Shown here: piece after piece, positions 1 through 64,000 of the stretch | Layout of the letters: each line of letters opens with the position of its first letter | How positions within the stretch are numbered: the first letter of the stretch is position 1 | Origin: Candidatus Limnocylindrales bacterium | GTDB taxonomy: Bacteria > Moduliflexota > Moduliflexia > Moduliflexales > JAUQPW01 | Direction: 5' to 3' | DNA length: 64,000 bases | NCBI GenBank assembly: GCA_035559535.1 | Contig: DATMBG010000025.1 | Location: forward strand, 1 to 64,000 | Translations under genes and position numbers: made by a program | Notes under the pieces: generated by a model | Seen by the model: only the letters and a program-made list of their open reading frames with translations | Told to the model about the DNA's origin: nothing | Databases searched by the model: none

Positions 1-385
1 AAATCGTAAAAAAATCTGACATTTAAGAGGTAGAATTTATCCCTTAGGAGGGGAGGAATAGGGATTAAAATCCAGAGAAAATAACCGGTTAAGAGAAAAT
101 TGCTTAAAATAACAGATTGTAAAATTTTCCGTCACTTTGTACGGAAGAAGGTTTACAGGTTCTTCCAGACCTCCCTTCTCTAAGGTTAGAAACTTACCTT
201 CCCATTTAAGTTTTTAAGGGGGAGCGGACCCGGCGGGGAAAGGGCTTTTATCGCTTTCCCTTGGCAAGAGAGGTGGTTTGTGTTATATTGATATATAACA
301 CAATAAAACTAATGTTTAAGACAGAGGTTCTAAGTTTGACGTTCTAACGGCTTCACGTTTTAACGAGGACTTAGAGCTTTGAGTT

Positions 386-1438
386 ATGGACTCCTACGCG
401 TATCTTTTTACTTCGGGTAACGGGGAATATTCCCAAGGCAGTGTGGGGACTAAAGAGGAAGCCGAATTCGATGAGGATCTGTTGGATGCCTATTCCCATG
501 CTGTGATCAAGGTAGCCGAGAAACTAAGCCCGGTGGTTGTGAATATCGATGTGACAGTGGAGCGAAAAGGGCGAACCCAGCAAGGTTATCTGGTACCTTT
601 TCAGGCCAGGGGAAGCGGATCCGGGATCATCCTGACTCCAGATGGCTTTATTTTAACCAACAGCCATGTGATTCATGAGGCGAAGAAAATTGAAGTAACG
701 TTGAATGATGGCCGCAAGTATGTGGCCCGGGTCATTGGAGAAGATCCTCAAACGGATCTGGCCGTTATACGCATCGATGATGCTTTCGGTCTTCCCATGG
801 CCGAGTTAGGAGATTCTAAAAAGCTGAAGGTAGGGCAGTTGGTCATTGCTATCGGAAACCCCTATGGTTTTCAGTGTACCGTTACGGCAGGGGTGATTAG
901 TGCTTTAGGACGCTCTTTAAGAACCCAAAGTGGGCGACTTATTGAAGATATCATCCAGACCGATGCCGCCCTCAATCCTGGGAGTTCTGGGGGGGCATTG
1001 GTAGATTCCAGGGGTCGGGTCATCGGGGTTAATACCGCCGTTATCATGCCTGCTCAGGGAATTTGCTTTGCCATTCCCATCAATACGGCTAAACATGTGG
1101 CGGCCTTACTTATTACCTCAGGAAAGGTGACCCGAGGTTATCTGGGTATTGCAGGGCAATTACGACCTTTACATCGGAGCTGGATACGGACTTTTCATTT
1201 GCCCAACGAAACGGGGGTTCTGGTCCTGTCTGTAAATCCAGGAAGCCCCGCCGAACAGGCCGGACTCCGAGAGGGGGATATTATTATCGCTTTAGGAGAT
1301 ATGCCTGTGAGTGGAGTAGATGATATTCACCGTTTCCTGACCGAACATCCAGTCCGGGTGGCCTATCCGATTACTGTTCTCCGGAATCTGGAAAAATTAA
1401 CCCTTCAGGTTATTCCCATCGAATATGACGGGAAGTAG
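386..1438 (+). CDS. HtrA/DegS-like S1C serine protease with one PDZ domain
   Basis: GSGSG, TNSHVI (His), DLAVI (Asp), TDAALNPGSSGG (Ser) motifs; C-terminal PDZ (GSPAEQAGLREGDII). Confidence 0.93.
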   Translation: MDSYAYLFTSGNGEYSQGSVGTKEEAEFDEDLLDAYSHAVIKVAEKLSPVVVNIDVTVERKGRTQQGYLVPFQARGSGSGIILTPDGFILTNSHVIHEAKKIEVTLNDGRKYVARVIGEDPQTDLAVIRIDDAFGLPMAELGDSKKLKVGQLVIAIGNPYGFQCTVTAGVISALGRSLRTQSGRLIEDIIQTDAALNPGSSGGALVDSRGRVIGVNTAVIMPAQGICFAIPINTAKHVAALLITSGKVTRGYLGIAGQLRPLHRSWIRTFHLPNETGVLVLSVNPGSPAEQAGLREGDIIIALGDMPVSGVDDIHRFLTEHPVRVAYPITVLRNLEKLTLQVIPIEYDGK

Positions 1439-1480
1439 AAGAAGTTCTTAAATCGGGGCGGATCAGATCTTGAGGGAAGG

Positions 1481-2941
1481 CTAACTCGGCAGGATTTGCC
1501 GATAGAGGAATGCGCGGGCCCAGGCAATCTCTTTGGCACTGAATTCACCCAGTGCTAAAAAAGCCAGGGGAATAAGGAATCCAATAATGGGTAATTTTAT
1601 TAAAAGCAACAGATTGGGAACAGGCCAGAGAACAGCCAGCAGGTAAGCAAGTCCGCAAACCAGGATGCTTCGCCACAGGGTTCCTGCCGGGGGGAGGATC
1701 TGCCAGATATAATAGACGGTTAATACGGCCATCCCCGCGCCCAGGCTGGCCACCAGGGCTGTAACCAGGGAGGCCCCCAGAGCCCCTAACCTGGGAATTA
1801 ACACCAGATGACCCACGATGGCTAAAAGCGGCAGAGGTCCGGTCAGTGCAAAGGCCCAGGTAGATCTATTAACAGAAATCAGAATGGAGGTGGCCACCGA
1901 TACCAGGACTAAAATCATGGAACCGAAGTTTAACAGCGCCAAGAGAGGTGCCGCAGGCAAAAAGGTAGGCCCAAAAACCAACTGGACAATATCCGGAGCG
2001 GCCCCGGCAACCATGGCCGTAAAGGGTAATAGCCCAATAACCAAACGCATGGCATCACGACCCAACTCCTTAGCCTGATAACTGTTTCCGGTACGTAGCA
2101 GACGGCTTAAGGTGGAGAGGAGAAGGGGAGAAAAGGATAGGGCAAAAGTACCTGGAATTACAGCTAAATTTTGTGCTACATTGTAGATCCCTGTTTGTTC
2201 TGTAGTAGCTCCCAATCCTTTCAAAATAAAGAGATCTAGCCGGTTATAGAGACTTACACTCAGGGCCGATAGGAACAACGGAATGGCATTTTCCCAAAAT
2301 TTCCAGGTGGGAAGGTTAGAACGGCCAAACAGGGAAGGTCGAAGATAGAAGTAGCCGATAAGGAATTCCACCAGGGAGGCTCCCATACTGCCTAGAATGG
2401 CACCGGGTATGGAAAAGCCTAACTCGACCAGGAGAACGATCAACAAGAGTCTCGCGATATAACGACCTGCACTGATGAGGGCCCGTTGCCTGAAGCTACC
2501 CAGACCGATCAGGATATTTCGGTAGGCGTAGGTAATACTGAAGAGCGGAATATCTAAGGCAAACAACCGGATATAAGCAGCAAGTATGGGTTCATGAAGG
2601 AGTCGGGCAATGAAAGTACTTAGAAGCCATAACAGGGCAACTATTCCTGTACTTACCAAAAGGTGAAGCCGAATCAGGCTGGCTCCAACAGGTCGCCAAT
2701 CCTCGGCTTCACTGATATACTTAATGGTGGGACGTGAAAAAAGCGAGGCAATGCCCCATTCAATCCAGGCAATTAAGGTTGCAACCAGGGCATACAAACC
2801 ATACCCCGAGGACCCCAGCCGATGCGTGAGGAAAACGGTGGTTATCAGGCCCGTTGGTAAAAATAGAGCTTCTGCCAGGAAAACCCGTAGGGTTCCATCA
2901 AATATATGACGACGGCTTACTTGGGAAGACGAGGAATCCAT
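1481..2941 (-). CDS. Wzx-like oligosaccharide flippase (MOP superfamily)
   Basis: 486 aa with many hydrophobic segments, LGSSGYGLYAL and TGIYNVA motifs, glycan-cluster context. Confidence 0.85.
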   Translation of the reverse strand: MDSSSSQVSRRHIFDGTLRVFLAEALFLPTGLITTVFLTHRLGSSGYGLYALVATLIAWIEWGIASLFSRPTIKYISEAEDWRPVGASLIRLHLLVSTGIVALLWLLSTFIARLLHEPILAAYIRLFALDIPLFSITYAYRNILIGLGSFRQRALISAGRYIARLLLIVLLVELGFSIPGAILGSMGASLVEFLIGYFYLRPSLFGRSNLPTWKFWENAIPLFLSALSVSLYNRLDLFILKGLGATTEQTGIYNVAQNLAVIPGTFALSFSPLLLSTLSRLLRTGNSYQAKELGRDAMRLVIGLLPFTAMVAGAAPDIVQLVFGPTFLPAAPLLALLNFGSMILVLVSVATSILISVNRSTWAFALTGPLPLLAIVGHLVLIPRLGALGASLVTALVASLGAGMAVLTVYYIWQILPPAGTLWRSILVCGLAYLLAVLWPVPNLLLLIKLPIIGFLIPLAFLALGEFSAKEIAWARAFLYRQILPS

Positions 2942-3039
2942 TTAATGGCGAACAACCGATAGTAAGGAATAAGATACCCTGGATAATTAATTAGCTTATA
3001 GACGGTGGATTGTCAACAACCAACTTGTATCTTCCTATT

Positions 3040-4356
3040 TTATTGGAGCTTAGCCGCAAAGTAGCGGGAGGCTAATCCCTTTACCCAAAATCCGGGTATG
3101 AGGCCCCGCCGGTATAGGACCAGACCTCTTTGGAAGAGTCCTCCCAGGAAGCCGGATTGTTCAGTTTGTCGTTTGATTTTTAAGAATCGTTGCATAGCCT
3201 CTTGTTGGGCGATGAGGCTGATCAACGCCCCTCGTTTCTCGGCACTCTGGATCAACGCAGCGATCCGGGGGGCCAGTTTTTCTTCAATTAACTGCTGTAT
3301 GGTCTTCGAATCCAATCCCGCAAAGGTCATCGTTCCTCCTAATACCCCCCCGGAGTTAGTGACAAAATCAGGCAGGCAAAGAATTCCTCGATTTTGCAAG
3401 ATTTGTTCGGCTTCCAATGTAACCGGATAATTGGCCCCTGGACTGATGATACCAGCCTGGACCTGTTTGGCATTTCCTGTATGGATACTTTCACTGGTGG
3501 CACAAGGGCAGAGAAGATCTACCGGGAGGGTCAGCAAGTCCTCCTTGGGTATAAGTTCGGCTTCTTTATAGACATGTACCAGTTCACTTCCGACCTGTTG
3601 GGACAACCTCAAGAGTTCTTTAACGGGTAGACCTTGAGGATGGTAAAGGGCTCCTTGTGAGGTGGAGATGGCCACCATACGGGCCTCTCGTTCTACCAGA
3701 CCCTGGGCAACGGCTGCCCCGACCTTTCCAAAACCCTGAAGGGCAACCCGAAGTCCGGCCAATTTAAGTTTCCTATGTTGGACGGCAACCTGAGCTCCTG
3801 TAATGACTGTCAGCCCGGTGTAAAATCCGGCCAGAAGACGAGAGGGTTCTCTCCGACTTCGCTGGACTCCTACAAAGGTCAACATATCCTCGATTTCAGA
3901 ATTACCGGTGCCGAGATCATGGGCCGGTTGATAACATCCACTTTGTAAGAGGGGGGCCAGGGTAACTGCAAATCGTCGTAGCAGAGCCTGCCGTTGTTGG
4001 GGAGGAGCCTCCGGATCCCCAATAATCCCTGCTTTTGCCCCTCCTCCCGGAAGACCTAAGAACCCAAACTTGAGGGTCATTCGACGGGCTAATATCCTGA
4101 GTTCAGCGAGGGAAACATCGGGAGCTATTCGGATTCCCCCATGGGAACGCCCATTGATCATAGTATCAACCACAAGCCAACCCAGGGACATCCCTGTCTC
4201 GTCAGTTGCTTCACAACTAAAGGAATCGTATCCTAAAGATGGAACCCCTGATAAAGCCAGATCCTCATAGGAGGATCCGGTGAAGCTCCGGGTTGTATTG
4301 CTTCCTGGGGTAGTCTGCCAGGACTCGTCGAGTTTATTTTCTGTTTGATAAGTCAT
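3040..4356 (-). CDS. Glu/Leu/Phe/Val dehydrogenase family protein
   Basis: GGIR, MTLK..LGLPGGGAKAGI, PAHDLGT, Rossmann QGFGKVG, PGAN, PDFVTNSGGV. Confidence 0.88.
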   Translation of the reverse strand: MTYQTENKLDESWQTTPGSNTTRSFTGSSYEDLALSGVPSLGYDSFSCEATDETGMSLGWLVVDTMINGRSHGGIRIAPDVSLAELRILARRMTLKFGFLGLPGGGAKAGIIGDPEAPPQQRQALLRRFAVTLAPLLQSGCYQPAHDLGTGNSEIEDMLTFVGVQRSRREPSRLLAGFYTGLTVITGAQVAVQHRKLKLAGLRVALQGFGKVGAAVAQGLVEREARMVAISTSQGALYHPQGLPVKELLRLSQQVGSELVHVYKEAELIPKEDLLTLPVDLLCPCATSESIHTGNAKQVQAGIISPGANYPVTLEAEQILQNRGILCLPDFVTNSGGVLGGTMTFAGLDSKTIQQLIEEKLAPRIAALIQSAEKRGALISLIAQQEAMQRFLKIKRQTEQSGFLGGLFQRGLVLYRRGLIPGFWVKGLASRYFAAKLQ

Positions 4357-5246
4357 GTTTGCACTCCTTCCTCGGCATAAGATCTCGAGGTACTTTGCAT
4401 TGCCTCGTCCAATAGAAAAGTTCGTTTCTCAGCAAGACGTGCTTGTTTCTCGGCACGAAGAGCGAGATAGTAACCGGTTTGATACCGGATCGACCAACGT
4501 TCCAAACTCTCAAAGCTATCCAATATACGCTCCATGGGGGCTTCTAAAACTTTCCAGCCCAGGCGCTCCAGGAGGGTCAGTAACCAAATGGCCGGGGCCC
4601 GGGGGACATGGGAAACTGCCGTGACATGGGTTACAATTAATCCTAAGGCTTCGAGTTGGTGACGGGCTTCTATGAGGTTGTACGTCGCACCTACATAGTA
4701 GGGTACAAGGTGCAAACGATTCAACCAGGTAAAAGGCAGGTGATTACGCAACCAGACAATGGGATTGTGGGGATTGTCCAGGGTGATTATTAAAATTCCT
4801 CCGGGAGCCAGTATACGGACTAACTCGGCCAGGCTTTTAGCTATATCTGCCTTATCCGGAAAGTGGTCCAGTGAGGATCCGGCCAGGATGTACTTTACGG
4901 TTTCTGATTTTAAAGGAATCTGACGTAAATCTCCCACCACGAAAAGGGATCCGCCATCTTTTCCTAAAAGTCGATGCCGGGCAGCCTGAACGATCGCCGA
5001 AGAGTGATCGAGACCAACGCTACCCGGTCCCAAATCGGGCAAGAGGTGATGATCACTCACCGCCTCTTCAAACAGATCTGTTTTCAGACCACGCCCCGGG
5101 TTACCAATCGGTAACCAATCTTGAAGGAGGCGTTTATAAACCCGCCGCATATAAGCCCGCCATATTTCTATGGGGGAACTACAACGGATTTCTTCCAGGA
5201 CTTCGTCCCAGTAAATTTGTGTGGTATAATGGTTTTGTTGAATCAT
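4353..5246 (-). CDS. class I SAM-dependent methyltransferase
   Basis: VGLD, VVGDLRQIPL, SLDHF, ELVRILAPGGILII (Methyltransf_11-like); ATGA overlaps with both neighbours. Confidence 0.82.
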   Translation of the reverse strand: MIQQNHYTTQIYWDEVLEEIRCSSPIEIWRAYMRRVYKRLLQDWLPIGNPGRGLKTDLFEEAVSDHHLLPDLGPGSVGLDHSSAIVQAARHRLLGKDGGSLFVVGDLRQIPLKSETVKYILAGSSLDHFPDKADIAKSLAELVRILAPGGILIITLDNPHNPIVWLRNHLPFTWLNRLHLVPYYVGATYNLIEARHQLEALGLIVTHVTAVSHVPRAPAIWLLTLLERLGWKVLEAPMERILDSFESLERWSIRYQTGYYLALRAEKQARLAEKRTFLLDEAMQSTSRSYAEEGVQT

Positions 5247-6598
5247 TTTTTCACCTTCGCCCCTTCCGGATACGCCATCACCCTCAAAAATTTACCCTGG
5301 GGGGTTAGAGGAATATGTTCGACAAACTCAACCGTCACCTGGGTATCCGTACCCAAGACAGAGCGAGCCCGTTCCAACAACTGATTTTGTAATGCCTTTC
5401 GATCTGTGCTGGAGAAAGGTACGATCTGCCATTGGATTTGACCGGGTGCAGGTTGAATAACTCGAGATTGTAGGGTGGATTTTAATTCATGTTTGAATAA
5501 AGCTTCTAGCATCAGAAAGGAGAGCTCTCGACCATTGGGAAGACGGATGACGTCGGTACAACGCCCGCTCAACTGTTCCAATAGAGGTAAGGATCTACCA
5601 CATGGACAGGGTTTCTGTGCCAGGATACCTTGATCGCCCTGGCGGTAATTAAGCAGGACCATTCCGAGATTGCGTAGATTGGAAATAACCACCTCACCTG
5701 GCTCACCTGGGGGGACGGTCCTTCCCTTTTCATCAACCAATCGTACCGCACAGAGATCTATATTTAGATGAAAACCCTGGCGATATTCGCACTGGAATCC
5801 AATTCGTCCGGCTTCTGCAGATAGGTAAGCCGAATAGACCAGACAACCAAACGTTTTTTCAATCAGATCCCGTCCGCCGGGAGAAAGGAGATCCCCCCCA
5901 TACATCCAAACCCGAGGTAGAGCAATACGCCATTGGCGGTCGGATAGAAATCGAAAAAACTGATCCGCATAAGACCCATAGGAGAATACTACCTGGGGCC
6001 GAAAGGTGTTAATCTTCTCAACCACAGCTTCAAAGGGTTCCTCTATGGAAATAAATTGACGATGAGCCAGGCCTCGGGGTGCTAGAGTTTGTGAGCTCCA
6101 GAAAGCGCGGATCTTTAAGGTCAATGAGGTAGGGGGAAAGATATAAAGTTGACGTTGTCCATAACTCTGTCCTATCAGATGGTTTAATATACCACGATCT
6201 CTTTCGGCATAGGCAAGCTCACGTAAAATAGAAGCGTTATCCCAATAAATGGTACGCTGAGCCCGGGACTGGGATCCACTGCTATACCAAACCTGTCGAG
6301 ATCCTTCGTCATAGCACGTCGAAGTAAACCGGTCCAGATTGTTTCGTAGGATGAAACTATCGATCAGAGGAAGTTGGGTCAGGTCATCGACGGTTTGGAA
6401 ATCCTCTGGGCGTAGCCCTCGTTCGTCCATAGCCCTACGATAAAACGGCACCGTACGATAGGCATGTCGGATTATCGAGTGTATACGATGACACTGAAGC
6501 CGTTCAATCCATTCCACAGGCCAGAAAGGCAACCTGCGCTCGATACAAGAAAGGGTACCTACATATCCGCTATTAAGAAATCGCTTCATCCAACTCAT
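5243..6598 (-). CDS. phenylacetate-CoA ligase / CapK-like AMP-forming ligase
   Basis: HAYRTVPFYRR, LPLID, Y.SAEAG, PGEPGEVVIS, NYRQGD, CPCGRSLP, GR, IPLTPQGK. Confidence 0.85.
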   Translation of the reverse strand: MSWMKRFLNSGYVGTLSCIERRLPFWPVEWIERLQCHRIHSIIRHAYRTVPFYRRAMDERGLRPEDFQTVDDLTQLPLIDSFILRNNLDRFTSTCYDEGSRQVWYSSGSQSRAQRTIYWDNASILRELAYAERDRGILNHLIGQSYGQRQLYIFPPTSLTLKIRAFWSSQTLAPRGLAHRQFISIEEPFEAVVEKINTFRPQVVFSYGSYADQFFRFLSDRQWRIALPRVWMYGGDLLSPGGRDLIEKTFGCLVYSAYLSAEAGRIGFQCEYRQGFHLNIDLCAVRLVDEKGRTVPPGEPGEVVISNLRNLGMVLLNYRQGDQGILAQKPCPCGRSLPLLEQLSGRCTDVIRLPNGRELSFLMLEALFKHELKSTLQSRVIQPAPGQIQWQIVPFSSTDRKALQNQLLERARSVLGTDTQVTVEFVEHIPLTPQGKFLRVMAYPEGAKVKK

Positions 6599-7973
6599 AG
6601 GGTTGGTAACTCCTTATTCCATCAAAAATTGTTTCTCCTTGAGGTTTCTGGCGTAACGAAAGGACAGTACGAACTTTACCTCCAGGTGTTCGTGGAATTT
6701 GATCGGTAAAGGTCAGGTTGATGGTGATATCTTCCCCGAGGATACGGTTTAGGTTATGGGTAATGCGTTGAGCCATGGCCTGTCTATTACAGGTTCCAGA
6801 AGCTACCAGTGCAATGCGGAAATGGGTACCGCTCTCTTGAACGATCTGGTATTGCCAGAGTTCCTCTTCAACCAGGAAAACGTCCTTTACCCGCATGGGA
6901 TGTATAAGTCGACCGGAAGTTAATTGAATCCAATCGTCGGAGCGAGCCTGGGGGAGTGAGAGCCTGGGTAATGAACGCCCACAAGGACATGGGCCGGGTA
7001 ATATACAGGCGATATCACCCAGTCGGTAATTCAGGAGTACCGTCGCCCGATTGACCAGGTTTGAGAGGATCACATCCCCGCTTTCACCATCCGGTAGGGT
7101 TTCACCCTTCTCGTTGACAATACGAACCGGATATAGATCGATATTGAGATGCAAACCCATATTGTAGAAGCACTCAAAGCCAATCTTGAATGCTTCGGTA
7201 GCCTGATAGGTGCTGAGTAAAGGAAGACCAAAGGTTTCGGTAATCAAACGCCGAACAGGGTTAGAGAGACCATCTGAGCTGTAGGTGACGATTTTAGGAC
7301 GATGAAAAGGGACTCCTGTGGTATAAAGATACGGGAAGAGAACTTCAAGATAAGATCCGTAGCTGTGAAGTACGTCTGGTTTAAATTCGTTGATTAAGGG
7401 AACATTTTTTTCCGGTGGATCTAGCGGCAGATACTGTCGTTGAATGCGGATGCCTTTAGGGAGAAAACCGTGTTTTTGACAAAATTTATGTACCTCTTTG
7501 GCTACCCCGGAGGACGTGGCAATGCTGGTCTCGCGGTATCCCAGCGAACGCCCCACCAGTTTCACAATCATCGATCGCTCACGTTCACCGTGTGCAGCGT
7601 TCTGAAAAAGTGAAGTCGCATCATGGTAAACGGTCCCATGGGTATGGGTACTCCTTCCGGTTCGCAACTTCAGGTAATAATCCCGGGGTTGGGCAGTAGA
7701 GACCAGATCCTCGGGGTTCTGTTGTAAATGCTTACGTTCCAGTATCGGCAGTCGTGAGAGATCCTCAGCGGTTCGAAAATCGCCTGGGCTTAAGCCCAGG
7801 TTATCCATCACCCTTCGATAATAGGGTACCCTGTGATAAGCATAGGCTATCATGCTTTGTACGCGCCGTGCCTGGGCACGTTGGATAACCTCCAAGGGTT
7901 CAAAGGGGAACCGGGTCTGGCCTCGCAGATGATAAGCCAGATAAATACTCCATTTTAAACGACTCCACCACAT
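6573..7973 (-). CDS. phenylacetate-CoA ligase / CapK-like AMP-forming ligase (paralog)
   Basis: AYHRVPYYRR, LPILER, YQATEA, GESGDVILS, NYRLGD, CPCGRSLP, IPRTPGGK. Confidence 0.85.
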   Translation of the reverse strand: MWWSRLKWSIYLAYHLRGQTRFPFEPLEVIQRAQARRVQSMIAYAYHRVPYYRRVMDNLGLSPGDFRTAEDLSRLPILERKHLQQNPEDLVSTAQPRDYYLKLRTGRSTHTHGTVYHDATSLFQNAAHGERERSMIVKLVGRSLGYRETSIATSSGVAKEVHKFCQKHGFLPKGIRIQRQYLPLDPPEKNVPLINEFKPDVLHSYGSYLEVLFPYLYTTGVPFHRPKIVTYSSDGLSNPVRRLITETFGLPLLSTYQATEAFKIGFECFYNMGLHLNIDLYPVRIVNEKGETLPDGESGDVILSNLVNRATVLLNYRLGDIACILPGPCPCGRSLPRLSLPQARSDDWIQLTSGRLIHPMRVKDVFLVEEELWQYQIVQESGTHFRIALVASGTCNRQAMAQRITHNLNRILGEDITINLTFTDQIPRTPGGKVRTVLSLRQKPQGETIFDGIRSYQPYELDEAIS

Positions 7974-8052
7974 GGGATTTCCTCCTGGATCCTGTCTCCT
8001 CTTCCAGAAGATTTTCTACGGCATATCCCAAAAACTGATTCCATAAGTATTT

Positions 8053-8171
8053 TGTTTACTTAGTCTTGCTTAACTTTTAAACGGCCCCTCACCCCCGGCC
8101 CCTCTCCTATAGCGTGGGAGAGGGGCGTTGGGAAGTGAAAGCCGTACTATGAGACTGAAATTAAGTAAACA
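8053..8171. mobile_element. MITE-like element, copy 1 (TIR tgtttactta/taagtaaaca)
   Basis: Perfect 10-bp terminal inverted repeat around a cccctctcc..ggagagggg hairpin; diverged second copy at 8435-8539. Confidence 0.65.
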
Positions 8172-8310
8172 GTGTAGTAAGTCGGTTTTGATGTTTTTGA
8201 ATAATCCTTCGTCTTCTCCGAAGAGGAGCCGGTACACTTTGCCCGGCCTTGGACCCTAAATAAGATAGAAGTGTTTTTTTACTATCTAAAAGTACTAATA
8301 GATAATTTTT

Positions 8311-8327
8311 AAGCAATATATATACCT
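8311..8327 (-). promoter_or_regulatory. possible sigma-54 (-24/-12) promoter for the CapK-like operon
   Basis: Minus strand aGGtatatatattGCtt (GG-N10-GC) next to an AT-rich tract. Confidence 0.35.
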
Positions 8328-8434
8328 AAATAAGTATATCTATACGTTTATAGGTATAATTTAACTATAAATTGAATTAAAATTATTTCAATAGGTAATA
8401 TGAGGAAAATAAAAAAATTTAAAGGAGAGGACTT

Positions 8435-8539
8435 TGTTTACTTAGTTTTGCTTAACCTTTAAATGGTCCTCACCCTCTGGCCCCTCTCCCACGCCACAGG
8501 AGAGGAGAGTTGGGGCATGGAGTCAAAAGTAAGTAAACA
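8435..8539. mobile_element. MITE-like element, copy 2
   Basis: Same tgtttactta..taagtaaaca ends and alignable interior as 8053-8171. Confidence 0.65.
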
Positions 8540-8833
8540 GGGTAGAAGTACCTCATCGAACCATGTCGGCAGGAGGAAGGGAAAGGGATTTTTAGATCTG
8601 ATCTCTGTTTTTTACCTGGACAAAGAGTAAAAACATATAAATTAAATATATCTCTTACTGGGATTCTTTAATCTGGGCCGGTTCCGGATCGAAGGGGATC
8701 GGGGATAAAAAGGGTAAATATTTACGGGCCGTGAACTTATTTAGATTGAATAGAGAAGAACCGACGAGAGTGAAGAAGGAAGCCGGTTCAAGGGATCCTG
8801 TTGGGGAAGAGCTTTTATTTTGAGGGAGGTCCT

Positions 8834-9062
8834 CTACGCATCACGTTAAGGATTAGATGTGGAGTCCAGACACCCCCCTGGTCCCTATAGGCACCAGGTT
8901 AAGGCGCCTCCATCCGGTCCCTCCTCCGTTTCACAGAGGAGGGGACTTCACTTCAAAGTTCCTTCCCCTGCAAAGCGGGGGAAGGTTAGGAAGCGGGTGC
9001 CCCCATGGATCTTACTCTTATCCTGGTGCCTAGAGAGATGATCTCAGTTTTTGGATGCGTAG
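8834..9062. repeat. nested inverted-repeat element
   Basis: Outer ctacgcatc/gatgcgtag, inner taggcaccagg/cctggtgccta, and two GC hairpins inside. Confidence 0.55.
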
Positions 9063-9117
9063 GTTGGCAGGGTTAGTTCTTACCTCTCCGATTCCATTTC
9101 AAGGGAAGGAGGTATAG

Positions 9118-10068
9118 ATGAACAGATTGGAAAAAGAAAATACAACTCCGGATATTTCCATTTGTATTGCCACCTTTCGTCGACCGCAGGGTCTGACCCG
9201 ACTACTCGATAGTTTACAGCGACTCTCGGGTACAAAGGATTTCACCTTGGAAATCATCGTGATCGATAACGATGCTGCAGAGACGGCCCGGCCTGTTGTG
9301 GAGGAACTGAAGAGTAGGTATACCTGCCTGAGATACGGGGTTGAGCCAAGACAGAATATCTCCCACGCCCGGAACCGGGCTGTAGAGCAGGCCCGAGGGA
9401 CCTGGATTGCTTTTATTGATGATGATGAAGTAGCCGGAGAAAACTGGCTTGCGGAATATTGGCAGATGATCCGTAAAATCCCCGGAGACGGTTATTTCGG
9501 TCCTGTACTACCCCGGCTGGAGAAAGCTGGTCCTTCCTGGCTAGACCCGGAGGTTTTTTTTAGCAGACCCCGCTATCCCAGCGGTACCAGGTTAAAGTTT
9601 TATCAAACCCGTACGGGTAATGCTTTCATCCGCCGTTCCCTTTTTAATCGACATAAGTTTGATCCCTTTTACGGTCTTACGGGGGGTGGAGACACCGAAC
9701 TTTTCTCACGGATGATGGAGAGTGGGGCAAAATTTTTTTGGTGTGATACAGCCCAGGTGTTTGAATATATTCCTTCACATCGTTTAACCTTCAAATGGCT
9801 CCTGCAGCGTGCCTTTCGCAAGGGTGTGGCTTATACTTACCTGCAGAGACGACGATCCCCACGCTACTCCCGACAGATGATTGAGCTCCTGAAGGCCCTG
9901 GCAGGTATTTTTGTTTTTGCCTCTATTCTGCCGCTGGAAGTATTTCGCGGCCGTACTGCTATCCTCAAGGGGCTCTTACGCCTTTGTGTTCAAGTCGGGC
10001 ATCTATGGGCCTTCTTGAACCTGACCTACGAAGAATACAAAGTCGAAGGGATGATACCCGGAAATTAA
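9118..10068 (+). CDS. glycosyltransferase family 2 (ExoM-like)
   Basis: SICIATFRR, IIVIDND, NISHARN, AFIDDDE, GGGDTELF. Confidence 0.9.
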   Translation: MNRLEKENTTPDISICIATFRRPQGLTRLLDSLQRLSGTKDFTLEIIVIDNDAAETARPVVEELKSRYTCLRYGVEPRQNISHARNRAVEQARGTWIAFIDDDEVAGENWLAEYWQMIRKIPGDGYFGPVLPRLEKAGPSWLDPEVFFSRPRYPSGTRLKFYQTRTGNAFIRRSLFNRHKFDPFYGLTGGGDTELFSRMMESGAKFFWCDTAQVFEYIPSHRLTFKWLLQRAFRKGVAYTYLQRRRSPRYSRQMIELLKALAGIFVFASILPLEVFRGRTAILKGLLRLCVQVGHLWAFLNLTYEEYKVEGMIPGN

Positions 10069-10203
10069 AAAAATTCCCACCCTCTCCCGAATTGGCCGTC
10101 CGAAAAATCTACTCAACCTGGGGAGATATCCGGGCTGGGAACCTTTACCAGAGACGACCTGGGCCTCTAAGTGGATCATCCCGGAGATCTTCTATTTTTT
10201 AGC

Positions 10204-11133
10204 CTACCCTCCTTCCGTTGTCATCTTCCGTTTCTTATGCCAATTCCTTCTTAATTTTCTAAGTCGTAAAATCATCCCCCTTTGCTTAAAATTCTGGATA
10301 AGGTTTCTACTGCCCAAGACCCAGTATCCAAAACCAACAACCAGGAGACCGAGAAGGACCATGGCTTTCAACCACGAATAGTCTCGATTTCGTACGGTTC
10401 TCCAAAAGACTAGAAACCTCTCCCTCTGGGTCAAGGGTCTGGCAGCTACAATCTTACGGTATTTTTGACTGCTCTTTCCGTAAATAAAAACTTTCTGGAA
10501 ATGTTTACCGACCCCATCGATTTCCAGGTGCCGTACCCGAATTTGGGGAGAATAATGAACCACTTCGCAAGAATACTTGGCCATACATTGGTGAATGAAA
10601 ATGGTATCAGATCCTCGGATCCTTTCGACAAATGGCCCTATTTCGGCAAATAGTTCCTTTCGAATGGCCATATTTCCTGCATAGCCGTAATAGAGTTCTT
10701 TTATTTTACTGGTGAAGACATAGTGGTCTTTTTCATTCTCATAGTCGGCCAGCAGGGAGAGTAAAAAAGAGTCTCTGGCAAATCGGAGACTTCCTATGAC
10801 GATGCCAACCTCGGGATGGGCCATGGCCTCCTTTATTCCCTGTAACCAGTCCTTGAAGGGGACACAATCGGAGTCGGTAAAGGCAATAATCTTACCCTTT
10901 GCCTCCCGGACCCCTCGGTTACGGGCTGCGTAAGCCCCTCGCCTTCCTTCCGAGATCAGCCTGACCCGGGGATATCGTTTCACAATCCTGACTGAGGCGT
11001 CGGTGGAATTATTATCAACCATGACAATCTCATACCGTTCCCGGGGATAGTCCTGGGAAAGTAATCCTTCAATACACTCCATAAGATATCGCTCCGAATT
11101 GTGGAAGGGTACAACAATGGAAACGTCTATCAT
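10204..11133 (-). CDS. glycosyltransferase family 2
   Basis: VSIVVPFHN, VDNNSTD, AARNRG, FTDSDC. Confidence 0.92.
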   Translation of the reverse strand: MIDVSIVVPFHNSERYLMECIEGLLSQDYPRERYEIVMVDNNSTDASVRIVKRYPRVRLISEGRRGAYAARNRGVREAKGKIIAFTDSDCVPFKDWLQGIKEAMAHPEVGIVIGSLRFARDSFLLSLLADYENEKDHYVFTSKIKELYYGYAGNMAIRKELFAEIGPFVERIRGSDTIFIHQCMAKYSCEVVHYSPQIRVRHLEIDGVGKHFQKVFIYGKSSQKYRKIVAARPLTQRERFLVFWRTVRNRDYSWLKAMVLLGLLVVGFGYWVLGSRNLIQNFKQRGMILRLRKLRRNWHKKRKMTTEGG

Positions 11134-11549
11134 AACTATCCTCTTGTGGATATCGGAGAAAAAATTCTCAAACCCTGGCCTTTACACCCACCCGGTAAAT
11201 GGATTTCAGAATTTTCTACTCCTCAAGTTTTTCCCGGATGCCCTCCTCCAGCTTTTACCTGGTATTGGCTTTAACCAGAATCACAGGGTTTTATTTTTGA
11301 CCCAAAACCTATAAGAATAGTTTTTATAGATCTAAATTAACTTTATCTAACTAATAAAAATCTAAACTAGTCCAAGAATATTAGTTACCTTTACAAGGTA
11401 TAAACTTACATAATTTAATTAAAGATATTTACAATTCTTTTTTATTAAGAAGTAGGTTTTCTTACAGATTCAGGTTTTATAATCCTATTTTTTCTCGTCT
11501 TCTCCTCCCAACAGATCGGAGGCTCTTCCCCGTCGGACTAAAGCAGGCC

Positions 11550-13187
11550 CTAAGGGGGATGGAATAAATCATCAAACTGAATTTTAATGGAGTCCCCCAT
11601 AAGGGGAATATTCATCGTGAGGATTCTTCCCCTGACCGGAGGAACATAGTCTTTGTACTCATAAATGGCCAGCGTAACCCCCTGGAGCGTAGAACGGTTA
11701 GAAGAGATGGGGATTCTTTTACGTAACACAAATTTATCCGTTTTAACTTCTTCCCTTAGCCATTCTAAGGGGGAGGATTTAAACGGTTTATCCTCCATGA
11801 CCACATACCCTACGCCAAAATTCCGAAGGATCTCATAGATCTGATCTCGACGGGTAATCCGTTCTTCAACAATGTAATCCATCCGGGAAGTGACCAGCAT
11901 CTTATCGGCCCGAAGCACAATCAAATCTCGATAGGGGTCGTGTTTTCTGGTGAAAAATACAAAGTAGCCGGAATCTATATCGGCGCTGAATAAAATGCTT
12001 TCTCCCTTTCTATTCTCGGTTACATACTGGGCTGCTGATTCGTACCCTTCGGCATATTCAGGTTGGGATAGAAAAGCAAGGTATGTTTGATAGGCCACAG
12101 TGAAAATAAGAAGGGAGGAAAGAAGAATTTTCCAGGAACGATAGGGAAAAAGATGAACGGAGGTGGCCGCAAAAAGACAAAAAGCCGGAATCCAATAAAT
12201 GCTATAGCGAGCCTCCCTGGCCCCGGTACAGGTAATTTCTACGTAAAAGATCCCGATCCACAGTAAAAATAAGATGGCCCGTTTATCCCTTCGGTATAAG
12301 GATCCGCCCAGAGAAACCAGACTAAGGATCAAAACCGGTAAAGTCAGTTGCTCTTGCCAGAGAGCCCGGGGATAATACAGGATAGGGGATAATCCGACTC
12401 TGGAAGATAGAGACTTCTGGGCTACCCAGGAGATATTGGTCTGGGAAAATTTAAGGGTTAAGGGAATAAGGGGAAGAAGAAGCAAAAAAGTAAGAATGAC
12501 GGCCAGAATGACTTCTTTTGCCAGGAGCTTCCGAACCCCCCGGGTCAAAAGGAGATAAAGCAAGAAGATGGGAAGCATGAAGATGGCCAGATGTTTGGCG
12601 TAGACGCTTAATGAGAAGCTTATCGCAAAGGCATAGGCATATTTGCTTTTATCTGTTTGAACAAATCTATAAAAGAAATACGCGGTGACCAGGATAAGAG
12701 CTAGAGTGGGAATCTCAGATAGAACAACTCTAGAGAAGCCGACGATAAAAGGAGTGGTTGCAAATAAGGCAGACGAAAACAAAGCAATCTTTTCATCGTA
12801 GAGGGTTTTTATTAAGAAAAACCAGGCGATAACCGCCCCCAACATAAAGAAGACAATGGCCCACCTTGCGGAAAAGACGGAAACTCCTAAAACTGTATAA
12901 AAAGGAACTTCGGCCACACTTAAGAGGAGGGGATGATGTCCCAGGGAAAGGGCCGGGTACCTTGCATAGTATTGGTAGGTATACGCCATGGCATGGGTAA
13001 GGGGGAGATCCTTTAGGAGATCATAAAAGTAAACCCCGTTCATGAGATACCGGGGCATATCTCCTTGGAGAGAGACAATCTCCTCGTGGGTTATCCCTTT
13101 TGTTGCCAGCAGAAGCACCAGACTACCCAGGAGAAGGAGATATAGAATTGATTGAACCGAACGGTGATAAGAATTCCCTAATTCCAT
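11550..13187 (-). CDS. GT-C fold membrane glycosyltransferase (ArnT/PMT_2 family)
   Basis: Multi-TM protein with HHPLL, SRVVLSEIP, AK and EARY motifs. Confidence 0.8.
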   Translation of the reverse strand: MELGNSYHRSVQSILYLLLLGSLVLLLATKGITHEEIVSLQGDMPRYLMNGVYFYDLLKDLPLTHAMAYTYQYYARYPALSLGHHPLLLSVAEVPFYTVLGVSVFSARWAIVFFMLGAVIAWFFLIKTLYDEKIALFSSALFATTPFIVGFSRVVLSEIPTLALILVTAYFFYRFVQTDKSKYAYAFAISFSLSVYAKHLAIFMLPIFLLYLLLTRGVRKLLAKEVILAVILTFLLLLPLIPLTLKFSQTNISWVAQKSLSSRVGLSPILYYPRALWQEQLTLPVLILSLVSLGGSLYRRDKRAILFLLWIGIFYVEITCTGAREARYSIYWIPAFCLFAATSVHLFPYRSWKILLSSLLIFTVAYQTYLAFLSQPEYAEGYESAAQYVTENRKGESILFSADIDSGYFVFFTRKHDPYRDLIVLRADKMLVTSRMDYIVEERITRRDQIYEILRNFGVGYVVMEDKPFKSSPLEWLREEVKTDKFVLRKRIPISSNRSTLQGVTLAIYEYKDYVPPVRGRILTMNIPLMGDSIKIQFDDLFHPP

Positions 13188-13368
13188 AGAAAAGTCCTAC
13201 CCAACTTCCTTATATTATTTATAAAATATTACCCCGGTAATTGTAAAGGTAGCCCCATGTAGGGTCCCTCCTTGCTGGGCAACCTCACCGCTATGGGGGA
13301 CAGTCCTGAGCCCCTACCAGACTGCATCCGGGCCAGGACCTCCGCAGAGGAATCTTGACGATATCCTT

Positions 13369-13396
13369 GTACGGGCGCAAGGCTTTGCGCCCTTAC
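13369..13396. repeat. REP-like palindrome
   Basis: gtacgggcgcaa-ggct-ttgcgcccttac; similar palindromes at about 44090-44114, 54184-54208 and 54271-54295. Confidence 0.6.
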
Positions 13397-13414
13397 GGTC
13401 TCTTCTCATAGGGA

Positions 13415-13505
13415 CTTTCAGGGATAGATTTTTTCTAACCTGACCCCCTTCCCTCGCAGGGAAGGGGAGTCGGAGGGGTCAGATTCCAAAAATCTACCCC
13501 CAAAG
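13415..13505. mobile_element. MITE-like element (short member of the 35899-36196 family)
   Basis: Imperfect TIR ctttcagggatagattttt / aaaaatctacccccaaag; interior ctaacctgaccccc..ggagtcggaggggtc aligns with the ends of 35899-36196. Confidence 0.6.
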
Positions 13506-13506
13506 G

Positions 13507-15381
13507 TTACCCGGGGTTCCAAGGTTTGGTTTGATCTTCTTCTTGAACCTGCCGTCGTATCAGAGAAGCATAGGCCCCCATCATCCAGTTTCTGAGCCAG
13601 GCACCTCCATATCCCAGTCCGAACCCCACCAATCCCATCTCCACAAGACCCGTGAAGGCACCCTCCCAGGTTACCTTAAATCCCGGTAGATATTGACCCA
13701 GCAAGGATAAATTTGGCCTAATCAGAGGACCTCCCTTCAGAAGAAGTATCCCCACGGCCAGAAAGGTTCCTATTCCTCCAACCGAGCCTAAGGCAATTCC
13801 CATGGCGAGAGGATCTAGCTTTGCGAAGGCAGCCTCGATGATTTTGTCCGGGGATAGAGGCTGATCAGTTTCCCTTGGGCCTACACAGGTCGGAATCAGA
13901 CGGTCTCCACCTCCTTTCAAAAAATCTATCTTCTCTGAAAGGATCGACTTCCGGGTCTTGGCTTCCTCTCGGATCTCTTCATGGTACTCCATCTCCGTGT
14001 TTACCGACCAGACATCGTGTTTTTCACCCACAATGTTTTGTGCAGCGTAAATTCCCGTTAGCATAGAGTGATCCTGATTATTATAGCGATGAAGTCCATT
14101 TCGACCGATGGTTTGAAGATTTGAGAAAGTTTCCAGATAGGTTCTCAGGGTTCTCAAATTTTCGTGATAGTTCTGATCATAGACCGGATAGGCTTTTTTC
14201 ATACGAACCACGGTTCCATCTTCTACCTCTCCGGGATCCACCAACCCGATCTGTGTGCACTCTTTAATTCCCAATTCTATGAGCTGATCTTGGGACCAAT
14301 GCCACGGGTCATCCTTATCCCATAGAAAATATTCAAGTCCCAGGGAGGTTCGTGAGGGATCCGGAACCATATCGGGACTCCAGTTCTTGTAATTTTGGAT
14401 TCGCCCCATCCTGACCTCCGGGGAATGAATATAAATCCAATTATCTGGAAAAACGGATTCCCGTCGAACGATAAGTACGACGGTCAGATAATCCCGGTAA
14501 CGAAGGTAATTGGCAGCCCTTAAGACTTCCTCCGGTGGCCTGGGATCCAGGGCCTGGATAAGCTCCCGAAGGGGCATGGTAGAGATAAAATGCTCACCGT
14601 CAAACTCAACCAACTCACCAGAGTCGGTACGACCATACACGCACTCCACCCGTCCCTGGCGGTGTCGTATTTTCTCAACCTTTACGCCCCGAATCGTCCT
14701 GTGACCTTTGGCAGCCAGGAGTTCTTCGCAACGCTCCCACATCATACCGGGTCCGAGCCGGGGATAATTAAAACGCTCGATAAGTGTGGTGATAATTTGT
14801 CCGTCCCGGGTTCGCCCGGAACCCAGCAGGGCGTTCCTTATGGCTTCATACAAAGACAGGTTTTTAATGCGTTGTGAAGCCCAATCTGCAGAAATCTCCG
14901 TACAGGGGATGCCCCAGACCTTCTCGGTATAAGTTTTAAAGAAGATCTGATATAAGCGATAGCCAAACCGATTGGATACCCACTGCTCAAAGGTGGTCTC
15001 TTCTTCACTGGGAAACAGTCTGGCTTTGGTATAGCTTACCCCAACCAGGAAAGCTTCTACGGGCCCTAATCCCGTCAGTGCATTGGCTGCTTTCAAGGGA
15101 TAATCAAAAAAATGCCCTCTATAGTGGATCCGTGAAAGCCGCGGTCGGACCAGGAAGTCTTCAGAAAGGATTTCCCGCCATATTTCATTGATGAGGGGAA
15201 TTTTAGAAAAAAATCGATGCCCTCCAATATCAAACCGATAACCTCGATAGTTAACGGTACGCGAGAGGCCCCCCACTTGCTGATCGGCTTCCAGGATCGT
15301 AGAAGGTACATTGAGTTTGGATAACTCATAGGCTGCAGTTAATCCGGCAGGTCCTGCTCCAATAATGAGGGTATGTGACAT
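13507..15381 (-). CDS. NAD(P)/FAD-dependent oxidoreductase (protoporphyrinogen oxidase / UDP-galactopyranose mutase-like) with C-terminal membrane domain
   Basis: IIGAGPAGL, GGLSRT, FDIGGHRF, AYPVY, GRNGLHRYNNQDH; start MSHTL chosen for its aggag RBS (ORF track start 15417). Confidence 0.85.
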   Translation of the reverse strand: MSHTLIIGAGPAGLTAAYELSKLNVPSTILEADQQVGGLSRTVNYRGYRFDIGGHRFFSKIPLINEIWREILSEDFLVRPRLSRIHYRGHFFDYPLKAANALTGLGPVEAFLVGVSYTKARLFPSEEETTFEQWVSNRFGYRLYQIFFKTYTEKVWGIPCTEISADWASQRIKNLSLYEAIRNALLGSGRTRDGQIITTLIERFNYPRLGPGMMWERCEELLAAKGHRTIRGVKVEKIRHRQGRVECVYGRTDSGELVEFDGEHFISTMPLRELIQALDPRPPEEVLRAANYLRYRDYLTVVLIVRRESVFPDNWIYIHSPEVRMGRIQNYKNWSPDMVPDPSRTSLGLEYFLWDKDDPWHWSQDQLIELGIKECTQIGLVDPGEVEDGTVVRMKKAYPVYDQNYHENLRTLRTYLETFSNLQTIGRNGLHRYNNQDHSMLTGIYAAQNIVGEKHDVWSVNTEMEYHEEIREEAKTRKSILSEKIDFLKGGGDRLIPTCVGPRETDQPLSPDKIIEAAFAKLDPLAMGIALGSVGGIGTFLAVGILLLKGGPLIRPNLSLLGQYLPGFKVTWEGAFTGLVEMGLVGFGLGYGGAWLRNWMMGAYASLIRRQVQEEDQTKPWNPG

Positions 15382-15422
15382 ATTTTCTTTTCTCCTAGTT
15401 TTTATCAAGTTTTTCATATTCT

Positions 15423-15438
15423 ACAATTTGTATGCCAG
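15423..15438 (-). promoter_or_regulatory. possible sigma-54 promoter
   Basis: Minus strand TGGCAT-acaaa-TTGT about 40 nt upstream of ATG 15381, with an AT-rich upstream tract. Confidence 0.4.
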
Positions 15439-15811
15439 TTATATTTTATGCATTAAAATAGAAAAATATAGCTAATATTATCTAATTAAGATATTTTTAG
15501 TCTGAAAATTTTAAAATAGGTGAAGGGCTCTGTAGGGAGGAAAAAGCGAAGATGGGAGAAAATCCCGTCATATCCTTATCCCCATGGATTCAGAGTTTCT
15601 GACGGTCGGATAGGGAATAATCCAAAATTATTTCGAAAGAAGCAAAAGGAAGGACTTTGAAGGGTTAAACTTCACCCTCTTAGGGGAGGAAGAAAGGAGT
15701 TGTTAGGCCACGAAATCCTCTGAATAAATTCCGGTTATCTCTTCGGAATTCCCCCCAGATGACTTGGGGTTTAACTTCACCCTTTTCCCGAGGGGGATAA
15801 GGGGTACCCTC

Positions 15812-16705
15812 CTATCGGCTCAGTCTGGTCAGGTAAATTCCTCCCAAAATGGCGATTCCTCCAAGATCTTGCAAAAGCGTTAAGCGCTCTCCTAAGAAAA
15901 GCCAGGCAAAAACTACGGATACGACTGGAGTTAAATTACTATAGACCGCCGTTTTGGCACTCCCTATTTTTTTCAACCCCATATGCCAGATAATATAAGA
16001 ACCGGCAATGGCTAGACTGAAGGAATACCCAAACCCGAGCCAGCCGTAGAAACTTACCCGGCTCCAGTCCTGATGTGCCAGCTCCTTCACCGAAGCCAGG
16101 ATCAGGAAAGGAGTTCCACAGGCCATGATACAGGTGGTTACTTTAAGATAGGAATATTTTTGAAGAAGCGGTTTAGAAAAGACGATACGAACAGACCAGA
16201 AAAAAGCTGCTGCCAGCGTCAGCAAATCTCCTTGCAAATACTCCTTAGAAAAACTTAAACCTTTTCCCTGGGCTCCACCCAGGATGATAAGAAAAACCCC
16301 TAGAAAGGAAAGTAAAATTCCGTACCAATTAAAAAGAGAAACCTTTTCCAATCGAAAAATTACGTTTAATAGGGCCACAAAGACAGGCCCTATGGACAGG
16401 ATAAGGGCCGAATTACTGGCCGTGGTAAGATAAATTCCCTTGATAAAAAAAATCTGATGCAGGGTATTCCCTATAAAACCCAGGAATAAAAACTTGGGCC
16501 AATCCCTTCGATCCACGGTCAGATCTTTCTCCGTCAGCCGAAGAATACTAAACACTAACGTTACAGCCAGTGCAAATCGTAAACTGTTAAAACTCAGGGG
16601 GGACATCTCCCGCAGGGTTGTTTTAACAATGGAAAAATTAATTCCCCAAATGAATACAACTCCTAACAACCAGAGATCAACAGAAGAGAAATGCTTTCCC
16701 ATCAA
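15812..16705 (-). CDS. DMT/EamA family transporter
   Basis: IWGINF, RF, LFLGE, two EamA repeats, about 10 TM. Confidence 0.9.
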   Translation of the reverse strand: MMGKHFSSVDLWLLGVVFIWGINFSIVKTTLREMSPLSFNSLRFALAVTLVFSILRLTEKDLTVDRRDWPKFLFLGFIGNTLHQIFFIKGIYLTTASNSALILSIGPVFVALLNVIFRLEKVSLFNWYGILLSFLGVFLIILGGAQGKGLSFSKEYLQGDLLTLAAAFFWSVRIVFSKPLLQKYSYLKVTTCIMACGTPFLILASVKELAHQDWSRVSFYGWLGFGYSFSLAIAGSYIIWHMGLKKIGSAKTAVYSNLTPVVSVVFAWLFLGERLTLLQDLGGIAILGGIYLTRLSR

Positions 16706-16768
16706 AGTATAGAGTACAGAGGTACAGGGTTAAACTTTATCTCCCCGTATCGGTACCCATCAGCCACT

Positions 16769-17473
16769 TTACAATCCCAGATATGCCTTCTGCACATGGA
16801 TATTCTGGAGCAGTTCTGCCCCGGTTCCCTCGAGGACTATGCGCCCGTTTTGCAGAACATACCCGCGGGTGGAGATTCCCAGGGCATGAAAGATATTCTG
16901 TTCTACAAGTAGAATGGTAGTTCCGGATCGATTCACTTCTTTAATCACTTCAAACATATTTTTAACCACCTGAGGAGCGAGACCTAAAGAAGGCTCATCC
17001 AGCAGGAGCAATTGGGGTAAAGACATTAATCCTCGTCCGATAGCCAGCATCTGTTGTTCACCTCCACTTAAGGTACCGGCAATCTGATATTTTCGTTCCT
17101 CTAAAATAGGAAAGAGCCGAAATATCCGGGCAAGGGTTTCTTTCCTCTTTTGTCGGGCCCTGGGTACATAAGCGCCTAATTCCAGATTTTCTAATACTGT
17201 CAGTGTGGTAAAGAGCTTTCGTCCTTCTGGAATATGACTGATACCGGCTTCTACAATTTGAGCCGGTGATTTATTTTCAATGGGTTCACCCCGAAATCTT
17301 AGCCTTCCAGATCGGGGATGTAGAAGTCCGGAGATGGTCTTCAAAAGCGTTGTTTTTCCGGCTCCATTCGCGCCAACGATGGATACAATTTCCCCTGAAT
17401 CGATCTTTAACGAGACATCCCATAGGACTTGTAGATCTCCGTAGTAAACCTGTATACACTCGATCTCCAGCAT
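16769..17473 (-). CDS. livF: branched-chain amino acid ABC transporter ATP-binding protein
   Basis: GANGAGKT, PEGR, LSGGEQQMLAIGR, LDEPSLGLAP, VEQN. Confidence 0.93.
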   Translation of the reverse strand: MLEIECIQVYYGDLQVLWDVSLKIDSGEIVSIVGANGAGKTTLLKTISGLLHPRSGRLRFRGEPIENKSPAQIVEAGISHIPEGRKLFTTLTVLENLELGAYVPRARQKRKETLARIFRLFPILEERKYQIAGTLSGGEQQMLAIGRGLMSLPQLLLLDEPSLGLAPQVVKNMFEVIKEVNRSGTTILLVEQNIFHALGISTRGYVLQNGRIVLEGTGAELLQNIHVQKAYLGL

Positions 17474-17488
17474 ATTCCTCTTCTTCTC

Positions 17489-18205
17489 TCAGAGGACCTC
17501 TCCCAAATAAGCTTCGACAACCCTTTTATCCCTGGAAACCATCTCCGGGCTCCCATCGGCAATTTTCTCTCCGTGGTGGAGGACTACGATTCGATCGGAG
17601 AGGGACATAACCGCCTTCAAGACATGTTCGATGATCAGAATGGTGATGCCCTGCTCTCGGATTTTACGGATAAGCTGGATCATCCGGTCCACTTCCGTAG
17701 GATTAAGTCCTGCCAGGACCTCATCCAAAAGGAGCAGGTCTGGCTGCGTAGCCAGGGCCCGGGCCATCTCTAAACGCTTCCGGTCTGAAATCGTCAGGGT
17801 TTTCGCAAGAAATCCCCTTTTCTCAAAGAGTCCTAGGGATTTAAGGATCTCTGAGGCCCGAAGACGGGCTTCTGGAACTCCCCGGGTTCGATTGAAAGCC
17901 CCTATCAGGACATTTTCAAAGGTAGTCAGGTTGGGAAAGGGTTGTACGATCTGAAAAGTTCGGGCGAGGCCCAGTTGACAAATTTCATGGGGGGTTCGTC
18001 CTATAAGGGATAGACCTTTGAAGAAGATTTCTCCTTCATCAGGTTTCAGATACCCCGAAATGAGACTGAACAGCGTGGTCTTTCCGGCCCCATTGGGTCC
18101 GATGACCCCGACGATCTCCCCTTTATCTACCTGGAGATCGACCCCGGCCACGGCTTTCAATCCTCCGAAGGATTTGGTTAATCTGTGAACTTCCAACAGG
18201 CTCAT
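17489..18205 (-). CDS. livG: branched-chain amino acid ABC transporter ATP-binding protein
   Basis: FGGLKAV, GPNGAGKT, ARTFQ, LLDEVLAGLN, IEH, AYLG. Confidence 0.93.
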   Translation of the reverse strand: MSLLEVHRLTKSFGGLKAVAGVDLQVDKGEIVGVIGPNGAGKTTLFSLISGYLKPDEGEIFFKGLSLIGRTPHEICQLGLARTFQIVQPFPNLTTFENVLIGAFNRTRGVPEARLRASEILKSLGLFEKRGFLAKTLTISDRKRLEMARALATQPDLLLLDEVLAGLNPTEVDRMIQLIRKIREQGITILIIEHVLKAVMSLSDRIVVLHHGEKIADGSPEMVSRDKRVVEAYLGEVL

Positions 18206-19155
18206 CGGTTTTTGTATCTGGCCATTTTCTCCCTCATCCAGGTAGCAACCCCTTGAGGCAGAAAAAGGACGATAAAGATGAGCACGGCCCCGTAGATAAT
18301 CAAGGGGAGCCCCTCCAGTCCCCCCTTTGTAAAGTAGGTTCGGGAAAGCTCCGAGAGAGGGGTTAAAATAAAAGAACCAATAAGCGGTCCAAAGAGAGTT
18401 CCGCTTCCACCCACCAGAGCCCGGATCATAATTTCTATGGAAAGGGATACTCCCAGGGTAGTTTCAGGATCAATGTACTTTAAATACTGGGCATAAAAGG
18501 TACCCCCCAGGGCAGTCAGAAAAGCACTGAGGGCCAGAGCTAAGAGTTTATAACGGGCTGTAGCCACCCCGCTCCCCTCGGCGGCCAACTCATTTTCTCG
18601 GATGGCCTTGAAATAGAAGCCGGATTTGGAAGCTTCCAGTTTATGGGAAATAATCAATATAAAAATCGTTAATCCGAGGATAATGTAATAGTACGGTCCC
18701 CGGCTGGAAAACTGAAATTGCCAGGGAGAGATATGCGCCGAAAGGTAAATCCCGGTCGGACCTCCCAGGATGTCTAAACTTAATGTAATCAACCGAAGAA
18801 GCTCTGCAAAGGCCCAGGTAATCAGTACGAAATAAAATCCCCTCAAACCAAACCGAAAGCTTAAACTTCCCATAAAAAGCGCAAAAACTGTCGCCAGCAA
18901 AGCCCCTATCCACATACCCAGCCAGGGCGTTAGGTGCCATTTCATAAAGAGCAGGGAAGAGGTATAAGCTCCGATTCCAAAAAAAGCGGCATGCCCTAAA
19001 GAAAGCTGACCCGCATACCCTCCCAGAATATTCCAACAACTACTCAGGTAAGCATAATAAAAAACCGAAATGAGGATCGTGAGGAAATAAGAATCCACCA
19101 CTAAAGGGAGAATGAGAAAAATAGCTAATCCGAGTAATGCCGGCAGGTATTTCAC
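18202..19155 (-). CDS. livM: branched-chain amino acid ABC transporter permease
   Basis: GYAGQLSLGHAAFFGIGAY, AIRENE, GGSGTLFGP. Confidence 0.92.
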   Translation of the reverse strand: MKYLPALLGLAIFLILPLVVDSYFLTILISVFYYAYLSSCWNILGGYAGQLSLGHAAFFGIGAYTSSLLFMKWHLTPWLGMWIGALLATVFALFMGSLSFRFGLRGFYFVLITWAFAELLRLITLSLDILGGPTGIYLSAHISPWQFQFSSRGPYYYIILGLTIFILIISHKLEASKSGFYFKAIRENELAAEGSGVATARYKLLALALSAFLTALGGTFYAQYLKYIDPETTLGVSLSIEIMIRALVGGSGTLFGPLIGSFILTPLSELSRTYFTKGGLEGLPLIIYGAVLIFIVLFLPQGVATWMREKMARYKNR

Positions 19156-19158
19156 AGA

Positions 19159-20019
19159 TTAATTTCCAAACAATCCCCTGGGTTTAAAAAGTAAGACCAA
19201 CACCAGAAGGGTGGTACTCACCACAGATTTGAGAGAACTGGATAACAGAATCGCTCCCACCGATTCCGCTACACCTACCAGGAGTCCTCCAATCAACGCA
19301 CCGGACAAACTCCCCATTCCGCCCAAAATGATGATGGTAAAAGCCACCATTGTAAACGGGGGACCAACATGGGGCGTCAGATCATAAAAGGGAATAATTA
19401 GCGAGCCGGCGGCTCCTACGCAGGCAGCTCCAATTCCAAAGGAGATAGGATAAATTCTATTAATTTCAATTCCCACCAACAAAGCGGCTTCCGGGTCATC
19501 TGCAGAGGCCCGGATAGCTCTACCCAACTCCGTTTTCTTCAAGAGTAAATAGAGGAGGAAAGTAAAGAAAAGCGCAGATAAAAAGGCCACCACCCGGGGA
19601 AGGTCCAGAACAATCTCCCCTATCCACAAGGTTTCCAGGGAATAGCCGGTGATGACCGATCGGACATTAGGTCCCCAGAGTAGTAACGCGCTATTTGTCA
19701 GGATGAGGGATACCCCCAGAGTAACCAGAATCTGCATATGTTCTGAGGCGTGCAAAATGGGATTGATCAAAAATCGTTGGATGAGAAATCCAAGCAAAAA
19801 AAGTAAGAAGACGCTGACCGGGATTGAAAGATAAGGATCTATTCCGGCCAAAGTAAACAGCCAATAGCTGATGGCCATTCCCAGCATCATCATGTCTCCA
19901 TGGGCCAGGTTAACCACCTTCATCACCCCAAAGATAAGGGTAAGCCCGGTGGCCATCAAGCCATAAACGCCACCCATCAGAAAACCACTCGCGATAGCCT
20001 GTAAGAGCAGGGAAGTCAT
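19159..20019 (-). CDS. livH: branched-chain amino acid ABC transporter permease
   Basis: GLTLIFGVMKVVNLAHG, GRAIRA, LGGMGS, KPRGLFG. Confidence 0.92.
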   Translation of the reverse strand: MTSLLLQAIASGFLMGGVYGLMATGLTLIFGVMKVVNLAHGDMMMLGMAISYWLFTLAGIDPYLSIPVSVFLLFLLGFLIQRFLINPILHASEHMQILVTLGVSLILTNSALLLWGPNVRSVITGYSLETLWIGEIVLDLPRVVAFLSALFFTFLLYLLLKKTELGRAIRASADDPEAALLVGIEINRIYPISFGIGAACVGAAGSLIIPFYDLTPHVGPPFTMVAFTIIILGGMGSLSGALIGGLLVGVAESVGAILLSSSLKSVVSTTLLVLVLLFKPRGLFGN

Positions 20020-20106
20020 GGAGTTTTATTTGTAAAGAACTGTGAGATCGTAATGACGGAAACCACAGCTAATCCCGAAAAGCCATATCGGAACTTCAGG
20101 TTCGGA

Positions 20107-22659
20107 TCAGACTTTTGGAACTTCTACCGTGAGATATCCCTTTACTTTTTTCAACTGTCCTTTTCGGCCATTGATAAAGACCTGTTGCACCTGGGGAGCC
20201 AGAAAGGTTACCGACGCGATACTTTTTGTAGTCCAGAGTTCCAGTCTATCTTCCTGAAATACGAAACTTAAGTCCCACACCGGTTGCGGAGCTTGAAAGA
20301 GGACCAGGTCGTCTATAGAAATGTGGGATCCATTGTGAACACAAACCTCGACCAGATGATTCTGGGTATCTTTTCGGATAAAGAAGAGCTCTCCCTCAAC
20401 GGTAAACTCTTTAAAGGATAACTTCTGAGAACCCTGGTGGGAGAAAACAAAGTAATCGGTTCCTGTCGTCATCTGCAACTCCAATCCGATGGCATTATCT
20501 ACGGAAACTAAAAACTCTCCTTGACGGACTTCACCTTCCCGACCCAGGATGGCCACCTCGGTGGCCGGCGGCTGGGGATAGAGAATGGTGTTAAAACTGG
20601 TAGGTAAAGAAGAGCTACGGCTGTACTTAACCAGCGGAGCTTCCACGGTACTTTTATATCCATTTGTGATCCAGCCATCACCCGGGTTTTCTCCCCCTGC
20701 CTGGAACGTTACATCCATTTTATCTGCGTGAAGGGGAATAATGGCCAGGGTTGGATCATAGAGTTGACCTAACTGAACTTTCTTTTGGGCGAAATCTACA
20801 CCCAGTTTTGTAGGTGAAAAATGAAAATACTGTTCAAAAAGGTGGGTTCCTTCACCGGTCAGGAGATCATGAAGAATCCAGTACTCGGGCTTTTTAAAAA
20901 AGACCATCCGGTGATGTAAAACAGGAGATGAAAGCTTCTGGTAGCCGGTATGAAACCCTCGAACAAAATCAAATCGGCAGGTAGATACCCAGCGATCCAG
21001 CTCAGCCTGGAACCGAACTTTGGAGGATCCTTCAATATCCAGTTCTTTTAAACCCCGGTTGTCGATGAGGATACTGTTATGGGCCATATAATGTCGGAAA
21101 TAACTATTCCATTTACAAAGGGTTTCTTCTGAATAGGGACCGGCATCTACGACATAGGGGATTCCAAAGCTGGACACTTCAAAACTCAAGGCATCGGCAT
21201 GGGTAAGTTGCCGAACTTCCGAGATCGATCCAGAATGGGAACCCCGCATCAGGAAAAAATAGTGACCTTCTCGTCCCCACTCATTCCTCATGACGGCGTA
21301 GCCTGCTTCCATAAGGCCCTTTGAAGTAAAGCCCGGAGTTTTAGCAGGTAATTCCTTGTAGGCCATAGCCCCTTCCTTTCCCAAAAACCAAAGGGCATCT
21401 TCTTGAAAGCCGGCTGCCACAACTTTAAAATCTCCTCGATTTAAAAGAACTGCCCCCACAGCAAGTAGATGGCTAAAGCCGGTTTCCGGCGAAGAGGTGG
21501 AGCGAAATAGGCAGGTTAACTGCTCATCCCCAATCCTGGGAAGTGTACCACAGGGTTTAATTAAAGCCATGAGCCGTTCCAAAGCCCGTTCGGTTAAGCC
21601 GGTTAGTTGAGGAAGTAAATAGAGTCGGTTAGCTTTTCGTGTAACCAACAGAATCAAATAAAGTTCTATGAAGAGAAGAAGTCCACCTAAAGAACTATCT
21701 AAAATCGAGGTTGTAGGAGGAAAATAGGGAGTAAACTCCCCCTGAAGGATTTTGATATTCTCATCCCGCCATTCTTTACTTTTTTTGAATTCGGGAAAAA
21801 GGGCCCCGATTAAGTACAGAACGGTCGTGGCAGCAATAAGTTCTTGTAATTTAGAAGGCGGGGCATATTTCAGATGGGCCTCCAGGGCACAGGCATGAAA
21901 ATAGATATATTGAAGCCAATTCAGATGGAATAAAGGATCCAGATGCTTAAAAGCCACAAAGAAGAAATAACCAAATAACCAGAACAGACAGCGAAGAGAA
22001 ATTTCGAGAAGGTTGGCCCAATTAATTCCCCTGGGAAAAGGATTTTGATGCATCCAACCGACTAGGTGATAAAGAAAGGTTTGAACGTACTTTTCATTAT
22101 CGGTCAGCCAATAGGCTCTCCCTAAATCTAGAAAATGGCGATGTCGGTTGAGTTCCCAGATAAAACGGATATCATCTCCCTGGGCTAAAGCCTCAAAGGT
22201 GTGTAGATCAGGGCAGGAGCCCACATCCCAGACCCTCTGGGATATGGGACTTTGATTCCATTGAATATCTCCTTCAAATTCAATGGGATAATGTTGAAAT
22301 AAAATAAATTGATTGTTGCAAAGCTTCTCGGCAGTATCTAGAGTTCTTTCATAGGCTTCTGGATATTTCTCTTTAATTTCTTCGGCTATTTTATTTTTTT
22401 CCCACCCCTTAAGGAAGAAACAGGGAGATCGCCGCGCTTGCATGTGGTGGAGAAGACTCTTTAGGGCCTTTTCAAGGTCATTTTTCTCCAGGCCTTTTTG
22501 AACCTCTCTAAGTTCAAGTCTGAGGAAATCAAAGCACTTCAGAAAGTTTGGGATGTCCATTTGGGCAAGGCGATTCAATTCGAATTGGAGAAGGTCGGGC
22601 TGGGTCCCCCGAAATTTTTTGATAGCACCGGAAAGGAAAGATTGTAATATTTTCTTCAT
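20107..22659 (-). CDS. heparinase II/III-like protein (alginate lyase-like N-terminal domain plus Hepar_II_III)
   Basis: DIRFIWELNRH, NPFPRGINW, PRIGD, AGYAVMR, HADALSFE, VDAG.Y, AHN, HHR. Confidence 0.85.
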   Translation of the reverse strand: MKKILQSFLSGAIKKFRGTQPDLLQFELNRLAQMDIPNFLKCFDFLRLELREVQKGLEKNDLEKALKSLLHHMQARRSPCFFLKGWEKNKIAEEIKEKYPEAYERTLDTAEKLCNNQFILFQHYPIEFEGDIQWNQSPISQRVWDVGSCPDLHTFEALAQGDDIRFIWELNRHRHFLDLGRAYWLTDNEKYVQTFLYHLVGWMHQNPFPRGINWANLLEISLRCLFWLFGYFFFVAFKHLDPLFHLNWLQYIYFHACALEAHLKYAPPSKLQELIAATTVLYLIGALFPEFKKSKEWRDENIKILQGEFTPYFPPTTSILDSSLGGLLLFIELYLILLVTRKANRLYLLPQLTGLTERALERLMALIKPCGTLPRIGDEQLTCLFRSTSSPETGFSHLLAVGAVLLNRGDFKVVAAGFQEDALWFLGKEGAMAYKELPAKTPGFTSKGLMEAGYAVMRNEWGREGHYFFLMRGSHSGSISEVRQLTHADALSFEVSSFGIPYVVDAGPYSEETLCKWNSYFRHYMAHNSILIDNRGLKELDIEGSSKVRFQAELDRWVSTCRFDFVRGFHTGYQKLSSPVLHHRMVFFKKPEYWILHDLLTGEGTHLFEQYFHFSPTKLGVDFAQKKVQLGQLYDPTLAIIPLHADKMDVTFQAGGENPGDGWITNGYKSTVEAPLVKYSRSSSLPTSFNTILYPQPPATEVAILGREGEVRQGEFLVSVDNAIGLELQMTTGTDYFVFSHQGSQKLSFKEFTVEGELFFIRKDTQNHLVEVCVHNGSHISIDDLVLFQAPQPVWDLSFVFQEDRLELWTTKSIASVTFLAPQVQQVFINGRKGQLKKVKGYLTVEVPKV

Positions 22660-22820
22660 GAAACCTCAGGGAATGCTTTAATTTAAAAAGAATTTTGTTG
22701 ACTTTTTCCTTTAAGCTCAACTTAATTAAGGTATTAAAAAAAGTCAACCCTTTTCCATTGACCGTTTTTCATTTGTTGGATCAGGCTGTGAAGGGCAAAT
22801 AGGAAAAGGTTTATCCTCCC

Positions 22821-23525
22821 ATGGTTTATAACAAAGGGTGTATAAGGATAGGGCTAACCTTCTTGATCAGTCTGTGGGGATTCCTGTTTTATTATGGAGA
22901 AATTTTAAAGGCTCAAGGGGATGAAGTGGAGCAGAAGATTGCGCAATTGAATTCTCCGGAGAAGACCCTTCGTAAAGATGCGGCCAATCAACTGGGTTTT
23001 TTAAAAGATCCGCGGGGGGTAGATCCCCTCATTCAGGTCTTAGAAAAGGATCCAGATAGTGACGTACGTCGCAATGCGGCCAATGCCCTGGGGGCCTTAG
23101 GAGATAAAAGGGCTGTGCAACCCTTGATCCAGGCCCTTACGGACAAAAGTAAAGATGTTTGCCGGGAGGCCGCCCTGGCCCTGGGTAAGTTAAATGATCC
23201 TCAAGCCGTCGAGCCTTTAATAAAGACTTTAAAAAATTCAGATCATTTTATTCGCCTGGCCGCCGTCACGTCTTTAGGCCGTTTAAAGGATGAGAGGGCT
23301 ATAGAACCTCTGATTGGTATGCTCAGCGATAAGGATCCTTTTATTCGGGAGAAGGCGGCTCTGGCTTTAGGGGAGTTTGGAGATGAGAGGGCCCTGGATT
23401 CACTAGACCGATTGGTTCAAAACGATCCCGAAAAATCTGTCCGGCAGGTGGCCGGTAAAGCACTTGAAAAGATTAAAAAACGGGTTCCATCTCCACAACT
23501 CAAAAAGCAACAAACCTCGCCATAA
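22821..23525 (+). CDS. exported HEAT-repeat (PBS lyase-like) protein
   Basis: N-terminal hydrophobic signal; repeats of R..AA.ALG.L.D.RAV.PLI..L.D. Confidence 0.9.
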   Translation: MVYNKGCIRIGLTFLISLWGFLFYYGEILKAQGDEVEQKIAQLNSPEKTLRKDAANQLGFLKDPRGVDPLIQVLEKDPDSDVRRNAANALGALGDKRAVQPLIQALTDKSKDVCREAALALGKLNDPQAVEPLIKTLKNSDHFIRLAAVTSLGRLKDERAIEPLIGMLSDKDPFIREKAALALGEFGDERALDSLDRLVQNDPEKSVRQVAGKALEKIKKRVPSPQLKKQQTSP

Positions 23526-23683
23526 AGATTTATGGCGACCTCTTCCACCAAACTGGGAGCAGATATCGGAAGTGTTCAAAGGAATGGGCTTTTTCCCTCT
23601 TTATAAACCTTTGAGGCAGGCCAAGGAGTATTTTTAAAAATTCATCAAGGAGTGGGTTTCTCCCTTTTGCCTTTTTATAAATC

Positions 23684-24304
23684 CTATTTCCCAGAAATGG
23701 GGATATATCTTAACCCTCCTGTAATATCGAGAATTTCCTCATCAATATCCCCCTGGATAGAATGGAGAAGGACTTCCAGGGTCAAGGAGACATTTTTGTT
23801 TAAAAAGTATTCAAAGCCTCCCCCCACATTAAATCCAAAATCGTTACTCTGAATAGTTCTGGTTGTATCTGCGATTCCAGGGGTAATGAGTGTTACAATT
23901 TCTTTATGTCCGTTGTAGACTCCTGCACCTCCCAGGATATAAGGAACAAAACCTCCTATGGAAACCAACCGGGCTCGAATTCCTCCGGTTACATAGGCCT
24001 CATCAAATCGGGTTGGTTCGGTAGTGGAGAAAGTCCCACTTCCTAAGGTGATATTTTCATCGAATTGGATATATCCTCCGAAGAGGGTGAGGGATAAGTG
24101 AGGTGCAAAGGTATACTCTCCGTAAGCCCGAAGGCTGAATCCCGTTCCCAGGCCGTTATCATTGTTTGTAAATCTGGCAAACCCCACATCGACTCCACCG
24201 GATAAATGATTTCCAAAAAGATTTTGAGCGTAAATTGAGGTGGGAAAGAAAAAGAATAAAATAAAAATCGGGAGGGCTTTGGGTAAGTAGTTAAGTTTTA
24301 TCAT
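23684..24304 (-). CDS. outer membrane beta-barrel protein (OmpA-TM/OmpW-like)
   Basis: Signal peptide, alternating beta strands, PYILGGAG, FGFNVGGGFEYF. Confidence 0.8.
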   Translation of the reverse strand: MIKLNYLPKALPIFILFFFFPTSIYAQNLFGNHLSGGVDVGFARFTNNDNGLGTGFSLRAYGEYTFAPHLSLTLFGGYIQFDENITLGSGTFSTTEPTRFDEAYVTGGIRARLVSIGGFVPYILGGAGVYNGHKEIVTLITPGIADTTRTIQSNDFGFNVGGGFEYFLNKNVSLTLEVLLHSIQGDIDEEILDITGGLRYIPISGK

Positions 24305-24393
24305 GGCAAGTTCTCCTGTAGGTAAAGGGGTGACGCGACTGACTCCCCACGACGGCTACCCACTACATACTTCCTGTGCGATAAGGGGAGATT

Positions 24394-24842
24394 GGAAGAG
24401 CTTTAAGTAGGCCTGTAAGCCGGGTTCTGTTCCCTTGCGGGCGATAATCATTCATCTAGGATGCCAGTTACCTGGCACCTCCAGCGGCCTACCCGGGAGT
24501 TTAGGACGGGACTCTCCTGATACACTCCCCTATTTGGCCTTGCTCCAGGTGGTGTTTGCCTAGCCATCTGTGTCACCACAGATGCTGGTGGGCTCTTACA
24601 TTAAGGGCTTGCGCCCCCCACCGTTTCACCCATCACCGGCGAGAACCTCCCCTCTGAAGTCCCTCTCCCAGGAGGAAAAGGGCTGGAAGTGAGGTTATCG
24701 CTTAGGCTGGTCTGCTCTCTGTTGCACTTGACGTCGGATCACTCCGCCTGGGTGTTACCCAGCACCTTGTCCCTGAGGAGCCCGGACTTTCCTCTCGTGC
24801 CTCGAAGGCACCAGCGATTATCCGGCCTGCTTAAAGCTCTCC
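24394..24842 (-). ncRNA. rnpB: RNase P RNA, bacterial type A
   Basis: Minus strand shows gaggaaagtccgggctc, agtgcaacagagagcagacc, gggtgaaacggtgg, gtaagagcccacc, ggagcaaggccaa and acagaacccggctta; long P1 pairing ggagagctttaagcaggcc/ggcctacttaaagctcttcc. Confidence 0.97.
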
Positions 24843-24861
24843 AAAACTAATCCCCGTTTTC

Positions 24862-24890
24862 AATCTAGCCGTTAACCCTGAATTTGTCAA
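24862..24890 (-). promoter_or_regulatory. sigma-70 promoter of rnpB
   Basis: TTGACA-17 nt-TAGATT on the minus strand just upstream of P1. Confidence 0.75.
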
Positions 24891-25082
24891 GAGAAAAACC
24901 GCACATAGAAAGGGTTTACAGAAATCTTCGTAAATTTTATGCCTCCCCTGAAATTTTCCTTATTTTTGTTTACGCATGAATAAAAAAACCGTAAAATAAT
25001 AAGATTAGAAACGACTTTAACGAATCTCGAAAAATCTCAACCTGACGAAATCTTTTTAGAAAAATAAAGCGGAGGACCTTCC

Positions 25083-26918
25083 TTGATCTTTTCTCCCCGG
25101 TATTTTTCCGTTGAAAAAGAATTCCCTTTGGCTATGGAACAGGTCTGGGATCTTTTGAGCAACACCGAACACCTCAACCGGACCCTCGGTCTACCTGCCA
25201 TAAATTATAGTCCCCCCACCGGAGCAAAGGAAGGCTTTTATCGAAAGGCCTCAACTCAACTCCTCAAGACCTTTTCCCTTACCTGGAAAGAGTATCCCTT
25301 TGAGTGGATTTATCCGGAGCGGTATACCGTATTACGCCTTTTTGAGGGAGGGTTTCTGGAGCGATTTTTTGGTGGTATCGAACTTCAGAGGAAAACCTGG
25401 GGAACCCGGGTACGGATTTTCACCCATTTAACTCCTCGAAACCTTTTAGGATGGCTACTTGTTCCTTTAATAGGTCGCAAAGGAGTCCGCGATACCCTGA
25501 ATTACTGTCAGACCTTCCTCCCACTCACTCCATCTAAGGCCGGGGATCCTTTTCCTCGACCTAAGAGGCGGAATCCGATTCCTTCCAACTCTTTTAATAA
25601 TTTGTTTACCAAATTAGCCAACTTGCCTGTAGATAAATCCCTCATTCCTCGATTAAGATACCTTCTCCTCCAAGGGAGTGAGGAGGAAATCGTTCACATG
25701 AAACCTTTTGCCCTCGCCAAGGCTTGGAAAGCAGATCGCTACGAAGTTCTCCGTCTTTTCCTTTATGCCACAAAAATAGGCCTTCTGAACCTGAGCTGGG
25801 AGCTTATGTGCCCGTATTGCCGGGTCATCAAAGCAGAATATGAAACCCTGACAGAACTGTCCAGTCGATTCCACTGTGATGCCTGTGGGATTGACTATGA
25901 AGCTAATTTTGACCAATACGTCGAACTCAGGTTTTCGGTCCATCCCCGGGTTCGTAGGGCGGACTATCAAATCCACTGTATCGGAGGACCCGCCCATACC
26001 CCCCACGTCCTTGCCCAACAATATCTTCCACCGGATACAGGGCGTGAGCTTTTCTTGACCCTTGGTGAAGAAGATCTTCGGGTCCGGGCATTCCGATATA
26101 ATCAAATCGTTATGCTGAAGCCATCTCCAGAAAAAATTGAAACGCTAGATCTCCTCTATGGCGAAGAGGGTTGGCAGACCTCTTCTTTAACTTATCGCCC
26201 AGGTCCTGTCCGAATACGCCTCTGGAACAAAAGCTCAAAGGTTCTTCTGGCCCTTTTAGAAAAAGTACAATGGGATCCCTATGCCGTCCCGGCGGCTTAT
26301 GTGACCACACTTCAAGAATTCCGAAGTCTTTTTAGCTCGGAAGTGCTTGCCCCGGATCAACAAATCGGTATTGAGAACCTTTCTGTCTTCTTTACCGATC
26401 TAAAAGGTTCCACGTCCCTCTATGAAGAGGTTGGAGAAACTTCTGCCTTCAATCGGGTTCGTACCCATTTTCAATTCCTTACCCAACGGATTAAGCGCCA
26501 TGAGGGAGCTATTGTAAAAACCATTGGGGATGCGGTAATGGCTGTTTTTTCTTTACCTGAACGGGCCGTCCAGGCGGCCTTAGAAATTCAATCGGAAATT
26601 GAAGAATTTAACCGATCCTTGGCCCTTGATCCGCCACTGATTATTAAAATTGGAATCCACCACGGTCCTGCTATCGCAGTCAATGCAAACGATCGCCTGG
26701 ATTACTTCGGCAGAACCGTAAATATCGCAGCACGAGTTCAACGGGAAAGTCGGGGAGGGGATGTCGTTCTGACCCAAGAACTCTTCCAGGACCCCCGGGT
26801 TCAGAAAGTCTTAAAAGATTTTCAAATTAAAGTCGATCCCTTCCAAACTGCGTTGAAAGGGATTGAAGGTACCTTTACCCTTTACCGTCTCTATTTATCT
26901 CGCCCGCAGGTCCTATAA
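25083..26918 (+). CDS. class III adenylate/guanylate cyclase with SRPBCC-like N-terminus and DUF5939-type Zn-ribbon region
   Basis: FTDLKGST, VKTIGDAVMA, DYFGRTVNIAAR; CPYC..CDAC; N-terminal QVWDLLSNTEHLNR. Confidence 0.9.
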   Translation: MIFSPRYFSVEKEFPLAMEQVWDLLSNTEHLNRTLGLPAINYSPPTGAKEGFYRKASTQLLKTFSLTWKEYPFEWIYPERYTVLRLFEGGFLERFFGGIELQRKTWGTRVRIFTHLTPRNLLGWLLVPLIGRKGVRDTLNYCQTFLPLTPSKAGDPFPRPKRRNPIPSNSFNNLFTKLANLPVDKSLIPRLRYLLLQGSEEEIVHMKPFALAKAWKADRYEVLRLFLYATKIGLLNLSWELMCPYCRVIKAEYETLTELSSRFHCDACGIDYEANFDQYVELRFSVHPRVRRADYQIHCIGGPAHTPHVLAQQYLPPDTGRELFLTLGEEDLRVRAFRYNQIVMLKPSPEKIETLDLLYGEEGWQTSSLTYRPGPVRIRLWNKSSKVLLALLEKVQWDPYAVPAAYVTTLQEFRSLFSSEVLAPDQQIGIENLSVFFTDLKGSTSLYEEVGETSAFNRVRTHFQFLTQRIKRHEGAIVKTIGDAVMAVFSLPERAVQAALEIQSEIEEFNRSLALDPPLIIKIGIHHGPAIAVNANDRLDYFGRTVNIAARVQRESRGGDVVLTQELFQDPRVQKVLKDFQIKVDPFQTALKGIEGTFTLYRLYLSRPQVL

Positions 26919-27326
26919 GTTTTTTAATTCAGGGGTTTTATTTAACCCTTCTCTGTCTTCCCTTAAAAACTTATCGGCAAGGTCTCTTTTAACCCTCTAT
27001 GGGGGATTTTTCTTTTTACCTGAATTGGATAGCCTCTGTTGTGTCCTGACCTTCCAAAACGTATCGTCCTCCTCTTTATGATTAAACCAATAGGTCCCAT
27101 AAGACCGAAATCCCATTTAGTGAAAACAACCCGTATTATTGGAGAATCAAGGGTTGGCATGGTAAATGCTTACTCAAGTAATGAATTCATTAACCTGGAA
27201 GAATCCCTGTTTAGGTTATTCTTTTCCACTGGTTGATAGGAGTATTAGGTAATAGAGGGAATAAATCAAGTACCCTGCTGGAATAGATTTACAACAAGAT
27301 AAAAGAGAGAGAGGAGGTGAGGGGAG

Positions 27327-27494
27327 ATGTTATCATGGGCACTTACTTTCTTAATTATAGCCATTATTGCCGGGGTCCTGGGTTTTGGTGGGATTGCAGG
27401 CACCGCGACAGAGATTGCAAAGGTACTGTTTTTCGTCTTTCTAATTTTATTTATTATATCCCTGATCACGGGCCGAAGAACTCCAGGTGTTTAA
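27327..27494 (+). CDS. DUF1328/UPF0391 small membrane protein (55 aa, absent from ORF track)
   Basis: Own translation [55 protein letters not shown]; ggaggtga RBS. Confidence 0.92.
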
Positions 27495-27564
27495 CCGAAT
27501 CGGAACCCAAACTCTGTACTTTTACGTTTTTTCCATAAATCAGGGATTTTGTTTATCCATGAAA

Positions 27565-27824
27565 AGTGTAGAAGTAGGGGGTGTGGGATGTGGGGGTATG
27601 GGGGTATGGAGGTATGGGAGTGGGGGATATGTACATGTAGAGTAGAAGTGTGAAGGCAGGATTTTTTTGTAGTTAACGTCGCGTTAGCTGTTTATGAGAT
27701 AAAAGAAGATAGGGAGGTAATGAGTACATTTATACTCTTACACTTCCACTCCCATACTCCCATACCCCCATACTCCCATATTCCCATACCCCCATACTCC
27801 CATACCCCCATACTTTCCCACTTC
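27565..27824. repeat. inverted pair of 8-bp tandem-repeat tracts (gggtatgg / cccatac[t/c])
   Basis: G-rich tract at about 27575-27630 and complementary C-rich tract at about 27745-27820 between convergent genes. Confidence 0.8.
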
Positions 27825-27839
27825 TGCGGGGTCAGAGTC

Positions 27840-28442
27840 CTATTCCTGCTTGAGAATTCTTCCATCTCTCAGGATAATCCCTTCAACGGTATTTCCTTTT
27901 CCGGTTCCATCCTGGGTATGAAAAATCACATCGTATACTTCTGCAATTCGAAGTTCACCGTAGAAAAAGATGACCCCGACCCGAACACTGAACTGGATGG
28001 CTTCACCTTCTTTAAAGAAAGGGGAAGGAATTGAACTCTGAACAAAGAAAATATAGGGACTTGAAATCTCACACAGGTGAGGCATTGAATCCACACGATC
28101 AGAGGTATAGGTTTTGAAGTGTTCTCGCCAGGCCTCCGAAGTGATATTTTTTGTACTTCGGAATTCCTGGGTATAAAGGGTCAATTTTTCATAGACTGGA
28201 GGACCGATCTCAGGATTTACAGTTCGAAGATCCGCATATCTGAAAGTAATACGATCCTTTCTGGCTATCTCTCCAAGGAAGGAAGCGGCCCCTCTTACCA
28301 GAACTTGATCCCCTGCCCTCGTTCCCTGAACCGGGCTGGGAAGTACAACTTCACATGTGGGTTCACCCCTTACCGTTAAGGAACTTCCCATGATTAATGA
28401 AAAAAACATGTAAACCATTCCAAGGATACTTTTTTTTATCAT
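27840..28442 (-). CDS. hypothetical exported protein
   Basis: 200-aa ORF with signal-like N-terminus and ggagagg RBS; no family recognised. Confidence 0.65.
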   Translation of the reverse strand: MIKKSILGMVYMFFSLIMGSSLTVRGEPTCEVVLPSPVQGTRAGDQVLVRGAASFLGEIARKDRITFRYADLRTVNPEIGPPVYEKLTLYTQEFRSTKNITSEAWREHFKTYTSDRVDSMPHLCEISSPYIFFVQSSIPSPFFKEGEAIQFSVRVGVIFFYGELRIAEVYDVIFHTQDGTGKGNTVEGIILRDGRILKQE

Positions 28443-28725
28443 AATCTATTTCCTCTCCAGAGAACAAAGGCGGATCAAGGCATCTTACCCGTATCCTGGA
28501 GCACAGATCTCTGACCCCTTATATTTGCAGGGGAAACGTTTGCACTCCCAAAAGTCGGAATTCCCTCATAGCTTTAACGATAGGCGTTATTTTTAACGTG
28601 AATAAAAGTTAACAGAATTTATAGATTTTGCAAGCCTTGTTTTCAAAACAAGGACTTTGTAAAATTAAATTATCAGGGGTGTTTAATAAAGAACTTTTTT
28701 TGATTTTTAAAAGAGGAATCTCAAA

Positions 28726-29100
28726 TTGAAAGTCAGGCCGTTAGTATGGATTATCAGCAATCAACATTGGCCACGGGTATACTTACGAGCTGAGTTGATT
28801 GAGCGTGGATTCGATGCAATTGGGTATGAGGAGATTTCTACCGCGCTTCGATGGCTTCGCTATCCAAGGACTCCAAAACCTCAGATTATCGTCTTGGAGT
28901 TACGTGGGCAGTCCCTGACTCCCAGGGAGTTAGAAAGACTTAAACAGTTGGGTATTCCAGTTATTGCCCTGGGTGGTGCTCTGGAGTTGAACGCGCCTTT
29001 AATTAAAGGATTTGAATGGGCCGCCATCCTGAAACGTCCTTTCAGGATCGGGGATGTGGTGGATTTGATTGAGCGGTTGATAGAAAAAGTTGAAGATTAA
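28726..29100 (+). CDS. receiver-like (CheY-fold) protein lacking the phospho-Asp
   Basis: PQIIVLEL (E in place of D), IPVIALGG, ILKRPF. Confidence 0.6.
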   Translation: MKVRPLVWIISNQHWPRVYLRAELIERGFDAIGYEEISTALRWLRYPRTPKPQIIVLELRGQSLTPRELERLKQLGIPVIALGGALELNAPLIKGFEWAAILKRPFRIGDVVDLIERLIEKVED

Positions 29101-29194
29101 ACTTTGGAATAAAAAGAAAAGTGTCCCTTTAACGGCCAGGTTTGATAATATCTTATGCTAAAGTATTATTTATTGATATTATTTAGAATGGGTA

Positions 29195-29223
29195 TTGACA
29201 AAATAATTTATATTCCATATATT
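29195..29223 (+). promoter_or_regulatory. sigma-70 promoter
   Basis: TTGACA-17 nt-TATATT upstream of the sigma factor gene. Confidence 0.7.
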
Positions 29224-29365
29224 AATATTCTACATCCCTAGATTTTAAAGGGCGAGGATTCTAATTCCTCGCCTTCATTTTGTGCCACATATCTATCACA
29301 TATTTAACCAAATCATCAGGAAAGGAGGCGTAGGATACAAAATATCCTTAAAGGAAAGGAGAGTT

Positions 29366-30232
29366 ATGAAAACTTTAAAAATCAAAACCATGGCAGGGGT
29401 TTCCCAGGATAAAAGCTTGTGGTTTTATCTCCAGGATATTGGGAAAATCCCTACCACTACCAGAAAGGAGGAGCAGGAGTTAGCCGAGAGAATTCAGAAA
29501 GGGGATTCAGAAGCCATGCGTCGCCTGGTAGAAGGAAACTTAAAATTTGTAGTGAAGGTGGCTCAGAGTTACCAGGGATGCGGTTTACCTTTGATTGATT
29601 TAATCAATGAAGGAAATTTGGGGCTTATAGAAGCGGCGAAACGATTCGATCCTTCAAAAAAGGTTAAGTTTATCTCCTATGCGGTGTGGTGGATTCGACA
29701 GTCTATTTTACGGGCTTTACCTGAACAAGGTCGTACCATTCGATTACCTTTAAAGCAAGCAGGGCTTTTATTAAAACTGGATAAGGCTTATAACGAGTTG
29801 TCTCAGCAAAAAGAGGGAAGGGAACCGACTCCGAAGGAGATTGCCGAGCGAATGGATATTTCAGAGGAAGAGGTCCGGGATATCCTGGAATTCTCGAAAC
29901 GACCTTTATCTCTTGATGCCCCAACGCTGGAAGATGAAAATATTAGTCTGATGAACCTTGTGGCCAGTAAAGATAGTCTGGCACCTGATGAGGCCGTGGT
30001 CAACCAGACCCTCATCGAGGAACTTCGGAAACTCCTAGACGAGCTAGAGCCTCGAGAGGCGACTATCCTGCGATTACGATTTGGGCTAGATGGAGAAGGG
30101 CCTTTAACCCTGGAAGAAATCGGGGGAAGGTTACATCTGAGCCGTGAAAGGGTTCGACAGTTGGAGAAGCGGGCCAAAGAAAGATTAAAAAAGCGGGCAG
30201 ATGCTAAGAGTTTAGGGGATTATCTGAATTAG
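29366..30232 (+). CDS. RNA polymerase sigma-70 factor, RpoD/RpoS family, without region 1.1
   Basis: YLQDIG, NLKFVVKVA, DLINEGNLGL, KFISYAVWWIRQ, LRFGL, TLEEIG..LSRERVRQLE; start set at aggagag-ATG (ORF track start 29282). Confidence 0.93.
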   Translation: MKTLKIKTMAGVSQDKSLWFYLQDIGKIPTTTRKEEQELAERIQKGDSEAMRRLVEGNLKFVVKVAQSYQGCGLPLIDLINEGNLGLIEAAKRFDPSKKVKFISYAVWWIRQSILRALPEQGRTIRLPLKQAGLLLKLDKAYNELSQQKEGREPTPKEIAERMDISEEEVRDILEFSKRPLSLDAPTLEDENISLMNLVASKDSLAPDEAVVNQTLIEELRKLLDELEPREATILRLRFGLDGEGPLTLEEIGGRLHLSRERVRQLEKRAKERLKKRADAKSLGDYLN

Positions 30233-30264
30233 ATATAGGTTTATCCGCTATTCTTTTCCCTGGA

Positions 30265-30333
30265 AAGGTCTGAACCCCTACCCTCCCCAGGGATAAGGAA
30301 GGTAGGGTAGGGGTTCAGACCTTAGTTTTTTTA
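30265..30333 (+). terminator. intrinsic terminator (20-bp perfect inverted repeat plus T-tract)
   Basis: aaggtctgaacccctaccct / agggtaggggttcagacctt followed by agttttttt. Confidence 0.75.
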
Positions 30334-30351
30334 TTTGGAACTCCCCCTCCT

Positions 30352-30954
30352 ATGAATACCCAGAGTCATGCCATTCTTAATCTCTTTTTATTAAGAAAAA
30401 CCCTTGAAAAAAAGCCTATTCCTGTAGATCATCTCAATTCTGTCATTGTAGGCGGATCTATTTTGCCAGATATTCCCATCTTATTCTTTACCTTTTGGTA
30501 TCGATGGATAGTTCCTACCCCTCACCGGATCATCTGGAAGACCCTTTACTTTCGGGAAGACTGGCAGACGCTTTTCAATCTTTTTCACTCCTTTCCTATT
30601 TTTTTAATTCTGACCGGACTGGCGTATTATTTTTCTAAGCCCCGCCTATGGATTTTTTTTATGGCCAGCCTCTTGCACTTTTCCGAAGATTTTTTTGTCC
30701 ATCAAGAAGATGGCCATGCCCATTTCTTTCCCTTGAGTTCGTATAAATTTATCTCTCCCATCTCTTATTGGGACCCGGGGAGTTTTGGTCAATATTTTTA
30801 CATTTTTGAGTCTTTCCTCATGTTGGTCATCTCTTTTCCTGTGTTCAGATATATAAAGACCGGATGGGGCAAGGTCTTATTAGTTTTAGCCAATGCTTCC
30901 TTATGGGGAGGTCCTGTTTTTTGGCGTTTTGTATTTTCTCATTCTCTTCCTTAG
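30352..30954 (+). CDS. membrane protein, putative metal-dependent hydrolase (YdjM-like)
   Basis: H, ILPD, FHS, LH..ED..VH..D.H motifs with TM segments. Confidence 0.65.
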   Translation: MNTQSHAILNLFLLRKTLEKKPIPVDHLNSVIVGGSILPDIPILFFTFWYRWIVPTPHRIIWKTLYFREDWQTLFNLFHSFPIFLILTGLAYYFSKPRLWIFFMASLLHFSEDFFVHQEDGHAHFFPLSSYKFISPISYWDPGSFGQYFYIFESFLMLVISFPVFRYIKTGWGKVLLVLANASLWGGPVFWRFVFSHSLP

Positions 30955-31027
30955 AGAAACCCATTTATCCTAATAACCTTTTTAAAAAAGTTGTAAGCTT
31001 TCTCAAACAGGAGCAACTTTATAATAT

Positions 31028-32083
31028 ATGGAGGTATATCAACTGGCCCATCAGTTTCAACCTTTACTTGCCCGATATGTAGCGGAAAATCAATCGCTTC
31101 GAGAGATATTGGATTTGAAGGCAAAGCCTGTATCCCTGACCTTTTTGGCGGCCGGGGAAAACAATCTGGCTTTTAAGCTTTCTTCTCCGTCTGAATCAGC
31201 TTCGCCTGCCTGGGTCCTTCGATTTTGTTTGATTCCTTCTCGATGGAAATCCAACGTGGAACAGATTGCCTATGAATATAAAACCTTAGAATACCTTAAA
31301 GGTTCGGGTATTACAGCAGAACCCTGTTATCTGGATCTCTCCTGCCAGAGATTTCCTTACCCTTTGATGGGGATGACCTTCCTTCCCGGACGTATCTTGA
31401 ATTATGATAACGATCTGGCCAGGTGTGCCAGGATCTATGCCCAACTCCATGCCGTAACCATATCCGATGAAAAAAATCACCTGTTAAAGAATACCCATCC
31501 CCTTACTTTGTACTACCGGGAAAGCCTGAGGTTTGCTCAGAAATATTTGGGTTGTATGAAGGGAGATCCTCTGGTTAAGAGGATTCTGGAATTCTTTATT
31601 CGAAAGGCGGAAATCAAAAAGGACCAGGAACCTTATTTGCTGAGCCAACCGGTTAACGGAATTAATCACATTGATGCCACCTTTAATAACTGGCTCATCG
31701 ATGAATCCCAGGATCGGGCTTATCTGGTGGATTGGGAGTGGGCTGAGTACGGAACCGTAGCCGGAGACTTATCGCACTTTCTCTGTCCGACTTTGGTATA
31801 TCGGCATAACCGTTATATCCTCAGTGAAGAGCAGCGAATCTTTTTCCTGAAAACCTATTTTGATCATTGTCCGGACAAATCGAGGGAAGCTATTATTCGG
31901 GAGCATCTTCGGCTGGTCCTTCCATTTATTGTGTTACGCTCTACTACCTGGGCAGCTTCAGTGATGGTGGATTATCTGGAAGGTACCAAGGTCATCGAGC
32001 GACCAGAGTCGTTAAGGAAAGTTAAGGCCCATCTGGAACTGGACTTTCTGGAATGGTTAAAGAAACAGTATTTTGAAGATTAA
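31028..32083 (+). CDS. aminoglycoside/choline kinase-like phosphotransferase (APH family)
   Basis: AAGENN, VLR, Brenner-like HIDATFNN, LVDWE, DLSHF. Confidence 0.85.
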   Translation: MEVYQLAHQFQPLLARYVAENQSLREILDLKAKPVSLTFLAAGENNLAFKLSSPSESASPAWVLRFCLIPSRWKSNVEQIAYEYKTLEYLKGSGITAEPCYLDLSCQRFPYPLMGMTFLPGRILNYDNDLARCARIYAQLHAVTISDEKNHLLKNTHPLTLYYRESLRFAQKYLGCMKGDPLVKRILEFFIRKAEIKKDQEPYLLSQPVNGINHIDATFNNWLIDESQDRAYLVDWEWAEYGTVAGDLSHFLCPTLVYRHNRYILSEEQRIFFLKTYFDHCPDKSREAIIREHLRLVLPFIVLRSTTWAASVMVDYLEGTKVIERPESLRKVKAHLELDFLEWLKKQYFED

Positions 32084-32149
32084 CTCATGGTCCGTTGCCG
32101 GTCAAAGGAGGAAAAGCAATAGACAACGGATATCGACAGAAGATGTATT

Positions 32150-32980
32150 ATGATTTTTAAACAACGTGTATCCCGTGAAAGAGGTCTTATTGAAGGAGAT
32201 AGGCTCATAGAACTTCATCTTTATCCTGGAAATCTCTGTAACCGGGAGTGTTCGTTCTGTACCGTCTTAGGAAACCCCAGGGGCTGGTACAAAAACTATA
32301 CTTCAGAACATTTGGAAGGAGCGCTTCAGGCGGTTTGTACCCACGAAGGGGCTACCATTAAATTTTACGGCGGTGAACCGACGCTGGATTTTGAGAACGT
32401 TATCTGGGCCATGGGGTATCTCAGAGAGAAAGGATTCCGGGGATCTTTTGTGATCTATTCCAATGGAATCCAGGCCACCCGATTGATTCAAATGATAGAA
32501 TCCGATCCCTTAAAACGGACCACCGCTTCCTTAAACTATTCCATTACCACGGGAGATGGTGCCCCCCCCATGCCTGAGAAGGCCCTTAAAATACTGGAAG
32601 AATATGAATCCAAGCATCCGGGAACTATTGCCATTGGGCATCCTGCCATTTTGGATATGGGAAGGGGTTTTGAATCCTTCCGAGGGGATTCAACCCGACC
32701 CAAGCAGAGTAGCCAGTGCCCCCATTGCTATCCCGTATTAACCACCCGGGGCCGTTTCCATGCCTGTCCTTTTGCCGTTGAAATCGAGGCTCCCCATTTT
32801 CAACTGGGTACCTTACACTCTTCCCCTGGGCAAATCTCCAGGAACTTTAAAATATTTCTAAACTGGTTGGATACCGTCCATGAACCCTATGCCGTAAAAC
32901 ATCATTTACCGGCCTGTACCGTTTGCCATAAACATCTGAAGGATCTTCCGATCCCTTCGTTCCTTCCCGAAAAGGCTTAA
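32150..32980 (+). CDS. radical SAM protein
   Basis: CNRECSFC, YGGEPTL, SNG; extra C-terminal cysteines (CPHC, HAC, CTVC). Confidence 0.9.
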   Translation: MIFKQRVSRERGLIEGDRLIELHLYPGNLCNRECSFCTVLGNPRGWYKNYTSEHLEGALQAVCTHEGATIKFYGGEPTLDFENVIWAMGYLREKGFRGSFVIYSNGIQATRLIQMIESDPLKRTTASLNYSITTGDGAPPMPEKALKILEEYESKHPGTIAIGHPAILDMGRGFESFRGDSTRPKQSSQCPHCYPVLTTRGRFHACPFAVEIEAPHFQLGTLHSSPGQISRNFKIFLNWLDTVHEPYAVKHHLPACTVCHKHLKDLPIPSFLPEKA

Positions 32981-33026
32981 GATTCTGAATCGGCACTTTC
33001 AGGAAGTAAATACCCACCAAAAATTC

Positions 33027-33055
33027 TTGACTATCTCCTTGAAAATAGTTATAGT
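33027..33055 (+). promoter_or_regulatory. sigma-70 promoter for the polymerase-accA unit
   Basis: TTGACT-17 nt-TATAGT. Confidence 0.65.
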
Positions 33056-33142
33056 GCATCATCAAAGCTGGTCAACAAAGGAAAAAAAAGAAAAGGAGTT
33101 CTGAATATTTCTCTCATCTGAACTTTTAAGACATTTCCAGGT

Positions 33143-34885
33143 ATGGGTATGCTTATTACAAGGACAGAGGATCTTTACCGCATACTTCCCGAGTTGGAAA
33201 AAATGGATCTGGTTGCCGTAGATACCGAGACAACGGGACTGGATCCCCATCTGAATCAGGTCATCTTGTTCCAGATCGGAACGCCAACAAAACAATTTCT
33301 CATTGATACCCGAAAGGCTTCTCTAGAACCCTTGAGATCTTTTCTGGAGGGTCCCAAGCCCAAAGTTTTACATAATGCCAAATTTGATTACAAAATGATT
33401 CGTGGCACGTTTGGAATTAAAATGGAGAATCTGATCGATACGATGATTCTGGAGCAGGTACTGACCAGTGGCGCGCAGGAAAGGGGTTTTGGACTCAAAG
33501 ATTTGGCCGCCCAGTATTTGAATATTGACATGGATAAGTCGGAACGAAGCAGTTTCATGGCCCACACCGGAGATTTTACAGAAGCTCAGCTGGATTATGC
33601 CATTCGGGATATCATCCATACGTATCAAATCCTTCTAAAACAGGTACCCAAGATCGTTCAACAGGGTCTTGAACACACGGCCAAACTGGAGTGTTTGGTT
33701 ATTCCAGCATTTGGAGATATGGAGTTCGATGGGTTTTTCCTGGATACGGAAAAGTGGAATCAGTTGATCAAAATTTCTGAGATAGAGCGAGATAAGGCTA
33801 AAGCGGAGTTGGACCGGATCTTTAAAGCGACCCGGAAAAGTGATAATTTATTTGGATGGGTAGATATCAATTATGATAGTGACGAGCAGCTCAAGAAAGC
33901 CCTGGCCGATCTTGGGATCCATGTGGAAGATACCAGCCGGGAAACCTTAATGGGTATCAAGCATGAAGTTAAAGATTGGCTCCTGATCTACCGGGAGCAT
34001 CAAAAAGTCCTCAGTACCTATGGAGAAAGTTTCCTCAAGCATATCCATCCCAAAACAGGTCGCATCCACTGTGACTTTAAACAGCTTGGAGCAGAAAGTG
34101 GCCGTGTTTCCTGTACCAACCCAAACCTTCAAAATATCAAGGCAGAATCTGAGTTCCGAAGCGCGTTTGTAGCCCCCCCGGGACGAAAGATCATCACCTG
34201 CGATTATAGCGGTTGTGAATTACGAATTATTGCAGAATTGAGTGAGGATCCTGTTTTCTTGAAAACCTTCCATGAAGGGGGAGATTTACATGCCATTGTA
34301 GCGTCTACCATGTTTAACAAACCGGTCAGTAAGACTGAGAACCCTGAGTTACGGAAACAGGCTAAATTTATTAATTTTGGTCTGGCCTACGGGATGGGTG
34401 CGCAAGGTTTAGCCACTCTGGTCGGCTGCTCCGAGAAAGAAGCTGAAAAACTCCTCAATCAATACTTTAAAACCTATCCTAAAATTAAAAAGTTTTTAGA
34501 TAATGCAGCGAAAAAAGCCTTAAAAGAAGGTTATTCGGAAACCATCGGAGGACGAAAACGGTATTACGATATTTCCCAGATTCATTCCAATCCCAGGGAG
34601 CGTGCGGCCATTGAACGTAAAGCAAAGAATGCACCTATTCAGGGTACCAATGCAGATATGACCAAACTGGCCCTGGTCTATATACGAGAAGAGTTTAAAA
34701 AACGTAATCTGGATGCTTTACTGGTGAACACCGTTCATGATGAGATTGTGGTGGAAAGTGCAGAGGAGATTGCCGAAGAAGTTGGAAAACTCGTGCATGA
34801 TTGTATGGTTAAGGCTGGGAAATATTATCTGACCAAGGTTCCCGTTGAAGTCGAGTACGAGGTGGCCGAATTTTGGAAGAAATAG
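33143..34885 (+). CDS. polA: family A DNA polymerase, 3'-5' exonuclease plus polymerase only (no 5'-3' nuclease), Aquificae/apicoplast-like
   Basis: ExoI DTETTG, ExoII HNAKFD, Exo[21 protein letters not shown], motif A DYSGCELR, motif [15 protein letters not shown], motif C VHDEIV. Confidence 0.93.
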
Positions 34886-34893
34886 GTGAAGCC

Positions 34894-35856
34894 ATGGGCG
34901 CAACCTACGAATTAAGTTTCGAGAAGAAGATCATCGAAATTGAAAATAAGATCGCGGAACTTAAACGGCTTTCTATCGGGGAAGAGGTAGATTTTTCTGA
35001 AGAGATTCGAAAATTAGAAAAGAAAGCCAGCGTCTTAACCCAGGAGATTTTCTCTAAACTTACCGATTGGGAAAGAACGCAGGTAGCCCGACATCCCAAT
35101 CGGCCTTATTTTTTAGATTATATAAGCCGGATAACAACGGATTTTATAGAACTTCATGGAGATCGTCACTTTGGCGATGATAAGGCCATCGTGGGAGGAT
35201 TGGCCAAGCTAGATGGACGATCCGTTGTGTTTATCGGGCACCAGAAGGGACGAACAACCAAGGAAAATATTGTTCGCAACTTTGGTATGCCTCACCCGGA
35301 GGGGTATCGAAAAGCTTTGCGGTTAATGAAACTGGCCGAAAAATTTAAGAAACCCATCATTACCATGATCGATACCCCGGGAGCTTATCCGGGTATCGGT
35401 GCCGAGGAACGAGGGCAGGCCGAGGCCATTGCGGTTAATCTTCTGGAGATGTCGAAGCTTCAGGTTCCTATCCTCGTGGTCATCATCGGTGAAGGGGGAA
35501 GTGGAGGGGCTTTAGCTTTAGGAGTCGGTAATCGGGTACTCATGCTTGAAAATTCCATTTACTCGGTTATTTCCCCGGAAGGCTGTGCTGCGATACTCTG
35601 GGAAGATCAAACCAAAGCCCCCGAAGCGGCTGAAAGGCTCTGCCTTACCGCCAACCACCTGATGGCTTTAGGAGTTATCGATGAGATTGTAAAGGAACCC
35701 CTGGGAGGAGCCCATAAAAACCACGATGAGATGGCCTCTATCCTTCGAGAAGCCCTTAAACGGCATCTCAAAGAGCTGGACCTGTTCACCCCGGAAGAAC
35801 TGGTCGAGCAGCGATATCAAAAATTCCGTGCCATGGGTGTATTTGAGGAAGGATAA
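34894..35856 (+). CDS. accA: acetyl-CoA carboxylase carboxyltransferase subunit alpha
   Basis: [62 protein letters not shown]. Confidence 0.97.
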
Positions 35857-35898
35857 TGGCCCGGGACTCTCAACCGGGATAATATCCGGCCCCCCTCC

Positions 35899-36196
35899 CT
35901 TTCAAGGGTATTTTTTTACTAACCTAACCCCTTCCCGACCCAGGAAGGGGGAGCGTGGGAATGGCCTATGAACCGACTCTCCCCTTACCCCCATACGGGC
36001 CAGGTTAAGCTGAAAAGCCCCGTTGGGGGCGAATTGTCGGTAGCCCCCCAACGCAAGTCGGGGGTTTCAGTCATTCAGAATTTTTTCAAGCTCCAGAGGA
36101 GCGGCCTGTTAAACAGGTGGCCCCGCCGGGGCTAACCTTCTTATCCCGGCCCCTATGGGAGTCGGAAGGGGTTAAGCCCAAAAATACCCTTGAAAG
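35899..36196. mobile_element. MITE-like element with 17-bp perfect TIR and nested REP-like cluster
   Basis: ctttcaagggtattttt / aaaaatacccttgaaag; flanks cccccctcc and cctccctcc (8/9 match); inner agccccg..ggggc palindromes. Confidence 0.7.
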
Positions 36197-36393
36197 CCTC
36201 CCTCCAGGGCTTTGAAGAGAGGTAGAATTCTGTACTCTAAACAGCGAAGGATCTTTCAAGATCCTTCTTTCTACCAGAAATCTCCCCTTGATGGGAGGTT
36301 TCTTAACGGACCGTTCCCAGAGAACTTTAGCCCTTAATCTAATCCCCTGCCTTCAGGGATCTTTTTAAATTCAACGGGATCGACTTACAAAGC

Positions 36394-38148
36394 TTAAACT
36401 AAGGCTTGCCGAATAGCGGTCTCCAGTTTTACCAGATCGGTCCTTACCTCTTTACCCAGATGGACCCGCAACGCCCGTCGATCCCGTTCCGTCAATACCT
36501 GGAAATCACCCCGTGCCTGGGCTGCTTTTACCACTCCAAAGGTATATTTCTGTCCGGGTACCGGCAAGTCTATGGCATCTTCACAGGTAATTTGTAAAAA
36601 GACCCCCCGGTTCGGTCCCCCTTTATAAACCTGACCGGTAGAGTGTAAGAAACGAGGCCCAAAGCCCAGGCAGGTGGCTACCTGTTTGGCGTCCCGCACG
36701 GCATGTCGCAGAGCTTGCAGGAGTTTCTCGTGAGCCTCATTCATTTCCACGTAGGCCAGAACTGCAAAATAGTCGTTCGCCTGGAGTCGATTTAAGTGGG
36801 CTTTAAGATAAGTTACCAATGATGGGTCCGACTCTACGGCTTCTTTCAGCGCTCTGGCGTTCTTCTCATCGGTAAAGAGCTGGAGACTACCCTCTTCCAG
36901 AATCGGAATTTCCGGCGGAAGTGCACCGGTTCGTTCATATTCGCTTGTTAGTTTCCGCGTTTCCTCTTTACTGGCTTCCACATCCGGCTGGTCAAAGGGA
37001 TTAATTCCTAAGATGGAGCCGGCAACGGCCGTTGCCATCTCCCAACGAAAGAACTCTTCCCCTAAATCGTAGATCTCATTTACAGAGATACGGACTACTG
37101 GCTGTCCGGCCTGTTCGAGACGGTCTATGGCCTTATCTTGAGACTCATCCGGCTCAGACTCCAACCTGATATAAATAAAGATCCGATCCTGTCCATACAC
37201 GTCGGGAGAACCCAAAGATTCACGATCCACAGGAATCAACCCCTTCCCTTCTTTGCCGGTTGATTCCGCAAGCAATTGCTCTAACCAGGCCCCCAGGTCA
37301 TAAATGCCCGGTGAAGTGATGAGGGTAACCTTATCATAACCCCGATTGGCCAGGACTCCCAGGATAGTCCCCAACACAACCCCGGGGTTTTCTTCGATGG
37401 GCATGGAAGGCTTACAAGCCCGGACCATGTCTTCGGTGTGGCTCAAGAACCTCTCTACGTCTACTCCCATGATGGCAGAGGGAATCATTCCAAAATCCGA
37501 AAGGGCGGAGTACCGACCTCCGATACTGGGTACCCCGAAGAAAATATGACGGAAACCATCCTTTTCAGCCATCTGCTGCAGCTTCGAGCCCGGATCCGTG
37601 ATGGCAATAAAACGGTTGCCGACTTCTTTTTCGCCGACCACTCGTTTAACCTGCTCGAAGAAATACTGCTTAAAGATGTTGGGTTCGAGAGTACTTCCCG
37701 ACTTACTGGATACGATAAACAGGGTGCTGGCCAGATCGATTTTGCTTTCGAAGGTGTGAATTTGAGCCGGATCTGTGGAATCCAGAACCAACAGTTCGGG
37801 ATAACCGGCCTGTTTACCGAACGTCATCTTCATGACTTCAGGACAGAGACTGGATCCCCCCATTCCTAAAAGCAAGGCGTGGGAGAATCTGGCATTTTTC
37901 ACCTCTTCGGCAATACTTTTAAAGCGTTGGAGGTGTGCCAGTTGATCTGCCGTAATCTCTAACCATCCCAGCCAGTTTCCCTCTTCGGTTCCCGTCCAGA
38001 GAGAGGCATCCCGTGCCCACAACCGCCTGACCTTATCCTCTCTCTGCCAGGCTTCGAGGGATGTCTTAACAGCAGCGGTGAGGTCCTCGGATAGTTTGAA
38101 AGTTTGACGGTTGATGCGATAGGTAGAAACGGCTTCCATATTTTTCAT
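36394..38148 (-). CDS. pgi: glucose-6-phosphate isomerase (PGI half of the Tal/Pgi-type protein)
   Basis: LGMGGSSL, SSKSGSTLE, AITDPGS, IGGRYSALS, QLLAESTGK, NPFDQPDVE, GPRFLHSTGQ. Confidence 0.88.
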   Translation of the reverse strand: MKNMEAVSTYRINRQTFKLSEDLTAAVKTSLEAWQREDKVRRLWARDASLWTGTEEGNWLGWLEITADQLAHLQRFKSIAEEVKNARFSHALLLGMGGSSLCPEVMKMTFGKQAGYPELLVLDSTDPAQIHTFESKIDLASTLFIVSSKSGSTLEPNIFKQYFFEQVKRVVGEKEVGNRFIAITDPGSKLQQMAEKDGFRHIFFGVPSIGGRYSALSDFGMIPSAIMGVDVERFLSHTEDMVRACKPSMPIEENPGVVLGTILGVLANRGYDKVTLITSPGIYDLGAWLEQLLAESTGKEGKGLIPVDRESLGSPDVYGQDRIFIYIRLESEPDESQDKAIDRLEQAGQPVVRISVNEIYDLGEEFFRWEMATAVAGSILGINPFDQPDVEASKEETRKLTSEYERTGALPPEIPILEEGSLQLFTDEKNARALKEAVESDPSLVTYLKAHLNRLQANDYFAVLAYVEMNEAHEKLLQALRHAVRDAKQVATCLGFGPRFLHSTGQVYKGGPNRGVFLQITCEDAIDLPVPGQKYTFGVVKAAQARGDFQVLTERDRRALRVHLGKEVRTDLVKLETAIRQALV

Positions 38149-38176
38149 CTCCTGGGATTCCAGAGGGCTTTTCGGT

Positions 38177-39598
38177 TTAGGCCCGAGGCCCGATCATTTC
38201 TTCCGGGCGAACGAGTCGATCAAACTCTTCGCCGGATAGATACCCCAATTCAATACAGGCTTCCCGTAAGGTTTTACCCTCTTTGTAGGCCTTATGGGCG
38301 ACCTGGGCAGCTTTATCATAACCGATATACGGACTCAAGGCGGTCACCAACATCAGGGAATTATGGACATATTTCTGAATTTGCGGCAGGTTCGGTTGAA
38401 TACCGACCACACAGTATTTGGTAAACAGAAGACAGGCATCGGATAAGAGGGTGACCGAGTGGAGAAAGTTGTAAATGATAAGTGGTTTAAATACGTTTAA
38501 TTCAAAATTACCCTGTGAGCCGGCAAAGGTAATGGCTGCATCGTTACCCATTACCTGAACGGCGACCATGGTCAGGGCTTCACTTTGGGTGGGATTTACC
38601 TTGCCGGGCATAATCGATGAGCCCGGTTCATTCTCCGGTAGGATAAGCTCACTGATTCCACATCGGGGACCCGAGGCGAGCCAGCGGATATCGTTGGCGA
38701 TCTTCATCAACGAACAGGCCAGGGTTTTCAAAGCACCCGAAGCCATTACCAAAGGATCGTGGGCGGCAAGATAGGCAAATTTGTTAGGTGCCGAGACAAA
38801 GGGAAGGCCTGTAAGTTCCGCGATCCTGGCAGCTCCTCGCTCGGCAAACTCAGGATGGGTACTAAATCCTGTCCCTACGGCGGTACCTCCCAAAGCCAGT
38901 TTGTAGAGGTCTGGCAGCACATTTTCCAGACGGTTTAAATTCTCCTCCAGTTGGGCCACATAGCCAGAAAACTCCTGTCCCAGGGTGAGAGGAATAGCAT
39001 CCTGAAGGTGGGTACGACCGATCTTGATAATCGAAGCAAATTCCTTGGCTTTATCTGCCAGAGCGTCCTTCAGTCCGGTAACTGCTGGAATTAATCGCCG
39101 TTTTAACTCCGTAGCAGCCGCAATGTGCATGGCGGTGGGGAAGGTATCGTTGGACGATTGGGACATGTTGACATGATCATTGGGATGGATGGGATATTTG
39201 CTTCCCATTTTCCCACCGGCCAATTCAATGGCCCGGTTGGCAATGACTTCGTTGACGTTCATGTTGGTTTGCGTACCACTTCCTGTCTGCCAAACCCGTA
39301 AAGGGAAATGGTCATCGAGCTTGCCTTCAATGACTTCTTCGGCCGCCTGAATAATGAGTCTGGCTTTGTCCGGAGGGAGTTTACCCAGATCTCGATTTAC
39401 CTCTGCGGCAGCTTTTTTGAGAATCCCAAAAGCCCAAATAATTGGCCTAGGCATGGTATCCTGGCCGATGGCAAAATGAATCAATGAACGCGCAGTTTGT
39501 GCTCCGTAATAACGATCTGCGGGTACTTCAATCGCACCCATACTATCGGTTTCAATACGTATGGCCATCTTTGATGAGGAAGCTTGATCTGACATCAT
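38177..39598 (-). CDS. fumC: class II fumarate hydratase
   Basis: [51 protein letters not shown]. Confidence 0.97.
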
Positions 39599-39614
39599 TC
39601 TCCATCTCCTGAAG

Positions 39615-39816
39615 GGTCCAGGGTCAGGAGTCAGAACTCAGAACAAAATTCCTCACAGGGGGAAAACCTTTCCTTATGTTTAGATTTTTAACCTGTAGCC
39701 AATTGTGAAGGGGAAGTGGAACCCATTCGCCGTTCACTAGGGACTCCTTTCTGATTTCTCAGATCTTAATTTTTGACTTCTGACTTCGGACTCCTGACTT
39801 CTGACCTCTGGCTTCT
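39615..39816. repeat. inverted heptamer tandem-repeat tracts (agtcaga / tctgact type)
   Basis: ggtccagggtcaggagtcagaactcagaa at 39615-39643 and tgacttctgacttcggactcctgacttctgacctctggcttct at 39774-39816. Confidence 0.7.
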
Positions 39817-39819
39817 AAA

Positions 39820-40806
39820 CTACAACCCTGAAGCCTGTAAGGCCGCATAACGGGCTGCACCCCATAGGGCCGTCTTATCGTTCAGAATAACCCGTACCGG
39901 AATGGCTTCGAGCAGGGGACTGAGTCGGCCTTTTGCAGTAAATGCCTTCCTGAACAGAGGGCCTTTTAACTTCGATAGGATCTTGGGTGCAATCCCACCT
40001 CCGAGAAAGATACCGGCGGTTGCCATGATTTTCAGGGCGAGGTTACCGGCTTCTGCCCCATAAATGGTTACAAAGAGATCCAAGGCCTGGATGCATAATC
40101 GGCATTTACCGGTCAGGGCAGCCTGTGAGATAACGGTAGAAGGATCCTGCTGGCGCATGGCCTCGGCAATCCAGGCAATTTCTTGACCACGTCCCGTATC
40201 CCGCAAGAATTGGTAAATATTGTACAGGCCGGGCCCTGAGAGGACCCGTTCATAACTGACATGCTCAAATTTTGTCAGCAGATAACGCAGGAGTTCTATT
40301 TCCAGATCATTTTGAGGTGCGAAATCGGTATGACCTCCTTCACAGGCAAAGGGGCGATGTTGTTTGCCATCCCAGTACAATCCGGCTTCACCGAGTCCGG
40401 TTCCGGCAGAGATAACGGCAGCGTTTCCTGTGGCTTCTGGAACCCCTGGGTTGAGAACGACAAAATCCTGGGGCTTAAGGACGGCGATACCATAGGCATG
40501 GGCTTCTAAATCATTGATAAGGTTTACGGTCTCCAAACCCAATGCATGGGCCAGATCCTCGGCTTCCACCACCCAGGCCAGATTTGGGGTTTCTACACGC
40601 CCCTGCCGAACAGGCCCTGCAATGCCAAAGCAGGCCAGGTCAATGGGGAGTTTATGGTCGGAGATAAACGTGGTTACAATTTCGGTAAGACCTGCATATT
40701 CCGGACTGGGATACGTTTTTTCTAGGACCATCTCCAGGCGTCTGTTTCTGACCTTGAAGAAAGCCAGCCGTGTGGAAGTCCCTCCAATATCCCCTGCAAG
40801 AATCAT
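39820..40806 (-). CDS. glk: glucokinase
   Basis: ILAGDIGGT, LINDLEA, GTGLGEA, EGGH, ERVLSGPGL, GGIAPKI (ORF track start 40854). Confidence 0.95.
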   Translation of the reverse strand: MILAGDIGGTSTRLAFFKVRNRRLEMVLEKTYPSPEYAGLTEIVTTFISDHKLPIDLACFGIAGPVRQGRVETPNLAWVVEAEDLAHALGLETVNLINDLEAHAYGIAVLKPQDFVVLNPGVPEATGNAAVISAGTGLGEAGLYWDGKQHRPFACEGGHTDFAPQNDLEIELLRYLLTKFEHVSYERVLSGPGLYNIYQFLRDTGRGQEIAWIAEAMRQQDPSTVISQAALTGKCRLCIQALDLFVTIYGAEAGNLALKIMATAGIFLGGGIAPKILSKLKGPLFRKAFTAKGRLSPLLEAIPVRVILNDKTALWGAARYAALQASGL

Positions 40807-40813
40807 AATTTCC

Positions 40814-41278
40814 TCAAGATTTTGCCTGATCGGCGTAACGCTTTTCCAAGGCACTTACCTTAGCCAATCGCCGGCAATGCCGTTCCTCTCCACTAAAACT
40901 GGCTTTTACATAGGCACAGACTAACTCCCGGGCCATCTCTACCCCGATCACCCGCGCACCCAGCACCAATACATTCATATTATCGTGTTCCACGCCCTGA
41001 TGAGCCGAGTAGGTATCATGACAAAGACCTGCACGAATACCGGGAATCTTGTTGGCTGCCACCGATGCCCCTACACCGCTACCACAAATTACAATACCAC
41101 GATCTGCCTGGCCTTCGAGGAGGGCACGTCCAACCGCCTCGGCATAGTCTGGATAATCAACGGGATCTGAGCTATAAGTTCCTAGATCGATCACCTGATA
41201 GCTCAATTGAGTCAGAAAAGCTTTTATATTCTCTTTTAGTTCGAACCCTGCATGATCAGCACCTATGGCAATTCGCAT
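40814..41278 (-). CDS. rpiB: ribose 5-phosphate isomerase B
   Basis: [34 protein letters not shown]. Confidence 0.96.
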
Positions 41279-41450
41279 AGATGTCCTTCATTCCTTCTTC
41301 AAAAGGTTAATATCTCCTCCACGGAGATTCCTTGGGTTGCGATTTTTATCCTCTTTCTGAGGATAATATAGTGACGAATCCAGTCAAGTGAAAAGTGCCA
41401 AGACATTTCTGCCGGATTTCTTCCAAACTTAAAAAATTTTATGAAAATAA

Positions 41451-41480
41451 CTTGATAAAGATAGACTCAAGTTTTATATT
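41451..41480 (+). promoter_or_regulatory. sigma-70 promoter overlapped by a HAIR-like (HspR) operator
   Basis: CTTGAta-N7-ACTCAAG (41451-41471) within TTGATA-17 nt-TATATT. Confidence 0.6.
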
Positions 41481-41542
41481 ACTAGTAGAATCGAGTTTGA
41501 AAGAATAAAAAACTTACCTTTTAAGTGAAGGAGGTAGTAAAG

Positions 41543-42034
41543 ATGGCAATTCAAAGATGGCGTCCATTTTCCGCTTTAGAATCTTGGGGTTCTTTAGAAA
41601 GAGGTTGGGATCCCTTTCGATGGCTTTCTAATGTACAGCGTGAAATGAACCGAATATTTGAGGAAGCTTTTGGAGATACCGGGTTAGAATCCCTTAGCAC
41701 CCGGGAATGGAGTCCTGCCGTAGAAGTATACGAAACGAAGGATGAGCTGGTCGTCAGAGCGGAACTTCCTGGAATGAAGCAGTCAGATATTGACGTATCG
41801 GTAAGTGATGGCAACCTCATCATTCGCGGAGAACGTAAACGGGAAAGTGAGATAAAAGAAGAGAATTACTACCGAAGCGAATGGACCTATGGAGCCTTCA
41901 GACGATCCATTCCACTTCCGGCAGGGACGGATCCCAATAAGATCAAAGCGACTTATCAGAATGGGGTTTTGGAGGTAAAGTTGCCAAAGCCCGAAGAAGC
42001 CAAACCCAAGCAAATCAAAATCAACGTCCAGTAA
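41543..42034 (+). CDS. Hsp20/alpha-crystallin small heat shock protein
   Basis: PAVEVYE, AELPG, GER, YGAFRRSIPLP, ATYQNGVLEV; start at aggaggt RBS (ORF track start 41525). Confidence 0.95.
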   Translation: MAIQRWRPFSALESWGSLERGWDPFRWLSNVQREMNRIFEEAFGDTGLESLSTREWSPAVEVYETKDELVVRAELPGMKQSDIDVSVSDGNLIIRGERKRESEIKEENYYRSEWTYGAFRRSIPLPAGTDPNKIKATYQNGVLEVKLPKPEEAKPKQIKINVQ

Positions 42035-42037
42035 ACC

Positions 42038-42068
42038 AAAAGCCCCGCTTCCAGCGGGGTTTTTATTT
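42038..42068 (+). terminator. intrinsic terminator after hsp20
   Basis: aaagccccgct-tcc-agcggggttttt. Confidence 0.8.
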
Positions 42069-42149
42069 GCATACGCCCTAAAAGTCTCTGGAACTTTTTA
42101 ACAGAGAACCACTCTAATTTTACAAAATCCTCTGATTAAACATAACCTG

Positions 42150-42266
42150 TACCAGTTTCTTGTGAAAGGATACCTAAACGATCTGGTTCTTTCCTCGTTT
42201 ATCCTGAACTGTCAAGGGCGAACGGACTACGACAGCTTTATGAAACCTTTCCCTATGAAATTGGTA
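42150..42266. mobile_element. MITE-like element with TACCA termini
   Basis: Imperfect TIR taccagtttcttgtgaaagg / cctttccctatgaaattggta, with an internal palindrome remnant. Confidence 0.5.
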
Positions 42267-42278
42267 TTACATCTCTTT

Positions 42279-42412
42279 GTTGTATAACAGAGTCTTCAAG
42301 GATCTCTCTGGTACAATTCTGAACGATGGCAATGAACCTTAAAAGGATAAGATTCCTTGCTATCGTTCAGAAGTACAGGATGAGAAGCTTACGGGTAACT
42401 CTGTTATACAAC
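42279..42412. repeat. inverted-repeat element with perfect 15-bp ends
   Basis: gttgtataacagagt / actctgttatacaac; inner ttctgaacgatggcaa / ttgctatcgttcagaa. Confidence 0.65.
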
Positions 42413-42452
42413 CTGCTGGGTTTTTTACCTTTTTAAAAGGAGGCTATAGACC

Positions 42453-43892
42453 ATGTTTAAATCAAAAGCCACCTGGGTAGTCCTAGGACTCATTTTATTA
42501 TTTCTGGTGGGGATTCTGGATGTAAAGGTAAAGCCATCCTTACCCTCTTTTGCCGATGAAAGGCAAATCCAGGATCTCCAGAAAATGAGTTTTTCTTTTA
42601 GAACGGTAGCCAAGAAGGTTACCCCAACGGTTGTTAATATCAGTGTTGTTCAAACTATCAGACCCTCTCAGTTTGGATTTCGTAACGATCCCTTCCGGGA
42701 TTTCTTCGGAGATGACTTTTTTGAACGGTTCTTTGGGATTCCCAGAGAATTTAAAAATCGAGGTCTGGGTTCCGGGGTCATTGTCAGCGAGAAGGGATAT
42801 ATTCTGACCAATAATCACGTAGTCGGCAAGGCTGACGAGATTAAAGTAACCTTAGCCGACAAGCGAGAATTCACGGCCAAGGTCGTTGGGACCGATCCTA
42901 AATCCGATGTAGCCGTCATCCAAATTAAGGCCAGAGACCTTCCAGTGGCCAGACTGGGAAACTCCGATGATATCGAGGTGGGAGATTGGGTCGTTGCCAT
43001 TGGTAATCCTTTTGGATTGAATCAGACGGTAACTGTTGGAGTCATCAGCGCTAAGGGTCGGGCGAACATGGGTATTGCCGATTATGAAGATTTTATCCAG
43101 ACAGATGCCGCCATCAACCCCGGAAACAGTGGAGGTCCCCTGGTAAACCTGGATGGGGAGGTTATCGGTATCAATACCGCTATTTTCAGTCGAAGTGGAG
43201 GTTATCAGGGAATCGGTTTTGCGATCCCCATTAATATGGCCAAGAGCATCATGCAAAGTCTGATCGAAAATGGTAAAATTGTCCGGGGCTGGCTGGGAGT
43301 CCAGATTCAACCCGTTACCGAAGATGTGGCCAGGAGTTTCGGTTTAAGTAAAGCAGAAGGAGTTCTGGTCGGGGATGTAACCAAAGGAAGTCCGGCAGAA
43401 AGAGCCGGTTTTAAACGAGGAGATATCATCATCCGGTATGGGAATCGAGATGTCAACGATCCCAATCAACTCCGGAACATGGTAGCCTCAACTCCCGTTG
43501 GAGAGAAAGTCCCCATTGAAATCATTCGGGATGGTCATCACCAGACATTAACCGTGGAGATCGCCGAACTTCCTGCAGAGATAGCTTCGGCCGGGACTCC
43601 AGGAAAAGAAGTCTCCGAACTTGGAATCCAGGTACAGAACTTAACGCCAGACCTGGCTTCCAGACTGGGTTATGAAGGAGATCATGGCGTGGTGGTAGTT
43701 GAGGTAGAACCCGGTAGCCTGGCCGATGAATCCGGAATTCAACGAGGAGATCTCATTAAAGAGGTTAACCGTCAAGAAGTCAGAAACCTCAGCGATTATA
43801 ACCGGGCCATAGCCAAAGCAGGCAAAAGCGATCAAATTCTGTTTTTGATTCGTCGAGGGGACAGCACCTTCTATCTGATCCTGAAGCGCTAA
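42453..43892 (+). CDS. degP: DegP/DegQ periplasmic serine endoprotease with two PDZ domains
   Basis: Signal peptide, GSGVI, TNNHVV, IQTDAAINPGNSGG, two PDZ domains. Confidence 0.93.
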   Translation: MFKSKATWVVLGLILLFLVGILDVKVKPSLPSFADERQIQDLQKMSFSFRTVAKKVTPTVVNISVVQTIRPSQFGFRNDPFRDFFGDDFFERFFGIPREFKNRGLGSGVIVSEKGYILTNNHVVGKADEIKVTLADKREFTAKVVGTDPKSDVAVIQIKARDLPVARLGNSDDIEVGDWVVAIGNPFGLNQTVTVGVISAKGRANMGIADYEDFIQTDAAINPGNSGGPLVNLDGEVIGINTAIFSRSGGYQGIGFAIPINMAKSIMQSLIENGKIVRGWLGVQIQPVTEDVARSFGLSKAEGVLVGDVTKGSPAERAGFKRGDIIIRYGNRDVNDPNQLRNMVASTPVGEKVPIEIIRDGHHQTLTVEIAELPAEIASAGTPGKEVSELGIQVQNLTPDLASRLGYEGDHGVVVVEVEPGSLADESGIQRGDLIKEVNRQEVRNLSDYNRAIAKAGKSDQILFLIRRGDSTFYLILKR

Positions 43893-44230
43893 CTAAACCC
43901 CCTTCCTCAGAGTATGGGGATATTATCCCCATACTCCCTTGTCCCCCTATCTCTACTTTACACCCCATTTCAATACCGACCAGGTAGTAGCTCGTCCAGC
44001 AGTTTTTGCTTGACCATTGGACCTTCTTTTGCTATTCTATTTATAACTCTTCATTAACCGGAAATGATCCTTAGAATCATCCTTAAACAGGACAGCTACA
44101 GGAGGTCGTCCCTACAGTTTAAGGGGTGTTTCAAAGGAGAGAGGATAGGGAAGGGACTAAGAATCACCTTTTTACGACGATGGAATGGTCAAGAATCCGG
44201 TTTGTTGATAAAGAAGGACGGGAGGTAGAG

Positions 44231-44668
44231 GTGAAGATCCGGGCGAGTCCGCCCGAATCAGCGGTAAAACACCTGCTATTGGAGGCAGAGTTACCGACCC
44301 TGGATATTACGCCTGAAAAGCTGAAAACCTTCTTTGCCTGTGAGGTGGATGGTAAGGTTGAAGGGGTTGTCGGTCTCGAATTAGAGGGCCCGGTCGGTTT
44401 ACTTCGATCACTGGTTGTTTCCCCGCGAAATCGGTCGAGGGGACTGGGTTCAGCTCTTGTAACCTACGCTGAAGAGGTTGCACGGGTTAGGGGTGTCACT
44501 TGGCTGTATCTCCTGACCACCACGGCGGAACGCTTCTTTAAACGGTTGGGTTATAAGGTAATCCCGAGGGAAATGGCCCCTCCAGAGATTCAACGTACCT
44601 CGGAGTTTTCGACCCTCTGCCCGGCCAGTTCAGTGCTCATGGTGAAGCCGTTGTCTGAGGTTGTTTAG
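44231..44668 (+). CDS. GNAT N-acetyltransferase (ArsN2-like)
   Basis: GLLRSLVV, RGLG, YLLTTTAERFF, SEFSTLCPASS; GTG start after ggagg (ORF track start 44126). Confidence 0.85.
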   Translation: MKIRASPPESAVKHLLLEAELPTLDITPEKLKTFFACEVDGKVEGVVGLELEGPVGLLRSLVVSPRNRSRGLGSALVTYAEEVARVRGVTWLYLLTTTAERFFKRLGYKVIPREMAPPEIQRTSEFSTLCPASSVLMVKPLSEVV

Positions 44669-44706
44669 CTTTACCGTCGGTCGGGTACCCGCAAAGGGGT
44701 GCAAGG

Positions 44707-45111
44707 ATGAGGAACAGAAACCGTGACTTAATTCGACGGTTCTACGAGGAGTTATGGAATAGCTTCAATAAGCGCAAGATTCCTGAGTTACTTACAGATA
44801 ATATCAAGTTTCGAGGCTCCCTCGGTGAGGAGAAGTTCGGCCACTCCGGATTTGCAGAGTACCTGGATAAAATACAGGCGGCCTTCCCTGATTTTACCAA
44901 CCACGTGGAAGAGATCATTTCGGAAGACGATGGGGCTTTTGCCAGGCTTACCTACCTGGGTACGATCTTGGGTATTCCCCCGACGGGATATCGCGTGGAA
45001 TATGCCGGTGCGGCAGTCTTCCACTTTTATGGCGAAAAAATAGCAGAAGTATGGGTCCTGGGGGACATCCATGGGCTACTTCAACAACTTCGAGGATTGG
45101 GTTATGTTTGA
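44707..45111 (+). CDS. SnoaL-like ester cyclase / NTF2 family protein
   Basis: RRFYEELWN, AFPD, GIPPTG, GEKIAEVWVLGD. Confidence 0.85.
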   Translation: MRNRNRDLIRRFYEELWNSFNKRKIPELLTDNIKFRGSLGEEKFGHSGFAEYLDKIQAAFPDFTNHVEEIISEDDGAFARLTYLGTILGIPPTGYRVEYAGAAVFHFYGEKIAEVWVLGDIHGLLQQLRGLGYV

Positions 45112-45196
45112 GAAAGCAGGCGAGGCGCCTGTGTACCTGCCCGACTAACTTGTTTCCTTGACATACCTTGTAAAAGGACCAATATTAATGGAGTAG

Positions 45197-45589
45197 ATGG
45201 AACTGGATCTATTAGAGTATGTGCTTTATAGTAGCTTAAGCTTATTATTTACCTGGTTGCTTTTCCGAAGAGGACCCAGACTTAGAAGTTCAAACGTGAA
45301 ATTTATCTATTGGACCCCGGTTGTAAGGCGAATTGTTATCCTGGTAGTGGGTTGGTTTTTTTTGATTTTGGGAGTAGTAGGGTTATTTCTTCCTATACTG
45401 CAAGGTTTTCTATTCCTGGCCATTGGGTTAGCGATTCTTTCTAAGGAAAGCGAAACGGCTAACCGAATTCTAAAATGGCTGAAAAGAAAATATCCCCAAC
45501 CTTACGCCCGATTTACGCTTCTTAAAAGAAAGATTCTTAAAAGATTCTCCAGGAATTCAATTTCCCATGACCGAGAGCAAGATAACTAA
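45197..45589 (+). CDS. small membrane protein (PGPGW/DUF454-like)
   Basis: GWFFLILGVVGLFLPILQGFLFLAIGLAILSKE. Confidence 0.7.
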   Translation: MELDLLEYVLYSSLSLLFTWLLFRRGPRLRSSNVKFIYWTPVVRRIVILVVGWFFLILGVVGLFLPILQGFLFLAIGLAILSKESETANRILKWLKRKYPQPYARFTLLKRKILKRFSRNSISHDREQDN

Positions 45590-47480
45590 ATCGGATAATT
45601 TATTCCGGAAGCTTCAACATCTGCCGGATGATCCCGGGGTTTATTTAATGAAGGACGTAGAAGGGCGGATCATCTATGTAGGAAAGGCGAGGTCTTTAAA
45701 AAATCGAGTACGTTCCTATTTTCAAGAATCCCGTTCCCTCTCTCCGAAAATCGATACCCTGGTCTCTCAAATTGCAGACCTGGAGTATATTGTCACAGAC
45801 TCTGAATTGGAAGCTCTCATTCTGGAAGGGACCCTCATCAAGAAACACAAGCCCAAATTTAATGTGGTTCTCAAAGATGACAAGAATTTTCCCTACCTCA
45901 AATTAACTCTGCAGGAGGAGTTTCCTCGAGTTATTGCAGTTCGGAAAATCAAAAAAGATGGAGCCCTTTACTTTGGCCCTTATATTCCCTCCAATGCCCT
46001 GTGGAAGACCTTGAAACTTATCCATAAAATCTTTCCCATCCGCCAATGTACCTATACTATCAGTTTCAATTGCATGGAACGGCCCTGCCTGGACTATCAG
46101 ATTGGGCAATGTATCGGACCTTGTGCGGCCATGTGTACGAAAGAAGAATACGATAGACTGGTTCAAGAGGTTCGGCTCTTTTTGGAAGGTAAGAAAGAAG
46201 ATCTGGTTAAAAGTCTTCAGGCCAAGATGGAAGAGAAAGCCGCCAACCTGGAATTTGAACAGGCTGCTAAAATTCGGGATCAGATCACGGCTATCCAAAG
46301 GGTCATGGAACGTCAGAAGGTCATTTCCATGGGATTTGAAAATCAAGATATCCTGGCCTATGCCGTACAGGGAGATCTGGTGAACGTTCAGATGTTTTTC
46401 ATCCGAAACGGGGTAATGGTCGGGCGAAGCGACTTTAACTTAACCCGCTCCGACGAGCTTGAAAAGGCAGAGATATTAACCTCTTTCATCAAGCAGTTTT
46501 ATGCCCGGGAGGTATTCATTCCTGAGGAAATCGTTCTCCCCGAGCCGATTGGTGAGGAGGAAATTCTTTCCGAGTGGTTATCGCGTCGTAAAGGAAAAAA
46601 AGTTAACTTGATAGTCCCTCAACGGGGAAAAAAGAAACGACTTGTCGACATGGCCTTTAAAAATGCGGAACTTGCCCTGAGGGAAGAAATCGAAATCGGA
46701 TCCGGAGAAGGTCCCGAGGTTTTAGAGCAACTCCAGAAAAGCCTGGGTCTCAGGAATCTTCCTGTCCGCATTGAGGCCTTTGATATGTCCAACATTCAGG
46801 GGGGCTATGCCGTAGGGTCCATGGTGGTGTGGAAAGATGGAAAAGCTGCCAGATCGGAATACAAAAAGTTTAAAATTAAATATACCCCCGGACCGGATGA
46901 TTTTGGAATGATGCGGGAAGTGCTCCGAAGGAGGTATAGTCGGGTTTTAAAGGAGGGTCTTGAACTCCCGGATCTTATTGTCATCGATGGAGGAAAAGGT
47001 CAATTGAGTGCCGCTTTGGAAGTTTTAGAAGAACTTCGTGTACGCCATCCCGACGTAATCGGTCTTGCTAAGGCCAAAGGTGTCAAATATTCTGAAACAG
47101 ATAAGGAAAAAATCTTTCTAAAGCCTGAAGGGGATCCTTTGATTCTGCCCAGGGAATCCAAAGAATTACAGCTTCTTCAAAGAATTCGAGATGAAGCCCA
47201 TCGGTTTGCAGTAACGTATCATAGAACGGTGCGGAAAAAGGCAACACTCCATTCGATTCTGGATGAGATTCCAGGAGTAGGACCTCAGAGGAAGAAAGCC
47301 CTTCTGAAGCATTTTGGAAATATTCAAAAGATTCGAGAAGCTTCTGTAGAGGAACTTCTGAAAGTACCTCTCATCAACAGAAAACTGGCCGAAACCATCT
47401 GGCAGTTCCTTACTTCTACCCCAACCCTCCCCATGGATAGGATAAGAGGGTCCATCCCTCTACCTATAGAGGGAAGATAG
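45567..47480 (+). CDS. uvrC: excinuclease ABC subunit C
   Basis: GIY-YIG (PGVYLM..IYVGKA), LEFEQAAKIRD, RIEAFDMS, IDGGKGQL, RDEAHRFA, HhH (IPGVG). Confidence 0.98.
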   Translation: MTESKITKSDNLFRKLQHLPDDPGVYLMKDVEGRIIYVGKARSLKNRVRSYFQESRSLSPKIDTLVSQIADLEYIVTDSELEALILEGTLIKKHKPKFNVVLKDDKNFPYLKLTLQEEFPRVIAVRKIKKDGALYFGPYIPSNALWKTLKLIHKIFPIRQCTYTISFNCMERPCLDYQIGQCIGPCAAMCTKEEYDRLVQEVRLFLEGKKEDLVKSLQAKMEEKAANLEFEQAAKIRDQITAIQRVMERQKVISMGFENQDILAYAVQGDLVNVQMFFIRNGVMVGRSDFNLTRSDELEKAEILTSFIKQFYAREVFIPEEIVLPEPIGEEEILSEWLSRRKGKKVNLIVPQRGKKKRLVDMAFKNAELALREEIEIGSGEGPEVLEQLQKSLGLRNLPVRIEAFDMSNIQGGYAVGSMVVWKDGKAARSEYKKFKIKYTPGPDDFGMMREVLRRRYSRVLKEGLELPDLIVIDGGKGQLSAALEVLEELRVRHPDVIGLAKAKGVKYSETDKEKIFLKPEGDPLILPRESKELQLLQRIRDEAHRFAVTYHRTVRKKATLHSILDEIPGVGPQRKKALLKHFGNIQKIREASVEELLKVPLINRKLAETIWQFLTSTPTLPMDRIRGSIPLPIEGR

Positions 47481-47490
47481 GAGGTCTACC

Positions 47491-47820
47491 TTGTTGCCTT
47501 ATGATAGAAGGAAACAGAATGATTTAAGGAAAAAGGTTGAGATTAAAAGGGACGATATTGAAGTAGATTTACAGGTTATCGATGGAAACATAAGACAACT
47601 CATCAAATTGTACGAGGATTTCTTTGCCCGTAAAATCTACAAAGAACCGAAAGAGCTGAGAACCCAAACCGAGTTTTTGATCCAAAAATGGAAATCTAAA
47701 GTCATTCCCAGGACCCTGCATCGTTTTAAGTTTGAGAATCTTACCCAGAAATATTCTATCTTTAAAGAAAAATGGGATCGACAGATGAGGATCCGGGAAA
47801 AAGAAGAGCGGGAGTTGTGA
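47491..47820 (+). CDS. hypothetical protein resembling the MXAN_5187 C-terminal-associated helical domain
   Basis: LYEDFF..EP..RFKFENL..KWDR pattern recalled from that family; not verified. Confidence 0.55.
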   Translation: MLPYDRRKQNDLRKKVEIKRDDIEVDLQVIDGNIRQLIKLYEDFFARKIYKEPKELRTQTEFLIQKWKSKVIPRTLHRFKFENLTQKYSIFKEKWDRQMRIREKEEREL

Positions 47821-47868
47821 ATTGTGGCCAGGAACCTGCTTCCACGAGCCTCTAGACCCCTACACTTC

Positions 47869-48693
47869 TTATTGTTCACTCCCCTTTACAATCAGTGGAT
47901 TCCTGGCTAAAACAGAAAACCTTTCCTGGAGTTCCTTTTTTAAGCGCTCGGCTTCCATTCGATCTTTCAGATTTCCAACCCGAACTCGATACCAAATCCC
48001 CTGGGGTCCCAGATTAACGGAGATAAGGGTTGCATCATAGCCTTTTTCTCGAAGTTGGTTTCGGAGTAATTCAGATTCTTCCCGATTTTGGCTGGAAGCA
48101 ACCTGAACGGTATAAATTGCAGATTCAGACTCAAAATTATTTTTCACAGGTCCTTCCGGCTTTTTAGAAGGTACTTCCGGTAAATTGTCCGTTCTCCGAG
48201 GTTCCAATCCGGCTTCTGTACCGGACCCTTCTTTGGAAACCTCTTCCTTTTTCGAGTCCTCGGTTGTTTGGCCTGAGTTCAATTCTTTAGAATCTGATTT
48301 GACAACCGACATCCCGGGGCTAGCTTCTGACTGTTTGATACTCTGATCTTTAGGCTGTTCGGCATCTTGGAGGACGGTATAGTAACTCAACTTTAAATCC
48401 CGTTTAGGTTCTCCCGGTTGTGAAGAAGAAGCATGCTTGGACTCCTCCTCCTTTAGTTTTCCTTGAGCTTGCTGGGTTGAAGAAGGATTATCCAATGAGG
48501 ATGATGGGGATAAGGTAATGGGAGGGTTCTCTTCCAGTTTGGTCATCTCTTGAGCTTGATTTCCCTTACCGATTAAAATACCTAACCAAAGAACCAAAAA
48601 GATTAAAAGGGTCGAACAGATTCCTAAAGCGATAAGCTCTTTATCATCAAAATGAAATTCTCTCTTGCCTCTAATCTTGTTAAGATTTTTCAT
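47869..48693 (-). CDS. SPOR-domain cell division protein (FtsN-like)
   Basis: Single TM, LSYY motif, low-complexity linker, C-terminal YTVQVAS..WYRVRVG; follows argS. Confidence 0.88.
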   Translation of the reverse strand: MKNLNKIRGKREFHFDDKELIALGICSTLLIFLVLWLGILIGKGNQAQEMTKLEENPPITLSPSSSLDNPSSTQQAQGKLKEEESKHASSSQPGEPKRDLKLSYYTVLQDAEQPKDQSIKQSEASPGMSVVKSDSKELNSGQTTEDSKKEEVSKEGSGTEAGLEPRRTDNLPEVPSKKPEGPVKNNFESESAIYTVQVASSQNREESELLRNQLREKGYDATLISVNLGPQGIWYRVRVGNLKDRMEAERLKKELQERFSVLARNPLIVKGSEQ

Positions 48694-48701
48694 ACCTAAC
48701 A

Positions 48702-48779
48702 GATCCAGGAGCCAGAAGTCAGCAGCCAGAATTTTTGGATTCTGGTTCCTGACCTTTGACTCCTGACTTCTGGATTTTG
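48702..48779. repeat. heptamer-repeat hairpin (same unit as 39615-39816)
   Basis: atccaggagccagaagtcagcagccagaa paired with ttctggttcctgacctttgactcctgacttctggat. Confidence 0.7.
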
Positions 48780-50465
48780 CTACATCACTTCTGGAGCCGA
48801 TACGCCTAACAGATCCAGGGCATTTTTTAAAACGATCTGAACTCCTTTGGCCAGGGTAAGTCTTGCTCCGGTTAGGGCCGGGTCATCGCCGATAAAGCGG
48901 TATTTATTATAATAGCTGTGAAAAATACTCGCCAGGTTCTGAAGATAGAAAGTGATACGATGCGGTTCCAGAGAAAGAGCACTCTCGATGACCACTTTAG
49001 GAAAATGATATAGTTCTTTAATTAAAGCAAGTTCCTCTTCAGAGTTTAATCGGTTTAGATCTACTTCCGGGGGAGATGGTAGAGCTATACTAAGTTTCTT
49101 GGCTTCTCGAAAAAGGCTACAGATTCTGGCATGAACGTATTGGACATAATAGACCGGGTTATCCTTAGATTGGCTTTTGGCCAATTCTAAATCAAAGTCC
49201 AGGTGACTGTCTGTACGTCGCATGGTAAAGAAAAACCGGGCCGCATCCACACCTACCTCTTCAACAAGATCGGAGAGTAAAATAAGTTTTCCCGACCGTT
49301 TAGATATTTTAACTTCCATGCCTTCTCGCATTAACCGAACCAGTTGAATGAGAACGACCGATAGGATATCCTCCGGGTAGCCCAGGGCCTTTATAATTCC
49401 TTTTACACGAGGAACATAACCTCCATGATCGGCTCCCCAAACATTGATCAGCTTTGAAAAACCCCGTTGAAGCTTATTTTGATGATAGGCTATATCCGAG
49501 GCCAGGTAAGTAGGACGTCCATCTGAGCGAATAACCACCCGATCTTTATCGTCCCCAAACTGAGTAGAACGAAACCAAAGAGCGCCCTCTTGCTCATAAA
49601 TGAAGCCCTTTGATTTAAGGATCTCCAGTACCTGAGCTACGGATCCGTTCTGGTATAAGCTTTTCTCGCTGAACCAGCTATCAAAGGTGACGCGAAATGC
49701 CTCTAAATCGGCTTTAATTCGTTCCAACATAGCCTGAGAGGCGAATTCTGCAAAAAAGGAAAGCACCTCTGCTGGATCTTTCTCTACAAACTCGGTCCCC
49801 TTCCTGGCTATGATTTCTCTGGCTATATCATAAACATAATCTCCGTGATATCCATTTTCCGGGAACGGTACAGGCTTCCCATTCAACTCCATGTATCGAC
49901 TCCACACGGACTGTCCCAGAAGCTCGATTTGATTGCCGAAATCATTGATATAAAACTCCTTTTCTACCTGATACCCACTGAAGGTTAAGATCCGTGCCAA
50001 TACATCTCCTACCGCGGCATTTCGCCCGTGTCCCACATGAAGGGGCCCGGTCGGATTTGCGCTCACAAACTCTACCTGAACCCGCATTCCCTTTCCATAA
50101 TCCGAAGACCCAAATCGATCTCCCCGGTTTAAAATGAACAGGAGTTGGTTATGCCAGAAAGATGGGGACAGGTAAAAGTTTATAAAACCGGGTCCTGCAA
50201 TCTCCCGTCTTTCAATCCAGGAAGGCAACGGACTCATATGTTTTAGGATAATATCTGCAATAACCCGGGGAGGTTTTCGTTCCAGGGAAGCCAGGGTCAT
50301 GGCCACGGTGGTTGTAATATCTCCATAACTTTTCTCGGCAGGTCGTTCGAGAATGATTTCCGGAAGTTGAGAATACCTCAACTCCCCTGCTTCTTTGGCC
50401 CGTACAAGGGCTTCCACAATGAGTTCTTTTAAATTACCTTCCATCATATGGCTTTTTACTAGCAC
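48780..50465 (-). CDS. argS: arginine--tRNA ligase
   Basis: EFVSANPTGPLHVGHGR, WGADH, KISKRSG, YVQYVHARI, GVSAPEVM; true start may be ATG 50447. Confidence 0.97.
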   Translation of the reverse strand: MLVKSHMMEGNLKELIVEALVRAKEAGELRYSQLPEIILERPAEKSYGDITTTVAMTLASLERKPPRVIADIILKHMSPLPSWIERREIAGPGFINFYLSPSFWHNQLLFILNRGDRFGSSDYGKGMRVQVEFVSANPTGPLHVGHGRNAAVGDVLARILTFSGYQVEKEFYINDFGNQIELLGQSVWSRYMELNGKPVPFPENGYHGDYVYDIAREIIARKGTEFVEKDPAEVLSFFAEFASQAMLERIKADLEAFRVTFDSWFSEKSLYQNGSVAQVLEILKSKGFIYEQEGALWFRSTQFGDDKDRVVIRSDGRPTYLASDIAYHQNKLQRGFSKLINVWGADHGGYVPRVKGIIKALGYPEDILSVVLIQLVRLMREGMEVKISKRSGKLILLSDLVEEVGVDAARFFFTMRRTDSHLDFDLELAKSQSKDNPVYYVQYVHARICSLFREAKKLSIALPSPPEVDLNRLNSEEELALIKELYHFPKVVIESALSLEPHRITFYLQNLASIFHSYYNKYRFIGDDPALTGARLTLAKGVQIVLKNALDLLGVSAPEVM

Positions 50466-50514
50466 ACCCCAAGGGTTCTGTCAAGAAGGAAACAGAACAT
50501 TTGTGAATTTACAC

Positions 50515-50671
50515 GTAACTGTAACCATTTAGGAGGTGTCACTTTTTCTGTCTGAACACCCCCCTGGCCCCCTCCAGGGAGGACTTCATCAGCAGCAACC
50601 CTATGTCAGTCTCCCCCTGGAGGGGGCCAGGGGGGTGTTTCTTTTTCTACCTGCTAAATTGATACAGATAC
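50515..50671. mobile_element. 157-bp MITE with 23-bp imperfect TIR and perfect 9-bp target-site duplication
   Basis: TSD aatttacac at 50506-50514 and 50672-50680; TIR gtaactgtaaccatttaggaggt / acctgctaaattgatacagatac; internal cccctggccccctccaggg hairpin. Confidence 0.85.
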
Positions 50672-50688
50672 AATTTACACAACCTCTG

Positions 50689-50717
50689 TTGACATCCTCT
50701 CAAATCTGTTTTAGGAT
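50689..50717 (+). promoter_or_regulatory. sigma-70 promoter
   Basis: TTGACA-17 nt-TAGGAT. Confidence 0.6.
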
Positions 50718-50796
50718 ATGTTACAGACATAATCGTTTCACCGGCTAATTGAATTCAAGCCTCTTTTTACTTATTTTTTTAAAATCGAAAGGTCGT

Positions 50797-51075
50797 ATGA
50801 GGGTACTCAAAAAGGAGGAAGTCTTAAAAGATCTGGCCATTCTCAACTTCCATGGAATTTTCGACGGAAGTAACGAAGTCTATGTGGTCGATACAGAGGG
50901 AAATCCAGATGCAAAGAGCTGTATCAAGGCCGTTTTGGAAAGTTATCCGGAGTTAAATAACGGTATCTATGAAGTGTTAGTGGACTTTCCTTTCCTGCAA
51001 TTATCTGAAAGCTATCGGCTGTTGGAAGGAAAAATTTATACCGTTGATCAACTCCGGCAGATCCTTTCAGAATAG
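50797..51075 (+). CDS. hypothetical protein
   Basis: ORF of 92 aa from ATG 50797 (track start 50749) with a promoter upstream; no family recognised. Confidence 0.6.
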   Translation: MRVLKKEEVLKDLAILNFHGIFDGSNEVYVVDTEGNPDAKSCIKAVLESYPELNNGIYEVLVDFPFLQLSESYRLLEGKIYTVDQLRQILSE

Positions 51076-51267
51076 GGGGGGAATCCTATTCCGCTTTCAC
51101 AATCCCGATCAAGTTCTCTCTAACCCTTTAAACACCCCCATCGGGGGAATGATTTAATAAAAAATTTAACTCATCCTACTCTAAGTCCCTTGATTCAGAT
51201 CATGGGCCTATAGCCTGGAGGAGATAACTCTAACGGAAGATTTATCCCATAGAGATCCTAAAACCCA

Positions 51268-53271
51268 ATGCCTGAGCTAACTTTTCTTCAAGATCTTTTG
51301 GCCTTATTTGGCCTCAGTGCCCTGACGGTGGTAGCCTTTCATCGGGCTAATCTCCCTCCCATTGTAGGATTCTTAATTACAGGGACCATCTGTGGACCTT
51401 ATGGGCTTAGACTCATCCAGGGGATTCATCAGGTTGAAGCTATGGCCGAAATCGGGGTTATTCTTCTCCTCTTCACGGTAGGGGTCGAGTTTTCCATCCA
51501 GCAATTGGTGCGCCTGCGGACATTCCTTCTTTTTGGAGGAGGGCTTCAAGTTTCCCTTACCGTCGCATTGATTATGATCTTTGCACCGACCCTTCATATC
51601 TCCTGGGCGACGGCGACGTTTCTTGGTATGTTGGTTTCTCTCAGTAGTACAGCGATTGTCCTGCGTCTTCTATCCGATCACGGTGAACTAGACAGTCCGC
51701 ACGGCAAAGCCTCTTTGGGTATTCTTATTTTTCAAGATCTTTGTATTGTTCCCATGATGTTACTGACTCCCTTTCTCGGCGGGCAGGGAGGAGATATAAT
51801 GACCATTCCCTGGGTTATAGGAAAAGCACTTCTGTTTATCGGGGTCACCATCCTGGCAGCCAGGTACCTGATCCCCTGGCTTTTGCACCAGGCCGTTAAC
51901 ACCCGGAAACGAGAGATTTTTCTTTTAACCATCATTTTCCTTTGCTTGGGTACCGCCTGGGCAACCGCAAAGGTTGGGCTTTCTCTGGCTCTGGGGGCCT
52001 TCATTGCCGGACTTGTCATCTCTGAATCCGAGTACAGCCATCAGGCCCTTGCCGAGGTACTTCCTTTCCGTGAAGTTTTTAACAGTCTATTTTTTATCTC
52101 CATTGGCATGCTCTTTGACGTTCGAACTCTCCTCTCAGCCCCCTTTCTTTTCCTGGCAGATCTGTTGATCGTTATGGCTGTAAAAATGGTGGTAACAGGT
52201 GGAGTGGCCTTTCTTTTGGGACAATCTTTAAGAGTTGCGGTCATAACAGGTTTCTTGCTTGCGCAAATCGGGGAGTTCTCCTTCGTCCTATCCCGAATAG
52301 GTGCTCAAGCAGGTCTTCTTGATGCCCGTTTGAACCAACTCTTTCTGGCCGTTGCAGTAGGAACCATGGCCATGACCCCGGGACTCTATAAACTCGGATT
52401 CCGACTGGCGATCTGGCTAGAAAATCGGGTTCCAAAGCCCTGGCTTGTCAATCGAGAGATAGCAACGGCGGATGGGAGTATCCACCAGCCGCTGGAGGAT
52501 CATGTCATTATCATCGGTTATGGTGTAAACGGTCGTAACCTGGCCCGGGTTCTAAAATACGCCGGAATTCCCTATACGGTTATCGAGATGAACCCGGAAA
52601 TTGTGAGAGTCGAACGTAAAAAAGGAGTTCCCATCCTATTCGGGGACGCTACGAACCCGGAAATTCTTCAACAGGCCGGAATCGAGAAAGCCAGGGTTGT
52701 TGTAATCGCAATCTCCGATGCTTCGGCCACCCGACGGAGTACCGACCTGGCCAGACGGCTTAATCCCGGGGTGCATATCATTGTACGAAGCCGATATTTA
52801 CAGGAGATGGAACCTTTGTTTGCCCTTGGTGCCCAGGAAGTCATCCCGGAAGAGTTTGAAACCTCCGTCGAAATTTTCACCCGGGTCTTGCAAAAATACC
52901 TGGTACCCCGGGACGTCATCGAGCATTGTATCCAGGAAATCCGTCGGGATGGCTACGAAATGTTCCGATCCCTCTACGAAGCTCACCGGCCAGGTGAAGG
53001 ATTACATCGCTTCTTGAGTGATCTATCTCTGGAGGTTTACCGGGTTAAGCCCGGAAGTCCTTTAATCGGTAAACGACTTAAAGATTCCGGACTCAGAGAA
53101 AAAACCGGAACAACCGTCATAGCCATTCAGCACCAGAATGAAGATATCCTTGTAAACCCAACTTCCAGGGATATCTTCCAGGAAGGAGATCTGGTTCTGC
53201 TTCTGGGACGCCCCGATCAGCTCACCGCTGCAGCCAATTTTTTTCAGGAAGGTTCAAATCAAGGAGGATAA
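51268..53271 (+). CDS. CPA2-family cation:proton antiporter (KefB/KefC-like) with TrkA-N and TrkA-C domains
   Basis: LSSTAIV, FQD, LGAFIAG, QIGEFSFVL, IIGYGVNG, FGDATN, C-terminal RCK-C. Confidence 0.93.
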   Translation: MPELTFLQDLLALFGLSALTVVAFHRANLPPIVGFLITGTICGPYGLRLIQGIHQVEAMAEIGVILLLFTVGVEFSIQQLVRLRTFLLFGGGLQVSLTVALIMIFAPTLHISWATATFLGMLVSLSSTAIVLRLLSDHGELDSPHGKASLGILIFQDLCIVPMMLLTPFLGGQGGDIMTIPWVIGKALLFIGVTILAARYLIPWLLHQAVNTRKREIFLLTIIFLCLGTAWATAKVGLSLALGAFIAGLVISESEYSHQALAEVLPFREVFNSLFFISIGMLFDVRTLLSAPFLFLADLLIVMAVKMVVTGGVAFLLGQSLRVAVITGFLLAQIGEFSFVLSRIGAQAGLLDARLNQLFLAVAVGTMAMTPGLYKLGFRLAIWLENRVPKPWLVNREIATADGSIHQPLEDHVIIIGYGVNGRNLARVLKYAGIPYTVIEMNPEIVRVERKKGVPILFGDATNPEILQQAGIEKARVVVIAISDASATRRSTDLARRLNPGVHIIVRSRYLQEMEPLFALGAQEVIPEEFETSVEIFTRVLQKYLVPRDVIEHCIQEIRRDGYEMFRSLYEAHRPGEGLHRFLSDLSLEVYRVKPGSPLIGKRLKDSGLREKTGTTVIAIQHQNEDILVNPTSRDIFQEGDLVLLLGRPDQLTAAANFFQEGSNQGG

Positions 53272-53272
53272 T

Positions 53273-53440
53273 ATGAATCCCTTATTTCAATGGATTATAG
53301 CCCATACCACCGCCAAAGCACAAACCCGACGATGTCCCAAGTGCCATCGTACTCAAACTGTTCCAAAAAGCAAAATCCAGGACACAATTCCCTGCGAATC
53401 TTGTGGAACGCCTATTACCCCTAAGTATATCGTTAAGTAA
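53273..53440 (+). CDS. 55-aa Zn-ribbon small protein (absent from ORF track)
   Basis: Own translation MNPLFQWIIAHTTAKAQTRRCPKCHRTQTVPKSKIQDTIPCESCGTPITPKYIVK; aggagg RBS; starts 1 nt after the antiporter stop. Confidence 0.75.
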   Translation: MNPLFQWIIAHTTAKAQTRRCPKCHRTQTVPKSKIQDTIPCESCGTPITPKYIVK

Positions 53441-53660
53441 ACTTTGTTAAGCAGGAAACTGGAATGGGATTTATAAAAGGCCTAACACCTTGCTAACGCC
53501 CTAAAAAATAAAAAAATAATACACAAATTCCAAACTTGAGTGTAATATGATTTTTGAAGGCCTTAGGCCCAAGAATGATAACGGTTTATAAACCGGGTAC
53601 AGAAAATCCTGCGCTTCGCCTCGAGCGGCCAAGCTGTAGGAAGAGTAAAAATCTCGATCC

Positions 53661-54167
53661 ATGAATCGACGCCATTTTATCATCGGTTTTCTGAGTCTTG
53701 CAACCTCCCCTTTGATTCTCTTAAACCTGGTTGGAGATCGTAGAGTTATGGCTGATAAAATCGAAAAAATTCAAAAATCCAATGCAGAATGGAGAAAAAT
53801 TCTAACACCGGAACAATATCATATTTTGCGTGAAGAAGGAACCGAGCGCCCCTTTTCTAGCCCTCTTAATAACGAGAAAAGAAAGGGCTTGTATGTTTGT
53901 GCAGGATGCGGACTTCCTTTGTTCACCTCGGAGATGAAATTTGATAGTGGTACAGGTTGGCCGAGTTTCTTTACTTCTATAGAAGGCCACCTGGAAACTA
54001 AAAGAGATTTTAAGCTGATTTTCCCCCGTACGGAGTATCATTGTGCTCGATGTGGAGGTCATCAAGGCCATGTCTTTGATGACGGTCCTCCACCGACCGG
54101 CCAGCGATGGTGTAATAACGGGGTGGCTCTCAAATTTATTCCCGATCAAACAGAAGGAAATAATTAA
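53661..54167 (+). CDS. msrB: peptide-methionine (R)-S-oxide reductase with Tat-like leader
   Basis: GTERPF, CAGC, KFDSGTGWPSF, CARCGGHQGHVF.DGP, RWCNNG; N-terminal NRRHF. Confidence 0.95.
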   Translation: MNRRHFIIGFLSLATSPLILLNLVGDRRVMADKIEKIQKSNAEWRKILTPEQYHILREEGTERPFSSPLNNEKRKGLYVCAGCGLPLFTSEMKFDSGTGWPSFFTSIEGHLETKRDFKLIFPRTEYHCARCGGHQGHVFDDGPPPTGQRWCNNGVALKFIPDQTEGNN

Positions 54168-54364
54168 GAGGGTAAAATCTTACAGGGCGAAGCAAGATTT
54201 CGCCCTACCCCTGCAATTTACCGATATAGCCTGGTAGAAGATCTTTCCAGGTATATCATGAGGTCGCCGGAGGAGCAGGTTTCAAACCTGCTCCTATACA
54301 GCCAGTTGAACCCGGGAAATTTTACGTTCTTCTGAATGGGAATTCAGGTATGGAAAAAATCCTT

Positions 54365-54859
54365 CTAGGTCTCTTTTCCTTCTAAGGCCAGGCCTGAAAT
54401 AATCTCGGCTCCTAATTCTGTAAAAACCCTGGGCGAGATTTTGATCTTCAACGAACGACCCCCACCCCCTAAAATGATCCAATCCAGACCCATGATTCGT
54501 TCATCGACATAAAGCGGTAAATCCTTAGGCAGTGAAAAAGGGGTTACGCCACCTACCTGCATACCGGTAAGAGTTATCATCTCCTCGGGAGAAGCAAACG
54601 AAGCTTTGGAAACGCCCATAAGACTCTTAACCCGATTATTTACATCCAACCGGGTGTTGGCTAAAACCACACAGGCTACATATTTCTTGGGTCCTCTCTT
54701 AGAAGTGACGATGAGGGTGTTGCAGGAGCGCTCAACGGGATAACCGTATTTTTTGCAAAAGGCTGCCGTATCGGCAAATTCCGGATCAATCTGAATCGTT
54801 TCGTAAGGAATTCCAATTTTATTTAAAGCCTCGATAACCTTCTGTTCTGGTTCTGTCAT
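54365..54859 (-). CDS. YbaK/EbsC-family aminoacyl-tRNA editing domain protein
   Basis: ASFAS, TGMQVGGVTPF, LYVD, GGG.RSLK. Confidence 0.88.
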   Translation of the reverse strand: MTEPEQKVIEALNKIGIPYETIQIDPEFADTAAFCKKYGYPVERSCNTLIVTSKRGPKKYVACVVLANTRLDVNNRVKSLMGVSKASFASPEEMITLTGMQVGGVTPFSLPKDLPLYVDERIMGLDWIILGGGGRSLKIKISPRVFTELGAEIISGLALEGKET

Positions 54860-55148
54860 TTCGTACAGGCCTCCTTTCTGGATATTTCCAGATCGACTTA
54901 AAAAATTTTAAAAAAGAATAGATCAAAGCATTGACCTCAGGTTATATCAATGTACTTATCCTCTGATTCAGAAGAAAGAAAATTTTCACATAACTCTTCT
55001 TCAAGATAGGAAGTTTTCCGGGTAGATTTTTTTATTGCTTCGGCCGATTTTGATGAATATAATCTCTTTGAGAGGCTCAAGACAGGAGTTATTTAATACC
55101 CTGGTTTATGACCGGGGTAGCTTTTTCAAACCTTATCATGAGGTCAGG

Positions 55149-55811
55149 ATGAGGAAGATCTTAATTTTTACTAGAACAAGGGGATTTCGCCACGAATCGA
55201 TTCCTGATGGGATTGCTGCGATTCGGTCTTTAGGTAACCGGCATCAGTTTCAGGTCGAAGCCACGGAGGATGCAGGGGTTTTTACCGATGATAATTTAGC
55301 AGGATACCAGGCGGTTATATTTTTAAATACAACGGGGGATGTTCTAAATCCAGAACAGCAGGCGGCTTTTGAGAAGTTTATTCAGAAGGGAAAGGGTTTT
55401 GTTGGGATCCACTCGGCGACGGATACGGAATATGATTGGCCCTGGTATGGCCGGCTTGTCGGGACTTACTTTAAAAATCATCCGGCCGTCCAACCGGCGA
55501 CTCTTAAGGTGGTGGATTCAACCCATATCTCTACCCGGCAATTACCCTCTGAGTGGATCCGAAGCGATGAGTGGTACAATTTTCGCCATGATCCCAGTCC
55601 TCAGGTTAAAGTACTTATCCAGATAGATGAAACGACCTATTCCGGGGGTAATATGGGAGAGAGCCATCCTATTTCCTGGTATCACGAGTATGATGGAGGG
55701 CGAGCCTGGTATACCGCCATGGGACATACCCGGGAAACCTACAAAGAACCGCTGTTTTTAAGCCATATAGGGGGGGGTATTTGTTGGGCGATGGGTAAGG
55801 AGATGGAATAA
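55149..55811 (+). CDS. ThuA-like domain protein
   Basis: FTRTRGFRHESIP, FLNTTGD, GFVGIHSA, DEWYNF, YTAMGH (ORF track start 55035). Confidence 0.9.
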   Translation: MRKILIFTRTRGFRHESIPDGIAAIRSLGNRHQFQVEATEDAGVFTDDNLAGYQAVIFLNTTGDVLNPEQQAAFEKFIQKGKGFVGIHSATDTEYDWPWYGRLVGTYFKNHPAVQPATLKVVDSTHISTRQLPSEWIRSDEWYNFRHDPSPQVKVLIQIDETTYSGGNMGESHPISWYHEYDGGRAWYTAMGHTRETYKEPLFLSHIGGGICWAMGKEME

Positions 55812-55846
55812 AGGGGGTATGGGACAAAGGAGGCCCGGATTATTTT

Positions 55847-57913
55847 ATGGCAAAGCTGGTAGGAATAGATATTGGTGGGACTTTCACGGATATGATGGTT
55901 CTGGATGAAAATCTTCATACCCTACAGATCGGCAAAATCTCTTCCACTCCCAAGGATCCTTCTCTGGGTTTGATGGCAGGTCTCGATATGCTTGAGATCG
56001 ATTACAGGGCTATCGAGCTGGTCATTCACGGTACCACGGTCGCTACCAATGCGATCCTGGAGCGGAGAGGTGCGCGTTGTGGGCTTATAGCGACCCATGG
56101 GTTTCGGGATATCCTGGAACTTAGGCGTCGGGACCGGCCTCATCTCTATGGCCTTACCGGATCTTATGAGCCTTTAATTCCGAGGGATCGGCGTAGGGAA
56201 GTTTCTGAACGGATCTCTGCCGAAGGAGAAATTCTTATTCCTCTGGCCGAGGTGGAAGTCCTGGCAGAAGCAGAAAAACTTGTGGACGCCGGTGTAGAAG
56301 CCATTGTAATTAGCTTCTTAAACGCCTATATCAACCCTGTTCATGAGCGAAAAGCCAAAGCCCTTCTTGAAGCCCGCTGGCCCCATCTCTTTATCGTAGC
56401 TTCGGCAGACATTCTTCCCCTTATCCGTGAGTTCGAGCGAACCAGTACGGCTGTCGTAAATGCTTATGTTCAGCCTATTGTCAGTCGCTACCTGACTAAA
56501 CTCCAACAACGCCTGGAAGAGCGGGGATATAAAGGAAGTCTCCTTATTATGCAGTCCAACGGAGGGATGATGTCGGTGGAAGCGGCTCGAACCCTTTCTG
56601 TAAATACCATTCTCTCCGGCCCGGCAGCCGGAGTTATTGCCGCTACCCGGATCGCCGGAGAAAGTGGATTTCAAAACCTGATCGGCTATGATATGGGCGG
56701 TACCAGCCTTGATGTATCCCTGGTGGTTGGAGGAAAACCAACCGTCTCAAACGGAACAGAACTCGAATTCGGTATTCCCATCATGGTTTCTATGATCGAT
56801 ATTCACTCCATCGGAGCGGGAGGAGGGAGCATTGCCCGGATCGATCCGGGGGGAGTTCTTCAGGTAGGGCCTCAGAGTGCAGGAGCAGAGCCAGGACCGG
56901 TGTGTTATGGGATGGGAGGGACCCAACCAACAGTTACCGATGCCCATCTGATCTTGGGAAGGATCAATCCCGATTACCCCATCGCCCGAAGGAAAGGGTT
57001 CTCGTTGGATGTTATACGGACTCGATCCATTATCGCCGAAAAAATTGGAAAGCCCCTGGGTCTCTCTCCAGAGGAAGCCGCTCTGGCCATCATTACCGTC
57101 GCTAATAATCGTATCTCCGGAAGTATCCGGCGTATCTCCATAGACCGCGGTTACGACCCCCGGGACTTTGTTCTCTTCTCCTTCGGAGGAGGTGGCCCTC
57201 TGTTGGTCAGCTTTCTTCTTCGGGAGTTGGGAGTTGCCAGGGCTATGGTCCCCTATTATCCCGGAATCACCTCGGCCTGGGGATGTGTCATTGCCAATCT
57301 TCAACACGACTTTGTAACCACCGTTAACCGTCGCCTTTCAGAGCTGGATCCGACAGAAATAGAACGAATCTTTACCGAACACCTGGACCGGGGAGAAAAA
57401 TTAATCCGACAAGAAAAAATTCCCCTGGTTCACCTGAATATCCTCCGTGAGACCGACATTTCCTATGAAGGGCAAACCCACGTCATCCGTATGTCTTTAC
57501 CTGCAGGACCCCTTTCCCCCTCCTTGATCGCAGAGAATTTCCGCCATGCCTACCTCCGCCAATATGGACAGGTAGAGGAAGCTTTTGGCGGACTGGAAAC
57601 GCTCCTGGAACGTCTCCCTGTTCGTTTACTCAATCTCCGGACCTCGATCATAGGCATTCGCCCGAATCTGTCCCTGAAAGATTTTTTGACCCGGCCGAAA
57701 ACTTCTCTGAAAGAGGCCCAGAAAGGTACCCGACCTGTGTTTGTGGAAGATCGATTTATGGAATGCCCGGTCTATGAGCGTTCTCTTCTACCCTGGGACA
57801 TCCATTTCTCTGGTCCTGCCGTTATCGAGCAGCCGGATACAACCATCTGGCTGGAACCTTGGGTCCGGGCTTACGTGGAGGAAGGTGGAAATCTATTGAT
57901 GGAGATGAGATAA
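55847..57913 (+). CDS. hydantoinase/oxoprolinase subunit A (HyuA-like)
   Basis: GIDIGGTFTD, HGTTVATNA, REFERTST, SGPAAG, DMGGTS, GAGGGS, PTVTDA. Confidence 0.95.
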   Translation: MAKLVGIDIGGTFTDMMVLDENLHTLQIGKISSTPKDPSLGLMAGLDMLEIDYRAIELVIHGTTVATNAILERRGARCGLIATHGFRDILELRRRDRPHLYGLTGSYEPLIPRDRRREVSERISAEGEILIPLAEVEVLAEAEKLVDAGVEAIVISFLNAYINPVHERKAKALLEARWPHLFIVASADILPLIREFERTSTAVVNAYVQPIVSRYLTKLQQRLEERGYKGSLLIMQSNGGMMSVEAARTLSVNTILSGPAAGVIAATRIAGESGFQNLIGYDMGGTSLDVSLVVGGKPTVSNGTELEFGIPIMVSMIDIHSIGAGGGSIARIDPGGVLQVGPQSAGAEPGPVCYGMGGTQPTVTDAHLILGRINPDYPIARRKGFSLDVIRTRSIIAEKIGKPLGLSPEEAALAIITVANNRISGSIRRISIDRGYDPRDFVLFSFGGGGPLLVSFLLRELGVARAMVPYYPGITSAWGCVIANLQHDFVTTVNRRLSELDPTEIERIFTEHLDRGEKLIRQEKIPLVHLNILRETDISYEGQTHVIRMSLPAGPLSPSLIAENFRHAYLRQYGQVEEAFGGLETLLERLPVRLLNLRTSIIGIRPNLSLKDFLTRPKTSLKEAQKGTRPVFVEDRFMECPVYERSLLPWDIHFSGPAVIEQPDTTIWLEPWVRAYVEEGGNLLMEMR

Positions 57914-58016
57914 AATCGCCCTTATCCTAATCCCTCTTCCCTATCATGGCAGAGAAACCCGAGGTGAGGGAAAACACAAGAAAAATATCTCAAACCCTCT
58001 AGAAAACCAAAAGCCT

Positions 58017-59408
58017 ATGAAGCAAACTAAAACGAACTATTCCCTCTATGCCTGGCTATTAACTTATTTTATCCTGGTAGGATCGATCCTGAATAATACA
58101 GTTCCCTATGAAACCGACGAATCCTTTTATATCACCTCTTCCATAAACATGGTAAAAAACCATAACTATCTCCTTCCCACCTATTTTGGAGATGTAAGAT
58201 TTCAAAAGCCTATTTTACCCTATTGGATCGTTGTGTTAAGTTATAAATTATTCGGTATTCATCTCTGGAGTTCTCGAATTTTATTTTTAGTCATTGCATG
58301 TTTAACCCTTTTTACTCTTTATAAATTCGCACTGTTGATAATCCCCCATCAAGAATTTGCAATCCTGACCATCCTTCTGTTGTCCTCCTCATCGATTTTT
58401 ATCGAATATTCTCGACTGGCCATGACCGATTTGGTTTTAACTTTTTTTACTACCTTAAGCCTGTATTACTTTTATAAAACCCTGGTCCAGCCTAAGGGGT
58501 TAAAAATAAATTATTTCCTTGGATACATGGCCATGGGCCTGGCTTTTTTATCCAAAGGTTTTGTGGGGATTTTTCCCCTCTTCGCCATGCTTTTCTATTT
58601 AATTTACTTGAAACCGGAGAATTATAAAAAATATCTCATTTATTTGATTCACCCGATTAACCTGTTAGCCTTCATGCTCATTGCCTTTCCCTGGTATCTG
58701 TATGCTTATACCTATCATTACCAGGAGTTATTCGAGCAAATCAAAACAGAATCTTCTGCTGTATCTTTACTGTCTAACCTTGAATCCATGATTGAAAATA
58801 TGGCCTATTACTTCCGGGTCATTGTGTACTATTTACCACTTACAGTAGTTGCGGCTTATATATACCTAAAAAAAAGAACGGTATTTCCAAAGGAATTTAC
58901 TTTATTTTTACCCTATATTGGCGCTGTTTTGGTGGTATTTATATTCTTCGTTGAGCGACACAGGGCCAGGTATTTACTGGTTTTATTTCCCCTTTTAGCC
59001 ATCTTATCTGCCTATCTTTTTTATAAGAATGGCCTCGCCAGCACCCTGAAAAAGATTGCAATAGGTCTTTTTTGCCTGCATTTAACCCTCTTTTTACTTT
59101 ATTCTTATTTCTCCGGAGAACCTATTAAAAAACTGGTTCTTTACTGGAAGAATCTTCAACAGGGAGACCTTGCCGTATACGGTCTGGATAGATACACTAC
59201 AAGCTGGGCTCAGGCTTTCTCTGAAGGTCAATTAAAAGAATATGATAGGGAGGTTGAGTATATTATTCTTCTGAAAAAAGATTTGGACGCCTTCAAAAAT
59301 TACGAAATCCTCCAGCAGGCCAAATTATTAAGAAAAATAAAATTTAAAAACTATCAACCCGTTAAAGACGAAAGGGAATACGTTTTGATCAAGCGGATAT
59401 CGGGATAA
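58017..59408 (+). CDS. ArnT/PMT-family GT-C glycosyltransferase
   Basis: TDESFY, RFQKP, SR, LSKG, PWY, ARYLL; AT-rich gene. Confidence 0.88.
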   Translation: MKQTKTNYSLYAWLLTYFILVGSILNNTVPYETDESFYITSSINMVKNHNYLLPTYFGDVRFQKPILPYWIVVLSYKLFGIHLWSSRILFLVIACLTLFTLYKFALLIIPHQEFAILTILLLSSSSIFIEYSRLAMTDLVLTFFTTLSLYYFYKTLVQPKGLKINYFLGYMAMGLAFLSKGFVGIFPLFAMLFYLIYLKPENYKKYLIYLIHPINLLAFMLIAFPWYLYAYTYHYQELFEQIKTESSAVSLLSNLESMIENMAYYFRVIVYYLPLTVVAAYIYLKKRTVFPKEFTLFLPYIGAVLVVFIFFVERHRARYLLVLFPLLAILSAYLFYKNGLASTLKKIAIGLFCLHLTLFLLYSYFSGEPIKKLVLYWKNLQQGDLAVYGLDRYTTSWAQAFSEGQLKEYDREVEYIILLKKDLDAFKNYEILQQAKLLRKIKFKNYQPVKDEREYVLIKRISG

Positions 59409-59527
59409 TCTCCTCACCCTATTGTCCTTTTTGTTGGAGCAAATCCTTAGTTCTTGACAAATCCTTATCAGGCCTTTAAACTTAAAACAAACGGTTAAGT
59501 TAGGATTCAAAATCGAGGACAGAAACG

Positions 59528-60382
59528 ATGAGCGATATAGGAACATCAATCAATCGACAGGCTCTGTTGACCGAGTTGCAACAGGCCTTTGATGAGCGGA
59601 CCGCAGGCGTTCTCCTGAACGTATTGGATAAAGTGGTCACGCAGATCTACCAGGTTGGTGTGCCGCGCGAGGACTTTCGAGAACTGAAGCAGACCGTGGC
59701 CGAGTTAGCCGAGGCCCAGCGGCGGACCGAGGAGCGGGTGGCCGAGCTGGTTGAGGTCCAGCAGCGGACTGAACAGCAGATAGGCGAGTTAGCAGAAGCC
59801 CAGCAGCGGACCGAGGAGCGGATAGGCAGTCTGGAGCTGGCTGTGGAGCGGCTGACTGAGGCCCAGCAGCGGACCGAGGAGCGGGTGGCCGAGCTGGCTG
59901 AGGCCCAACGGCGCAGTGAGGAGCGCCTGGGTAGATTAGAATCGGCTATTGAGCAACTGGTCCATGCTATCGATGGCCTTCGTAAGCAGGTTGGGGGCCT
60001 GAGTGACATGATGGGTGGGGATATTGAAGATGTTGCGCACGGTGTCGTGTATGCTACATTAAGACGTGAATTTGGCTGGCAGGTAAGCATGCTGGAACGG
60101 GTATGGAAAACCTGGGACGATGAGCCAGAAGAAGTGGATATCTTCGGAACGGCTATGGATCCAACAAAACCGGAAAGAAAGATCTGGATTGTTGGAGAGG
60201 CGAAACGTAATCTGACTCTAAGAGAAGTGGAAAAGTTTAGCGAGCAACTCAAGAGAGCGCGAGAAAATCTACCCGGCGAAATCTTCCCCTTGTGTTTCTG
60301 CTACCGGGCCCGACCCGAAGTGCAGGAAGCTGCACAGAATGCGGGTATCCGATTAATCTTTTCTAATGGAAAGTTGATTTAA
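59528..60382 (+). CDS. coiled-coil repeat protein with C-terminal PD-(D/E)XK-like domain
   Basis: 14-aa repeats ELAEAQ(R/Q)RTEER(V/I); C-terminal EVD..GEAK. Confidence 0.8.
59699..59929 (+). repeat. intragenic 42-bp tandem repeats (five units plus one 21-bp half unit)
   Basis: gccgagttagccgaggcccagcggcggaccgaggagcgggtg and variants. Confidence 0.8.
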
Positions 60383-60522
60383 GAGGCATCCTGCTGGAAA
60401 AGGAATCCTAACATCTTACGTCGTGCTTGTTTCACTTGCCATTCATCAGCCCTTTTTTGTCATGGAACACAAGCGGGGAGTCGTTTTCAGTGCCAAAATC
60501 CAGAGTTACAGCCACTGAAATA

Positions 60523-60877
60523 CTACAAAACTCCTTCCTCGGTCAAAGACGCTTTGATAGCCTGCACCATCCTTTCGGCAAGTTGAATATCTTCCTTAGC
60601 CTCATCTTCCGTAATACTGAGATCAAATTCATAATCCCCGGTCTGCCTTATTGTATCGATAAAGAAACTCACCGGCTATCTCATCGATACTATTTTTGAC
60701 CTCAGGAGAAACCTCATCCAAAACAACCAAGCAATCATAATCGGAATCCGGAGCATGATCCCCTCGGGCTCTGGAACCGAAAAGAATCACTTGTTTAAGT
60801 CGGTCACCGACTGGCTTTCTGATGTTTTGCACAAAAATAGCTCAGATTTCATCTTTTACTTGATCGTCTTGTGACAT
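60523..60877 (-). pseudogene. decayed MNT-HEPN toxin-antitoxin module
   Basis: MNT MSQDDQVKDEI*AIF..ILFGSRARGD..DSDYD with an in-frame TGA, cut off after GEFLYRYN and joined out of frame to a HEPN C-terminus RQTGDYEFD..EDEAKEDIQLAERMV. Confidence 0.8.
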
Positions 60878-61246
60878 CGAGATGACAGGCCTCATAGAAA
60901 TATGGCTACAAGCCTAAAAGTAAAATGTCAAGTAAGAGTTAGAAATTCTTATGGACTCCTATCCATAAATCTTCTATCCTCTTTAGACATGGAACACAAA
61001 CTAGTCACCAATTTCAGCACCGATGTTCAAAGCTACTTCCATAGTTTTAAATTCCTCTCCAATCAAGATAGTCAAAAAAAATCTCTTGCTTTTAGCAAAG
61101 AAACCGGTTTAATAAGATTTATTCCTATTTTAATTTTTAATAATGATATAAAATGGCTTTTTTATTCTGAAAGTCAAGGTATCGTTGCCTGATAGCTTTG
61201 GTAAGGTGGGATGGAGGCTTCCCTCGAAGCGTAGGAATTTGATAGT

Positions 61247-62989
61247 ATGAAAGTAGACCCGATTACCTTGGCCGTAATTCGCGGCAGTTTGGAGCAAATA
61301 GCCGACGAGATGGATGCTACATTGGAGCATATGGCTTTCTCACCAGTCATCTCCGATGGTTTTGACCGGGCTAGTGGCATTTATCACAAAACCACCGGGG
61401 AGGTTATTACCCAGGGACCTCGGGGACTTCCCAACTTCATCTATGTGATGGAGTTTACCGTCCGTTCCGTCATCGAGCGAATTTCAGATGTAGCTCCGGG
61501 AGATATCTATATCGTGAACGATCCCTATCTGGGAGGAACCCATTTAATGGATGTAAAGATGGTGAAACCCTTCTTTTATAAAGGGAAATTAACCGCCTTC
61601 CTGGCCAATAGCGGCCACTGGCCGGATATTGGGGGACGGGTCCCTGGTGGATTTTGTACCAAAGCCACGGAAATTTATCAGGAAGGGTTACGGCTTCCTC
61701 CCGTGCGGCTCTTTGATAAGGGTAAATTGAACCAGGAGGTCCTGGATATTATCCTGCACAATGTACGGGTCCCCGAGGAGCGGCAGGGAGATATCATTGC
61801 CAAGGTTGCTTCTCTTAACCTGGGTGCCGACCGACTGACCCGGCTTCTGGATCGCTACGGAGAAGAAACGGTTTTTGCAGCCATTGGGGAAATGAAAACC
61901 CGTTCAGAGCAACTGATGCGGCGTTATATTGAGACCATCCCGGATGGAAAGTACGTGTTTGAAGACTATCTGGACAGCGATGGGGTGGATTGGAAACCGC
62001 TAGCCATTCATCTGGAGATGGAGGTGAAGGGGAGTGAAGTCTATCTGGATTTTTCCAAAAGCAGTCCTCCCTGTCGAGGGCCGTTGAACAGTGTCCTGAG
62101 CACAACCATAGCCGGGGTTTATATTGCTTTTAAGCATATCTTTCCTGATGTGCCCATCAATGCCGGATGTTTTCGACCTTTTTCTTTTAACATTCCTCCC
62201 ACGACTTTTCTCAATGCACAACCGCCTCGACCTGTATCCGGGTGCGCCGCTGAGGTCTGTCAGCGAATCATCGATGTCGTATTGGGTGCACTGAGCCAGG
62301 CTATTCCGGAGAGATGTTATGCAGCCCCCATGGGGACGGTCACAAATCTCTCGGTGGGCGGAGAAGATCCGGCCAAGGGATACTTTGTTTTTTACTCTTT
62401 TATCGGAGGGGGATACGGCGGAAATTACCTTACAGATGGATTGATCAACGGTAATCCTACCATTGCCCTGGCTCGAACTCAAGCTTTGGAGATTTTTGAA
62501 GCCCGTTATCCGGTTCTATTTACCCAATATGCCATTCGGGAGGGATCTGGAGGAGCTGGTATGCGTCGGGGAGGACTTGGGGTTATTTTTGAGTTTCAAC
62601 TTAGGCGGGGAACGGCTAGTGCCTCTCTCCTTGGGGACCGGGGGCGCTTTGCTCCTTTCGGAGTCCTTAAAGGAAAACCGGCCAAATCTGCAAAACATAC
62701 TTTCCTGCTTCAGGGAAAAGAATACTTTCCTCCCCATATCAGCAAAGATGAAGGGATACCGATGCAGGCGGGAGACCGGTTAAGATTGGAAACCCCTGGG
62801 GGAGGAGGCTATGGGGATCCGCTGGACCGTCCGCCAGAATTGGTTTTGCAAGATGTTCAGCGTGGATACTACGATCGGGAAATAGCAAAGCAAGAGTACG
62901 GAGTCTTGATCAAAGAAGGAAACCAGGAGGTTGATAGAGAAGGGACTGCAAAGTTACGGGCATCCCTTCGTCCTAAGGAGGAACTATGA
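61247..62989 (+). CDS. hydantoinase B/oxoprolinase subunit B (HyuB-like)
   Basis: DPITL, FSPVI, NDPYLGGTHLMD, HWPDIGG, EIYQEG, GSGGAG.RRGG, TPGGGGYGDP. Confidence 0.95.
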   Translation: MKVDPITLAVIRGSLEQIADEMDATLEHMAFSPVISDGFDRASGIYHKTTGEVITQGPRGLPNFIYVMEFTVRSVIERISDVAPGDIYIVNDPYLGGTHLMDVKMVKPFFYKGKLTAFLANSGHWPDIGGRVPGGFCTKATEIYQEGLRLPPVRLFDKGKLNQEVLDIILHNVRVPEERQGDIIAKVASLNLGADRLTRLLDRYGEETVFAAIGEMKTRSEQLMRRYIETIPDGKYVFEDYLDSDGVDWKPLAIHLEMEVKGSEVYLDFSKSSPPCRGPLNSVLSTTIAGVYIAFKHIFPDVPINAGCFRPFSFNIPPTTFLNAQPPRPVSGCAAEVCQRIIDVVLGALSQAIPERCYAAPMGTVTNLSVGGEDPAKGYFVFYSFIGGGYGGNYLTDGLINGNPTIALARTQALEIFEARYPVLFTQYAIREGSGGAGMRRGGLGVIFEFQLRRGTASASLLGDRGRFAPFGVLKGKPAKSAKHTFLLQGKEYFPPHISKDEGIPMQAGDRLRLETPGGGGYGDPLDRPPELVLQDVQRGYYDREIAKQEYGVLIKEGNQEVDREGTAKLRASLRPKEEL

Positions 62990-64000
62990 TAAAAAAATTT
63001 AACTGGCTGCTGATTATTCTCATGGGTTTGATAAGTTCGTCGTGGTTTGAAAATGGTAAAGCTGAAGAGGTAACCGATGCTCGCCTGCTCGAAGCCTATC
63101 AAGACAAAAAAAATTGGCGCCTCTATGGCCATGACTACTCCAACCAACGCTATAGCCCCCTTGACCAGATCAACGTAGAGAATGTCAAAAACCTGACTCC
63201 TCGATGGATCTTCCAAACAGGAAAGATCGGATCTTTTCAAACCAATCCTTTGGTGGTGGATGGGGTCATGTATGTAACCACCCCTTTTAATCATGTAGTC
63301 GCTTTGGATGCCAGGACGGGCAAACAGATTTGGCGGTATGAGCACAAGCTTCGTACGGAAAAGTTTTGTTGTGGACCGGCCAATCGAGGAGTGGCCGTGG
63401 GTTATGGAAAAGTATACATGGCGACCATCGACGCCCGGTTGATTGCCCTGGATCAAAGGACGGGACAGGTGGTATGGGATAGAGAAATCACGGATCCTGA
63501 AGCCGGAAAACGTGAGACGGTAGAGGCGGTACTGGGAGTTAAAGAATTTCAGGGAGGAACCGTTACCGGGGCTACTGGATATAGCTCCAATATGGCTCCC
63601 ATGATTTATAAGGGAAAGGTTATAGTAGGAACCATGGGGGTCGGCTATGGGTTGCACATGAACCTTAAAGAAGGAGACCAACAACTCCATACGGCGATTG
63701 GAATCTCCGGGGGAGAATATGGCTTGCGAGGTTTTCTGGCCGCTTACGATGCTCAAAGTGGAAAAGAAATCTGGAGATGGTATACCATTCCTGAGAAGGG
63801 TTGGGAAGGGGAATGGCGAACTACAACCCTGGAAGGAGAAGATCTCCATCGGGATATCGAAGCAGAAAAGGTTGCTTTTAAAAAATATTTCCAGACCTGG
63901 AAGGTAGGCGGTGGTTCCGTATGGTCGGCCTCTGCTTTGGATCCTGAGTTGGGCTTCCTTTATGTAGGAACCGGAAATCCTTCTCCTCAAATGGATGATT
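62986..64000 (+). CDS. PQQ-dependent dehydrogenase (alcohol/methanol type), 3' end outside the window
   Basis: Own translation: signal peptide, YGHDYSNQRYSPLDQIN, ALDARTGKQIW, vicinal CCGPANRGVA, GGGSVW, LYVGTGNP; ATGA overlap with the HyuB-like stop. Confidence 0.92.
   Translation, partial: MIKKFNWLLIILMGLISSSWFENGKAEEVTDARLLEAYQDKKNWRLYGHDYSNQRYSPLDQINVENVKNLTPRWIFQTGKIGSFQTNPLVVDGVMYVTTPFNHVVALDARTGKQIWRYEHKLRTEKFCCGPANRGVAVGYGKVYMATIDARLIALDQRTGQVVWDREITDPEAGKRETVEAVLGVKEFQGGTVTGATGYSSNMAPMIYKGKVIVGTMGVGYGLHMNLKEGDQQLHTAIGISGGEYGLRGFLAAYDAQSGKEIWRWYTIPEKGWEGEWRTTTLEGEDLHRDIEAEKVAFKKYFQTWKVGGGSVWSASALDPELGFLYVGTGNPSPQMDD

Follow-up and report, generated by a model that had tools for sequence, protein, structure and literature searches.

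According to two genome surveys, every bacterial genome examined encodes a homologue of the Pol III alpha subunit. This holds for about 2000 genomes in one survey (PMC3919608) and for all of more than 3000 complete genomes in the other, which also built its species tree on DnaE (PMC12926913). Both surveys are confined to complete, mostly cultured genomes. In the literature that we searched, subscription-only papers and supplementary tables aside, we found no report of bacteria without DnaE or of a replicative role for the polymerase subfamily described here.

Family A polymerases (PolA) without a 5' nuclease are known from several sources. Cluster #10, or 'Hot Spring 2', is exonuclease-proficient and occurs in Acidobacteria (with a Blastocatellia representative) and in a candidate-phyla-radiation (CPR) division; its authors give it an unknown role and no known partners (PMC10201439, Czernecki et al. 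2023). PolA2, or APEX, of Actinobacteria bears a beta-clamp motif, QxxLF, in a loop, and exonuclease-proficient enzymes scattered over phyla are described in the same article as prophage-borne (PMC12926913, Timinskas et al. 2026). Here we analyze a family A polymerase gene of a Candidatus Limnocylindrales bacterium (assembly GCA_035559535.1). By the window we mean the whole stretch of DNA that was analyzed, the 64,000 nucleotides at positions 1 to 64,000 of contig DATMBG010000025.1.

The polymerase gene and its locus

The features of the locus are the following:

33027..33055, + strand: sigma-70-like promoter site TTGACT-17-TATAGT, matching the consensus at 10/12 positions, 88 nt 5' of the ATG
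33143..34885, + strand: family A DNA polymerase P0001, 580 aa, with exonuclease and polymerase domains and no 5' nuclease; proposed chromosomal replicase
33155..33634, + strand: DEDDy-type 3'-5' exonuclease domain, residues 5-164 (Pfam PF01612, DNA_pol_A_exo1, 4.9e-32)
33818..34879, + strand: family A polymerase domain, residues 226-579 (Pfam PF00476, DNA_pol_A, 3e-99), motifs A, B and C intact
33827..33862, + strand: subfamily-specific insertion loop, residues ~229-240, with the clamp-binding-like motif SDNLFG at residues 233-238 (33839-33856)
34894..35856, + strand: accA, acetyl-CoA carboxylase carboxyltransferase alpha (511 bits to NF004344, above its cut-off)

P0001 scores 333 bits against PF00476 (cut-off 34.3), and the Pfam scan detected no 5'-3' nuclease domain in the 580-aa ORF. 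In an alignment of 24 family members, the ExoI, II and III residues D27, E29, N78, D82, Y152 and D156 are invariant. The same holds for D354, Y355, E359, R361, K408, F412, G413, Y416, G417, H532, D533 and E534 of polymerase motifs A, B and C. The protein therefore has the residues of a proofreading DEDDy exonuclease (DxE, NxxxFD and YxxxD) and those of a family A polymerase, whose motifs A, B and C follow DYSxxELR, KxxNFGxxYG and HDE. Its AF2 model has a pLDDT of 90.8. Pfam and the family alignment thus bear out what had been read from the sequence, namely a PolA with intact exonuclease and polymerase motifs that lacks the 5'-3' nuclease, and the signatures named in that reading were found in the translation.

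P0001 lacks PF02739 and scores under the cut-offs of canonical Pol I (388 against 720 for NF004397, 341 against 600 for TIGR00593). Its best NCBIfam match is NF011539, 'bifunctional 3'-5' exonuclease/DNA polymerase' (PRK14975.1-3; 529.6 bits, under the cut-off of 640), of which it is a relative and not an equivalog. In a quick IQ-TREE phylogeny (38 rows, midpoint root) that left out three intein-bearing members, the P00xx database matches and the phage, Aquificae and Prex sequences, the subfamily forms a clade separate from Pol I (SH-aLRT 100). The sequence-only reading had called the enzyme Aquificae/apicoplast-type. Its predicted fold is indeed close to apPol (9qsc_A, the best Foldseek match, TMq 0.88, 29% identity) and to the polymerase of Aquifex pyrophilus (8jrb, 0.84). 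However, Klenow is about equal by fold (TMq 0.83-0.85) and higher by sequence (219 bits, compared with 188-190 bits for the apicoplast Prex, in a phmmer search of the PDB). The Aquificae/apicoplast affinity is loose.

The near-consensus promoter reported earlier is present and is the best-scoring promoter-like site within 31-37 kb, but the 9 such sites of this region do not exceed the count in shuffles (7.7 +/- 3.0). The polymerase gene ends with a TAG stop (34883-34885), followed, as previously noted, by 8 nt and then by the accA ATG at 34894. A GGTGA Shine-Dalgarno-like stretch precedes this ATG and no terminator-like site was found between the two genes, which on this arrangement are probably co-transcribed.

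The same reading had placed the gene in a 'dnaE slot' upstream of accA. dnaE adjoins accA in E. coli K-12 and in 7 of the 56 metagenome loci whose accA most resembles that of the window, 3 of these 7 having uvrC downstream, as in the window. However, none of the five same-order relatives has accA at E<=1e-40, so that they have no dnaE-accA pair, and accA lies beside a PolA of this subfamily in none of 26 loci from other lineages. The slot argument is only suggestive. A synteny test for a deleted dnaE, in which the genes flanking dnaE in five same-order relatives were mapped onto the source genome, was uninformative because the neighbours of dnaE are not conserved between the two families (an Nth-like gene matched a MutY paralogue).

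The eight flanking ORFs encode a sigma-70 factor, a 200-aa protein of no known family, an APH-type kinase, a radical SAM protein, AccA, a PGI-like protein, fumarase and glucokinase. None of them matches a phage family in Pfam or NCBIfam, which agrees with the earlier claim that no phage genes flank the polymerase. These neighbours bear on the idea that P0001 is, like 'PolA3', the replicase of a mobile element or prophage, which copies its element and not the chromosome. The resemblance to the scattered, prophage-borne enzymes of PMC12926913 speaks for it, as does the spread over phyla, which implies horizontal transfer. Against it, housekeeping genes neighbour the polymerase in the window and at nine other subfamily loci, and synteny is kept with the congener and within CPR, where the order gatB-PolA-clpB-like occurs in 3/3 loci. 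Moreover, the best matches among at least 5000 phage records reach at most 31% identity, a level that enterobacterial Pol I equals, and the GC content of the gene resembles that of the rest of the genome. P0001 has neither the close phage homologues nor the prophage context that mark PolA3, and we regard this origin as highly improbable. The subfamily is distinct and chromosomally inherited; three of its members carry LAGLIDADG inteins at the conserved polymerase core.

Replicative polymerases in the source genus

The source genome (G000; 5.61 Mb in 58 contigs, no N) is 95.76% complete and that of its congener (G001; 180 contigs) is 97% complete. dnaE is absent from both assemblies. PF07733, PF17657 and TIGR00594 identified no C-family polymerase (DnaE or PolC) in the source genome, where a 294-aa ORF with a PHP match of 25.6 bits is all that these models hit. 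Tblastn with the DnaE of four relatives returned no match at 1e-3, and a local HMM of 23 DnaE sequences, run with filters off on 27,640 six-frame ORFs, retrieved nothing beyond small PHP/OB proteins that score no more than 38 bits. No PolB was found in this genome. PF07733 is also missing from the congener and is present in 29/29 other genomes examined alongside, including controls that are only 59-88% complete. The same-order relatives all have a DnaE of ~1190 aa, which bears an intein in some of them, such as G005 and G006. Neither genome of the genus is closed, and a dnaE missed in both, for example an intein-bearing one of that kind, is possible.

The source genome retains dnaA-dnaN, DnaX (643 aa), a HolB-like protein, DnaG, PolX (PolX-PHP), PolY and a canonical 909-aa Pol I that includes a 5' nuclease domain, the only PF02739 match in the genome. 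The C-terminal domain of DnaX is likewise retained where DnaE is missing. Among 31 genomes, the 580-aa PolA is restricted to the two of the genus, and the remaining matches are Pol I proteins of 840-957 aa with at most 40% identity. The sequence-only reading had held that an intact dnaE and a canonical Pol I elsewhere, with relatives that never pair dnaE with accA, would make this a chance neighbour or an accessory polymerase. The canonical Pol I exists, and therefore the enzyme is not a Pol I substitute in this genome, whereas neither DnaE nor PolC was found in the source assembly or in the congener. Separately, a highly divergent third C-family-like ORF of a Chloroflexia genome (L077 of G052; PHP, partial alpha and HHH_6) has no match in the source genome by tblastn (E<=10) or phmmer (E<=1).

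Because Pol III alpha is undetectable while DnaA, DnaN, DnaX, the HolB-like protein, DnaG, Pol I, PolX and PolY are kept, we infer that P0001 is the most likely main replicase. That it displaced DnaE and copies the chromosome is, in our judgement, probable. The replicative role proposed from the sequence alone gains strong support, which was not expected, from the lack of DnaE and PolC in both assemblies and from the distribution described below.

A different explanation is that P0001 is an accessory polymerase for repair or gap filling, and that assembly or binning missed the real DnaE replicase in both genomes. Both are fragmented, MAG-like drafts, and inteins such as those of the relatives could break assemblies. 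However, no dnaE fragment whatever occurs in either assembly, and even the least complete control genomes yielded DnaE. The genomes from other lineages weigh further on this explanation.

Distribution of the subfamily and of DnaE across lineages

We examined 27 genomes that carry the subfamily. Eleven have no PF07733 match, and one of these is a 3.95-Mb chromosome-level record. Four have DnaE2 only, three only an ambiguous DnaE2-like protein of ~1040 aa, five a divergent DnaE-like protein that scores below the NCBIfam cut-off, and four a bona fide DnaE1. The DnaE-like protein of five Chloroflexia carriers keeps intact catalytic aspartates. Bona fide DnaE1 is found in two Acidobacteria carriers and in G037 and G038, whose PolAs are the nearest relatives of P0001 (59-60% identity, sister in the quick tree, SH-aLRT 94). 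The subfamily can therefore coexist with DnaE.

The two polymerases tend to exclude each other in larger samples. Among 121 Poribacteria genomes, 6 have no DnaE1-class match, and 4 of these 6 carry the subfamily, compared with 2 of the other 115. In a CPR class of 134 genomes, PF07733 occurs in 14 and is absent from 120, and 114 of these 120 carry the subfamily PolA, mostly as their sole family A match. Nine of the 14 PF07733-positive genomes have no family A match at all; three have a subfamily copy, which is interrupted in two (by a TAA in one and by a split in the other). The subfamily is thus anticorrelated with DnaE in several phyla, including a closed, single-contig genome (G237; 1,112,869 bp). 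In this carrier, the local DnaE HMM hits only the PHP domain of PolX (18 bits), there is exactly one family A gene, and the only polymerases among the 114 ORFs of at least 570 aa are the subfamily PolA and PolX. Since genomes inside one clade are not independent, these counts correspond to about five or six independent losses of DnaE, not hundreds.

For the accessory explanation, the four carriers with DnaE1 are a point in favour. Yet assembly failure cannot account for the 120 CPR genomes, the 1.11-Mb single contig and the 3.95-Mb chromosome-level record, all without DnaE. Overall, we consider it unlikely that P0001 is an accessory enzyme beside a missed DnaE.

These data are also relevant to a scenario in which DnaE was truly lost and canonical Pol I, PolX-PHP or an unrecognized polymerase replicates the chromosome, leaving P0001 with repair or the lagging strand. 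The source genome does keep a full Pol I and PolX-PHP, the latter is found in 25/27 carrier genomes, and 29 of the 114 large ORFs of the single-contig genome have no Pfam match. However, CPR carriers lack canonical Pol I, and the subfamily PolA is the one family A gene that they have. PolX enzymes act distributively and fill gaps. PolX is also present in 8/9 of a DnaE-positive CPR clade and does not track the loss of DnaE, and PolX-PHP is rejected as the DnaE substitute on this ground. Finally, the source genome holds no full-length homologue of any of these 29 ORFs. We judge replication by another polymerase to be less likely still than a missed DnaE. As an observation on the single-contig genome itself, its 29 Pfam-less large ORFs leave room for an unrecognized polymerase.

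Returning to replication by the subfamily PolA, we think it more probable than otherwise that several lineages have wholly lost Pol III alpha, namely the source genus, one subclade of Poribacteria, part of the Chloroflexota and of the Acidobacteria, and the majority of one CPR class. These bacteria would replicate by a beta-tethered family A polymerase that does its own proofreading, with clamp, loader, primase and initiator retained, and would depart for the first time from the otherwise universal use of C-family replicases in Bacteria. The genomes described above may have caught this displacement at different stages, from coexistence through DnaE2-only or degenerate DnaE to full loss. If this is true, the rule that all bacteria replicate with a C-family polymerase is broken and the one component by which the bacterial replisome is commonly defined can be replaced, which bears on the origin of unrelated replicases in the three domains. 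DnaE would be unfit as a marker or antibiotic target for all bacteria, a published PolA subfamily of 'unknown role' would have its explanation, and a clamp-using, proofreading PolA would be an enzyme worth characterizing. A handful of recombinant proteins would suffice for a direct test of the replicase claim.

A candidate clamp-binding loop and comparison with known systems

The insertion loop lies exposed between the exonuclease and polymerase domains, is the block of lowest pLDDT (58) in the P0001 model and is missing from 10/10 canonical Pol I sequences. Over 139 family members its motif reads xxDLFG, with L or M at position 236 in 136, F at 237 in 132 and G at 238 in 115. The beta-binding consensus is QL[SD]LF, and E. 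coli alpha has an internal QADMF. The xxDLFG motif resembles both; in P0001 the motif, SDNLFG, is without the usual Q at the first position. The predicted complex of DnaN and PolA scores 0.47 (runs of 0.47, 0.27 and 0.48) versus 0.00 for the best of three controls, with runs that agree in at least 56% of contacts and a partner pLDDT of at least 86. Of 80 solved complexes, 58 reach the mark for this score, as do 2 of 110 mismatched pairs, but with scores of 0.60 or under only 7 of those 80 complexes and both mismatches reach it. These counts hold only roughly here, as our own alignments were used. The model hints that PolA may bind the clamp. In the mechanism that we propose, the DnaX complex would load the beta clamp, the polymerase would be tethered to beta through the exposed loop and would proofread with its own exonuclease, and the retained canonical Pol I would remove the primers.

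Among described systems, 'Hot Spring 2' has a host range like that of the present subfamily (a Blastocatellia MAG, Acidobacteria MAGs and a CPR class); compared by host range alone (PMC10201439), it is a better fit than the Aquificae/apicoplast label. Set against that cluster as described there, the CPR carriers of this study possess no second family A gene and lack DnaE. PolA2/APEX, according to PMC12926913, has an inactivated exonuclease that also houses the clamp motif, is limited to Actinobacteria and occurs together with DnaE1, whereas in P0001 the exonuclease is intact and the loop is interdomain.

The Aquificae-like and apicoplast Prex enzymes ('Hot Spring 1', cd08639) have the same domain layout as P0001, and the apicoplast enzyme is a true replicase; P0001 differs in having no primase-helicase fusion. 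Canonical Pol I shares, in its Klenow part, the exonuclease and polymerase fold, the catalytic motifs and about 30-33% identity with P0001, but it has a 5' nuclease, lacks the insertion loop and is separately encoded in the source genome. Pol III alpha (DnaE1) has the job proposed for P0001, which, as proposed here, would likewise rely on a short internal motif to work with the clamp and the DnaX loader. It belongs, however, to the C family, with a fold unrelated to that of P0001, and for proofreading it depends on a PHP domain or on the epsilon subunit, while that of P0001 is built in. The family A replicases of phage T7 (gp5), Pol gamma and the POPs are processive when given a processivity factor. 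Those of T7 and organelles use thioredoxin or dedicated accessory subunits and copy small genomes; here, a family A polymerase would copy a 5.6-Mb bacterial chromosome with the bacterial clamp.

The polymerase gene and its neighbourhood

The polymerase gene of the window, P0001, and the features that bear on it are the following.

Features of P0001 and its surroundings
33143-34885, +, P0001, polymerase ORF of 580 residues
P0001 residues 5-164, Pfam DNA_pol_A_exo1
P0001 residues 226-579, Pfam DNA_pol_A
33027-33055, TTGACT-17-TATAGT, promoter-like consensus match
45567-47480, +, uvrC, 9.7 kb downstream of accA

Pfam detected no 5'-3' nuclease domain in P0001, and the catalytic residues of both exonuclease and polymerase are invariant in a 24-member alignment. 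The top NCBIfam model, NF011539 ('bifunctional 3'-5' exonuclease/DNA polymerase'), scores 529.6 bits, below its 640-bit cut-off, and the Pol I equivalog models score P0001 far below their own. The promoter-like site is the top-scoring one within 6 kb, where the count of such sites is not above that of shuffles, and the accA ATG begins 8 nt past the P0001 stop codon. This confirms the layout described in the sequence-only reading: a 580-aa exonuclease-polymerase PolA without 5' nuclease, between a promoter-like site and accA.

P0001 could belong to a mobile element, and PMC12926913 describes an exonuclease-proficient 'PolA3' as prophage-borne. We regard this origin as highly improbable for P0001. 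The absence of phage genes at its flanks was borne out: housekeeping genes surround it in the window and neighbour its relatives (the PolA subfamily) at all loci examined, with a gatB-PolA-clpB-like order in three of three candidate-phyla-radiation (CPR) loci, and phage records match at 31% identity at most.

Three other genes were noted nearby. Directly upstream lies a 276-aa radical SAM protein (32150-32980, +; below the Pfam cut-off), and further upstream a 200-aa ORF with no Pfam or NCBIfam family (30352-30954, +); the congener keeps both at 91-95% identity. A 584-aa protein (36394-38148, -) matches only the C-terminal part (positions 373-948, 879 bits) of NF007080, the bifunctional transaldolase/phosphoglucose isomerase model, and is a stand-alone isomerase half.

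The proposal that P0001 occupies a 'dnaE slot' upstream of accA is no more than suggestive. In its favour, dnaE immediately precedes accA in E. coli K-12 and in 7 of 56 metagenome loci, including the most similar one (the 56, each with at least 1.5 kb upstream, come from the 80 loci whose accA is most similar, at 54-65% identity). Since uvrC follows accA in the window and, within 0.3-4 kb, in three of these seven loci (L184, L249, L178), the evidence, thin as it is, is compatible with an ancestral dnaE-accA-uvrC arrangement in which the polymerase took the place of dnaE. Against it, accA was not found at E <= 1e-40 in five same-order relatives (G002, G004, G006, G007, G008), whose dnaE has other neighbours, and it adjoins the polymerase gene in none of 26 loci from other lineages. 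A subfamily PolA precedes accA directly in 0 of the 56 metagenome loci. AccA of the source genome and E. coli AccA share 59% identity, and acetyl-CoA carboxylase apparently differs between the two families of this order.

Polymerases of the source genome and its relatives

The source assembly (G000; the window is its contig C25) comprises 5.61 Mb in 58 contigs with no N and 95.76% completeness. A check for dnaE or polC elsewhere in it found no C-family polymerase. PF07733 and PF17657 gave zero C-family matches, TIGR00594 matched only a PHP region of a 294-aa ORF (25.6 bits), and tblastn with DnaE from four relatives found nothing at 1e-3; a local HMM of 23 DnaE sequences, run with no filters on the full set of 27,640 ORFs (60 aa or longer), returned only small PHP or OB-fold proteins. 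Canonical full-length polA, also checked, is present as a single 909-aa frame with both PF00476 and PF02739. G000 has a 382-aa PolY, and PolB was not found in it. It keeps dnaA-dnaN, a HolB-like protein, DnaG and DnaX, the last a 643-aa protein that has domains I-III plus a long tail. The long linker of DnaX (L079:724-2652, -, contig C22) holds NSLDLF, a clamp-motif-like stretch; Pfam DnaX_C fails to recognise its C-terminal domain, and the DnaX proteins of DnaE-less G031, G047 and G051 retain DnaX_C.

PF07733 is present in 29 of 31 sampled genomes, the two without it being G000 and its only congener, G001 (97% complete, 180 contigs). The 580-aa polymerase is found only in these two (100% and 99% identity), the remaining family A matches being 840-957-aa Pol I at 40% identity or less. 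A ~1190-aa DnaE is present in all seven same-order relatives, none of which has a P0001-type PolA. P0001 might have an accessory role in a genome whose dnaE was missed by assembly, as the genus has no closed genome and DnaE1 occurs alongside the nearest relatives of P0001. With both congeneric assemblies negative, we consider this unlikely.

In two same-order relatives, G006 (G006:C4:498573-500630) and G005, dnaE is interrupted. The G006 gene is a 1596-aa frame with its PF07733 match split (2-66 / 66-260) and is intein-like; such inteins could break dnaE in short-read assemblies.

A 589-aa PolX-PHP lies outside the window (G000:C38:9542-11308; L091:543-2309). It occurs in G000 and G001, where the G001 copy carries an in-frame TGA, and only as a fragment in one of seven same-order relatives. 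Of the 27 subfamily carriers, 25 have it, and in the CPR genome G237 it lies ~6 kb from the PolA gene. PolX-PHP was rejected as a tracker of DnaE loss, as it is also found in 8 of 9 DnaE-positive CPR genomes.

The subfamily and DnaE across phyla

A one-genome-per-species scan added 25 carriers (39-59% identity) whose labels are Poribacteria, Acidobacteria, Chloroflexota and Saccharibacteria; a Treponema Pol I (32%) was excluded. With G000 and G001 there are 27.

C-family polymerases in the 27 carriers
No PF07733 at all: 11 (G000, G001, G031, G033, G036, G044-G047, G051, G055)
Only error-prone DnaE2 (NF004225 over cut-off): 4 (G032, G042, G043, G048)
Only a ~1040-aa protein below both cut-offs: 3 (G035, scanned; G039 and G040, from E-value and length only)
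Divergent 1057-1124-aa DnaE-like protein below the DnaE cut-off, catalytic aspartates intact: 5 (all Chloroflexia)
Bona fide DnaE1: 4 (G037, G038, G041, G054)

G031, a 3.95-Mb record with the title 'chromosome: 1', is also negative for TIGR00594. Besides its divergent DnaE-like gene, the Chloroflexia genome G052 has a 1143-aa ORF (L077:1927-5358, G052:C20) whose matches are all weak: PHP, a part of alpha (positions 2-93 of 260) and HHH_6. This ORF could be the degenerate remnant of a C-family polymerase.

Among 121 Poribacteria genomes, 118 contain PF07733, and 115 of them give a strong match (E <= 3.4e-85, frames ~1180 aa), presumed to be DnaE1 from E-value and length. The six genomes with the subfamily (E <= 1e-90) comprise four of the six lacking a strong match and two of the 115 with one. 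In the CPR order of G051 (n = 89), 85 genomes match the subfamily profile and one PF07733; in its class (n = 134), the figures are 119 (E <= 1e-20) and 14. The subfamily is carried by 114 of the 120 DnaE-less genomes of the class, almost always as the sole family A match. Nine of the 14 DnaE-positive genomes have no family A match, two have a weaker, different PolA and three have the subfamily: one copy is TAA-interrupted, one is in two pieces, and in the third genome DnaE is matched by a 387-aa fragment that lies at the end of a contig. The DnaE search works in this class, because a DnaE-positive clade was detected there. Genomes of one clade do not count as independent cases, which leaves about five or six lineages as evidence.

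The closed CPR genome G237 is a single contig of 1,112,869 bp with no N, taken whole. An unfiltered DnaE HMM found only the PolX PHP domain (18 bits), and the subfamily HMM exactly one gene. Its 114 ORFs of at least 570 aa include primase, gyrase, topoisomerase I, ligase and ribonucleotide reductases, and the only polymerases among them are the subfamily PolA and PolX. Another enzyme could do the replicase job, as an unrecognised polymerase could escape Pfam, and 29 of the 114 have no Pfam match at 1e-12. None of these 29 has a full-length G000 homologue by blastp, whereas PolA, PolX, DnaG and GyrB do in the same run; we find this explanation still less plausible than a missed dnaE.

P0001 is genuine and intact, and the PolA subfamily to which it belongs tracks DnaE absence. 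We infer a replicase role, as the sequence-only reading had suggested, and lean towards P0001 being the chromosomal replicase of this organism.

Subfamily features and comparison with known polymerases

Compared with 10 canonical Pol I sequences, the subfamily has an insertion of ~12-19 residues between the exonuclease and polymerase domains. Over 139 members its core is L/M in 136, F in 132, G in 115 and D in 81, and the first motif position is Q in about a third; P0001 has SDNLFG. The motif resembles the beta-clamp-binding consensus. In the AlphaFold2 model of P0001 (pLDDT 90.8, pTM 0.89) the loop is the least confident block (58). Complex prediction of P0001 with DnaN gave 0.47, against 0.00 for the best of three controls, and was graded 'weak support'; runs agreed in at least 56% of contacts, with partner pLDDT at least 86. 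Among solved complexes, 58 of 80 attained this mark, as did 2 of 110 mismatched pairs, counts that are only rough since own alignments were used; at 0.60 or below, only 7 of the 80 did so, along with both mismatched pairs. P0001 is a candidate clamp binder.

In three Chloroflexota members (L049:5302-8793, L052:273-3632, L057:5485-8823) a LAGLIDADG intein interrupts the conserved core of the polymerase, at DNA_pol_A position ~303 near the conserved QGTxAD stretch. Chloroflexota and 'MFD' members (L044, L045, L047-L049, L051-L055, L057, L058) have N-terminal extensions of 150-310 aa that include a low-complexity linker and a Cys-rich, zinc-ribbon-like segment; those of Chloroflexota hold no 5' nuclease, and some members show a second G[AS]LF stretch just ahead of the exonuclease domain.

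No report of DnaE-less bacteria was found in the literature searched. PMC12926913 and PMC3919608 give a replicative C-family polymerase in all of >3000 complete genomes and likewise for about 2000 genomes, respectively.

In a quick tree, the subfamily (28 rows) and canonical Pol I (10 rows) form separate clades (SH-aLRT 100 each), with P0001 sister to two Poribacteria sequences (support 94). The Aquificae/apicoplast-type label proposed earlier is a loose one: in the fold comparison apPol, Klenow and Aquifex Pol are nearly tied, and in scores against PDB sequences Klenow (219 bits) exceeds Taq (205), Bst (195) and apicoplast Prex (190). PMC10201439, in the sections available, leaves DnaE and Pol III unmentioned and distinguishes 'Hot Spring 1' (Aquificae-like, apicoplast) from 'Hot Spring 2' (Acidobacteria, WWE3), giving the prokaryotic role of both clusters as unknown.
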